Assembly (NCBI GenBank): GCA_904063045.1
Contig: CAJFCJ010000019.1
Location: 2,858,684-2,922,683 of the forward strand
Length of the DNA: 64,000 bases
Direction: 5' to 3'
From: Dimorphilus gyrociliatus
Taxonomy: Eukaryota > Animalia > Annelida
The position numbers and the translations under genes are program-made. The stretch's first letter is position 1, and every line of letters starts with the position of its first letter. Under the pieces are notes generated by a model, which was not told where the DNA came from, searched no databases, and was given only the letters and a program-made list of their open reading frames with translations. Of the stretch, positions 1-64,000 are shown one piece after another.

Positions 1-91
1 AAAACGGCGTCGGTGTATGCTGCGAAAACGAACCGTTTGTTTTTTTCCTTAATACTTTCATATTAAAACGGGGCTATGGCACCGTTTACAG

Positions 92-3000
92 TTGCAGTTG
101 CAGTTTCAACGCAGTCGAGCGGCCAGTTATGCTCATGCTGCCGATTCCCTAGGCCTTCAACTTCCGGACGCAATAAAAAGAGCGTCAATTTGTTCTACTA
201 GCGGAGCAACGGATAGCAATACCAGCACATTGGAGCAATTGCTTACCTACCCGATGCATCAGGTTTTCTATTCGTTGTACAAAAATATCAAGCCCTTGAT
301 GTTTCACTATCCCTCCTTTTATTCTTTCTTTACGCTTTCACGCACCTATGCCGCACTTTCGATGAATTCAATAATTCCTGGTTGTACTATTACAACAATA
401 CATAGTTTTTAGAGAGCATTCAAATAGTTGTAGAGGCAAACGAATTTTTTCTCCTTCCTCCTTTAGATTCCCAGATACATCATTACAATCCACGAACTAC
501 TAGCTCACACGCCGCACGATCATGTGGAACGTAAGAGCTTGGAGTACGCCCAGGGCAAGCTGGAAGAGTTGTCACAAATCATGCAGGATGAAGTTAGTGA
601 AACGGAGAATATCCGAAAGAACTTGGCAATTGAAAGGATGATTGTCGAAGGGTGCGATATTCTTCTAGATGTCAATCAAACGTTTGTTCGTCAAGGGACA
701 CTTATTCAAGTTATAAACGAACCCCGCAAGAATAGTAGAACCCGTCTTGGTTCTTTCTCTTCAACATTTAAAGAGTCTAAGAAAGAAGCTGTGAGACAAG
801 TCTTCTTGTTTACTAATCATATGCTTTTGACAACCAGAGGATCGTCAGGACGCTTACATTTAGCAAAGAATGAAGACATCTCATCGTGGAAAAAAGTGAT
901 AAGGGATTCTGGCGGGAAGACTTACGGAAAAATTTCATTATCCGATTGCACGCTAGTAGAAGATACGAGTTCGGATACGTTCTACTACGACGAAGAGGAT
1001 TATAGCAATGTTCGAGCTGGAGATAGCCTTCTCCCCACAGCCGCCCAACAAGATAAAGCCGACTACAACGGATTAGATTTTCGATTAATTGTTGACAATC
1101 GTACTCAAAATGGTCAACCTTGGCTCATAACTCTAGTGGCAAACAGTGTTCAAGAGAAGGCTGCATGGTGTTCTGACATATCGAGCTGCATTGAAAACCT
1201 ACATTATTCCGATCTTCTGCAAACCTCAATGGCTGAAACATCGGCTGTTACGATGCCTCAACAAGTACGCTCTGATCCTAAACTCTTCCGAGACGATATT
1301 GACATCAAGTTCTCGAGAACGCTCAATTCGTGTAAAGTACCACAAATTCGGCACGCGACCGTCGAGAGATTATTAGATCGTTTGACTGATCTGCGCTTCT
1401 TGTCAATCGATTTTCTTAACACCTTTCTACTAACTTATAGAGTGTTTACGTCAGGCACTGATGTAATTTGCGCTCTTCGAAAGGTTTATCATTCACCTAT
1501 AGAGAACGCTAAAGTTCCTATAACAACAGATGAGAAATGCGGACATGATGTAACGCACAGACACTCGTTCGATCATGAAATGCTTAGAAACGCAGCAGGG
1601 AGTCCACCCTCCAATTTTCATGGACGTCTTGCTCCCAAAGATAATAAACTACTCATTAAACCACAAGCCGAAAAGGTTCGTCGCATTTCAACGGGCGGTT
1701 TGCGTATTGAAGTGACGGGCGAAAAGCAAAAGATTGATGTTTCCGGAGCTAGTTCGTTTACTCGGTATGACCGAGCCGATTCAATAGAAGAGGTCGATGA
1801 ACCCCCTGCCTTGTATATACCAACTAAGGCAAAGTTGGCACCGATAGCTAGCTGCGAAACGTTAAGTGATCAAATTCAAAAAACCCCCGAACGTGCATCA
1901 AGTAGTGGGGACGATGACGATGATGACGATGACAAGGAAACCTTAATGCCTCTTGCTGTTCTCAGTAGACGAACTGCCGTTCGATTTTCAACAACCCCAC
2001 CAGGAGAGAGTTCAACTGATCCAGAAGAACCGAAAATATTGAAAACAGTCCGTCGTGCTACGAGTCCTTGCACAAGTATTCCACCTCCAATTATTCAACA
2101 GAAAAGGGCTTCTTCACCGCAAATTATCGCGACTAGATCACCTGTGGGAAGCCCAAAAACGAAACGCCCTCCGTCTCCAATTTCTTACTCTTTCTCTTCC
2201 CCAAATATGATTCCTGGTATAAAGCACTCAACTGACACTTTCTCTCCAAGAACAAGCTTTGCTTGTCCACCGTCTGATGGTTCTCCGCCGACGGCCAGAG
2301 CAGGAGCTGTCGTTACTTCTTCAAGGGCATCAAAACGCCGTTCAAGTAGCACTGCAGCAACAGCGGCCTTTGCTGCAGCCACGGCTGCTTCTTCTACTCC
2401 TCCAGACGTTCATCGACCTTCTCAATTGTCAAATGAGCTCAAAGTGGAAAGATTGCATAAAAAGCGAGAGTCAGTGTTGAATACGGCTGCAACAATGCGT
2501 GTTCTAAATGTTATACGTCACTGGGTGAGCAAATTCTGGCAGGACTTAGAGCACGATGATGTATTACGTAAAGAGGTTCAAGATCTCTTAGAGGAAATGG
2601 TTTGTAACACCTCGTTACTACCCGCCGAACACAAAGCTGCCGCCTCTATATTGAAGATGTGTACCCAAGAACAGGCAAACTCTATTAAAATTGACTTGAA
2701 CTCTCTTTTAGCACCTCCGTTGCAGCCGACCAAAGATTCTTTTGAATCATTATCTGCTCTAGATATTGCCGAACAAATGACCTTCCTTGATCATAAAATC
2801 TTCGTGTCTATTCGTTCTATGGAGTTGCTCAGTCAGGCTTGGATGAAGGACAAGGAAAAAGCTCCGCATGTCCTACTAGTATCAAAACGTTTTAATGATA
2901 TGAGCCGATTAGTCGTATCTGAAATTGTATCGAGGACAAGCATGCAGGAGCGTGTAGCATGTATTGAAAAATGGGCTGCTATCGGCGATATTTGTAGGTG

Positions 3001-3523
3001 CATGCATAATTATAATGGCGTTTTACAAATTTGTGCTGCACTCGTCAATTCGAGCGTCTATAGATTGAAAAAGACATGGGATCGAATTCCTAAACCTACT
3101 AAAGGAGTTGTAGAAAAGCTTCAAAATCTCGTCTCGTCTGAAGGCAGATTTAAAAATATGCGTGATGCTCTGCACCGATCTGACCCACCCTGCATACCTT
3201 ATTTGGGAATGTACTTAACAGATTTGTCCTTTATTGAAGAAGGAACACCGAACAAAACTGAAGAGGGTTTAGTCAATTTCTCTAAAATGAGAATGATCGC
3301 TCATGTGATCAGGGAAATTCAACAGTTCCAAAATACTCCCTACCGTATCGAACATCATAAACGTGTAACAAATTACATCCTGGATACGTCGAAACTCCTA
3401 GATGATGATTCAACCTACAAAGCGTCTCTCGCTATCGAACCTCGTCAGGCGCGTATTTCGGTAAACGCTCAAACAGCTTTTTCACATCGGCCGTCTCTCG
3501 GCGACGTTCTTTCGCCCCGCTAA
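92..3523 (+). CDS. RASGRF: Ras-specific guanine nucleotide-releasing factor (RasGRF), 3' part: end of DH, PH2, REM, CDC25/RasGEF. 5' exons lie outside the window.
   Basis: Exon ~92-262 ends LEQLLTYPMHQ. A GT-AG intron (263-466) follows, then a 3057-nt terminal exon 467-3523 starting IPRYIITIHELLAHTPHDHVERKSLEYA. The join reproduces the RasGRF DH-end motif (LTYPMxQIPRY). REM (IRHATVERLLDRLTDLRFLSIDFLNTFLLTYRVF) and CDC25 (PPCIPYLGMYLTDLSFIEEG, VNFSKMRMIA) motifs are present. The 5' acceptor of the first exon is uncertain (91, 97, 103, 201 or 225). Confidence 0.93.
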
Positions 3524-3694
3524 ACGTGTTTTTTGCTCATACGAACGTTCAAGAAATATATACTAAAAACAGTATGTATAAACATATAAATATTTTCTTC
3601 TTTTTTCCCCGTACAGCGTTAGTTTTTTTTCGACAAATTCTTCGATTCTTCCTATCAAATATATCTGCAAGCGTTTCATTATTATGTTCTTTTT

Positions 3695-4812
3695 TTATAC
3701 TAGTAAAATAGACCCCGGTAACGACAGCCCGCCACTTCCGGCGGAACCGTCTGGTCGTGGTGTACTAATGTGAAGCGAACGTCCAGCTCTGGCAGAATCA
3801 ATGCCATGCCTCCTAGCAACCGGATCGGCATTTTCGTGAGCTGGTTGCAGAGGTGGAGAGGCGACAATCGACGTTTTCTGTCGGTGCTCCTCATCGACAG
3901 ATGGCGTTGGCGGAGCGTTGCTCATTAAATCTTCCAGTTGCTGATTGTTTAAAGTAAATAGAGTGTCTGCAGCATCAATCTCTTGCCTTTGTCTAATTGC
4001 GCGCTGGTGACGGGGGTTATACGGATTGAGTGGTCGTTGATTTCGATTTGGAGCCACTGTTGCAGGCAACGGTTCGGGGGAATCTAAAAACATATCTGCG
4101 CGGAGAACTAGGGGTGCTTCTTGTAAAACAATAATAGGAGCCGCTGGTGCTTCACCCATTCCCAAAGCATTTCTAGTTGTTGCTCCTCCGTTTCCTGAAA
4201 CCACAGTTGTTGTCATGGTAACGCTACGAGCCGTTTGGGAGGTGCGACGTTCCGAGTCCAAACATTCGTTTGACGTTTTAATAAAGCATATTCCCCAATA
4301 AATGGACCATACCCAACCGAGAAAAAGTAAAAGAGTTGTCACAAGTTGCAATAAAGCTACCCAAGTGTTAACCCACACTACATGACTCTTTTCTCCGTTT
4401 ACTGTACGTACTTTAGCTCCGCAAATTGCAGTCAAACCGGAAATGAAAGTGCCTGTTGAAAATCGATATCAATCAATTATTCACCAACTCCTGTAGTGTT
4501 TTCAGTTTGGTCGTGAAAGCAATATATATTTTTTTTACCTAATCCTGGACAAATGACGTTGAGAACTGCACAAAAAATAGCAATGGGTTTTGACATAATC
4601 GGGATAGAGTCCCTTAAATTTGTATCTTTCGAAACGTGCTGAACCTCTATCGTTCTGTGTATAAACAAAGTGCTGTCCCTATGTCTATTCATACCAGTAG
4701 GTTTATATCCTGGCATTACTGGCTTACCATATCCCTCTTTACGAAACGTTCGAGGTGTAGCGGTAATTGAACGGGGGCTGTACAAACTCGGAGTAGGTGT
4801 TACAGTATCCAT
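3695..4812 (-). CDS. STUM: Protein stum homolog / SPEC3-like small membrane protein with a long disordered C-tail (~343 aa)
   Basis: Exons 4812-4539 and 4452-3695, joined by an 86-nt phase-1 GT-AG intron. The join gives LRDSIPIMSKPIAIFCAVLNVICPGLG-TFISGLTAICGA...WVALLQLVTTLLLFLGWVWSIYWG, the stum/SPEC3 signature (AIP...LN...PGxGT...Q...GWxWSIxWG). Confidence 0.88.
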
Positions 4813-5720
4813 ATTTGAAGACTCTGCTAAGAGGGTTTAACTCAGTAACGCCAATATTATTTCTAACTGCGTTACTAAACGCTTCAATAGCTGGTGGGTC
4901 GTGAGCGTTCAATACAAGGCTTGATTTGGGTTGCATTCTATTCGTTCAATCTATATTTATTAGAAACAACCTGAAGACACCTCAGCTAATTATAAGAGTA
5001 TGTTACTTGACAACCTCAATTCGATCAGTCGATAATTACATCTCTTAAAGCGCTCGAGGATTTTATGTTGATAGTCGGTTCATGATGAAAGTGAGACCGT
5101 TCGTTAAACTATCGTGGGAAATAAGACAACGATGAAATGTGCGAAACTAGGCATTTTACATCACGATAGTATAGACTCATGGGAAACAGTATATTTGATT
5201 AGATACAATTTTCCATTGTTTGTGCATCTGCATAACAAAAATATGAAATTATTTACCAGAGAATAAAAGCCAAGATATTACCTAACCATATTATTTTAAA
5301 CCTTTTTTACCCCTTATTCTCTATTATATTACGCCAACAAGTGCTGTATATATTACGAACGTGATTGTTCTAATTTACCACAATAGATGGCGCTATCTAT
5401 AGGACCCTACAATTTTTTTATTACATAAAACAACCCGCGAAATACGATCATTTTCTTTTAAATATCTAAAAAGCGGCCGCTTTTTTTTTAGATATGACGG
5501 CACAGCAAAGGTCATGTTAGATCTTTGTAATAGATATGGCTGTTCATCGAGATTATTTAAGCGATACGTCAATTTAACGAACCGAAATAAGAAAAAAATA
5601 AATAGTTCGGGATTATCTTTTTATTATGAAGCAGAGCGTTATCAGTTAAATGAAAATGCTAATGCTTCTTTATCTTCGGTGTAATTTATAGTACACAATT
5701 TTTCCTACACTATCAAGCCA

Positions 5721-5793
5721 GCCTCGATGGCGCAGTAGGCAGCGCGTGAGTCTCATAATCTCAAGGTCGTGAGTTCGATCCTCACTCGGGGCA
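5721..5793 (+). tRNA. trnM: tRNA-Met(CAT), elongator type
   Basis: The cloverleaf is visible: acceptor stem GCCTCGA/TCGGGGC, D arm GCGC-AGTAGGCA-GCGC, anticodon loop CTCATAA with the T31-T39 mismatch typical of eukaryotic elongator Met, T arm GTGAG-TTCGATC-CTCAC, discriminator A. Confidence 0.97.
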
Positions 5794-5807
5794 GAGCTGG
5801 CATTAAC

Positions 5808-5812
5808 TTTTT
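5808..5812 (+). terminator. RNA polymerase III terminator (T5) of tRNA-Met
   Basis: A TTTTT run lies 14 nt after the discriminator base, followed by a longer T run. Confidence 0.75.
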
Positions 5813-7613
5813 CTATTTTTTTTTAATTTATAAAAGGCCTAGTGTTTTTGTTACGATTTACTTTTCGTTTTGTATAAGACTATTGCAACCTATCCCAAAA
5901 GAAATAGAGATTACAAAGCAAAGGGTAAATGACAAAAAGGATTTTTAAAGTAAATACTCTGGCGGGAGAGGGCGCTATCTTTAAAAACTAGAGAAAGTAT
6001 TTGTAAAAGGGAGGGACGTGAATAAAAAAAAACGCTTGAAAGAAGAAAAATAGCGTTTTGAATGACATCTGGGTTGAGTAAGTGGTAATTCACGAAAGAA
6101 TACTTATCCACTTCACGCTCGACTACTCTACATTACTTTTAGAGAAATATACCGTTTTCTCTTATTAAAAACATGTGTGAAAGTGAATGTCGGCATTCTT
6201 GTAAACTGGCTGCTGAAATGGCCCGGAAAAAGTGGGCTCTTCGCTTGGAGAATTGAAAAGCAACCTTGATTGACTTATTTAGTGTCTATAAGGTTGCGTA
6301 ATCAATAGGAAGAGTCAGAGAGATCGTTTGATCTTTTCCTAAGTCAACAAGAGGTCTTTGTAAGCGGTTTATTCCTCTAAACGGTTCATTTACGCTGTCG
6401 TAATCTTTCGAGAGAAAGGTAACGTTCCGTGAGTGTTCGTAGGACGACAGTCGTCGAAAGAGAGTCGTACTGGGCATAATTACGGACAACTTGCGTCACT
6501 CGAACGTTTGACGTTGATGAGTTGTTCGGCGTGTGTCCAACGCCTGCCTTTGATCTTGAGCCGACGTTTTAGTTTAAAAAAATATTTCTTACTAAACCCT
6601 TAGGCCTAACATGAAAATCGAGAGATCCGTATCTGGTTTGTGTCAAACATAAAAATCGCTTCCGTTCGTCCTCTCGTTAACCGTCGACACGCTCCACTCT
6701 TATCTCGTCGACCAGGCCGTTATCGTGAGGCACACCATAAATCTTTATTAACGCCTATAGGAGGCCCCCTTCGGGGGGTGTCAAATATTCAAATATAACC
6801 GTTGTTGTTGTTGTGCTGTTCAGTTGAGTTGCACAGGAATAGACTGTTCATTTAATACCTTACAATTTTTTACGTCTGCTATAATACTACTTGAGACTAA
6901 GTTGAATTTAACAATTTCTTTTCACGTACGAGCTAAGCGGATCATCATTCTTTTCGCCGTTCAAACATCTGTACGCAAACAATCAATTCAGTTGGAAACT
7001 CGACGCGTAATACTCTAATATATATTAAAAACACATAGGAAGAAGCGCGCGCCTTGAACGCGTATTCCATCTACAATTACAACAGAATCGTTAAACTTTA
7101 ACCTCAGTCTGCGAATCATCTACAGAACCGATTTAAAAGTGTGAGAAAAAGAAAGGAAATAAGAGTGATGCGAAATTAATGAAATGTTTACTTTTAACCG
7201 ACCATTGTTATTTGTTACATATTTGCCTCGCCCAGTTTGAACCGATATAAGCCATAACCCTTACCAATATAGCATGTACTATGTATAGTGAATGGGGCGT
7301 GTGTTGCGTAATTGTATACATCGGAAATGTATAACCTCAACCCTTTAACAAATTCCTTCTCTATGCAGGAAAACATTGAAATTATATTTAAAATGCAATC
7401 AGTACCCTGTACGTGGGGGCACTGGTTATTTAAAAACTAATTATGAACCCAAATAACAGGAATAATGTAGGAATAATTATGCATTGTAGGTGCTGAAGCT
7501 CCCCCTGGCGTTGAATTGTCGAATTCTTGATTAGCACGTGTCAGTAAGCGCGCAGATCGAGAAGGGTGAACAGTACCATCATTTTCTTCTCTATTTCGAA
7601 TTAGATTTTCTCA

Positions 7614-10600
7614 ATGATGCAGAAAACAGGTAAGTCTTTTTTTACTTTTTAATTTCGCTTTTTATATTTTAGTCGATTTGACATTTACCGTTAAAAGATT
7701 CGAATATATACTTTAATGCGACTTTTACCTTATCTTTAGTTTTTATAGTCAAATCGCGTGAGCGCAGTAGAATAAAAGGGATTGGTCATTTTCCTTACAG
7801 AAAATAGTAAATCTACTTAAATCTTATGAAAACTTTTGACTCTGTTGAACTATATTTAGGATATAATATATTCAATTAAGCAATATAAATCTCAGTCGTA
7901 ATATGATCGTTTAACTTCTCTTAATGAAGTTTTAATAGTAGAATTACGACCGTTCAAGTTTTGCATATTGTGTAACTGTAAGTAATATATTATGGGCAAT
8001 AAAAATGTTGGCTAAGAATAGGGAAAGAGAGAGGAGGCCTATAAAGTTGTATAAACTATAAAAGCGAATAGAAGAACAAATTAGACATTTAATTTGACAT
8101 AGATGTACGAGGATGGTCGATTCTAGAATATGATAAGCCCTAACCGTCTATGCTATAAGTATATACCATCTGTGCTAGACCAGCAGTTTAGCTAAATGTT
8201 CGTTCGTTTGGCTTTCTAACGAAGCGTAAACGAGGTAAATAATATAGGCCGAGCCATGTTTTCATTGTCGTCATATCGCTAATGGAACTGTCGTGGAGGG
8301 TCGAAGGAGCTTGGTCTCGTATTAGCCCGTCGGACGTTTCCGTGACATAACTTTCGGCTTTTCGTTTACTCATCTCATCTTTCGGTCGAAAACCTTTTGA
8401 ATGCCGATTATATGTGCATGACCGACACCTTATCATAATAACAGACCTCTCGGAGCATCTACTTTCAATTACTGGCGCCGCATCAAAGCTCCGAAAATTA
8501 CAGTCTCCTTAACAATTCATCTCTGAATTGTTGACTTTGTACCATCGCCCTGAAGCAGTTTAGGCCTAGGAAAGTAATTCCCGTTAGACTTAAGGCGTGA
8601 ATGTCTAAGAAAGTCCGGAATTGAAAAATAGTGAAAAAAATGACAGATGGAATACGCCTGCATAACTCAACACTTGCAAACCTACGGGGGGGGAAGAGGT
8701 TTTGAAATTCGTCCTATACTACTTTTTCCCTTCGCGCCTAGACCTATTCAATGGAGTGTTAGTCGAGTAGAAAGAGATAGAATCGAAGCTAATTAAGTTT
8801 AATTTTTTGAATCGGGACTTTTTACTGGCAAGATAGTAATTAGTCGACTTGGCATCGGTCAATTTTGACGGACAACCACAGCTGCATGCATTTAAACCGT
8901 TACGTATGACTAATAATTTATACTCGTTTTTCTCTCTACAGGATTCGTTCCCCAACTCAACACCGACGTCTCTTACATGCATAACGTCACGGTACGTTTA
9001 CTTTCCTTTAACATAGCCAAGTAAAATAAACAGACCTTCGACGCGCAATAAATACTTGAGATAAATTGTTTTTGCTACATGAAAATAAAGGGAAAGGGCA
9101 GTCGATGGCAGAAATGAAAAGATAAGGCATAAATAAAAACAGAGGCAAGATGTCTCGTATTTCGTTGTCCGTTAAGCTAACATCCGATAAGGACAATGGG
9201 CTAAAAAGAAATGATTTGACAAATGATAATAGGCAGAGTTCCTTTAACTCCGACTAATCAGGCAAAAACTTTTTTCTTTAATAACAGGTTATCTTGAGGA
9301 AGATGTCCACTTACGGATTCACACTGTATGGTTCTAGTCCGGCGAGAGTCGGTCAAGTGGAACGAGGTAAGTTTCACGTTCATTCGCACCTGCGCTACTT
9401 CACCACTTAATTTGCGTCCGATCGCTTTCCCACGAGTCCAGGCGACAAAAGATGCTTTGTAAATGCCGACAAACGCCAGTTTGTTATTTTCGTCGCCCTA
9501 GATAAAGCGCTTGTCTATGGCCCGCGCTTCCGCTCCTAACAACAATAAATAGTTGCAATCTAAAATTTGAGTCGCACGACTGACAGTTTATTTATTCAAA
9601 CTACTGTCTTCTTCAGGTGGCAGTGCCGACGCTGCGGGCTTAGAAGCGGGCGACTGCATAGTTTCCGTAAACGGCCGCAATGTTTCGAGGTCATCAGCTA
9701 CCAGCGTCGCTATTCTTATAAAGTGAGTAACCTTTATTTTTTATTTACCCTCCAACCTCGCCCTTTTTCGCTTTTGAATTTATCTGTCTGACCGATAAGA
9801 CATGGGATTGACAAGTAATTAACGTATTTAGTCGAAAACGTAATCGACTGACCTCTTCTACTTCTTCCGCTATCGGCGGGTAAAAACAAATACATGAGTA
9901 ATATTTTGTAATACATTACACAGGCAAGCTGGAGATAAATTGACATTGGACATCCGCCGTCGAACTATGTCGAAAAGCGTCGAACAAGCTTCGGAAAGTG
10001 GAATAGGCACGGACCATTCTTCACAGGTAAACGCCTCGAATAAACCGGGTGACATTAAACTGTGACGTCAGAAACGAGTACACCATAAGCATATTAAGCG
10101 TACGCGAACCCGCTATTTTACTATCTCTTACTTCCTGCTTTAGCAAAGTTTATCGCTAGTTGATTAATCGTAATAGAATGTAAGAGGAAGCGATTAAATA
10201 CTGAACGACGCGAGCGAACAATAGGTAACCTGTAGGTAGACTGCAGATGCGAAAGAATTTGATTGCGAGTGTGTAACAAATTGAATAATGGACATTTGAG
10301 ATGTCAGTCGTCATTCATCAAACGCCTTGCCAATCGTAATTACAACGTTTTATACAGAATGAACAGCCCGTTGCGAGCTGTTATAATACCGAAAACATTT
10401 TTTCTTTAATTAACCCTTTGTGTTATTTTATTCAGGACATTTCTAGTGAAGAGCAAACGGCCGCCGACCGACTTTTTGATTGCATAGCAAAATTCGCAAA
10501 CCAGATGGTGATTGGTAGGAAGCAGTTTGTGGAAAGTTTGAAAGATGAAGCGTTTATGGATGAAAAGGAACATTCTCAACTGTTTGTAAATATTGAGCAG

Positions 10601-11984
10601 GTAACGTATACCATGAGAATAAGCTTTCTTTTTTCGACTACTATTTACTTTCGACTTCTTAATGTACAGGTGACGACTGTAAGCGAGAAAGTGTACAATG
10701 AAATGAAAACCAACAGTATAGCAACCGTCCTTGCCGACAATTGCTCTAAAATGCGTTCAGTCTACGCACGCTACTGCAAAAATGTTCGCCACGCAATGAC
10801 AATTGCGAGCAAATTAAAGAGACGTCGTTGTGTCTACATGTTTCTTAAGAACAACGATTGTGGCATGTCAATTTTCACTTTCCTTCAATTACCAGTTCAA
10901 CACGTCAGGGACCTTATCTTGTATTCTTTCGAATTTTTAAAAACTTTAAAGAGTGATGAGGAACGACAAACCTTAGTCGCAGCACTCAAAGGTAAATATT
11001 CTAAAGATGCAATTAATCGGCAACTGTAAAAACACAACCTTGTTTTTCCAAGCAACTTTTTTTCTCGCCAATCCTAATGATTTTTGTTGTTTTCATTCTG
11101 CAGAGTTACGGAAGATTTGTGAAGAAGTCAGCCAGAGTCCATCTGCTGAAACCCGTAGTCTATCATCATCCTGCAGTAGTATTGACAGCGAAGTTGCAAA
11201 ATTACAGAATAGGTTGAGCGTTCCAAGCTGTATTGGTGAGGTACGTAAAATTTTAAAATCTTCACTCTATACAATGGACAGGAACAAACCAATAAATAAT
11301 TTTAACATAAATAAACAGGACTTGGATATTGCTAAACCTGGTCAGTTTATTGTGTATACGGGCGACTTACTTCAAGTGGACGCACGTGGATACGAACAAC
11401 AGGTGCGTTTTCGCTAGTACAGTTATTAATATAAAATATATGGCATATATATGGCATAGATGTATGATCTCGAGTGTTTATTTTTATGTAGTCATGTCTA
11501 GATGGGTACAATATATTACATTTATTATGTTTTTTTAAACAGAGACATGTCATCCTCTTGAATAATATGATACTAGTGACGATAGCCAGGAATGACAGAA
11601 TCGTTGTTGTCTGCCCCCCAATAAAGTTTCCCAATATTGGGAAGGTTAATTTCTCAAGATCGCAACGTAAGTACTTGGAATGCATTTCCAATTAATTTAC
11701 CCCAATTAATTTTTTGCTTTCCCACTCCAGCTGAATTCACAATTACCTACTCGGTACCGACAACAGATGGAGCCAGTACAGAATTAGTACATTTCGTTGC
11801 GCCCTCTATGGAAAAGTTGCACGCCTGGAGAAGCATCTTGGAGCATAGGTTGCAGCGCCAACTACCGGCTGTAAGCTGTAGCCTAGAAGAGTGCTGTGAA
11901 TCAGATTGTTGCCTATGTAGTGATGAGGAATGTTCCAGTTCAATAAGCGGTGAAGAATCTGTGTTTGTCAGCAGCTGGATTTAA
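7614..11984 (+). CDS. PDZ - DH (RhoGEF-like, divergent) - PH domain protein, ~479 aa
   Basis: Eleven exons join in frame with GT-AG ends: 7614-7629, 8942-8991, 9288-9366, 9617-9722, 9924-10026, 10436-10600, 10670-10991, 11104-11240, 11319-11402, 11543-11666, 11731-11984 (sum 1440 nt). PDZ: VILRKMSTYGFTLYGSSPARVGQVERGGSADAAGLEAGDCIVSVNG. DH-like: QLFVNIEQV, YARYCKN, FLQLPVQH. PH-like: YTGDLLQV, RHVILLNNMILVT, EKLHAWRSIL. The first two exons are less certain. Confidence 0.82.
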
Positions 11985-14900
11985 AGAAATTGTGAGAAAT
12001 TTCAAACTGTTTAGTGCCAATTCGAAAATCGTTTCTTTGTTTATACAAAATCTTCTTCATTCATACTTTTCTTATGACTAGTTTATTTCTTGTTGATTTG
12101 CGGTTACGTATCATATTTATTGATATTCTTCAATACAGTAAACTGTAACTTTGCAGTATATTTATAAATCATTCGGAGAAAATGATATAAAGTGAACACG
12201 TAACGAGAAAATAAAAAAAGATCCTAATTATATAGTCTGTTGTAACAGTTTCTAAAGGTTATGTTACAACTTCTATAAACGTGAATTAAATAGTAGACGT
12301 TACGCATTTGATAATAAACATCTGCTACTTTGTTGTTCATATTCTTGACCTTTAGCATTTTGCATTTCTTCTCTTGTCAAGATAGTAATCCGGATAATAC
12401 TGTTGCCCCAACTGCCGAAAATTCTTTTACGTACACAATTACAATCTGCCTGCAAATATAGTTATTATTAGGTTTTACCTCGTTTTAAATAAACGATATA
12501 TACAAAGCGATCCGGAAAGCGTTGGTGTTAGTCGTTTCTATTAAAGATTAACCGCCCTTTTTTTGTCCTATGCTGTATAAACGTCAAGCGAGGCAGGGTG
12601 TTAAAAATATAATCAATATTTGATATAATCGAGAAGTACCGAGGAAACAATGGTTTAGCTATTGCTCTATAAATAGAAAATTCCAAGATATGTTTCATTT
12701 GAGACAATTGAGAATTCTAGATCTTAATATAGTCAATTCCAGAAGACGGCTGAAATAAGTTAGTTCTAATGAAAATTGAAGACGAATACTTCTAATAATG
12801 TAACAAAGCGTTTCTTCTCTTTTTCGATTAGATAAAAAAATTTCCTTGGTCTTGGTAAATATTAATTAAAGGGATTTATGGATTATACTATCTATAATAT
12901 TCACACAAGCCAATATTCCTTGGGTCAACTTATAGGATAAAAGAGTAAAAGGATAGGAAATCCTTTAAAAACAAAAATTTTGAAATGACAGTTAAAAGAA
13001 ACATTTAAGGATTGGTAAAACTTCAAAGTTGAAAATACGTAGTCAAGAACTCATAAGAAATATTTTTCACTTTTATCTCATCATGCGGGCGTCCTTGAAC
13101 TTTTTTCTTTGTTGGTTTTTTCTATTAAAATCGTTTAATCGGATTGCATTCTTTGTTAAAAAATTACATAAATACATATTAGGTTAATAAATTTCAAATG
13201 GAATTAAATATGTCATAGGAATGTCGACTAAGAGGAAAGGGAAGGGTGATAAAAAAAAAAGCTCAAACGTTTTAAGACGGCATCAAATAGGCCTTGACAA
13301 TATATTAAATGTCTTTTTCTACTAAACCTTTTTGTAATAGTAGAAAATTCCCAACTAAATCTTAATGAGTTTAGTTGTTTACATAAAGAAGGTGTGGGGT
13401 GCATGATTATAGATTATTCATCAATTTTCCATGCTTTATTTTCATATGAATAGAAACTTGCAAAAAAAAAAAACTATTGATTAATTGCCATTATTTCGCA
13501 TATTCTAATTGGCGTAGAAAGTTTAAAGTTACGTTAATTTATAAACTTAATCCCAAGTTATGAGTGATAATTATATTTACGTCATACGTATTTGCTTAAG
13601 TATTCGTCAATAACTTAAAAACGAATATATTAATTATAAATAACATTTAAAATAGTAAGTAAATTACAGAGTGAAACAATTAGCTCTCCTGTACTATAAA
13701 TAAATTATCATCTAGCAATCTTTCTTCATGTTCCAGAATTGTAAAAAGTGAAAACACACATACACGTGACAAGTAGGATAAGGTAGATTATGAATAAGCA
13801 GGGATCGAACTCTTACGACGCCGGTACTGGCGTCTAATATAATCAATTTAGATATATGCTAGAGCTATTCATTGAACAAGCCATACAATCAAACTACGAA
13901 ACTTGTAAATAAGTATTATACACTAACGCATATATACTGTACATATACAGTGTGTATGTACCGTGAGGCGTCTTTGTTGAAAACTTGACAATTGACTAAC
14001 AAGACTTTGCACTAAATTATTACCTTCCATTAGATTGAAAGAAGTGGTTAACGAGAATGTATATGAATGTATTCAAAACATAAATTACATATTTAATAGG
14101 CAATAATTGCCGTATATATAAGCTTAGTAGTATTTTTATTATATAGAATATAATATCGGAATTAATTTCTTTCAAGCTAAATAATAGAAAATAGATAACG
14201 TGATCAAAGTTTTACAAGGTCCAAATTACGATCAATTGACATTCAATATGAGATATCGCCTTGATAATGAAAGGTATTAAAAGTTTGTTCCTTTCCTATA
14301 ACCTTAATAAGAAATTTATACCTCAATAATGAAACATAATTATATTTAGAAACAAAGAAAGAAAGAAAGCAGGAAGAGAAAAAGAGAAAAGGTCGAGGAA
14401 GTAAGGAAAAGAAAGGAAATAAAGAAAGTATTGAAAAAAAACACACGCAAGAGAGTATAAAATGGCTAGGGGAAGAAAATGAAAACGTAATTCCGTCCGG
14501 ATTTTCGGACTATTTTTTTGATGTCGAAGTGCTACTTATTATAGTTCTCAAAGTCGACTATTATAAAAGAATCCTAGCTAACAAAAAGCAAACTATAGCT
14601 AGTATTACAGAAGCGACTTTTGATTTCAGTATGCGTTAATAATCTTATTTGGTGTCATTCCTGTTTTTTATTAATATTATGCTTTCTAACAGACAAATTT
14701 CTTTTAACAAACTCAAATAAGCCTGTTACAATAGTCAGATTTCCAATGAATCTATAGTTTTTCAATAAACCTTTTAGTAATACAATATAGAATAATCTAT
14801 TTAATAAGTGATATCCTACCCTCTTCGGTCTTTTAATCTTGCTTAAGACCGATTTCTCTTCAATCATAGATAGATGGCAGCATTAGTACTTCAACGGGCA

Positions 14901-16843
14901 TATTCGCATTGCGGCTTTGATGAAAATTTTAACAACAATATCGAAATTCTGCTTGGCTATTATTTTGTAAAAGCAGTACATACATTTTTAATCAATTGGC
15001 CAACTTGTCGTTTGCTTATGCAGTACTCTGTATACTACGAATTGTAAACAGCTCATGACAGATCGCTATTTCACGCCGGTGAGCTACATAAGTAATAGTA
15101 AACAGGCGCTTTTCGAACAGAAGCGGCGTCTAGAAAGAACAAAAAGGCGGTAATATAAAAGGTGATCAATCGACGCAAACATTTGTCTGTTCTTCGTTTA
15201 CATTCGCATCAATCTCGCTAATTTTAATACCTTTCCATGGACTCTGGCTTTTCCCTTCGTTTTAATTTAAATTGTTGAATGCTGATTAAAGACATAGGCC
15301 AATTAAATAAGAAAAAAAATCGTGATTATGTCATTTGAAAATTTAAAATCCTAAGTTATTGTCTCCCTAAAAGTAGAGGTCATGAAGATAAAAAGCAAAC
15401 GTGCGCACCATAAAAAGCGAAAAAGTACTCCAAATAGATTGACATATAAGCAAAAAAAGCATTACATTTTAAGAAGACTAGAAAATAGGTATTCTCCATC
15501 AGGTGTAAAATCGAAAAACGTTAAAACAAGTAAGGTTTTTAATTTAATTATCTGATTTCTTTCAATAGGGCTTATTGTAACTGATCGAAAATCTCACGAA
15601 AGACAAAAGATTACTGAAAAGAGACATTATGGAAGTTATTACACTACGATGAGATAGGGATAGCTGTAGATGGCGCGATAAAGACTCGTTTATAGTTTTT
15701 GCAAACGATTACGGACTGGCTACAGTTAAAAGAATTGCGTTAAATGATTGTTGACTATTAATAATTTAGAATCGCTTTAGCAAGTGCAATAAAAACAGGC
15801 AAACACGTCGTTTGAAAATTCATTTAGAAACGGCATCCACACGCACATTTCTAATCGTAGTAAAGTTGGCAAATTAATTACAGCGTCGATATCGTGGCGT
15901 CCGGCCTTCGCATAAAGGAATGATTCAAAGTAAGAGAAAAAAAACGCCGCTGCTCTGCATTATGCAACATGCACGCGAATCGATCGGCGTGAGAGAAAAA
16001 CGCTTAATTCGTTAGGGCGTCGAAAAAGCGGCGTTATAGATTTAATTAGGCGAGACTTATAGCTTCGGAGAACAAGAAAGAAAGAGGAGGACGAAAAAAT
16101 GAAAGGAAACGTCATATTCGGCTCAGGCTGAAGGCGCATTAACGAAGTGAGTGGAGTTGCGGAAATTAAGAGAAATTAAAAGGCGGACTTCAAACGATGC
16201 GCTGCTTTTTTTTTTAAAGGAGCACGTCGAAAAGAGAACAGTTAAGTAGACAAAAGTGCAATAAAAGAGCGATCTACCTTAATCAACTGTCAGTAAACTG
16301 AAGTGTTTATGATATAAGAAAGTATTTGTTTATATAAATTGGCAAAGGAAAAGGTATACTGTGACACAGAGTTGTGGACAAAGCTATTTTCTATGAATTA
16401 ATAGACATACAAAGCGAACATGTTGTGTATATAAATTGTATACTCATACGATAAATAATTAGTGGTATCAGTACCTATCACTTAGCAAACTTATACACTC
16501 ATCAACAAATCATTGACTACGGAGGAATGTGACTGCAATGCAAACATGGATAACATACGACAAACAAGGCATAGAACAAAGCCAAAGCCGTCAAATAGCG
16601 TCTATGCCTTAAGTAATTTCATTATGCTTAGCCAAGTAAAGAATATATGGAGGTTGGCCCCGCTACGAACAACATTTCACGGGCGTCTCTTTTGCTATAT
16701 CGGACAATAGTAGATCCCTTTTCATCTCCACTCCGGCACGCGTAGCAATCATCAATCAATTCGATCACCAGGCGTCGCCAGTGAATCTATGTTACCGTTC
16801 ATTTAGACGCTTGGTCATTAAAGCGTCTATACCGGTGAACGTC

Positions 16844-19800
16844 ATGGTAAGTAAAAAATTTTTTTTTGCACTTTACGAAGCAAAACTGGATACAGTACAT
16901 TGTGCGTATTCTTCTAATTAATCTGTTAATTACATATCTCGCTCTTGTAGCGCCTCTCTACATTCAGTGCCGCCCCATCTACATAGATTGCTTAACATTT
17001 TTATAAAAGCGTTCTAATAGTGTCTAATCCGGCGCAATATTTTCTGCTGATTAGATAATGGCGCCAGGCAATTACTTTAGGGAACTCCGTCGGGCGGCAC
17101 ATTGTAGAGAGAAAATAGAGGAGAAAAATGAGGCGGAACGTAGCGAAATAAATGAAAGACAAACTAGGCGGAACGACTAAAGTAAATGTTTGACACTGTA
17201 AAGAAAACAAGGTTGGAAGAAGAGGGTTGAGAGTGAGTGAGAGAAGAGAGTTTGAGTAAGAGTTGAGTAAATGAATAAATGAGAGGCTAAAAGTAGAAAA
17301 GAACAGCCAAGTTGATAGAACAACAGGCTTAAAGAGAGGATAACCAAGAATAGATCATAAGACATGAAAATGCTTTGATTGAAGGAACTCGTAAGACTGA
17401 TATTTTAGAGTGAGTGAAACAGAAAATTTAACAGTAAGAGAAAGAGAAGCAGACAGGAAAGGCGGAGCCCACTCAACTCTTATCAATTAATCATTTTAAA
17501 AGTCTTATCGAACCGTATCGAGCGTGGAAACGGAGAACGTCGCGTGACGACGTCAAGCTGTCAGAACAGCACAACGCCAACGTCCATCGGCAACTTAAAA
17601 CTCTTCGAAGCATTTTCAAAGTATACAAAATTCGTGCCAACGGTGATCGATTGGGCGATGAGTGAAAAGTAACAGTGGAAAAGAAAAAAAAACATACGAA
17701 CTTATTCAACTTTGCCGTCCCGATGTCTATTCATGAAGCTGATTCGGTCAAGCGCACATCGCACCTTTCAGCTTTCCTATTCAATTAGCGTCAAAGGCTC
17801 GCTGAACCTATTTATAGACAGGGCTATTTACATATGCATATATATGATTTTGTCCAAAATAAAAAACCTTTTCCAATCGATTTGCCGGAATTGCGGCGTT
17901 GGTAAAAAGCGGAAAACGATTGATTATAAATAACCCGCCTTTTGAAATTCGAACGACTCATCTTGCAACTATTTTTTTATATCCCTTTTTCCCTTCATAG
18001 AGCCTGATCGACTCCTACTATTTTTCGGTCTTCATAGTCTGCTGTGTGTCAGGTAAATATAATATATATTACTTTTTAAAAGAGTATTGCTAAAAAAATC
18101 CTTTCCATGTAATCTTATGCATATTTATAAGCGTATAAATTTAAATGTTTATAAATTGTATATGATGCACATACTATACAGTATATAAATGGATATTTGC
18201 ATATGCAGTATATACAATTTGTATCATGCTATATTTCATTGAGGATAAAAAGCAAAGTCCTAAAATGATTATGCTCAGCACTATAATAAGCAATAAATAT
18301 AAAATTTTTTTATATATATATACAATATGTATATGTGGATAGATCACTTTATGCATAGATATTATAAATGGAATGTTCTTAGCCCCCCCTTTTTTCACCT
18401 TTTTTTTACACAAATGCATGAACATAAACGGCTTCTAGAGACTGACATCAAAGGAAACGCATTTACTAAAGTGCTTGTATAATGCCACTAACCGCCCCCT
18501 CCCTCCCATATTTTTACAAGGGTACTGATTTTTGGAATACGAACTTGTTACTGCAACAATACGTTAGCCGGACGTGGTCAAGTGTGGGAATAGTCGTAAA
18601 AGTAACGAGCTATATAGGCGCGACATTGCCGAACGGCCAAAAGCCTCTTCAACACGCAATTATTCGTTCGCTTAATTGCTTTTCGAACGGCCTGACATTT
18701 GGTCGGCGAGTAGGGTTGCGGGGAGGAAGTAAGCGACTAATGCAACGGCGTCGCTCGTTCAATTGGCGAGATTGAGTCACGAAATGCACCTACGTTTTCT
18801 ATCCCCCATTTCTTATTTTCTCATTCTCAATTTAATGCTCACATTACCAATATTACTGTATATATATAGAAAGCACACTATAAAAATGAACTCACTATTT
18901 TATAAAAATGCAGGGGTTATATCCAAATGGAGGGAATATTGCGCAACTGAAACATTTCATCCGAATTGTCCACCGGGTTATTACGTCTTCATTACTTACG
19001 CTGAGTAAGTTTGAATTCCTATTTTCTATAGGCTTTCTACGACTGTACAAAATAAATCATACTTTTTTTTTCCACCAAAAAAAAAGATTCGGTCGAATGA
19101 ACGATGGCCGTTGTATAACGGGAAATTATGGCGTACTCGGATGCGCAACTAACGTAGAAGCTGTGCTGAACCGAATGTGTTCCGGTCTACAAAGATGTCA
19201 AGTTAGGATTCCGGATGGGCGGTTCGAAGTGAAAAAGTCTTGTCCGAGGGATTTACGACGGTATTTGAACGCGTCGTATATTTGCGTGCCGAGTAAGTTC
19301 CGTTCTCCTATACAGGTCACGTGATATTTTACTTATAAACTTAATGCTACAGTCATCGACTTGCCGGAAGAGATTTGCCATTCGCATGGTCCGTTCGAGC
19401 TTCGGAACGATACCGGCTTTGTTGCAAGCAGGTCAATTCGACATCTTTCCTGCTCTCCGTTATCTTTCACTATTCATGGAGAGCCAGGGAGGCAAGTGGC
19501 CGTAAGTTTGTTCGATTGGACACTAAGCACGACCAACTATCGATGCCAATCAATCGGACTCGTATCGGATTCGCGTCGAAATGTCTCGTTGTGTGCTGGA
19601 CGCTCGGGTCTAATTTTCAACTCAACTTCAGAGAAAGTAAAGGTTACTTTAACAAGCGGACAAGGGGATTTCTTATTAAAGTATACAATTACTGGATGTC
19701 GGGATCCAGTTATGCCCTCAGGAAAATCATGGTTAAGGCGTCAAGGTGATGATGCGCTGCTAGGCTGTAATGCAACGAAACGCAATTGGAAGCTCACATG

Positions 19801-20619
19801 TGTCCACGGTAGATGGCGTGGTAAGAAAGCATATTCTTGCCCTGAAGGTATTAGATCTATGACTCTTCTTATTCTTAATGTATTCTCTCCTCTATGTAAA
19901 GTGCACTTGTCTACCTAGAACGAAGTGGCGACGAAGACGAACGCGTAGGCATTGATAACTGGAATGAAATGTCATTACCGCAAGGTAACTGCTTGATCAG
20001 ACGTGCATTAACAACAGCAATTCGCTGCTAATGAGTCACTGTATTATCGCCTAGACTTTTCGTCTATAATTATTCTTCTTTACGCAGGTGTCTCTGTCGC
20101 GATAATCATAGGTACTGCTTTAGTAGTCGGCGTTATCATTCTAGTCATCGGTTTAATGTGTCTCGAAAGGTAAATGTCATGCTAGACTCTTCGTTTACCA
20201 ATATTAGGCAGACTCTAACATTTATGCTCCCCTGCTACAGGCTTCGGAAAGCATCAAATTCAACAGCATCTGAGCCAGATATTTATTTACATGCTCTTAT
20301 GCCACCAGGAGGCGGAAATACTATAGAAGATAATAAGCCTGACGTGACGGCTTATTATGAAAGGACAGCAACAATAAATAAGAAACCAAGAGGAGATTTA
20401 AATGTTCATGAATTATATGGTTGCGTCCACGACGATGTTGATTTGCAATCCCTGAAGATGGCAAGGAAAAGAAATGACACTGATGAGAATAATGTTCGAT
20501 TTTTGACATTACCCGTTAGGAGCATTCTGTGTAAGAATACTAATATTCAGCAAGCGTCAGCTCAAAAATTGCTAGACGCTAGTCAATTAGCTAATCTTCC
20601 CGATTCGGCTTTCTCTTGA
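16844..20619 (+). CDS. Type I membrane protein: signal peptide, SUEL/Gal-lectin domain, CUB-like domain, sushi-like domain, TM helix, cytoplasmic tail (~457 aa)
   Basis: Exons: 16844-16846 (ATG only), 18001-18052, 18914-19004, 19087-19292, 19353-19847, 19919-19984, 20088-20169, 20241-20619 (sum 1374 nt). The SUEL pattern is YCATETFHPNCPPG...AEFGRMNDGRC...C...CSGLQRC...SCP...YLNASYICV. The TM helix is VSVAIIIGTALVVGVIILVIGLMCL. Confidence 0.83.
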
Positions 20620-22666
20620 AGGAATTTTTCTACCCTTGCACAATTATACACTCTCTCGTTGTAAAACATCTTCAATTAACTCTACTGCTGCAAAACCACT
20701 TTTGTTATAGATTCTGTATAAATAATTATACATATACCGTATGTATATAAAATAAATATATATATACAGTATACTTAGTATAAAGTATATTAAAATATAC
20801 ATATACTGTATACAAATATATGAAGTATACGCATATTACTGCCATTATATTGAGAAAGAAAAGGCTAGTACCATACGTTGGAAATGGAGGAAAAGGCTTT
20901 AAAGTTTGATGGCTTTTTTTTGCTAAAGGGCTTCAGAATATAGGTTTATGTTATTAAAAGATTAATAATTAAAACCTGTTATTTGTTATTTCTAAATTTG
21001 AATTGAAGATAATCCATCAAATATTTAGGGCTCATTTATTATTTTTTAATGTATAGTTATAATTTTTTAATTTATGTAAGTAAATAAAGAAAAACTTTAA
21101 ATTTACGAAGATAGCTTTTTGCCATATGCCATCTTGCGGTTGAGATTATCATATGAATATTTCTTAAAATTTATGAAAAATTAAAAGTATACGTAGTCTT
21201 TCAAAATTTTAAAAATGAACGATTTATTCTATGTTTATATTTGATCAACTTAAGCTTAGACTAATTCCCTATGCACATTTCCCTAAAAAGCCTTCTTATT
21301 CTATTTTAGAGTTGATAGATCTTCGCAATCTAGACAAATTCTACGTTTTTGAAAAACTGAATTAATAACATGTTTTTGTTGAAGTCGGATAAAAGCAGCA
21401 AGTAGTTTTGAGGATATATACAGATTTGCACTTTAATGGGTGTTCTCGATAGTCTAGCCCTATGTGAGACGGAAAAAAAAAACATTATGCAAATTATAAA
21501 GCATCATTTCAGAAATATATGAAAAGAAAATGATTCATGTACAATTAAAGGTATTTTTTTTGTTTTCTACCGGAATACAAACAGATAATAATTTTATAAC
21601 AAAGCAATAGAGATGAAAGTCTATGCTCTTCGGCATAGAAAATTGATTATAACAGCAAAAAATTGTTTTGTTTACAAGTCATTCATCAACGACTCAGCTC
21701 TCTACCCTTGTTTCTCAATATGATGATACTAACTCAAGTACTCAGCCTGTTTCAAAGACAGTGATTAACTGACATGTTAAACGGTTGGAGCCAAACTAAA
21801 AAACATAGCTCCTTGAAGACAAATGCATTGTAACTTGTTTATCGATAAATACAGGAAAACAACTGATTATTCTTTAGACATTTTCTTTCGAATAGGAGAC
21901 GAAGAATAAATTCAATAAGAAGATCTATGTAAAACAATTGAATTGTCAAAGATTTTTACCTATAGGTACTTCGGCCCTATTGGTTTATGTCCCTATCCGC
22001 AAGCAATTTAATACGAGTTTTGATGGTATAGAGAGAGCTTGTACTCTGTTATCACAGGCCGAAAGTGAGTGCTTATTCGAATGCGTTTGTAGTGACTAGT
22101 GACTACCTGCCGCTCTGCAAGGCTGTTTTCATTCACGCATGGCATGATTCCATTTATTCTATGGTGAAATTTGCGAAGTCACGTTTGTCTAAAATGACAT
22201 ACATCTGAATTTATTCCCTCCCTCTTTTCATATGACAAAAAAAGCATCATAATATTTAAAATATACTTTTTGTTTAAAGTTAGGTACCTAAGGCTTAGAT
22301 TGATTGAATTATCGTTATATTTATCTATAGATTTTATAAGAAATCCGTAAATTTACTAATTAATTGTCACAGCCAACTCAATTAACCGTTCTAAGGTTTT
22401 GTTCTCATCATCTGTAGCAATAGTGTAGAGTGAGAAGTTTCACCTTTCACTTTTCGAATAAGCAATAATACTTGGGCCTACACTTGCGACTCAACAGGTT
22501 TTAAACGGTTCAATTAGCAAAATTTGAACAATTCTAGCAACCTGTTGACCGCCTTACATGAAACGGTATTTCGACTTATATCCTATTTCCTCGTTAGTAA
22601 ACGCGCTAATTAGACAGTGAGTTTAGTAATCTGGAGGAGGACTTAGGATTTTCATTCGACTGTTCA

Positions 22667-23404
22667 ATGATGGCTGAGGAAAATCGAGCAATGAATCTTG
22701 TTCTCCCCACTGTTCATGGACCCTTGATGCCGCTTCAAGATTATAAGGAAAGCTGCTATTTACCAAGTTACCTGCAAAGTTGTCTTGAATATGACTCATC
22801 TACGTTTCAAGACATGACCCGGTATTTGAAAATGGATAATAGGCAATATGCAGAATCTCTTAATTATGTTACCAGTATGTGCAACAGCCCTTGCACTTCT
22901 TCCCCCACTGCAATGTTAAATGATTCGGGTTACGGAACGCCTACCGCCGAAACGCCTCCCTCGAGGAATCAAATTGGTGAAGAGAAGAAAAGATATTATA
23001 AGGATTATAGGCAAATGTGTCACTTGCAAAACGGTCGAAATAGAACAGGAAATAGTTACATAAGCATGATTGCAAGGTGTATTTTACAGTCAAAAGATAT
23101 GAAATGTTCAATAGAAGATATATATTCATATATAGAAAAATGTCATCCAGAATATAGGTGTTCTTATAGAGGATGGAGAAGTTCAGTCAGATATACGTTA
23201 AGCGTTCAAACATGCTTTATAAAAGGAGAGCATGTTAAAAATAAAAGAGGAAATTTCTGGCATATATCACCCTGTTATATTGAACAATTCAAAAGAGGAG
23301 ATTTCACAAATGTATTTAGAAGCCGATTAAGAAGAAGCAGAGATCAACAAAAAATCTCAGCAAATTGTGATTTAAAAAACTCAACGCCTGGTCCTTATTC
23401 ATAA
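22667..23404 (+). CDS. foxQ2: Divergent forkhead-box transcription factor, FoxQ2-like, intronless
   Basis: Forkhead domain SYISMIARCILQSKDMKCSIEDIYSYIEK...W...LSVQTCFIK...GNFWHISP. The wing ending YIEQFKRGDF resembles the FoxQ2 HP..LEDFxRGDF signature. The subfamily call is tentative. Confidence 0.8.
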   Translation: MMAEENRAMNLVLPTVHGPLMPLQDYKESCYLPSYLQSCLEYDSSTFQDMTRYLKMDNRQYAESLNYVTSMCNSPCTSSPTAMLNDSGYGTPTAETPPSRNQIGEEKKRYYKDYRQMCHLQNGRNRTGNSYISMIARCILQSKDMKCSIEDIYSYIEKCHPEYRCSYRGWRSSVRYTLSVQTCFIKGEHVKNKRGNFWHISPCYIEQFKRGDFTNVFRSRLRRSRDQQKISANCDLKNSTPGPYS

Positions 23405-23698
23405 CGACAATTTATATTTTTTTGCTTTTATAAAGGGCTTTTTTTTTAAAAACTTTTATATTCTTCATCCTTGTTCTTGTTTTTAATTTAAAAATTTCCT
23501 TTTACGAAAATTGATAAAAAAAAATATTAAAATAATCGTGTGAAAACTTATTCTCTTTTTTGACAATATTTATATTGATACGGTATAAAAACCCACACGT
23601 CAAAATATCAAATGCTGTAGGCTTTATTTGATTGGCATTTGCATATACAAATATGATCAATCACAGGAGCGTCAGGGCAATTTTCTATTCGTTTCGTG

Positions 23699-24700
23699 AT
23701 GGGTAATAAGCAAGTCATTTTCACTAAAGAACAATTTGATATCTATCAGGTAAAAATTATATAAAAGAAATCGGTCTCATTTACTTTGATTTTTACTTTC
23801 TAACGAACCAGGATTGTACTTACTTTACCAAAAAGGATATCCTGAGGTATCTATCAGCTAAATAAACTATTTGGATATAAATGAATGTTAGAAGCATTAT
23901 TGAGACGACCCTAAAAGCTTTTATCTTCAGAATATATAACCGGTACAAAGAATTGTTTCCGAATCGCGTTCCATCTCAAATGTCTATAGGTAACGCCCAA
24001 AATTTTCGACTACCAATCAAATTGATTGAAAGAATGCCAGAATTTAAGGTCTCTATAAACTTCCTATTTGTTTTTATAGTGCATAAGAATGTTATTGATT
24101 ATAAAGTTCTTTTCTTCTAGGAAAATCCTTTCCGGCACAGAATTTGCAGTGCTTTTATAGACGCCACTAATAAAGACGGAATGTCATTTAATGAATTTCT
24201 TAATATGTTTTCAGTCTTTACAGAGGCAGCTCCTCTACAATTAAAGATCTACTGGGCATTCCAGATTTACGGTAGAGTCATATTTGAAATAATTATGTAA
24301 AAAAACTGTTCCGCAATTCTAATCTGCAATTTCAGATTTTAATGAGGATGGTTATCTAAGTAAAGATGATCTAAAAAAAACCATTCTATGTTTGACTAAA
24401 GGTCAAGCAGAGGCTGATGAACTTAAGCTTATTTGTGAAAAGGTGAAATTGAGCGTTTAAGCGTCTTTTATAAAAGTATCATTTGTTTTCCCTCTTTGTA
24501 TAATTATGGCTTGGATGTAATTACAGATAATGGAGGAAGCTGATCTGGATAACGACAACCAATTATCCTTTGACGAATTTGAGCACGCAATGGAAAGGTG
24601 TCCAGAGTTTGTAAAGTTAGTAAGATCAATAATTTTTGCAGATATTCAATTATTTAATAATACCCTTGCTTTTTACAGTACTTTTCATATAAGAATATAA
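23699..24700 (+). CDS. CIB2/3: Calcium- and integrin-binding protein, CIB2/CIB3-like (190 aa); absent from the ORF track because of short exons
   Basis: Exons: 23699-23749, 23812-23846, 23931-24048, 24121-24271, 24336-24442, 24527-24615, 24679-24700 (573 nt). The N-terminus [29 protein letters not shown] has a myristoylation Gly. Other hallmarks: ENPFRHRIC, EF hands DFNEDGYLSKDDL and DLDNDNQLSFDEF, and the C-terminus TFHIRI. Confidence 0.95.
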
Positions 24701-25013
24701 AAACGGAAATTTGAAAGCAACTATTAAAGTTCATATGAGTCTATTGCAACCAGCAAACCGAATAAAAGAGAAATTTACTCATCGATCTTAATTAAATATT
24801 GTGCTCGAGAGAATAAACAAGACGAAACAAATAAATTAAACTCTTCTTGATTCGCTTTTTTAATATTCCCCAGTTGATAGTAGCGAATTAAAGTGTGCAT
24901 ATATGATGAAATTAACCGTAGAATTACCAATAGAAATGAGTTACTTAATATGAGATATATATATAGATATATATAGAAGATCATAAATGTTTTGTTCAGT
25001 CGGTATTCTCGGC

Positions 25014-28000
25014 ATGAAAGGTTTAAAATCTTTCTTTTTCTTCCTCTTTTCCTTTCCGATAATCTTCGGATTTGAAGGTTAATAACTTATTAGGGTGTAT
25101 TTACTTAACATTCGGTTAGTTCGTTTATTAGTATTATGTAATTAATTAGCGGCTTTTAACAGAAGAGAGAGAGAAATGGTTAATTAACGCCGATCAACCA
25201 ATTACGTCACCCATTTTACTCGGTGAATACCGTTACGTTTGCTTAGGTGACTTGAATCTTTGCAACAAAGGTATTAGAATTTCATTCTGGTACAAGCCAC
25301 AACCGGGTAATGCTAACTTGGACGAAGAGTACTTGATTTCAACTGGAGGGCAATCAGCCATGTCCAATGGTTTTTACATGCGAAGAAACTATGGCAAGGA
25401 TTACGAAGTTGGTGTGGCTATTGAAGATAATTTATGGGTTTGTAATTTCTATATCATTACGGATGGATTAGTCTACTTGACCTTTACCTGGTCTAATGAA
25501 ACTGGCTTGGAGCTAATAATTGACAACTTTAAAGAGACATGTGCAACTTCTCCAAAGAAAAGACTCTACACATATCCTCAATATGATCTTTTCAACAATA
25601 TATACGTCGGCAGAGAAAATACCTATGGTGCAGAAACAAACCAATTGAATATAGTCATGTATAATTTAACTTACAGCAATAATGTGTCTGCAGAGGAAAT
25701 ACCTATTGAAGGTTATTATTTTATAAGCGTAATAACCCTTAAAACTTATTAAAATATGTATTATATTTTCAAAAGACCTTGAAAAAAATTTATTGAGAGG
25801 ATGCATAGAAAAAATTTCATCCCGAGATCCATCTGTCGCAGCTAAAACCCTTCTAGAATGCAGATCAGCTTGTAATGGAAAGAAAACAAATCAGGCTATT
25901 TTTACAGTGGACAAATGCATTTGTACTGATTGGGAAAAAATTCAGGTTAAACCTTGTGAAACACCTAATACATTAAAAGTCTATTGGGTTACTCACTTTA
26001 AAAAAGATTTTAAATATCCGATTAATTTGAGTGTAACGTATAAAAGTGCCAGGAACAAATCATATATTTTACCTGACGAAATTGTTCTATTCAATGCTAC
26101 GACAACGGCTGACGAAATGGTTAATTTTTATTTCGATTATGGAGATGGAATGACCGACGAATCTGCTATCGGTTTAGGTTCAGCATCGTGGATGACTGAA
26201 GGAACTTATACAGTAACGGTCAAAGCCGAAACAAGATTGACTACAGAAATTGTAAAAATTAACGTTACTATTAAGCAAGTTGAGGAAGGCGTACCGCCAG
26301 AAGTCGTTCAAATATATTATGGTGGAATGACTCAGAATAAAGGGGAAATTAATTTATATACTAGTGTTGTATCGCAATTTCCGATATCATGTAAATTGCA
26401 GTACGGTGACGGAGTTGAAAAAAATTTTACATTTGAAAAATTAGTCAACGAAATCGACGAAATCTATTTCTATCCTGAAGTAGGAATTTATGAAGCAGTA
26501 TTCAGCTGCTCTAACAAATACGGATATTTAATTGATAAAGTAAAAGTCTACGTTGAACAAAAGAACGCTGAATTCGAAGACATTGCTGTCGGAACAACGC
26601 AAATAATACCATTCAAAAATCCAACGAAGGAGAAAGTAAATATTTTAATAAATAATGAAAAAGTGTTTTCGTCAATCTCTCAAGATTCGATAGTATTCGA
26701 CGGAGTCAATTTAGATAAGGCAGGAGATTATTTACTTCAAGTGACGTCGATAACAAACACGCTTTTGTTTACTAAAGTACTTGGAGTCTTTCGTCCTGTT
26801 GGAGATATTGATATAGACGTTGACATTAATGCAGTCGTCTTGGGCGATGCTATATATTTTACGTTTAAAATATCCGATGGGGAAAGTTTACACATCTCTA
26901 TTCAATATGGTGACGATGCCGGTCATATGTTATATGTACCAGGAAATAAAGTAGAAAAGGATCCGACTACCATTCAATCTTCCCACTTGTATAAAGATTA
27001 TGGCGTTTATAATGTAGAATTAGAAGTAGCCAATACTATTAGCTTTAAGAAGACATCGAGAGTTGTTTCGGTAGAACGTATTATCGAAAAAGCGTCAATA
27101 AAAGCTAGCCACGTTTCAAAACTTGGGGATGAAACAACTTTTGCTTTACTGGTAGATGTCGCTAACAGTCCGACTTTGCCCATAGATGTCGACTTTCATT
27201 ACGGTAACGGTATCTTTGAAACTGTCCACTTTCCATCTAGAACGTCCCCTAGTGAACGTCTTATTCACAAATATGCCTATCCAGCATACGGTACATATCA
27301 CGTCAATGCTACACTAAAAAATAATATAAGTCGAATATACATCGATTATCAAGTACAAGTCGGTGATGATATATCGGAAATTGATTTGCTTACAAGTTCA
27401 CCTATGTCTCTGTCTGAAGTAGTAATAGAGGTCAAAGTACCCAAGGGCTCACCGGTAAATATCCATATGGATATGGGAGATGGGACAATCTTACACAAAC
27501 GTTTAGATAACCTTTTTGAAAAAACAAAACAAAGTGGAAGGAGGAAGAGGTCAATACAAAATAATCAAACAGAAATTACAACAACTATTCCATTTACTAC
27601 GACAAATTTGCTGGAAAGTTATGATTCGACAGTGGCGCCAACTATCCCAGCGGAGGATAAACAAAATAAATCTTTAAATGATCCTTACGAAATTGATTTG
27701 GGGGAGAAAGTTGAACATTTTAACGATCCAGTTTTATTTAAATATCAATATTTAAAGCCTGGAACCTATGAAATATCTGCCACTGCTGAAAATGAGTTTG
27801 GGTCAAAGTCTACTTGGCTGTGCCCAAGAATTACTATAATTCGAGAAGAAGCAGCTGGATTTTCATGCTCATCAGCAAATTTAGCAGTGGCTAATGAATC
27901 ATCACCAGACCAACCCATTCAGTGGTATCGATCATCACCTATATATTTAGACCTGTCGAACGATTTGTCTTGTGATTCCGAGGTAAAAGCTTCATACTCA

Positions 28001-31000
28001 TGGAGAGCAATGCGACTGGTAAAAGGCAAGTGGAAACCTGAATTGAATCTTTGCGTGACTAGAACAAAGAACAAAGGTTTAGTTTTGCCTAAGAATATAC
28101 TGTGGTATGGAGAGATAAAATTAGTAGTGGAAATGAGTATTGAAAAGAAGAAAGTGTCTAGAAGAAAGAGAGAAGTTGCCTCTGAGTTTGACAATTCCAC
28201 TTCTCCTATGACTACCCCATCTGTGACCTCTTTTCCGGCAACTTACACCCAAGCCGACTTAGGAAACGATGAGAAAACCTCTTCTCCACAACCAACTACA
28301 TCAGCCGATAGTGATACTAATTCGGTGGAAAAGATTCTTAAGGATGAGCAAGGCTTTTTTAGTCAACCGGATATAGATGAAGCTTACGAATCTACTCTTG
28401 TTTCAGACTCAATAGAAATATTCCTTAGCGTAGTTCCTAGCCCTTTAGTCGCAACAATTGCTTATGGGACTCGCAGGGAGGTTATGAAAGATTCTATTGT
28501 TACTATGGATGCAGACAACTCTCACGACCCGGACGTGTCTCCAAAAAATAGATCAGGGATATTTATGCATTTGATTTGTTACAATAAATACAGTGCATCC
28601 ACTGTTGACAAGCTAAAACCTAATCAATTACTGGATGAAAGTATTAAATTAATGAATAATACACTAAATAATATGGCTTTGTATGAATATGGATCCTGTT
28701 TTCAAGGAAATAGTAAACTATGGGTTCAAGGCTTTAGGGTAATAAGTTCTGTTTGAATTTTATGACTTTTAAAATGTAACTCTTTTTTAGAGTACTTTTG
28801 AAGTTCTCACACTAGGAACGAATGGAACATTTTTCTTTAAGATAATCATTGAGAAGGACAATCGACAGTCAGAATTCGTCCAAGAATTGGAGATATTATC
28901 AGTGAATATCTCTGGCAATATAAAAGATCTCCTAAATAACCTGCTCAACAGTAACGATACAAGCGGAGCTCTGTACGCTATTGATAACATTATTGGAAAT
29001 ATGAATAATTTTGTTTCGGACGATAATAATACAAATGCGCAGGAAGCGAGAAAAGAGTTGAAGGGAATGATTATCAACGTTTTAGATGGTTGTTCAAAGA
29101 GAATGGATAATTATGATCAGCTAGGATCAACTACTAAATCTGTAAATGCCGTTACGAACGTTCGAGACGAGACAACACCAGAGAGTCGTGTAAGTAATGA
29201 AAATAAAAGTGTATTAAAAATTACTGATTTTTGTTTGTTTTACGATAGAAAACTGCAGCAGAGGCTATTGGATCGTGTGGAGACAAAGTAGAAAGTTTGG
29301 CTGATGGTGTAACTCTTGACAAAATAACTGAGATGGCAACAAGTAAAAATTATTTTTTAGGATTATAAGGTATGTTTAGTAATGAATTAATTGTTCATAG
29401 GTTTAATTGGTGGCGTTGGAAATGTCGTTCCAAGAAACAACGCGAGTAATATCGATTTAAATAAGCCGGTGATTCCGGGTGAGGAATTTAGCTCTGGTAG
29501 TGGTGACGAAAGTCTATGGATAGAATCGACTATAACTCCTGAGTTATCTACTATCGCTGACATCCTCACCACAACTGAACCCCCTATCTTACCTCCTGCG
29601 ACCTGCTGTGAAAATGTAACAAAAGGGTTATGCCAATGGGTAGAACCTTTAGACAGTCCTTTGTTGGAAGATATCGATGATAGAAAAGAGTTTATTTGGA
29701 CAGATGAAGACTGTGAAGAGATTTTTCCAGACGATATTATCTTAATACAAAATCGATTTAAAGCTTGTCTTGCGCGAGACTTAGCAGCTGTAAGGAGCCA
29801 ACAGTCGAAAACAACTAATGCAGCCATGGGTGGGTCGGATAAGGTTTTATCTGTTTTGATAAACCATCAAGATGATACTAACGACGGAATCAAAATTGAT
29901 ACTCCGAATTTAAAGGCTGTTGCAATTAAAAAGAAAGCTGGGGGAGATGGAAAAATGGGATCTTTTGAGGTTCCATCAGAGGAAAATGATAAAGCTGCAG
30001 GAGCAAAGATGACAACTATGGCAAACCCCTTTGTTTTTGTTGACAGTGCTTCAAGAGTGCAATCAAATGTACAAAGCTTAACTTTAACAGATGAAACAGG
30101 AAATGTAGTTAAAGTTAACAATTCTAAGGAAAAAATTCAAATGTGGATTGATAGTAATGGGAAAAAGATACCTCCCGCAGCAGAAAAACACGTGGCTCAT
30201 CATAACATGTCATATTATCCTATAAATCTTACGTCTAATGGAATGTCTATTCATGCACTTGTATTTCCAAAGGATCCTAATGAGAGATTCGAAGTGTATA
30301 TAAAATACGGAGGCGACAAACAGTTGGTACCAACTAAAAAAGATTATGACTTTGTTCAAGTTGTACCAAGAGATGTTTCTCTTCTTATCGCTAACAAATC
30401 ACTTACCAAAGGCGAAATCGAACAATTAAAATACACATTCTTTCCACCTGCGAATGTAACTGAGCGAAATGGTTCCTACGTGCTGGGAGTATCTATTTAT
30501 GGTGCATATGTCAAAATGGAAGAAGCTAAGTCTGGTACTTTCCGCGGTAACTTTACATTCAATTTTCAAATTTTCTTGTCCGCGTGCATCTTTTGGGATG
30601 AAATAGAAAACGATTGGTCTAGCAATGGCTGTGAAGTTGGTCCTTTAACAACTAAATATAGAACGCAATGCCTATGCACACATCTGACATCGTTTGGCGG
30701 TGACTTTGTTGTTCCTCCAAATACAATTGATTTTAAAAACGTATGGGGTAACTTTAGCAATCTCAGCGAAAACGCAGCAGTATTCTCGACGGTTATCGTT
30801 CTGCTTGGGTTGTATGTGATACTCTTAGTGTGGTGTCGCTACCAAGACAAAAAAGACATTCTTAAGGTAACATATCTTATTTAAGTACTATTTCATGCTG
30901 ATAATTCTGATAATTAAAAGTGGGGAGCCACTCCTTTGGAAGATAATTTACCCACTGATGTTTACCATTATCAAGTAACAGTTTACACAGGCGTGAAGAA

Positions 31001-34000
31001 GAATTCAGGAACAAAATCTAAAGTTAGCTTCATTTTATCGGGAGATAATTGTGATACTGGAGTAAGGAGATTGGATGACGGGAAAAGAAAGGTTAAGCTT
31101 ATTGTTTATTTGTTTAATATTTACAAACTTTTCTCTTTCCTCAGGAGTTGTCATCGGGTTCTGTATTAAATTACATTCTTAGTGTGGAGAGCTGTCTCGG
31201 GCCTCTAACTTTTTTGCGAATATGGCACGATAACCAAGGACAGGGAAAATCGAAAGGTTGGTTTCTTGATCAGGTCGCGGTTATGGATTTGCAAACTGGA
31301 GACAGATTTTTCTTTTTATGTGATCGATGGCTTGCTGTTGAGGAAGATGATGGACAAGTTGATCGAGTTTTACCAGTAGCCTGTATGAACGATTTAACAG
31401 CATTTAAACATTTATTTTCATCGTCCCTGAGAAAAAAGCTGACAAATGATCATTTGTGGGTATCCATTGTGTCACGCCCAACAAGGTCAAGTTTTACTAG
31501 AGTTCAGCGTATATCCTGCTGCATGTCATTGCTCTTTTTAACAATGATTACAAATTGTATGTTTTACAAGGCGGAAGACACCTCAAAAAAAGCCACAGGG
31601 ATAACTCTTGGACCTTTCACTTTTACCCTGCAGCAGCTATTTGTATCCGTTGTAAGCACAGCTATTGTCTTTCCGCCAAACCTTCTATTAGTCACAATAT
31701 TTCGAAAAGTCCGTCCGAAAAAGAACGCTATTCTCCAATCGAATCAGAAGATATCATCGAAATCAAAGAAATGGAGGAACATAAATCCAGGGTCTTCACT
31801 ATGGTCTAATCAGAAAGTCTCTAGGCTACAAAAATTCCAAGATGCAATGCATAACATACTTACTTCCCATCAAAAGTCAAAGTATGAAACAGAAGATCCA
31901 GATATAAAGAAGAGAAAGAAAAAGGGCTGCTCATTACCACCATGGACAATTTACTTTGCTTGGATTAGTTAGTGATTTCGAATTTTTTACGTTTCTGAGC
32001 ATTAAAAGTGTTTTTTTTTTCTTTTTGTAGTCTGCTTCCTATCCATAGTTGCTTCGGGCTTTTTTACGATTCTCTATAGTATGCAATGGGGAAAGGACAA
32101 GTCGAATAAATGGCTTATAACATTCTTACTCTCTTTTTTCCAGTCGGTGATAGTGGTACAGCCCGTTAAGGTTCTCTTATTAGCTGCATTTATTTCTTGT
32201 ATTATGAGGAAACCAGATGTTGATGACGATGATGACATGTTTGAAGATAACCATAACGGTTTACCGTCAGCAGATGAAATTATGCTCAGTCCTGAACAAG
32301 AAAGAGATATACAAGGTTTGAAAATTATATTAAAATTTCAATCATTTTAGTCCAAATAAATATATTTTTTGTTCCAAAAAGAATTAATTACGCAGAGGAA
32401 ATTACAAGCAAGTCAAATTAAGCCACCCGATATGGATTCTTTGAAGGTAGCCAGAGAAACTCGACTAAAAGAAGTACAAATGGAGGCTATATTGAAAGAA
32501 TGTGCAATTTATTTCTTCTTCGTTATGGTACTCTTTTTCATATCTTACCAAACTCGTGATATGGCAAGTTATAATTTTAATGAAAATATAAAAAATACTT
32601 TCATTAGGACTAAACCGGCCTTTGACTCGGTAGTATTAAATAATTCTTTTGAAAATATATTATTTTTCAATTATCATATTTCCTTATTAGATTACAAAGC
32701 CTGATCAATTTTGGACTTACATCAAATCTGCTCTCTTACCAAATCTATATTCTGGAAAATGGTATAATGGGAAGAGAGTTGACTGGCGAGGTTTTCTAAC
32801 TATTGATGATCGAAATACTATTAGAGTTGGAGTAGCAAGATTAAGACAACATAGAATAAAAGATGGTTCTTGCAAATACTCGAGCTATTTTATTCCTATT
32901 ATAAAAAAACCGTGTAGAGATCAGTATGGTTGGACATCAGATGATACGAAGGATTATTTATCAGGTTGGAAAAAGACTGAGACGGCTGGTAATGATACTG
33001 ACCTTAAAAGTTCTAAGAAATCGCCCTGGATATATAGGAGCAGCGTAGAGTTGGTGAATGCCCCCTATGTTGGAACCAGATCTACGTATAAAGGGGGTGG
33101 CTATGTATTCAAATTTCATAGGACAAGATCTAAAACAGAGCGATATTTAAAGAAACTTGAAGAAGAGGAATGGGTTGATGTTCGGACGAGATCAGTATTT
33201 ATAGAATTTACACTATATAACGGAAATAAAAATCTCTTTGCGGCTGTAATATTGCTTGTTGAATTTCAAGCAGCTGGCGGAGCTACAATAAGGACTGAAT
33301 CAAAAGTCTTTAGAATAGATAATTACGTCGGCGGATGGGGTGTTGTCGTTCTAATGTTCGAAATAGTATTTTTATTATTTACGATTTACTTCATAGTTAA
33401 ATGCCTAAGGGACATTAGAAAGCAAAAATTGAAATATTTCAAGCAATTCTGGAATTTACTTGAGTTTGTAACATTATCTATGTCAATAACAGCTGTTGCA
33501 ATGTATGCTATGAAGCGAATTTTTGCATCTGAAGCTATGAAAACATTAAAAAAAAGTGAATCGGGAGACTATGTGAATTTTATTTCTATATCTATTTGGG
33601 ATGAAACGTACGTGTTTATCGTAGCGATTATTGTCTTTCTGGCAACAATAAAAATGCTAAAGGTAAAGAAAACCTTATTAAGTAATTTCGTTCTTAGATA
33701 AATTAATGTTTATATAAATTGATTATATACTGGCTATAAAACAAACATAATTATTATTCCATCTTTTCAGCTGCTGAAATTTAACAAACGAATGGGAATG
33801 CTTGGAGATACGATAAAATTGGCAACGAAAGATTTGAAGACTTTCTCTATTTTATTTATTATCTATTACTTTGCATTTTGTCAACTTGGCTATCTCTTAT
33901 TCTCAAAATATTTAACAAATTATAAGTCGATGGTAGCATCTGCCGAAGCTCTGTTTGCATTTGCTTTAGGAGATTTTGACCTTGATGCTATGCGTGAAGT

Positions 34001-34193
34001 TGATCGAATCCTTGGTCCTATCTTCTTTTTCCTCTATGTTGCAATAGTCTATATTATACTTATGACAATATTCCTAACAATTATTTATGATTCATTAGCC
34101 GAAATTAAGGCTAATATGGAACTGCAATCCAACGACTATGAACTTGTAGAATTCATGGTTAAGAAATTTAAAGGAATTTTTGGCTGGACCTAA
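25014..34193 (+). CDS. PKD1L: Polycystin-1-like protein (PKD1L/REJ family), ~2818 aa: signal peptide, LamG-like, WSC, PKD repeats, REJ-like, GAIN/GPS, PLAT/LH2, polycystin channel domain
   Basis: Twelve exons join in frame: 25014-25077, 25163-25711, 25776-28738, 28791-29189, 29249-29342, 29401-30866, 30921-31091, 31145-31967, 32031-32315, 32382-32629, 32691-33662, 33771-34193 (sum 8457 nt). Motifs: PKD (FDYGDG...GTYTVTV), GPS (GCEVG...CLCTHL/TSF), PLAT (YQVTVYTG, LRIWHDN, WFLDQV, FLCDRWL), SFTRVQRISCC, and channel segments (WVDVRTRSVFIEFTLYN, LGPIFFFLY). Confidence 0.92.
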
Positions 34194-34342
34194 AAAAAAA
34201 CGAAAAAGAAAACTTTTCAGTCCCATCACGAACACTTTGTCATTTAACGTGCCGACAAACTGTCAGCTTAGGCATCACATTAAGCTTAGTTAAATAACTC
34301 TAATATATCTCTCAAAACAAGCCCTATTCTGTTGAAATTTAT

Positions 34343-35152
34343 CTATATGTTCTCTAAGTATTCTTTTATCCAATCGATCTTTAATTTATCTCCGGCGAAA
34401 TTTATAGAATCAGACATTTTAGAGGTAGAATTTTGGCAAACCGTTTGTATGGCATCAGGCGATATAGCTAAATAGTGATTTGGCCTAATCGAGATCGGGT
34501 ATTTTTTGTATTCTTTGAGGCCATCACTTAAAACTTGTGCTTTTTTAAGAACGTTCCAACCGACAGCATCGTGAAGATTAATTTCATTTCTAGTAAGAAC
34601 AATCATTCGGTTGTGAAGTCTTAAAAAGGGATGGTTGCTTTCGCAATGAACAGAGAATGAGCTAAAATCATAATCCGGATAATGTTTTTCTGTAGAAAAG
34701 TAGGCAGGAGGTAGAAAGAGGTAACAAACATTTTTGTTTCGATTACGAAGTATAGGTAGATTAATAGTTGTTAAATCAGATGGTACAAAACCGAAATATC
34801 CTCCAAAAATTTGAATAATATACATTGGTAAAACATACATTGCTCTTAGTTTATTTAATCCTCTAAATATTCCTCTATATTGTTGCAGTGTTAAATCAAG
34901 GACAGCTAGAATATCTTTATATTTCCATATCCAAATTTCCAAATTATTTGATTGTAATCTTAGCCAGCAGTTTAAAATTTGTATCACTTTTTCATTGTCC
35001 ATTTGTTCATCTTCTATGAAAAGATGAATAATCTCATTTTTAAATAGATACTCTCTATCACTTATCTTTGTTTGAAACCAGAAGTATGTTAACAGTACTA
35101 TTAAGGCTACAAAATATACAACTATACGACCTTTGAAAGAAATATACATCAT
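34343..35152 (-). CDS. Type II membrane protein with a degenerate GT32/DxD-type glycosyltransferase-like fold, intronless
   Basis: A 269-aa ORF with an N-terminal TM anchor (IVVYFVALIVLLTYFWF). The segments IIHLF, EIWIW, KLRAMYVLPMYIIQIFGGYF and ESNHPFL align by eye to the GT32 pattern (IHQ.W / Y.LW / RADxxRY.ILY.xGG.Y.D.D / P.HPF), but the DxD is missing. Confidence 0.6.
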   Translation of the reverse strand: MMYISFKGRIVVYFVALIVLLTYFWFQTKISDREYLFKNEIIHLFIEDEQMDNEKVIQILNCWLRLQSNNLEIWIWKYKDILAVLDLTLQQYRGIFRGLNKLRAMYVLPMYIIQIFGGYFGFVPSDLTTINLPILRNRNKNVCYLFLPPAYFSTEKHYPDYDFSSFSVHCESNHPFLRLHNRMIVLTRNEINLHDAVGWNVLKKAQVLSDGLKEYKKYPISIRPNHYLAISPDAIQTVCQNSTSKMSDSINFAGDKLKIDWIKEYLENI

Positions 35153-36543
35153 CGCTTAGTAGTATAAGCATACACAATTTATTATAAATGCATCCAGCAG
35201 AACGGCTGCTACAATCCACTGTAACAGCTTGCCATTTACAATGCTGATGGTTTATCGAGTATTTTCAACGATTAGGCTAAAATCATACGATAACTTAAGG
35301 CCTAAACAATTATGATAAAAAATTTTATCTGCCTTAAATACATTCGTACATTCTATAGCATAATAAACTACAAAAAAATACTTTGTTAGGGTATTTACTG
35401 TGTAAATGCATAAAGCATATTGAGTAATTAAATACCAAAAAACATTTAGGAAGAGGAGAGGTAAGAACTTCTAAAAAGAATATTTTAAGTGTCGCCTGCA
35501 AGCGATTAAAAGAAAGATTTCTTTAGTAGGTGAGATGTTATCAAAGTGAAAATTCTATTGATAGATGAAAAAGAGATAAAATAAAATGTTGCTCTTGGTG
35601 ATTTTCTTCTTCTTTTCTCTTTCAATATTCGTCTTATTATTATAATTTGTTTATAGTAGTTAAACAGAAATTGCTTGTAAGCTAGTCTCTATACTGTTAT
35701 GGATAGTTTAAACCGACAAAAACACTGTCTATTATAAAACCTTTAATTAGTTTGTAATTAGATGATGATGCTGTTTCAGGCGCGTTTTTAGGTAGTTAAA
35801 CCTAATACTTTAGCAGGTTTTAATAAATGCTAAATATTATCGATTAAAAAAATATTAAAGATACAGTAATTTATAACTTTATTATTATGTAATGTAGGAT
35901 TAAGAGATTAAGATAAAAAAACACAGATTGATCATTCTATTAGGCTATTCACGAATCAATTTGCTAAAATGCTCAATTTTATTACTCCTAAACAGAATTA
36001 TCATGCTGCTAGCGACTTCTTTATACTAGTCGAATATTTATACAATCCCTTCCTTTGTTGTTTGCAAGCGTTTTTTTTTCGGTAAAAAAAAAGGCGTCTT
36101 TTCTCCCATTTATCATAGCAAAATATTTACATCTATTTATTTTTGTTTACTAATAAACAAAGAATTTACCAATGGAAAGCGAATACAGATAGGCCAAGTA
36201 CGTTAGAAGTGCAAGTGCTAGTGAAAGAAATTCTCTAATGGCGAGTAAACAATTGCTTAGATATAATATATTCAAATTAATTCTAATGAGACTTATAGTA
36301 TATTTGTAGGTGTATAAATCTCAATTTAAGTTTTTACGGGGAAATGGTTAGTGCATACATTAAAGTATTTTATGTTTAATGCTAGAAAAAACCCTTAGGC
36401 TCATCTTCTTCCTTATTTCATTTGATTGATTTTTTCTAAAACACGTTCCTTCTATTTGATTATAATTATATCACAACGCTAATATATTATAATTCGTAAC
36501 AGTTATAGCGTCTAATATTTTTATTAGACATCTTTACCTGTAG

Positions 36544-37326
36544 TCTACTCGTATCGAACGAAAAATAGACGCCAAGATCATTTTCGTTTCTACCATCAAA
36601 ACAATACATAAAACTGTGTATTTAAAAGAATTTAAAACTAAAACGCAATTGTTTAATCCGTTTTTCCATTACGATACCCCTGATCCTAGGATTATTAAAG
36701 GTGATAAAGAAGATATAATTCACCCTAGCTAAAATATACACTTCAGCATTTACGTCTAGATTCAACCGACTATTCTTATTGATTATTGCAGAGCTTTAGA
36801 TTATTTATATTTTAGAGATTTTACCATTCATAAAAATATAAAAATTGTCAATACAATTTAGCAAATAAAATAACAATAAAGTAGGAATTAAATGGAGTAT
36901 AAAGTTTATATAACTTTATCAGATTTTTCAACAAAATTTGAAGATGGATATATAAATGATCTAAAAAAAAAAGATGACAGAAATGATATTAACATATCTT
37001 ATTTAGCTGAATTTTGAGATTGATCAATGAGTTCTGATGAAGTCGTGGTAAAAGATGAGAAAGCGAAACTATATTATGATAAGTTGACAAGGAAAAATTT
37101 TAGTAATATCTATACTTATATAATTCTGATAGATGAGTTTGCATCTAATAGAAGACATTTGGAATACAATGAAATTTGACACAGGAAAAAACTATATTGA
37201 AGAATACAAAAATAGAGGAAATTATTAAACTGAAAAAAGAGAAGGTAGAATATACAGACAAGTATTATAAACTTGTTGATCTTGTTTATTTGTTGATCAC
37301 CGTTTGCTTCAAATACACAAAACTTT
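36544..37326 (+). pseudogene. Coding-like segment: decayed gene or TGA-recoded insert
   Basis: An open exon-like frame runs 36544-36732 (STRIERKIDAK...HYDTPDPRIIK, flanked by a TGTAG acceptor and a GT donor at 36701). A frame at 36892-37215 is interrupted only by four TGA codons, and an overlapping shifted frame runs to ~37326. No family was recognised. Confidence 0.35.
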
Positions 37327-38257
37327 AATACTGTAGCAGAGTTATTTTCATAAGATAGTGGAAGTTTGTCATCTTAACCTGAACAGAATTGTGCAAGATA
37401 TACTTCAAGAATCGTTCATTGATTACATTATAAAAATATTAGAGTTAAATATGAAATGTTACATTAATAAACATATATTTATATTATGGTAAACTACAGA
37501 TACGAGTGTAAAGCTATTTATATATTTCTACCAGAGCCAAGCTGTCAAAGTCTGTATTTAATTACTTTATATGAAGTTTTATTTGAAATTAAAATATTAT
37601 ATGATCTTAAAGCTAAATTAAGCTTAATTTTATTGGCTTAGTATGAATGAAAGCAGGCTAAATTTACACATTTATATATTAGTGTTAATTTTTAATTTTC
37701 AGATTTATGAGTACCACATAAATACGAGACCATTGAGTACAACATCCTTCGTTTCTTTTTGCTCTTTCATCAAAAACAAATTATATTAAAACAACATAAA
37801 AAAGATTCCCAACTTTTTATTCTTTGTTCAACTTTTTTTCTATCTCGTCTTCGCTTCGTTTTAAAGAAAAGATTTTAGAAAAAACTTAACATTAAAACTC
37901 TTCAGCGATACGAATAGACAAATGCCAAGTAATTGTGAATAAATTGTCGTTGATAATTTGTCCACCGTCAAGCTGAATCTATCGACACGCAAAACACGCC
38001 ATCTAATACAAATCTACAGGAAATGCATTAATACTTCTGTTATAGAGCAAATTGAATACATTTATAAAGATGCTTGATAACTTAAAGCTTTGTTTCTAAC
38101 CAACTAAAAATCTAGGTGAAATATTCTTCACCTTTTTAGTGAAAGAAATGAAAACATTCTACAATAACGTTTAAAAACGTTTAGAAAAACAGCAACGTAT
38201 CACACGATAACAACATTTTCCTTTGAATGTTACATCCTTGTTTTGACGTTTTTTTGT

Positions 38258-39853
38258 TTATCTCTCATACTTTATGTTATTCTTTAAGTTAGCTTTTAAA
38301 GCAGCTTTCTCTTCCTTAACCTCGCATTTCGTTGAATTAGTGAAATGAACCGTTGTTAATTTAACGGTCTCCCCACTCTCCTCTAAAATAGCAGTCGGCT
38401 TTCGAAGACAAGCAGGTAATAACAGTAATTTAAGCGTATTTCTAAAATTAGGATTGACGAAGCAATATAATATAAAATTAAAGGCAAAATTGACACTCTG
38501 ACCGACATTCGCAAAAGCTAGAAGCATGTTGTACCCCGGGGTCATTCTTCTTTGGGTACCAATCTCTTTGAGAAGTTTCATAATCTCGGTTGGAACTACA
38601 AGTACAATAAACGAAATAACTATGACCACAAGTGTAAGAGTTACACGTCTTGTAGACTCACGCTCCTTACGATTATTATCATTTCGAAATTGGCCTCTCA
38701 TTTTCGTTGAAGTTTGAAGGGCACGAATCAAATGCACGTTACAATAAAGTAAAATTATCAGAGGAGCAAATATTCCAAAGAGGCTGAATGACCACTCGTA
38801 CGCTAATGATAGAACACCGTGTTTCTTCATGAAACCTTCAGCCAAATAGAATACGCTAAAGTTTCCAACACATTCCATGCTGTTAGCAACCTCATAGAAC
38901 AATCGGGGAATATTTAAGACAATACCCATAAACCATATCAAGGATACGAGTACTATGCTGGTTTTCGTTCTTACAACAATTCGAGCTCGGATAGGTTGTA
39001 AGATTGCAACGTAACGCTGCAAAGCTATATAAACAATCAGTAGAGTTCCTGTTAATATAAACACGTTCACTAAGGTATTATGATATAATTTATAACACAA
39101 TTCGAAAGAGTAGTAGCCAAAACTGAATTGTTTTTGGTCTATCCAAGCTTCCGGTAGGAGAATACAGCACAAAAATAAATCCGAGACAGCCATTGAACAG
39201 AGTCCAATGTTGGCACTTCTCTCCAAATTACCCATACGATTCTGTAAACTTCTTCTAGTCAAAACCAGCAAGTTTAATATATTACCAATGATTCCAAAAC
39301 AACAGATAGAAGATAGAATATACTTTTTAACATAAAGTTCGACAACTTCTTCAGCTATATTATCAATAGTCTTATTAGCTCCATATCCTTTGGAATTATT
39401 AGAGTTTGCCAATGACAGTGGGATACAAATCACCATGTTGCCTTTTGTGATATATATTTTTTATGGTGATCTAGTGGCGTCACCTGTGTCGCTGTCGTTA
39501 GATTTTGATGAACTGTTGATGAAGAACTATAGACAGGAGATAATTAAGGATAATTAAGGAGAAATTAGAATTAGAATTTAGTAAAATAATTTATGTATAA
39601 TACATAATTTTTCATTATAAAAATATGAATCTAAAGGTAAGTTAAAAACCCTTAAAGAATAAGGCATACAAATTAATACATCCCAATTATAAACACAAAT
39701 TCTTCCGTAAGGATAGAATTGTCTCGGAGACCATACAAAAACACCCTTGTAAGGAATAATAGTTTAATTCATCTTTTTTATTTGATGAAGTTGATATATC
39801 GGCAAAGAAGGAAGATTTTTAAAATTTCTAATAATGGAATATTACTTTACCAT
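38258..39853 (-). CDS. Class A peptide GPCR, FMRFamide-receptor-like (~409 aa)
   Basis: The main exon 39441-38258 encodes 7 TM: GIIGNILNLLVL, MAVSDLFLC, ALQRY (DRY position), FAPLIILLYCN, RRVTLTLVVIVISF..P, NFAFNFILYC. Two upstream exons are inferred with lower confidence: 39853-39851 (ATG) and 39526-39484 (FFINSSSKSNDSDT, with N-glycosylation sites). Confidence 0.9.
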
Positions 39854-40332
39854 TTACATTTAATTGAAATACAAACAATATAAAGATATAATTAAAGATA
39901 GGTTTGCATAATATAAAAGTTTTTAATTAACACAATAAATATTTTATATGTACAAGGAAAAACAACAACCTCCACTTTCCTATAAATCGACTGATAAATC
40001 CTATACTATTAAAGCTAGAGGAAGAAATCGGAATAAAAACATTAGGTGAACTTTTCATTAACTTTTTATATTGAAAACAAATAAAAGAACTGTAATTCCA
40101 GATATTTTGATGCTATCTTCTATTTTTATGTATTAAAAATATAAATTCAAACTTCATATCGACTGTAAAATGTCAATAGTCTGTAATTTACTTTTGTGTT
40201 AATTCGTTTGTGACAATATAGAGGGCGCTAGTATCTTATCAGTACCAGGTGAAAATTTGGCAAAAGAAATTCTTATCATCGTTTACCTGTTAATATGACA
40301 TAGAGATCAAAAAAATTGAATGAATCTCCGTC

Positions 40333-41120
40333 ATGTTGGGGTATAAAGCTGCGTCTTCCTCTTTAAAATTAGCTTTGGGACTACAATTATTTTCTTTTTG
40401 GATACAAATTATAGCTTATGCGACTCCTTATTGGGCTACGAAAGATGTTGATTACGCTGGACTATGGAAAGCCTGTAATAAATTAAAAACTGAGTGGACT
40501 TGTTATGAAAGATTCAATGTTTGGGTAGCAAGTAAATCATAAGATTTTGAATTTTCACAATAGATTATTCTAAATCATATTTCTTTCAGGCTGGTTGCAC
40601 GTCGTTCAAATATTCATGACTCTAACGATAACTCTCCACTTTGTCACCCTCCTCTGTATTTTGTGCTATTTGTTTCAGGTACAATTTTATATAGATAAAC
40701 GGTTAATATTTTGGGGATTCTGTGCAAGCATTCTTGGAAGTAAGTTATAATTGGATTAGATAATAAAGTATACATTAACAGACTTTTTATTGATTTTTCC
40801 ATACAGCTATTTTTAATCTAATAAGCCTCATTCTCTTCCCGGCCAAACAGTATTTTGGAAATGGCGAAACACTAAATTGGTCTTATTTCTTCTCCTGCTT
40901 GGCATTTTTCTTGGCAGTACCAGTAGCGTTTTTTCTTATAAACGAATTAAAATCGCAACAGAAACCGTTGAACAATTCGAGAATCTATGAACTACAAGCG
41001 TCACTACTTCACAACACAGGAAACCCTAATGCGGACTCGTCAACAAGCACAAATCCATCATTTTTCAGAAACTATAGAGAAAATTTTGGCAGTAAATCGT
41101 CGCCTTTATTAGATGCATGA
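40333..41120 (+). CDS. Claudin/PMP-22/EMP-family tetraspan membrane protein (220 aa)
   Basis: Exons 40333-40531, 40590-40739 and 40807-41120 (663 nt). There are four hydrophobic segments, and the first loop carries W...GLWKAC...C (ATPYW...YAGLWKACNKLKTEWTC); the WSYFF motif precedes TM4. Confidence 0.88.
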
Positions 41121-42734
41121 AGATCTTCCCAAATGGAGAATTCTTGACAAACATATTTTGCTTTGTTTTTTTTTAAAAAAAAAGATTTTGTAATACTTCT
41201 TTTCATAAAAGCTATTTAACATTCCAAATATTAGTAGTCATGTTGCCTGTAAGTGCTTGTCTAGTAAATAAATATGATTAAAAGTTGTAACGATATTATA
41301 TACCTTTCAACTAAAATTTGCATATAGCAACTAAGTAGAATGAGATACAATTTGCTCGATTCACCCACGTGACTAGATTATACAAATTTAGAATTTCCAT
41401 AAAGAATCGTTGAAAGAAGACAATGATAAATAATCAACTATTCTATCTAATCTTCTTTCAGAATTAAATTGACCAAAAAGTTAGCAATAGAGTAATTTAT
41501 TTATAAAAGGGAAGCTTTGTACAATATGAAATTTTTTTTGTGGCATGAACAGCAAACTCTAATTTTTTAATTATTATATTCAAAGAAATGCTTAAAGCGT
41601 TTTACTTTAAAGATTTCTCATAATTAGATTAAAAAAATCTCTAATTCTATGAACGCATTTATAGGATTACCTAGATACTTTGTCCTTCTCTCAATTTCTA
41701 ATATTACAATAAACTAAAAGGATGAAAAGGCCTTTAAAAATATTTCTTATTGATTAGCTAGATAGATATTAGCCAAAAGTAATATTTAAAGAATACGGGT
41801 TTATATAGAGCGTTGTATTTTGGTTAAATATTCATCATTTTAAATCTAAAGAATAAAATATATATAAAGTTTCAATCTATAACGATAGACGCTTAGCTTT
41901 CGTATTGTTTTTGTTTTTTTGAAAAAACAAACTTTCGAAATTTTAGCCCATTGTTCTTAAGTACTTTTTCATAAGGAATTACTTTAAAACATCTCGGATG
42001 AAGCATCTCTCATAGCAGCTATAACTTTTAGGTAATGATCATCTTCCGTGCTTTATATAGAACGTTTATTTTTTCTTACTTATTGCTATTTTGCCAACTC
42101 ACTATCATTTTCTAATAATTACGTACGCTTTTAAGATATTCAAAATAACATGATTATGATTTAGATGATTAGATATCATGCAAGTATACAAACACTTAGA
42201 TATATTCTCTTTAATTAAATCTACTTAAATTAGTTCATTCGAAATTGGTTTAAAGGTCTAAAAGAGTTTGTTTGATAAACTTACTTATAAGTAAAAGAAA
42301 AAAAATTTCTCGTTCCTTCTTCTTCCTTTCTTTGTCACAATAAAATAACGCAAAAACATACAGTTGATGTTGAGGTTCCGTTATCAGAGTATGATTTGAC
42401 TAAGCGCCCGACCGAAAGATGTCGTGTTAGCATATTGGGAAGGTAAAAGTATTTTAGATAACCGAATGCGTCATTAAGTTTATACTTACATTGTACGAAT
42501 ATATAGGTCAAAAGTAACAAAACAACAAAAACAAAAATGGTTGTTGTTTAAAGTGTCGACCAGTTTTGATGAAAAAGATGTTTTGTCTAGTATAAAGCTG
42601 TGGTATATAATTTAGGATAGAATATTCATGTTGAAGGAAATATGTAAACAAATTAGCGTCACTTCCAACCAGATGACAGATATGTATCTTGAATGAAGCA
42701 GTCAAAGTTTTCTTATTAAAATACTCATATAACG

Positions 42735-44260
42735 ATGGCAGTCAACTGGAACTCAGTGTACGAAAGGAGTTAAGCTAATGTTTAATACCCATTTTAAATT
42801 CAACAGAGCATCTCTCTTTAAAGATCTTATAAAAAAAATAGCTGATTACATAACCTATTTGCCTAAAGATAAGAGTTTTAGCAAACTTTGTAAACATTAT
42901 TCTTTTACTCTTATTTATTATATAACTTTTGGAATTTTACATTGACAAAATCATGTATATTTTCATGTTAATACCCATATATATAGTGTCATAATTATAT
43001 TACAACACCTTCCATACATAAATTATTTATATAATTATATATATATATATATTACTTTTATATAATTGTCTTTTTCTATAACTAGAAAAGCATCCATTCA
43101 TTTGAATTTCTAGACATTATAACTAATTAACAAATGACATTAAGGTAGAAAAATAATTCACAATTTATACCAATGATATAATACATTGAATTGTTGATAT
43201 AATCCCATTTACGTAAGAGAAATCAAATTAACAAAATTATGATTTCTGCTTACGTTATAGAACTAATCATGACATCATACCTTTTGTAGATTTTCAGCTA
43301 TTCAATTTATTGCATATATTATGTAACATTCAATGTAAGGAGGAAGACTTCAAAAACGTAAAAGAGCTTTTTATTGAGTGGACTTGAATGGGAAAAGAAC
43401 GCAGAATATTTTCGCTATCTCTCTGAACCTTACTCTCAATAATTTAGTTCAGATGTTCATTTACTCTTTCAAAGGCTATAAGTTAATAGGAATAATCACT
43501 ATTTAATCGTCCAAAAACCAATTGAAGGCTCTGAGAAGTATTAAAATTGTTTAGAAAATATAGAAGAAAAAGTATATACAATAGGGAAAGTTGTCCCAGC
43601 AGCCAGCATATCTAAGCATTAGAAATTCGCGGTTATAACGGTCTACGGAAGCTGCTATACAAAAGATATTTTTCATGCAGACTAAGCAAGAGGACCATCA
43701 AAGAGAACAAAAGTTAAGCAGCATATTCAAATTAGATACCCACAAAGTTGGCATTCTATTTTGGTATTAATTGTTCACCTTTGAATATAGTTCGCGTTCA
43801 TACAGCTAGTTAAGATTGAAAAATAATATAATCTTAATATATACTTGAAAAGAGCCAAGATTCTTTTAATTAACTATTGGCTGTTATAATGGTACTCAAT
43901 TAACGTATGAATCAGACAAAGAAAGTTGAAAATATACCAAAGAATTATTATATATTTCAAACGTTAAACGGATGGGAGAAAGAATAAATTAAGGTTTTGA
44001 GTAAGCAGAAGATGAGGGCTTCATGTTCACCAAGTATTCTTCATAAATCGAGGTTTGATTCTGAATGACTTTCATTTTTCAAAAGTAACTCATAAGATTT
44101 ACTTGGAGAGCAATGGATTCTGACAAAAGAATCAATAATTGATCATGATTTAATGCGCGCTGCTCGAGTTCACCTGGTCATCATTATCAATTACAATCTG
44201 CTGTTCTTTCGAGAACAATTTATCGATCCTATCAATTTAATTAAACATTTCTTTTGAATG
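42735..44260 (+). pseudogene. Decayed multi-exon gene of unrecognised family
   Basis: Protein-like fragments occur in changing frames with in-frame stops: MAVNWNSVYER; ASLFKDLIKKIADYITYLPKDK; DFQLFNLLHILCNIQCKEEDF; LSGLEWEKNAEYFRYLSEPYSQ*...KFAVITVYGSCYTKDIFHAD*ARGPSKR; DLLGEQWILTKESIIDHDLMRAARVH. Some fragments are bounded by acceptors (e.g. AG at 43288-43289). Confidence 0.45.
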
Positions 44261-44432
44261 ACCCAAAAACATGGTAGAAAGGAGCAGTTGATTTCTTTGT
44301 GAAAAAATGTAAACACTAGATGGCGTTCTATTTGAAAAATTGACTAGGATTGTATTATGAATAAATAAAAAGTTCAAGAAACCATAAAGAAGAAATTGTA
44401 ATAAACTCTGCTTAGAAACAGTTTATGCATTT

Positions 44433-47400
44433 TTATAATTGACCCAAAATCTTAATGGACGAAGTGTCACTTAATGAGGAATCGCTGCAGCCATCGGGCA
44501 CCTGCGAACCATAAAAATTTGAACTAAATTGTTCGAGCTTTCTCTTAATTTCTCTTCTCCTTCTCTTTGTTAATTTAGTATTTGATTCCTTGGTTTGTCT
44601 CAAAACCGTTTTTGGTCTACCCTTTTTATCGTAGAAATAAATGAAGTCATTATCTTCTCTGACATTCTTTGTCGATATCTTCTTTGATATAGGTATAGGA
44701 ATCTCAGGAACTCGAAATTGACCCCGTTCATCTCGCTTTATCCTGTGAAAATTACTATTAGTTCTATCCACCTGTAAGGCTCTCCTTTTAGAATGAGGTA
44801 CAGGTTGGAAGGCAGACGGCAGACACTCGTCAGAGTTTGGAGAGTTATCAGGGGCTGTCGGGTCATTCCCATTTACTTCACTTGCACACGTGGCGTTTGT
44901 AGACAAATGAGCCTTGTCAGGAGATTCAAATAAATTTGACTCTTGAAGACCAAGAGCTTCTTTTGGTCTAGCAAGTGACGTTTGACCTGTTTGTCTTTTC
45001 AGAATGCGCATCCGAGCCTTTAGCGGATCGTAGATACGAAGTGGAAGATTAATGTTATCGTCGTCATTAAGGTCGTCTTCATCGCTGCATTCGCTAAGAT
45101 AAGAACTGTCATAGTCAGTAGCTACTAGTCCAATTTTCTTACTACTAGCAGGAGACGCTTTGTTAAAAATACAAGGTCCTCCAAATTTGGGATGCAGGCC
45201 ATGCTCTTTACACAATTTCTTGCTTCCACTTCTCGAATTGGAACTTCTAGAAGTTGACGTGGAACTTTTAAAGCTGTCGCTTCGAATTGCAGCCTTATCT
45301 AATGTTTTGACGCTATCAACGAATTCATCTTCACCTCCTTCCGTTTTCGGTTTATCTATGGTATCGATGATGTCATCGAACTGATCTGAGTTCAGGGTGG
45401 AATGCAGAGGGTAATTAAGCGTTGAATGAAGCGGATAATTGAAAGTTCCGTCGAAGAAGAGATTGGAATTTGACGTTCTTTCGTGTCGTAAATTAGCCGA
45501 CGTTTTTGAGATAAGAGAGATATCTTGAATTGAAGGCGGCGTGTCCGGGTCGAAATTCGACGAATTTGTCCATACGGAGGTTTGTGCGCCATCTGTTGGT
45601 TCTCGTAATTGTTCTTTTGCCTTAGGCATAAAAGAGAAATCTTCGCTAATGGAAGTCAATTGCTTTTTAGAACACCTGCAACTTCGATGAAGTTTCGAAG
45701 GAGGAGAAATGTTTTCCTTTTCAGCTTCATCTAACTTCTGCGATTTTCTCTTTGTCCTCAATCGGGTTCGTCTTGAATCGTAGGTAGCTCGAACTTTAGC
45801 GCGTGACGGCGACATGGTTTCCATCTCCATCGTATCAGATTGATGGCCAGATAGTCTTGTCTCTTTTTCAAATTTGTTTTGAGTATGAAGAACGTTCAAG
45901 AAAGCTTCTTTAATTAAGTTGACTTCTAGCTTTACTCTAAGGCTCTCTTGGATAATTTCAAGCTGAAAGGGGAGGAATGCGTCAAATTAAGGCTGTATAT
46001 ACATTAGGGAATAAGGTCGTCGTCGTACGCGAACACTTTGCAAAGTGTTGAAATGAAAACATTTCGACGGCTTTGTCAAGCGTTTTCTCATGCTGCCACC
46101 AGATAAGATCCGTATAAAAATGACAGAAGAAAGGACGACTTAATTTATCACTCGGAAACATGCAGGTATATAACGTCGGTCGAACGCACGTGGCGAAGTT
46201 GTGCGTGTATATTATACGATTTCCTACGCCTGCATTGGCGTGAAACACTATGGTATGGGGGAAAAAACGGTAAAAAACCGGGGTCAGTTTTCAAACGTCT
46301 TGATATTTTTTACGGCGACCCAAAATCTGTTTTGTCTTATCGCTTAATCGCCTTAAAAATAAACAAATTTCCCATGTCATTCTATTTAGGGAATAACGAG
46401 TAAGCGGCAGAAAATTGCAAAGGTTACGAGGTAGACTTATATTGGCCATTTTTACGACGTCACAGTTACGTCAGCGATGTAGCACGTGTGAACGGTCGGT
46501 CGAGTGTTCATTAATGACGTCGACACCTGCTAAACTAACAAGCTGAAGTAGGCCGTTGAAGAAAGAACGCCCCTCTCTGTGCCAAAAGACTGCTCGTCGA
46601 ACCGTTATATATGCGCCTTGTGACAAGGTTAGCGGAGGAGACTTTAATACGCTTATAAACGTTGCGTGACATAGTCGTATTTCATTTGTTAAAATATTCA
46701 TGCACACGGAACCGATACGCTTAATTGCGCACAGTAATTATGCGTCTTGCTAGGAAGATATGTCTTTGTCATAGTCAATGTTACATAAGGCGGCCGTAAG
46801 AAATTAAAGAGTCAAGAGCGCACCTGGAACAGGATTTCTCTTTCAATTAATTGAAATTTGTGTAATAAATCGAAAACTTCTTACCCCAGGGCTAAAGTAA
46901 TGCGGGACAATGGCAGAAAACATTACGAATATTAAAAATGGACACTGACCCTACTGACCCAACCGGCCATTACCCGGGAGACAGTCGAGTGCCTTTCGAA
47001 TAATGATGAGGCAGATGGTTATAAAGAATCATAATTTTAGATTATAAAAAAAGCGACCTTAGCATCATTAGCGCCTCATTATAAAGCATTATACATCTGC
47101 GAGTAGTTTTTATATATTCACTTTTTACTCTTAATGTTTACCACAATTATCCTATCAATATATTTATAACCGAAGTGAACGAGAGAAAACGTTCGAAAAA
47201 TGTAATTAATAACGATTTGGTCAGAGAAGTCAGTTGTAAAATTCGACCTATCGACACGGTGCTGATTGACATGATGAAAATAAATTACTACAAGTCGTGA
47301 TCGGAATTTTTCTCACAATCTGAGTTTCATCATACTCCCTACTATTCGTCAATATTTTTTTTACAGACAACGCGGCTTTGATGTAATACGTTAATGCTTA

Positions 47401-47536
47401 GCTGGCGGCTCATTTATCTATATGAAACTCGACCGGTTCATCTAAACAACGACGCACTATATTCATAACCCGACGACTAGTACGACTTCCTGCGTCGAAT
47501 GAATTAGAAAAATATTCGGAATGTTCAACTTACCAT
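44433..47536 (-). CDS. Orphan, largely disordered S/D/K/R-rich protein (~510 aa) with cell-cycle-type linear motifs (KEN box, tandem PLHST, DSSYLS, basic NLS)
   Basis: The frame is open for 510 codons from a phase-0 acceptor (CCCCTTTCAG, exon starts 45962) to the stop at 44433. The best start is an ATG at 47536-47534 immediately followed by a GTAAGT donor. An optional internal exon ending at 46540 cannot be excluded. Synonymous divergence inside the peptide repeat supports translation. Confidence 0.8.
45393..45440 (-). repeat. 24-nt tandem coding repeat encoding NYPLHSTL twice
   Basis: Unit 1 is AAT TAT CCG CTT CAT TCA ACG CTT; unit 2 is AAT TAC CCT CTG CAT TCC ACC CTG. The peptide is identical and there are six third-position differences. 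Confidence 0.95.
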
Positions 47537-47930
47537 ACGCGTTTTAGTTTCAAAATACGATCTCTTCAATCCGTCGTTAGATTTAATTTCCTTTCCTTCC
47601 ATAATACGTTTCTAGCATAGCCGGGAAAAACTGTAACAAAAAAAAAGCACCCACATTTTTATGCACGTTTCAAAAAATGTCTTCTTAACGAGGTAAAAGT
47701 TTTTTATCCTTAAAGTTTTTTACCAACTACCTTTTTATCAGAAAGTCACCTGAACGCATGCAGTTGTTAAACTGATATAACGGGGGAGGGGAGAGCTCTC
47801 ACGCCTAAATGAAAACGTGTCAGCTGTTGCGCGATCTTTACTTTCTCCCGGCGACGCGATTCAAAAAACTACGATTTGAAAGAGAAAACTGAAGTGAGAC
47901 GCGCGCGCGCGACTAGAGAAGGAGACTTCA
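47537..47930. promoter_or_regulatory. Putative bidirectional promoter with a (CG)n tract
   Basis: It lies between head-to-head ATG/GTAAGT first exons (47536 minus, 47931 plus). It contains GGGGGAGGGG, TGTCAGCTG (47818-47826) and CGCGCGCGCGCG (~47900-47911). Confidence 0.45.
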
Positions 47931-48477
47931 ATGTCCAGTAAGTTTGCGTTCGTGCAGGGGAATATTAAAACGGAAGTTTACGCATTCCTGACGCGCATTA
48001 CGATGCTTTCAGATCGGAGCAAAAAAATTGTCAACTCACTTAAACATCAAATAGAAAAACTGGCACGTTCAAATGAAATTTAAACGTCGCTTCTAGTCCA
48101 CTTAGGAATTGTATCTAGAGCAGATTTACTGATGGAACGTGCGATAGAACACCGAATACATAAAACAGAAGTGCAAATAGTACACCACCGGTCCGCCCGC
48201 CTACCAACCTCTCATAATTCCCCGTTAGTTTTTCTTACGTCATATTCAACTAGAAAGTGAAATTGGGAAACGGATTTGTTCGATTCAAGACAAAACGTGT
48301 CAGACGCTAATGAGCCGACGAAAATTAGCGGCGCGGAGAGAAAGCGAAGAAAAATGGCAAAATGAAAATTTAAACCAGTCTTCACGTCTCCCAAGGAATG
48401 TCTTTGAAGGATGCGGCTACGAATTAATCATACCAGGAGCTTTTCGCTTCGTTACTATTAATTATGGGGAGGAATAG
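47931..48477 (+). CDS. Candidate small two-exon gene (76 aa, MSKSEIGKRICSIQDKTC...), not in the ORF track
   Basis: ATG TCC A|GTAAGT (47931-47937, perfect donor) splices in frame to a pyrimidine-rich acceptor (TTTTTCTTACGTCATATTCAACTAG, 48253). The downstream frame stays open to TAG at 48475-48477. No family was recognised. Confidence 0.4.
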
Positions 48478-51231
48478 AACCTTTTTTATGTCATTCGGAA
48501 ATGGTTGTTTGTAAATAGGTCGTGTCAAACGTCCGCTGCGATTAAAGTAACTTGATGCTGGAACAGCAGAACTCCTTCGAAATAGGTGGATAAACACCGT
48601 TTCACCTCATGCACACGCAATAGTTTGCAAACGACATTATTACGTTCTCCGTTTACTTAAAATCAAATATCGTACAATTAAGTATAGAGAAACGGGAAAA
48701 CGTTCAGTTTGAATTTGTCAAACAGCATATTTTTTTATATCTAAGTAAACTTCCTAATAAAATTAACAAATGAGTAACAAACCTTATTATTTGTTGACGT
48801 GATTGACAGAAAAAATTTATGATCGATCCAAGCGGATGAAACTCTTCCTAACTGAGCGGCATCCACGAGCACAATGACAACTTGTGAAGAAAGATTTAGT
48901 CACGTGACTAGCAGCGCTTGCCGCTGATTGGCCAACCAAGTATTACAAGGGAAGATAGCAATCTACAGACGATTAATTAAAGTAAATAAATTGAATATTT
49001 CCGAATTGAAGCGTCAACGACTTATCTAGAAGATAGGAACAACAGACAAGTAAAAAATGGACCTACAATTAAATGTAATCAACGAGCTAGACGGATTAAT
49101 TATTGAACATTTAGCCGCCAATTTGCAACGATTACATAATAAAGAAAAAAATCTTTGTGAACAAATCTGTTTTTAAGTCTGAGAGAAAGGTTTGCCTGTG
49201 CTGTAAGAATGTTTTTCAAAAATACGGCAAGTAAACAGGAATTGATGTCTCCTTTTTAACGTCACGGGAGCTTTTAGAGAGCTTTCGCGACGAAGGGAGT
49301 CGATTTTCTTGGATAGGGATCGTATTCTATTACACGTGACACGTTTAATGAATTCTGAGCGACAGAGTGAGAAACAGACGAACAATTCATATATTTTTTA
49401 CGAATTTAAAGAAAAAAAATGCGCAGGCAAAACAAACTCGATGAAGCATCGCTTGAAAGGAGTGCCCGTGAGGTCTTGAACATCGTTCTCAAATTTCATA
49501 AAACCCCCATTCACATGCCAAACTTCATCTCAACCAGTCACCTAAAGAGAGGGCGTCAATAAGACGCCGACACACTTCAAACGACTGCTGTTATACTATA
49601 CGTATACACTAGTTTACCCTTTCCATAAGGTTTCGAGCTATTCGAGTTTATAGTTTCATTTCTATTATAAACGAGTCTATATGCATTGCTATGATATGTG
49701 AACAAATGTATATTTACATAGCGGACGTATCCGCTGTCGAACGTGTGACAGGGCTCAAGTCGAAATACTGCAAAATAACGAAACTTACGTAACCCGTACG
49801 CGTCATCTTCTTTGTAATTGAAGGGATTAGGTGGTTTTTTTTAAATCTATACAGACCTTTTATAGGCCACCTGCTGTACGTCCCTTTATATGCCATCATG
49901 GCTTGAAATTTAAATAAGAGCCATGTACAACTTAACGTATATTTATTTGAAATTTCAATCATGTAACCTTTAGTACAACTAGTTATTAGATCAAACAAGA
50001 GAATGGTATAAATATCTTCACTTGATTGTATACTTTGCGAATATACATTGTTTGTTTCGGTCGTATATATATTGCTTTGAATAAATAAATAAGGAGAAGA
50101 TATGTAGATATATCAAATATTCCCAGATACTCATCTCATTTACTGATAAACTATGAGAATTTTGTGAATTCTTCATTAATGATTTTCATTTCATCTCGTA
50201 TTTGCATTCTATAAAGCAAGGTTTAAATCTATATTTTTCTGTATTATTGGACAGATATATTATTATGTACCTAGCAAATAGCCTATATATATTGTATATA
50301 GCCGAACGAAATTGTGTAATAGACTGGGATTAGGCGGCATTATTATATAAATAAACGCTTATTTGACACGATTTTGTTTAGATTTTCGAACCTTGCCTCG
50401 ATGCACTGAACGTAAACGAACGTAGCGAATGTCGTAATTGATTTAAATGCGTCTATATTTATGCAGACGTATAAACAAAAAACAAAAAAAATACCTCAGC
50501 CCGACACTATCGATGGATAGATACAAATGAGTCGATAAGACGCTCATTACCCCAGCGCTTTAAATTGGCGTTAAAGGATCAAATTTCCAAATTGCGAATA
50601 AAAGAGTATAGTCTTTGTGAAAAATGGAAAAAAAAAGAAATTATACGACTTACTTTACACCCGCATGGACTGGCGCCCGAATTTGAAATGACGTGGATCA
50701 AAACTAATCGTCTGGTCAAAAAAGCAGCATGAAGTGTTTGTCAATGTCTCTAATTACACTTAGATTCGATCTGCAATTCGTACTATCGGTTGTGAGTGAT
50801 CTAACATCAAAAGATGTAATAGGTGGAAACTTTCGATAATCCGAAATATATACTTGTACTTATTATACAAGTAAAAACTTCAATGGGCCATTCGATATGG
50901 AACTTCAGCTGTTCAAATACAAAAAGAGTCTGTCTTTTGAAGTTGGTCACAGAAGAAACGCTTTATAATCGCCTTGACGTAATCGACCCCTCCAACTTGC
51001 ATTACAATGGCAAACAGATGTTTGTCAAGATAGAAACTGAATAAACTAAACGGCATAGTGACGATAAACGATAGATAAGCGTTGATTGACGTCGAATATC
51101 GGTTTTCGGACGTCTACATATTATATTTACAAGCAGCTGCAAAACGTTTCGAGTGTTTAAGTGCGTACTAAATTACAAAAGTATTTTAATGCTTCTAATG
51201 CACTGATTACGAATGAACGTAAAAAACAAAC

Positions 51232-51613
51232 ATGAGAGTGTCTAAACACTTCAAAAGTTCCGTCCGATTTGGGCACGCAACCCTGGTTATGTCACTTTGT
51301 TCAGATAAGCTTACAATTACAACAGTAGCATCCGAACGTTATCCGGTGTTATCTGAAGAGAAAAAAGAGGACCGACCTAGGCCGAATAAGTTAGTAATTT
51401 TGACGGATAAAAGGCACAAGTAAACCAATTGTCAACCGAACAAATCCCTTTCGTGTTCTCTTCAAAAGGCCGTCGACCAGCAGCAATACTTTGATCGGTC
51501 AAATCACGATTGTAGCCTCTTACTGTTTCTCACTTTCAGCGTTAATTGGCGGAAAAAATTACAGAAAATGCTGGTTTTTTTTAAATTCGAAAGATCTGAA
51601 ACGCACGGCGTGA
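51232..51613 (+). CDS. Weak candidate two-exon small gene (~100 aa)
   Basis: The start context is good (AAACAAAC ATG). Exon 51232-51389 has a GTTAGT donor, a 79-nt intron follows, and the acceptor at 51468 keeps the frame open for ~48 further codons. No family was recognised and this could be chance. Confidence 0.25.
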
Positions 51614-53433
51614 TAGAACGTCAATATTGAAAATAGCACCGCCTCGAAATTGAACAGCAGGTTATGTTTTACGGTCCGTTTAATTCCAACCTCTAAATTG
51701 CGCATTCAGCTTCGCAATGACGTTGTAGAATGAGCTAATGCGAATTAAAGCTGTTTTTAACCCAATATAACTAAATTATTGGTGTTTTCAAAAAGTACCA
51801 ACCACAGAGCGCCGCCCGATAAAAAACTGACCATGGGCAATATTTTATGGACTAGAGACCATCTGTTTAAGATATACACTGTATACCTTTAAGCACGTAT
51901 ACATACACTGTATATATTTTTATCTCGTATTAAAACAGACATTTCACTAGACTTTCGTACTGCGGAAGCCTGAGAAACAGATTTCAGAACAGCGAATCTA
52001 TTCATATATTTAAAAATATCTAATACAGACGTATTTTATAAAAAATGAATATAAAATCTAGTTAAAGTGAATATAAATAGTTCGTACTGCTTCAAATTAT
52101 CAATAAGTTGAACTTTTTTCTGACCTCGACGTATGTAAAAACACGATCAAAAGACGTTTCAGAACGAACTCGTCAACTCCAAGTTATAAGCGTTTAAAAG
52201 TACTTTTTTTTCCGCTTGTTTCTTTTTCAATAATTTATGTATATACTTTTAATGCTGTACTTAACAAGGGTTGTTTGTTTATCGGCGTTATGCGGCTCAT
52301 CAATCACTCGGTCACTAGAAACTTTTAATTTTAATGGAAAGAAAAACGACCTTTCACGTTCGATTATCATCGTATATTATCTTTTGTAGGGGTAAACTTC
52401 AGAACGAACTAAGAGCACCTAATTTACTCTTCTATCTGAACATCCACGTAATCTGTTTTTCCTCAGAACCCAGCCAACTGTCCCTCTTTATGCTCTATTC
52501 AACCGCCCGTTCATAAAGAGCAGAAAATCGCCCCAACTCTGAGAAGCATTTGTCTTATATTTAGTGGGTAAAATTTCTATGAGAACTTGAGATGAATTTT
52601 TATTATTTTTACTATCTTCTTTAAAATTGACGCTCTCCGGATCTATTGACACAGCCGATTTCGAATGTATTTGAACAATTGAATTTTCTCCTACGACCGT
52701 TTTTAACAGTTTGATTGCTAAGCCTTTCTAAGCTCTTTTTTCCGCGATAATTGTGAGAACCAGTATTAAATTAATTTCTTCTCTTCTATAATTAAATCTC
52801 GCTAACGATCCATCTCGTTGTACGTTTATGTATATATGTATAGCTGCCAGGTGTTAAATGAAGACGCCTAAATAACAAAGAAGCGAATATTCTTCGGAAC
52901 AGTCCCGCATTTTCTAATTCTTTTAGCATAAATCATTTTTAATTAAACGAGAATTCGTCACGGCTCTTTTGACCCTCAGGCATCTTTTCCTCTTTCTCAC
53001 CAATTAAAGGCGCAATAGAAGCCTACCGAGATAAGTAATCGCCATCCTAAGTTGACAAAACCGGTCACAGTCGGCATAGAGTCGTCAATATTCTTTGATC
53101 ATTTTTTAGAAGAGATGGGTAATTAACGCGCTAAGGTTGCGTAACGCGTCCTTCGCCCTCAGGCAAACAGTCATTTGCAATACTCTTACACGAATCGATT
53201 GTATTGTCGCTTTTTTTCCTTTCTTTTTCTTAAAACGGCCAAAAAAAAAAAATAAGTACAAATAAAATATTTTCCAGTAGAAAACTTATCTATAAAACTA
53301 CATATTAAGGACCGTATAAGCATATTAAATATATAAATCACATTTTTAAAACAACACCTTCAAGCAAAATAATAAAAAATAAATCATTATTTTACATATT
53401 TCTTGTTTTTTTTTTAGTCGGAACAAATGTCAT

Positions 53434-54744
53434 TTAGGCACTCAATCTTTTGTTAGGAACAGTAGTCGAACCATTTTTCAGGCAATCTCTAAGACGACGT
53501 AACGACGGAGCTAATGATTGAATTATATAGGTTGAAATTCCCGAGTGATTTGTCGAAGAGTACTTTGTATAGATGAATTTTGTTTGCACGAATTGTTCAT
53601 CAAGAAGCAACTCCAAAATAACGATAACCGTTGGTTTTAAATCATATTCTGATAAACCGCTTAATTTCTCCATATTGCTATTCCAAGTGGGTTCAATAGT
53701 TGGCAAAATTTTCCTCGTTATATACACCGCACAGGAGGAGCGGAGTAAATTATCCATGTCAGAAAGCTTATCTTCATACAAACTTAATTCGCAGATGTAA
53801 ATCGCCATTTGTTTATAAATTTTCATTAATCTTCCTTTTGGGAGGGTTAACTTAAGTAAAAATTCTGTAAAATCATTAGGAGTGGGTACAAATAAATCGA
53901 AATCGACGCTTTTTAAAATATCCATTTCTGTCTTACGGACAAACGATACATTTTTAATGAAATTACAGCGTTTAGCAACTGTGCGCATTGATAAATGTAC
54001 TTGTTCAACCGCCTTAATTGCCATGTTCAAGCAAATCGTGCCAACTAAAAGAACATTTCTCCATTCAGGATGAATCCACAAACGTTCAACAACTCGATCG
54101 TACAATGAAACAGCTATGAAAAATGTTTCATCTTCATATGGTGGAAGTTTCATCTGTAAATCACACATTGAGTTTAAGACATGCTCCCGATACTTGGCTA
54201 ATTCTGCTCTGCATTCATCAGCATCGGAAAAGGAAATTTTGGAGCCTAGCGTTTTTTCCTTCTTCTTAAGATATTTAAAGATATCTAATTCCAAATCGGC
54301 ATCTTCATACCCATTAGAAACCAGACACCTAATTATCTGCCTTTCGCTATTCGAACGCGACCACTTACGTTTTACAGGCTTAAACAAGTTATTAACTAAT
54401 TCTGGATTTCCCCTTTGGGTATTGTAGAAAACATCATCTTCTAAATCGATTGTAGATGACGATTCATCGCAGGGTGTCGTCAAGCTCACACGAGAAATTG
54501 AGTTGGTTAAATCTGTTAAAGCTCTTCTCTTGTCTGTTTATTCAAGAAAACATATAGAAGGGGATTTGAAATGGAAGACGGAGTATAATGTATACGTACT
54601 AATTCCCGATGGCTTACCCTCTGGACCGTTTCCAATCCCCTTGCTGTCGGTAAATATTTGCAAACTTTTAACAGTATTCATTACTCAAATAAATCGTACT
54701 TACGAGCGATTTTCAATGTTAGACATACGCTGAATTTTCTTCAT
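53434..54744 (-). CDS. Divergent A/B-type cyclin with an N-terminal destruction box (~388 aa)
   Basis: Exons 54744-54704, 54643-54618 (alternative acceptor at 54664) and 54533-53434. D-box RRALTDLTN. Cyclin folds: ETFFIAVSLYDR, LLVGTICLNMAIK, TEMDILKSVDFDLFVPTPNDF, AIYICELSL, SCAVYITRK, WNSNMEKLSG, KYSST. Confidence 0.9.
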
Positions 54745-55530
54745 TTTCTTGCCTTAGAAGGGACTACTTCAATATATTTTACCTATGCTATTACTTGCTA
54801 AATACAATAAAACGTTAGTTAACGTTTCGATAGATATGTTTTTCACAGCCTACCTCGTTAAAAAACTCGTCAACACGAAATCTGGCACAAAGAAATAATT
54901 ACGAGTGGATCTGTTATATTTTGTCGCCGGATTTTTAGACCATTAAGCGAGCAATAAACGTGTCATCCAAAATAAGCGGGCCCATTCATTCACCGATCAT
55001 TGCAACGAATAATTTGCTTGGTCTAATAACGGCAATCCTACGAATTATTTTCAAAAAACCGATTTTGCGACCGTCATTTACGGCTTGATCGTAATTACTC
55101 AACGCTTCAAAACCGTAGCGAACTATGCGGTTTACGTAACTCTCGAGTACTTAGTTCAGTTTGAAATAGAGGTCAACCGGGGCCTGTGGCGTAGAACACG
55201 CGTCATCTCTACCACCCACTTGGATGACGTCAGCCGTCGTGCTGTGACGTCATCATTGTGCAGATAACATTGGCGGTGAACGCATGTAATTTACATAGTT
55301 TTTTTTCATTTCGACCCAGGTGCATTCGTGCTCGCCGTTGATTAAAAATCGCTCCTAGCTCATCAGAACTCTCCAATAGGGGGCAGTATGTGACACATAC
55401 ATAAGAATAATTTAAGCGACATCTCGTGGTGAAAATTAGACTTTATTAAAAACTTTTAAACTGATCAGTTAATTGTGAGGTTATACATTACAAAATCTAA
55501 ATAATGTCCTTTTATTATTTCCATGGAAGT

Positions 55531-56346
55531 CTAAAATCCATGCATAAGTTTCTCGTGTACTATTTGTCCCAAATCGGATTGGCTATCGAAGACCTCATCT
55601 TCAGAGACATCCACATATTTAGAGCAACTTGATGGAGGAGTAAAAACTCTAGCCGATTTTATTCCTGGAGTAATGTTGAAGAAGGAAAATCCGTTAGCTG
55701 CAGATCCTCTCTTCGACTTGACTCCAACAGCTCCGCTTACTGGGATGCACAATTTAGAGGTGAAAGTAAGCATATATGCACCCGCCATTCTCTTAGAATG
55801 GAAACTACCACCGAATGCATTAACTTTCAAACTGTCACTTGCGGCTCCAAGGATTGGGCTGCTGAGATATGATGCATTCTGAGGAACGCAATATTTATGC
55901 ATAGATTGCTTGAGAGAAAAGGTTTTACATTTGTTTCCTGCATAAATAACGTATCCCTTCTTGGACTTAAAGTTAGCGATCATGGTAAAATTCATTTTTC
56001 TATGGTGGGATGTTGCAACGAACTCAGTGTAAGCCAGTCTTTTTCCTTTGAAATCGTAATGAAAGTGGTAGAATTCAGAGAAGAGAATACGTTTTCTTCC
56101 ATGGTGAGAACCTTTTTTTGCAGCTCCGTGTCCAGCTCCATAACCTTCCCATTGATCAGGGGTACAACAAGCTTTTGGCTTGTAATAGATATCGTCTTCT
56201 ATGTCGTCATCGGGTATAGGTGGGTTGTAAAGGGGTATTTGGGCATTTTCGGCCTCTGGGTCGACGTATGCCAACATTTGTTCCATGTCAAAAGCCGAAA
56301 CGGCTGCAACAGCAATAGCTAAGAGAAACAGCTTCATATTTTTCAT
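55531..56346 (-). CDS. EPDR: Ependymin-related protein (secreted/lysosomal), intronless, 271 aa
   Basis: Signal peptide MKLFLLAIAVAAVSA. The family pattern is present: PKACCTPDQWEG...YDFKGKR...C...L...CVPQNA.Y.....LG...W/F...TFT..LCIPV...F.N.T.GI....VF.PP..C. Confidence 0.9.
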   Translation of the reverse strand: MKNMKLFLLAIAVAAVSAFDMEQMLAYVDPEAENAQIPLYNPPIPDDDIEDDIYYKPKACCTPDQWEGYGAGHGAAKKGSHHGRKRILFSEFYHFHYDFKGKRLAYTEFVATSHHRKMNFTMIANFKSKKGYVIYAGNKCKTFSLKQSMHKYCVPQNASYLSSPILGAASDSLKVNAFGGSFHSKRMAGAYMLTFTSKLCIPVSGAVGVKSKRGSAANGFSFFNITPGIKSARVFTPPSSCSKYVDVSEDEVFDSQSDLGQIVHEKLMHGF

Positions 56347-56381
56347 TTGTTCTCTCCAGACAATTTGGTGAAAATAAGGTA

Positions 56382-56387
56382 TTTATA
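56382..56387 (-). promoter_or_regulatory. TATA box candidate for the ependymin-related gene
   Basis: TATAAA on the minus strand ~36 nt upstream of the ATG at 56346. Confidence 0.4.
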
Positions 56388-57045
56388 CTTAAACTGGTCT
56401 ATTGTCAGCTGGGTAAATAATATGGTATAGTGTTCTCTGACATACGCTTCTGCAATTATTATCGACTGGGAATGGCAGCTTTCTGTTGTAAAACGCCTTA
56501 TGATTGGCTAACCGGCGGCATAATAATAAATATTAATTTTCTAGCAATCATGTGATAGAAGGTGATTTACTAGAACGTCTAGCTAGCCCTATTACAATGA
56601 TTCATAGTCAGACGACATGTCTTGAAAAGAGAAAATCTACTTTTCTCTGGAAATTTACAAACATAAAAAGGTCTAGGATTTGTTTTTATAAAGCAATTCA
56701 AAAGAGAAAGATGAACATTTATTTAGCAAATAAAATTCGAAATGTCACCGTTTCCTGACAAGCTAAAAGACGAGTTGACTATTTTAAATATCTTTTAACA
56801 TTGAAATAGTTATTAGTGTATTAGGCAATACATTTATATAGTGTTTAAATGTGTAGATATCTATTTATAAGTTTTACAGTATTATCTTCTTAAGTGCAAT
56901 AATTATGAAAGTGAATGTTATCCTCGAGATAAACTATATTTAGTTTACGTTAACCTAAATCCTAGATATAAAGTATTGCATTATTTATAAATAGCACATT
57001 TGAAATATATTTTCACTATGAGACCATAGAAACTATATTAATATC

Positions 57046-57070
57046 ATTATTATTATTATTATTATTATTA
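57046..57070. repeat. (ATT)8 microsatellite
   Basis: A perfect ATT x8 run is seen directly. Confidence 0.9.
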
Positions 57071-59017
57071 TATACTTCTAATTTATTTATAGATTATGAT
57101 GCAAAAACCAAAACAAGAAACAATTGTTTCTAATATTTCGACATTATCATCTGGTTCTATCAAACAGACCCACTAGGTCAATATTCAATAGAGAAACGAG
57201 AGCCTATATCCTGTATGGGCTATGATAAAGTCGGTATTTTTCTTTTTTTGCCAAATAAGCTAATAGATAAAATTTTCCAGCTAGTAATCCTTCTATTTTT
57301 GATTAGGCTGTCTAATTTTTCAAAATACGAGATTATCAATAGAATTATCTTACAAATATAACTAGAGAGTTTATATCATAAAGGAAGTGTTTATTTTGAA
57401 AAGTTTAATATTCATATTATTGCTTTTTATCTATATCTCTTTAATATCAAATTAAGGGGTATATAAATCATCATTCATTTATTTATTAACATTATTCTAC
57501 AGCTTTTATATCGCTTTTTGTCCGGTTTCTATTAAAAACATATGATATTTATTATAAATACTATTTGCAGCATAAAAAATACATATTATATTAACATTTT
57601 GCATTCTTTTTGCCCCTATTTCATTAAATTTGAACAGTTTTTGAAGAAATAGATATATAGATTTTCTCATAGCCTACAGATAGGTTTTGGTTATGTTTTC
57701 ATATAGTCTGAATTTATTATTCTTCTTTTAATATTAGTAAAAATCACGTGGTGTAGGCCCTTCTTAGCTTCTTTATAAACTATTAAGTATTTAATCAGAC
57801 ATTCAATAACCTTAAACGAATCTAATAAGGTGTTGTATTTCTTTAAGTTTTCAAGACAAACTTTCTAGGGAATATATTTTATATTTGGGATTTAGAAAGT
57901 AATCTTTAATCTTTAAATATCCCATTGATTTGTAACCGTTCGGTTATTGAACGTTCAGCTTTATTAGACTATTGAAAACCAATCAAACTTTTTGTGCGAT
58001 TGAAATCACAACCGTATTATGCTAAGAGAAATCCGCCCCTTATCCTATAGATTTTTCTAAATTTCAGAATTATTCACAAAAAGTTTATTGATTCTTATTG
58101 ACCTTTCAATTTGTTACGAAAGAGAAGTGTGATAAAGGGAGACAAAATGTAATGTTACGTTAAATTAAACTATTTAACAACTAAGGTTAAGTAAAACACA
58201 AGAAAAGCGCCATCTATGGGATATGTAGCGTTACTTGTATATTTTATATTTAATTTTCAAAGCCAAGCTTCGAACTGTGCATATAGATCAATTATGTGCC
58301 AATCGAAACAAATTATACTGATCACTGAAACACTGTGCAGTCAATCGGAAATGGCCAAGACGTAATACTGATTTCGAAAAATGCTAACATTATTTTTATA
58401 TAAATTATTACAAATAATGCGATCGGGTGTAGCGTAATACAGGTGGCGCTGAATGAGGAGCTTTTTCGGTATTAGTTGACGCATCTTTTGAACTCTGTGC
58501 TTGAAAATCTGTAGTGAAAAGAAAAAAAAAAAGAATTGACGTAACAGATCAGTTCTCATTGATTGAATATCCTTAATCTGATTTATGAGATATAAAGTAC
58601 AATGGCAATATTTTCGAAAAAGAAAAAGTACTCAAAAAAAACTCTGTGAGTTATTAAGCATTTAAGGAGAGAAATAGCATTACATAAAGAAAAATATGTA
58701 CTAAAAGATCTTTTATAATTTTAACAAACAGTATTAAAAAACTTAAATAAAGTAAAATAAAAAAAAACTGTTAAACCATGCGTTGAATGGGCTTTTAATT
58801 ATTAAAATCTCAAAATTGTTCACCCCATACTCACAACTATATTACAAGCGTCATTCGTTCGAATCGTCTTTAGCAATTTCTATATTTAGAAATGAACATT
58901 TTCGAACTAATTTTTTTTTATATAGCCAAAATATTTCGGCATAAAAGCGTTAATAAACTAAAGTAAGTATATACACGTATATGCTAATAATGAGAGAATG
59001 GAATTTATATAATATTG

Positions 59018-60324
59018 TCATAAATCTTTTCAGTAATGTTATTGTACAAAGTTAAGTACAACAATTCGTTTCGTTTTGTGGATTATACTCTAAACTTACC
59101 CTCTTCTATAGGACTATGTCTTTTAGAATTTGCAGTCTGGATACGTGAAGTTTTTTTACTTTCTATTACTTCGTCCAATTTCAACCTGTTTGAACAATCA
59201 GTCTATTGTCTGAGCAAATCCAGACGTTTATAGTCATTACTAAATATACTGACCTATCTGATTTTTCGTCTCCGATTATACTACCTTCAATAGGCTGAGG
59301 AAGAAACACTTCAGACGGTTTATAATTGGTATAAGGGTTGTTGTATTCCTCTTTACTCCCCAGGACAGCTTGTATCATATTCAATACAAGAGCCTTTTCT
59401 GTTTTAGTATATATATATACAGTATATATATTAGATTAATTTTTTTCAAGTGAAAATGATAAAACAACCTCTGTCTCCAGCAGACACTAGCCAAGCTTGA
59501 ACAGAATTGATATCATCTGTTTGTAATATTTGGCAGAGCATCTGGAAGATTGCACTTTCTTTGTCGTTTTCTTCAACGATATGATCAAATCTATGGAATA
59601 AACGATCTTTTCTTGTGCCAGGTCGACTACTTGCAGGAATTATGCGACCTGTCTCTGTAGAGTATTGCGTCTTTACTCTCGTTCCCGGACGAGAACAATG
59701 ACTTTGTGGCTTTGACGTATTGGGAGTTTTCTGTCTTGAAGCCGTTGAACGAGCTGGAGAGGCTTTACCACTTCCAGTCTGATGTATTTGCGGTAAATTT
59801 TGTTTCGGAGCTACATTGTATGCAGCATCAGTTAAAGCCCTTAATTCGTCTCTCCAGGCTTCCGTTACTGGTACTAATCCAACATGCGGTACTGCTTTTT
59901 CCCTAAATACTCTCATATTCAAGTTTCCTCCTAAATGATGCTGTAATCCACTGATAGTATCAACCGTATACTTATACGGATCTTGAAATCTATCTGCATT
60001 TACGGGAATTTTCATTTTCTGTTGTTGAAAGTTATTGGGCGGGAAAGATAATTTATATCTTGGTGATGCAAAATAACCATCATCATTAACCGTGCAGATC
60101 GGAATATCCAACAAGCCAGGCATATGCCTCACTCTGCTTGGATGCGGGTTATGACGCGCGAAGAAAGAATTAAAGCTCAAGTTTCCGAATCGGGCTTGAC
60201 TTCCCGGCCTAGACAATCTTTCCATTCCTTGTTTCTTAAATGCTTCATCGACAAGGTTTTGTCTCAAATTTCCTCGTACTATTAATGGCCCATTTGTAGG
60301 CCGAAACACTTCGGAGTCGTTCAT
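59018..60324 (-). CDS. TBATA: TBATA/SPATIAL-family protein (~364 aa)
   Basis: Exons 60324-59469, 59398-59254, 59185-59100 and 59025-59018 (1095 nt). Motifs: RFGNLSFNSFFARHNPHPSRVRHMPGL...PICTVND, AWRDEL, QYSTETGRIIP, MLCQILQTD...VQAWLVSAGDREKALVL.MIQA. Confidence 0.82.
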
Positions 60325-61191
60325 TCCTTTTGTTGGTAAATAACTTGAATTACGACCGCTTCGTCTTATTGAAAGGCAAATATATGATCACTAACCTTAC
60401 TTCGAGTGTTCTATGTAAATATATTCGCGCTCTCTGAGTCCGTCTCGAATTCAAAGATTCGGCGTTGCTTGGTGACTTGCGTCACGTGATCACCTAGGGC
60501 GACGCTCTTTGAACGAAGCTAGGGAAATTTGTAACCTGCGAAAAAGTGAGTAGTGATTAAGCGATTTATGTATTTAAGTCCAAAGCGTCTATAATTGAAC
60601 TCCCTTTACAGCCTGTTCTAGCAATCGCTTAACATAAAGACCAGTATTTATATTCTGTATACTTTATATACATTTATATATAACTATATTATAAATACAC
60701 TATGCAGTATTAATTGTCTGATCGATATAACTAATAAGAAAGAGTGTATTCAAGCATTAACTGGATTTGCTCGTTAACGTTTGTCAATTTACATTGACTC
60801 TGTATTATTCTTTATTTTTCTAATCGATATTTAGACGTTTCATGAAGTGAAGGAATGGGGAAGATAGACAAAAAGAGAACATAACGCAGCTATAATTTTC
60901 ATCGATTTCAATAAATTCCATTACTGTACAGTCAACATTGATTCGCTTATTCGATTGAAAAGTCACGAAATCGACCGTAGGCGGCCGCTTTTATGAATTA
61001 ATCGCCTTTTTCTCCCTCACATTAGTTGTATATCTTCAAATAAGTACATATATAATATTTCGTAAATATTATGAATATTCAAAATTAAGTTATCACTTAA
61101 ATCTTCCAGATGGCGTATCTAATTACCCGTTCTGTATGAGTTTTCATATCGTTTAGTTATATTTTACCTTTATTCAATCGCTGTTAGAAAT

Positions 61192-62136
61192 ATGATTACA
61201 TGGCCAAAAAATTTAATACTAGATGGTGGTTTAACAACAACCCTTTCGTCTTATGGTATCACAGATGCCGAAAGTAATCCGCTGTTTGGTGCACATTTAA
61301 TAGAAACAAATCCTGATGCCATTTACCGACTTCATTTAGACTTTTTAGAAGCTGGTTCAAATATTATTGAAACAGCCACTTATCAAGGCAGTATTAAAGG
61401 CTTTAAACAGCATTTAAACGTCAGTGATCGAAGAGCTGAAGAACTACTTAGAGAAGGCGTAAATTTAGCACAGAGAGCGAAACGAGACTTTTGGTCAGGC
61501 ATTGATGACAAAGCGGCAAAGTTCGAACCGAAAATTGCAGGTTCTTTGGGGCCTTATGGAGCCCATCTGCTTGATGGTTCTGAATATACGGGCGATTATG
61601 TTCATAAAATAACTGATAGTCAGTTAAAAGATTGGCACCGGAAACAAATTACCCAGTTGGTAGCCGCAAACGTTGACATTCTAGGCTTCGACACGTTTCC
61701 CTCTTTAAAAGAAGCATTGTGTGTCGCTACTCTTTTGAATAGTGAATTTAAAGACGTATCAGCTTGGATCTCGTTCTCTTCTAAGGATGAAATAAACATT
61801 GCCGATGGAAACTCTTTTAAGACATGCGTTCAAGAATTATTACCATTCAAAAATATAGTTGGCTTCGGTGTAAATTGCTGTTCTCCACGAATCGTTGAAC
61901 CTTTAATGAAGAGTGTTATTGATATCGTACCCAAAGACCGTTATTTATTAGCTTATCCTAACAGCGGTGAAGAATGGCTGGCCAAAGATTGCCGTTGGGG
62001 AAGTGGCGAGGAGAAGGAAACGCCCATACATACGTTCATAAAAGGGTGGAAATCGTTAGGCGTAAACTGGATTGGAGGTTGCTGTCGTGTCAACCCGAGG
62101 GATATACGTTTAATTCATAGAGAAATGAGTTCGTAA
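61192..62136 (+). CDS. Homocysteine S-methyltransferase (S-methylmethionine type, Zn-dependent), intronless
   Basis: Motifs: ILDGG, LHLDFLEAGSNIIETATYQ, IAGSLGPYGA.L.DGSEYTG, GVNCC, YPNSGE.W, WIGGCCRV.P.DI. The three Zn-ligand Cys positions are present. Confidence 0.95.
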   Translation: MITWPKNLILDGGLTTTLSSYGITDAESNPLFGAHLIETNPDAIYRLHLDFLEAGSNIIETATYQGSIKGFKQHLNVSDRRAEELLREGVNLAQRAKRDFWSGIDDKAAKFEPKIAGSLGPYGAHLLDGSEYTGDYVHKITDSQLKDWHRKQITQLVAANVDILGFDTFPSLKEALCVATLLNSEFKDVSAWISFSSKDEINIADGNSFKTCVQELLPFKNIVGFGVNCCSPRIVEPLMKSVIDIVPKDRYLLAYPNSGEEWLAKDCRWGSGEEKETPIHTFIKGWKSLGVNWIGGCCRVNPRDIRLIHREMSS

Positions 62137-62835
62137 TTGTTTCAAAATAAAGGACTTTAATGTTCAATGTCGCTTTGTTGCAATACTAAAAAGAAATACA
62201 TGTATATGTAACACCTAAGACCAGTAAAGCACCGCCGAAAATCTCCCAGGGTGAGACGCGCTCGTTGTGTAGAAGATTATTGCATAATATGTGTGGTGGC
62301 CGCTCACTAATTCAAACCTACCTCCTTCCTTCTCAAGCGGCCAATGTCGTGAAGAAGCGCAACAGATGCAGGAAACGACTGAACGTAATTGATCTGTGCG
62401 GGCTTGACGTCTCGCGTTAGAATCCGTACCCAAAAAATTTCTCACGAAATATTCAAAAGAAACCTACCGACATTTATGAATAATAGAAACGTTGTCAGCT
62501 GGTCTGCTGCTAAAGCTTTTTCCTAATCAATTATCTATTAGCCTCGAGTGTTTATTTACTGGCGTTGAAATTGCCAATGGAGGCTCGTGCCCTCAAGGCC
62601 TACGGCACGCGACGCCGTTATCTGATTCTAAGGTCCTTTACATGAACCGTACGTGTATCCCGTTGATTTCATCCATTATCATTCCTACCAAAATTTATAA
62701 AGCTAATTGACGTTCCTTATGAATACGCGCGCCATAGGACTATAATGGATGCTCATTTACAAGGAATTTGTGAGAAATCCAAGCTTAATTAAACACTCGA
62801 ACAGAGGCGGAGCTTGAATAAAAGGCGGGGCTTGT

Positions 62836-63198
62836 ATGGGCGACCCCTATCGACTAGACGCTCGTTTCCGCATTGATATTTCCCGAACGATGGAAGGCGA
62901 ATGTTGGTGTCAATTTCAAGCGAATCCTCAGTTTTCAATAATGTCAACGAAAAAGAAACGTGGCCCTCCGAAACAAACAACAACAAAAGAAGTGGTAAAG
63001 AAAAGAAGGTTAGCAGCAAACGCCAGAGAACGAAAAAGAATGACTAGCTTAAATGTAGCGTTTGATAAATTGCGAGAAGTTGTCCCATCCATAAGTTCGG
63101 AGAGGAAGCTGAGTAAATATGAAACGCTGCAAATGGCTCAAAGTTATATTGCCGCATTAGAGAAATTACTACAAAATGCGGACGGAAGTTCACCATGA
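62836..63198 (+). CDS. ato: Atonal-family proneural bHLH transcription factor (ATOH1/7, amos-like), intronless
   Basis: b[57 protein letters not shown], with the atonal-specific AANARERxRM and [10 protein letters not shown]. Translation could start at the second ATG (~62890). Confidence 0.96.
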
Positions 63199-64000
63199 TT
63201 TTACTTTTATCGACTGCATAGATTCTTTTTGTTACGAACATTTAAAAAATTTCTTTCTTTATTTGTCATTTCGCTTAATTTTTGTATTTTTCATACGTTT
63301 TTTAAATTTCTTCTTTGAGGAAAATTAATACAACAGAAGCTATTGCGTATGCGTGTGTAAATAACATGCTTCTCTTCCACGAACTACCTTAATTAATGAC
63401 ATAACTCAAATCGAATTGCGACAGGTAAGACGCATGTCAAGCCAGCATGACGCCACATTGATGATCACTTGTAGATTCTTTAAAAATTCTCATCATTTTC
63501 AGAGGCACATTTATACAAATGAAATAAATAGCAATGAACAAAGGCGTCTTTTACTCTTTGCATTCTTCAAAGAGATGTAATTTAGCGTCCTATTACAAAA
63601 AAAGTTTGTTATAATTGCTTGCGGGACAATCCATTAAAGAGGTAGGTCAAAGCTGATCGGACAAGACGTCAAGTAGGGAAGAAGAAGAGTTGGAGGTTAA
63701 GAAGGTCCACCTCCTCCTACGCTTGATAAATGCATCAAAAGAAAACGAGTATGTTTTTTCGCTTTTACCAATTGATTATTTTTGCGTGTTGCATTTTCGT
63801 CGATAGAATGTGTCATTATGTAATTCAATACAATCGTTTTGAAGTATAATTATAATAGATGGCGCTCTCTTTCGCGAAAAAAACAAAGGAACTTATAACG
63901 CAAGCTCAACGTAAATAAGCAGATTGGAAATGAAGCGTGATCTTATTCCGACTCACTGCTTTATCGGAATTAGAAGATACATGTCCTATAGGACTGTATT

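Follow-up and report, generated by a model that had tools for sequence, protein, structure and literature searches.

The minus strand of the window (the whole 64-kb stretch of Dimorphilus gyrociliatus DNA analysed here) contains a real three-exon gene, DgyrCDS12014, for a largely disordered protein of 532 residues. On the strength of its motifs, the product is probably a cell-division scaffold, and the best reading of it, at a probability of roughly 0.45, is a scaffold timed by the cell cycle that would dock both Polo and PP2A-B56. An earlier interpretation of the same DNA, the sequence-only reading, had proposed a fast-evolving Polo scaffold and is partly supported; the sequence features that it listed are all present, though on the minus strand.

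Gene structure, transcription and family

Positions 44433–45962 are the coding part of the last exon. The sequence-only reading took 45962 as the boundary or start of an open reading frame; it is instead the base that immediately follows a splice acceptor (ag at 45964–45963), and the first 23 codons are located on an upstream exon (47602–47534). This exon 2 (47534..47630, minus strand) carries the start codon at 47602–47600, and encodes residues 1–23, MEGKEIKSNDGLKRSYFETKTRM; its end, followed by gtaagt, is in phase 0. The mechanical ORF start at 45899, a TTG, is not a real start. The last exon (44409..45962, minus strand) encodes residues 24–532, followed by the stop codon (44433–44435) and a short 3′ UTR, with the transcript contig ending at 44409. 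Spliced contigs from two runs, X7 (depth 38.8) and X5, connect 47534 with 45962 across a minus-strand intron that has GT..AG ends; the reading frame is therefore transcribed, as the earlier claim demanded. At the 5′ end of the X7 contig, 27 loose letters match 48785–48811 exactly, with a GT donor after 48783. These belong to a non-coding first exon (5′ UTR), of which 48783..48811 on the minus strand is the 3′ part (donor aag/gtttgt), the true transcription start being further upstream. A trans-spliced leader as the source of the 27 letters was ruled out, since the window contains an upstream exon to which they map; D. gyrociliatus is, moreover, without trans-splicing (PMC7854359).

The exon translations are those of DgyrCDS12014 (100% identity over the last exon and 23/23 residues for exon 2 against database protein P0001). 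Record P0001 served as the full-length protein in the analyses, and the exons were searched individually. No Rfam match was found across the DgyrCDS12014 locus and its introns, and no second family member within the 64-kb window.

The label ‘orphan’ given to the protein by the sequence-only reading was wrong. A profile search recovered 119 cluster representatives at E<=1e-3, 79 of them at E<=1e-10, with named members from the annelids Dimorphilus, Paralvinella and Capitella and from the brachiopod Lingula. All are annotated as hypothetical or uncharacterised, as had been predicted for the public annotation; the family is uncharacterised and has never been studied, and a literature search for YPLHST or the gene identifiers, genome-paper supplements included, found nothing. 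A word search with the Lingula protein for other phyla returned that protein alone. No Pfam model was matched at E<=0.1 by the exon or by any of 65 family members, and searches of PDB sequences with the Dimorphilus protein and the family profile (profile cut-off E<=10) gave only noise (STING, RecF). Neither the Pfam models nor the PDB searches revealed homology to CENP-U, Bora, Shugoshin or Sororin, for all of which Pfam presumably holds models; the CENP-U- or Bora-like character suggested earlier is thus not supported.

AlphaFold2 gives a pLDDT of 53.6 for the whole protein and 64.2 for the C-terminal module, and places the short motifs in predicted disorder between confident helices. The N-terminal helix (residues 10–60; exon-3 part 45854..45962, minus strand; consensus LEIIEEGLQLKLEIQSIKEQF) is a probable coiled coil with pLDDT 85–97, and this segment is conserved from annelids to Lingula. 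Basic helix 2 (residues 75–103; 45723..45809, minus strand; consensus ARARVRALYEARKARL; pLDDT 71–91) has nearly invariant R77, V80, Y84 and R90 in the 28-sequence alignment used for column conservation. Further towards the C-terminus, LCKEHGLHPKFGGPCIF (residues 273–289; 45165..45215, minus strand; pLDDT ~58) is a conserved C-x2-H-x2-H-x6-C block, found in Lingula too, with L273, C274, E276, H277, G278, H280, G285, C287 and F289 nearly invariant; it is possibly a small zinc knuckle. After a predicted beta-hairpin (332–343), RILKRQTGQTSL (residues 342–353; 44973..45008, minus strand) contains an invariant R-Q-T, a basophilic-kinase-type site with Leu at −4 and basic residues at −3 and −2; the columns R346, Q347 and L353 are invariant.

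The only conserved Ser-Pro site is PDNSPNSD (residues 394–401; 44829..44852, minus strand), with P394 and P398 nearly invariant. The CDK sites named by the sequence-only reading, SPSR (45801–45812, minus strand) and SPDK (44913–44924, minus strand), are indeed present, but neither is conserved in the 28-sequence alignment. D-box RTRL, ABBA, PIP-box and RVxF readings were dropped by eye as unconserved or a poor fit. The C-terminal module (residues 463–532; 44436..44645, minus strand) comprises short strands and a basic amphipathic helix, KRRRREIKRKLEQFSSNF, and its very C-terminal end, IKILGQL, is conserved (family consensus IQTLGHF); the KRRRREIKRK basic patch, read from the sequence, is inside 44514–44567 on the minus strand. 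Compared with Lingula, the module reaches an hhalign probability of 98%, and Foldseek and VIA-align with models of the whole protein and of the module found no known fold (best Z 2.9).

Docking and degron motifs

Motifs were counted in 147 family proteins, with shuffled sequences as the expectation. PLHST is the most conserved feature, present in 126/147 proteins against 0.1 expected, and Y-P-L-H-S-T is invariant across the 28-sequence alignment. The sequence-only reading had proposed selection on this peptide and had staked its claim on conservation of PLHST in orthologues; on both counts the claim stands. In the Dimorphilus protein, GTFNYPLHSTLNYPLHSTL (residues 195–213; 45393..45449, minus strand) contains two perfect Polo-box-type units, with T204 and T212 in an 8-residue register. 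The corresponding NYPLHSTL units, read from the sequence as FNYPLHSTLNYPLHSTL, lie at 45417–45440 and 45393–45416 on the minus strand, and their codons are AAT TAT CCG CTT CAT TCA ACG CTT and AAT TAC CCT CTG CAT TCC ACC CTG. All six differences are at third positions and all are silent, as had been reported. Six random substitutions left the peptide unchanged in 6e-5 of simulations; the silent differences show selection on both copies.

Of 109 distinct contexts, all have P(−4) and S(−1), 108 have Y(−5) and 108 have T(0), 100 have H(−2) and 99 have L(−3); at −7 there are 80 with Phe, 13 with Leu and 6 with Met. Paralogues carry the variants PLQST and YPQHSTP, the latter with a Cdk-type +1 Pro, and Lingula has only NTHST at this place. 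The Polo box needs mainly Ser(−1) and pThr, and PLQST resembles the optimal Polo-box peptide MQSpTPL; as far as the sequences indicate, paralogue variation is confined to changes that the Polo box would tolerate. The Y, P, L and H are conserved beyond these needs, so that the reader or the priming kinase may differ from Polo.

The Polo-box ligand core is S-[pS/pT]-[P/X] (PMC11549336), and the Dimorphilus protein contains it twice as H-S-T-L (T204 and T212), where pLDDT is mostly <50. The extended PBIP1-type pattern is also present, with Pro at −4, Leu at −3, His at −2 and a hydrophobic residue at −7. In the crystallised PBIP1 ligand, F-D-P-P-L-H-S-pT-A, Phe71 inserts into the Tyr pocket, and binding in cells depends on it (PMC6828814). 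F-N-Y-P-L-H-S-T is identical to PBIP1/CENP-U FDPPLHSpTA at 6/8 residues, the Phe at −7 included, a closer likeness than the sequence-only reading had described. As the match arose from scanning known motifs, a look-elsewhere effect applies to it. In CENP-U, two neighbouring sites hold a Plk1 dimer, which is a precedent for a tandem arrangement (PMC11549336). With the 8-residue spacing found here, neighbouring units overlap, position +1 of the first doubling as position −7 of the second, and there may be no room for two Polo boxes simultaneously.

The KEN box (residues 105–107; 45711..45719, minus strand) directly follows helix 2 in disordered sequence. K105, E106 and N107 are nearly invariant, and KEN occurs in 108/147 relatives against 12.7 in shuffles, which bears out its proposed conservation in orthologues. 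A tripeptide in disorder that is conserved in orthologues is what defines a KEN box, and the protein is accordingly a putative APC/C substrate.

A conserved PP2A-B56 motif, missed in the earlier reading, lies at residues 125–130 (LTSISE; 45642..45659, minus strand). LxxIxE is the definition of the PP2A-B56 docking motif (PMC6363451), and LTSISE conforms, at motif level, to [LMFI]-x-x-[IVL]-x-E in a disordered and conserved setting. The family consensus is LTPIKEE. The pattern L[ST]P[IVL].E occurs in 42/147 relatives (0.5 in shuffles), in every case with KEN on one side and PLHST on the other; most close relatives have LTPI[KR]E, and a distant subgroup is without LxxIxE. To judge by its residues, LTSISE is a weaker B56 motif than the LTPIKE of the relatives.

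The acidic Ser cluster TDYDSSYLSECSDEDD (residues 305–320; 45072..45119, minus strand), in which T305–E314 are nearly invariant, includes DSSYLS (45093–45110, minus strand), previously read as a beta-TrCP-like degron. Its conservation is borne out, D[ST]S[YF][LIM]S occurring in 54/147 relatives against 0.1 in shuffles, but its status as a degron is not, the Gly of DSGxxS being missing. The SCF-beta-TrCP degron, D-S-G-x-x-[ST], was not found in the Dimorphilus protein. Relatives carry a canonical DSGFST at another place, without a counterpart in Dimorphilus, and DSGxx[ST] occurs in 58/147 of them against 7.2 expected.

Proposed working and alternatives

Every step of binding and timing in the following scheme is one that we infer. 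The 50-residue N-terminal helix would dimerise the protein, which basic helix 2, together with the conserved C-terminal module, would bring to some structure in the cell. The tandem [F/L]-N-Y-P-L-H-S-T units would be phosphorylated on their threonines in M phase, perhaps by Polo itself, as at PBIP1 Thr78; such self-priming is possible because a hydrophobic residue, not Pro, stands at +1. Once phosphorylated, these threonines would dock the Polo-box domain, and docked Polo would phosphorylate nearby sites, such as D-S-S-Y of the acidic cluster, while PP2A-B56 at the LxxIxE motif would counteract this phosphorylation. At mitotic or meiotic exit, the APC/C would remove the protein via the KEN box.

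It is possible, though less likely than this scheme, that the same conserved disordered scaffold acts outside mitosis, for example as a signalling adaptor, with YPLHST read by a non-Polo partner (another phospho-Thr reader or a phospho-independent groove). The invariance of Y-P-L-H past Polo-box needs would suit such a reader, as would the conserved Tyr motifs GDYVxLK and DNYDYVE of many relatives, which could point to other signalling, and the PPPRPPK repeats of the Lingula protein; the language-model neighbours of a typical member, P0020, are likewise assorted disordered scaffolds, e.g. APC, AMER and dendrin. However, the Dimorphilus protein has lost the Tyr motifs and keeps KEN, LxxIxE and PLHST, and a cell-cycle role is the simplest explanation for an almost invariant KEN, a strong-class LTPIKEE and an exact PBIP1-type peptide being conserved together. 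That all of this is functionless chance in low-complexity sequence is the least credible account: short motifs are common in disordered proteins, and SPSR, SPDK and RxxL are unconserved, but PLHST, KEN, TS[IV]W, DSSYLS and LTPIKE are each 8- to 1000-fold above shuffled expectation family-wide and the unit differences are silent throughout, so that the conservation data already contradict it.

Two accounts drawn from known proteins also have little in their favour. By analogy with Emi2, the protein might be an APC/C pseudo-substrate inhibitor, its KEN blocking the co-activator, the Cys/His block and C-terminal tail adding contacts, Polo docking and DSGFST triggering beta-TrCP destruction, and PP2A-B56 buffering. 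The regulatory logic of Emi2 does parallel the motif set of the family (KEN, the Polo-box motif, DSGxx[ST], LxxIxE, the invariant RRQT, the Cys/His block and the invariant extreme C-terminus); the account is nevertheless improbable, being pure analogy with neither a Pfam nor a PDB match behind it, and the protein has no F-box, IBR-type zinc-binding region, conserved D-box, RL or IR tail, nor, in Dimorphilus, DSGFST. Slightly less probable still is an orthologue of Shugoshin, CENP-U, Bora, Sororin or meikin so highly diverged as to escape sequence methods. The N-terminal coiled coil, disordered middle and basic C-terminal motif make a Shugoshin-like architecture, and Shugoshin clusters ranked first (0.82–0.84) in an ESM Atlas search with the Dimorphilus protein, where feature scores <0.9 are leads only; yet this lead to a Shugoshin identity was not reproduced with P0020 and was rejected on that ground, and the Pfam result (0/65 members), the empty PDB search with the family profile and the C-terminal module without known fold all count against common descent.

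The preferred reading, a scaffold docking Polo and PP2A-B56, can be extended, tentatively and with more doubt than belief, to a Polo receptor of lophotrochozoans that would share no ancestry with CENP-U, Bub1 or Bora and would have reached a PBIP1-type peptide independently; its overlapping units in 8-residue register would act as a phospho-switch, opposed by PP2A-B56 on the same chain and erased by the APC/C via KEN. A variant of this extension would be an Emi2-like APC/C inhibitor in spiralian oocyte arrest. To our knowledge, Polo receptors have been described in yeast, flies, nematodes and vertebrates and almost nowhere else; they evolve too fast for homology searches to find them in other phyla. 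Spiralian cell biology gains a concrete, testable candidate whose docking peptide is invariant and understood from crystallography and which has KEN and B56 motifs built in. If true, it would be a clean case of an independently evolved PBIP1-type ligand; if the Polo prediction fails, there is still a widely conserved, unnamed protein family deserving a Pfam entry.

Comparison with known Polo partners

Emi2/Erp1 is alike in regulatory logic, combining Polo docking, a beta-TrCP degron, PP2A-B56 recruitment and an APC/C-directed motif, but the Dimorphilus protein shares no homology with it and is without its F-box, zinc-binding region and RL tail. MEIKIN/Moa1/Spo13 are Polo recruiters that evolve fast, are mostly disordered and carry APC/C degrons as well as a short conserved C-terminal motif for targeting, MEIKIN having a CENP-C-binding motif at its C-terminus and meiosis-I-specific expression; their docking sites differ in being S-T-P. 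Bora is a disordered Polo regulator and its canonical DSGxxT recurs in relatives, though not in Dimorphilus; the Bora domain was not found with Pfam, and Bora is not known to have an N-terminal coiled coil or KEN. Shugoshin shares the N-terminal coiled coil, long disordered middle, basic C-terminal motif and links to PP2A-B56 and Polo, but the Pfam models Shugoshin_N and Shugoshin_C are unmatched in the Dimorphilus protein and its family, and Sgo1 binds B56 without an LxxIxE motif (PMC6363451).

PBIP1/CENP-U, the receptor for Polo at human kinetochores, is similar in its F-x-x-P-L-H-S-T with Phe at −7 and a non-Pro +1 residue (the self-priming type), in having more than one neighbouring docking site and in the location of the peptide in a disordered region. 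Outside the motif there is no homology: the C-terminal domain of CENP-U pairs with CENP-Q in the CENP-OPQUR complex, and the CENP-U domain was not found by Pfam in 65 members. CENP-U is also not known to carry a KEN-plus-LxxIxE pair. The Dimorphilus docking sites further differ in repeating exactly, in an 8-residue register. BubR1 differs in motif order and spacing and in its TPR, Bub3-binding region and kinase domain, which the Dimorphilus protein does not have, and the Dimorphilus sites are of PLHST type, not STP. It is alike, however, in carrying KEN, a Polo-box motif (T620) and LxxIxE (KARD) in one disordered stretch, a combination that follows the logic of antagonism between Polo and PP2A-B56 (PMC11549336, PMC6363451).

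Gene structure and genomic setting of DgyrCDS12014

The interval 44433–45962 (minus strand), taken by the sequence-only reading as an open reading frame, is by translation and by a spliced contig the last coding exon of DgyrCDS12014; in a word search, the exon translation was 100 % identical to this 532-residue protein. Position 45962 directly follows a splice acceptor (cctttcag), thus the interval is not a free-standing ORF, but part of a minus-strand gene transcribed in this frame. A 1680 nt contig (depth 38.8) from sequencing run X7 spans 44409–45962 and then 47534–47632; the 1571 nt left out in between have minus-strand GT..AG ends. A contig from run X5 (strain ~95 % identical) has the identical 45962/47534 joint. 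Residues 1–23 are encoded at 47602–47534 (minus), ahead of gtaagt. The 27 extra 5′ letters of the X7 contig exactly match 48785–48811 (minus), with a GT donor next to them. The gene thus consists of three exons, of which only the second and third are coding. Exons were searched separately by reference, and database record P0001 served as the full-length sequence.

According to the spliced contigs, the minus-strand introns occupy 45963–47533 (1571 nt) and 47631–48782 (1152 nt), both roughly 20 times as long as the species' median intron (66 bp); trans-splicing is absent in the annelid Dimorphilus gyrociliatus, and open-chromatin peaks tend to sit in long introns of its genome (PMC7854359). A CCAAT box and CACGTG lie right upstream of the first exon (~48905–48935, minus). 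Many machine-called relatives (P0005, P0006, P0011, P0014 etc.) start with M-(F/L)-Q-LEIIEE, in which F/L-Q resembles a translated ttt/ctt-cag acceptor, suggesting that a phase-0 intron right ahead of LEIIEE is kept across annelids.

Contigs from a coral metatranscriptome (X1) match 45866–46137 and 46356–47119, within the intron and at the intron/exon border, with 92–94 % identity, and a low-depth X7 contig lies inside the intron at 46614–46777. An Rfam search over this region gave no match. These contigs represent either unspliced RNA or DNA from a coral-dwelling Dimorphilus relative, or an intronic transcript. Neighbouring genes encode a RasGEF (524–3523, plus), a polycystin-like protein with PKD/REJ/GPS domains (25793–30884, plus) and a rhodopsin-type GPCR (38258–39436, minus). 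About 5 kb upstream of the first mapped exon, a same-strand ORF (53434–54489, minus) encodes Cyclin_N and Cyclin_C domains, a proximity that is probably coincidental.

Family extent and architecture

The protein had been called an orphan, yet a word search found 39 relatives, and among 1.84 billion representatives a profile search recovered 119 at E≤1e-3 (79 at E≤1e-10). The named members belong to Dimorphilus, Paralvinella palmiformis (which also has a paralogue of neighbouring number on the same contig), Capitella teleta and the brachiopod Lingula anatina (LOC106177522, six isoforms); all are annotated as hypothetical or uncharacterised. Homology to known Polo partners was likewise not borne out: no scanned member matched a Pfam model, nor did the family profile match any PDB sequence.

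AlphaFold2, run with the family alignment, predicts a confident helix at residues 10–60 (pLDDT 85–97), a basic helix at 75–103, ~350 residues of disorder interrupted by two weak hairpins, and a C-terminal helix at 489–507. Folded by itself, the C-terminal module gives three short strands and a helix (pLDDT 64), with no match to known folds in a structure search. Conservation sits mainly in short blocks: DKEN, LTPIKEE, TS(I/V)W, D-x-S-x-IS, REQ-x-SS, GAFHSTFNYPLHST(LNYPLHST), LCKEHGLHP-x-FGGPCIF, TDCDSSYLSEC, L(K/R)RQTGQ, NSPN and, at the extreme C-terminal end, RKK-x-L-x-KKLKQF...IQTLGHF. A Cys/His block, LCKEHGLHPKFGGPC (45165–45215, minus), has the spacing C-x2-H-x2-H-x6-C conserved as far as Lingula, and could form a small zinc knuckle within an otherwise disordered protein. 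Lingula P0129 also retains the coiled coil, KEN, NSP, DSGITS and the C-terminal tail; it carries PPPRPPK repeats and, where others have YPLHST, only NTHST.

The docking peptide and companion motifs

Every motif listed by the sequence-only reading was found where it had been placed, and selection on the NYPLHSTL peptide is upheld. The two units show six third-codon differences and no amino-acid difference, whereas six random substitutions were silent in only 6e-5 of simulations. The underlying cause is the age of the duplication, which is old: both copies are carried by many relatives. PLHST occurs in 126 of 147 family proteins (0.1 expected by shuffling). Over 109 distinct sequence contexts, numbered from T as 0, the counts are F 80 (−7), Y 108 (−5), P 109 (−4), L 99 (−3), H 100 (−2), S 109 (−1) and T 108 (0), with L 62, M 18 and P 11 at +1. 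An upstream S-T pair (FHST) eight residues away is present in 99 contexts, and a third, equally far downstream, in 39. In Dimorphilus the FHST pair is without its Ser, which has been lost (DGT), but two YPLHST units are perfect.

In the same 147 proteins, observed and shuffled counts were 108 and 12.7 for KEN, 42 and 0.5 for L[ST]P[IVL].E, 88 and 0.9 for TS[IV]W, 58 and 7.2 for DSGxx[ST], and 54 and 0.1 for D[ST]S[YF][LIM]S. The LxxIxE motif (LTSISE, residues 125–130 in Dimorphilus; LTPIKE in most close relatives), previously missed, always lies between KEN and PLHST. LxxIxE is a docking site for PP2A-B56, whose binding can be enhanced by phosphorylation inside the motif and C-terminal to it (PMC6363451). 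DSSYLS, proposed as a beta-TrCP-like degron, lacks the Gly of that degron; a canonical DSGFST near the C-terminus of relatives has no Dimorphilus counterpart. The CDK sites SPSR and SPDK are present but not conserved; NSPN is a conserved Ser-Pro site.

Possible functions and known Polo partners

Of the earlier proposal of a fast-evolving Polo scaffold, the motifs and their selection stand. The most economical reading, with a probability of roughly 0.45, is a cell-cycle-timed scaffold that would dock Polo, bring its own PP2A-B56 antagonist and be removed through KEN. Y-P-L-H is conserved more tightly than Polo requires, the units overlap in register, and Lingula has only NTHST at the corresponding place; these points count against this reading. 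The main rival, rather doubtful itself, is the same scaffold with its units read by another partner. Less weight falls on two further rivals, an APC/C inhibitor of the Emi2 type and a known family in diverged form. As to the latter, an ESM Atlas lead to Shugoshin (0.84 with the Dimorphilus protein) was absent with the typical member P0020, and the lead was rejected; Pfam Shugoshin models were unmatched.

Paralogues that form a subfamily within the same genomes (P0096, P0117, P0101, P0089; P0096 lies on one 3.1 Mb contig with P0027) carry PLQST..YPQHSTP instead of FHST..YPLHST[L], with a Cdk-type Pro at +1 in YPQHSTP in contrast to the hydrophobic +1 of the main family; their PLQST resembles the optimal Polo-box peptide MQSpTPL. 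The wider Polo-box preference is reportedly [P/F]-[hydrophobic/P]-[hydrophobic/A/Q]-[T/Q/H/M]-S-pT (Elia and colleagues, 2003), with which all the variants named here are compatible. The Polo-box motif itself is S-[pS/pT]-[P/X] (PMC11549336). In the crystallised ligand of PBIP1 (CENP-U, a human Polo receptor), F71-D-P-P-L-H-S-pT78-A, Phe71 occupies the Tyr pocket and is required for binding in cells (PMC6828814); the family unit is alike at 6 of 8 positions, including Phe at −7. In BubR1, KEN boxes occur together with a Polo-box motif and LxxIxE, and they serve the antagonism of Polo and PP2A-B56 (PMC11549336). The family is new and unnamed and, judged from its motifs, would be of a functional kind already known, a proposal not established but worth an experiment.
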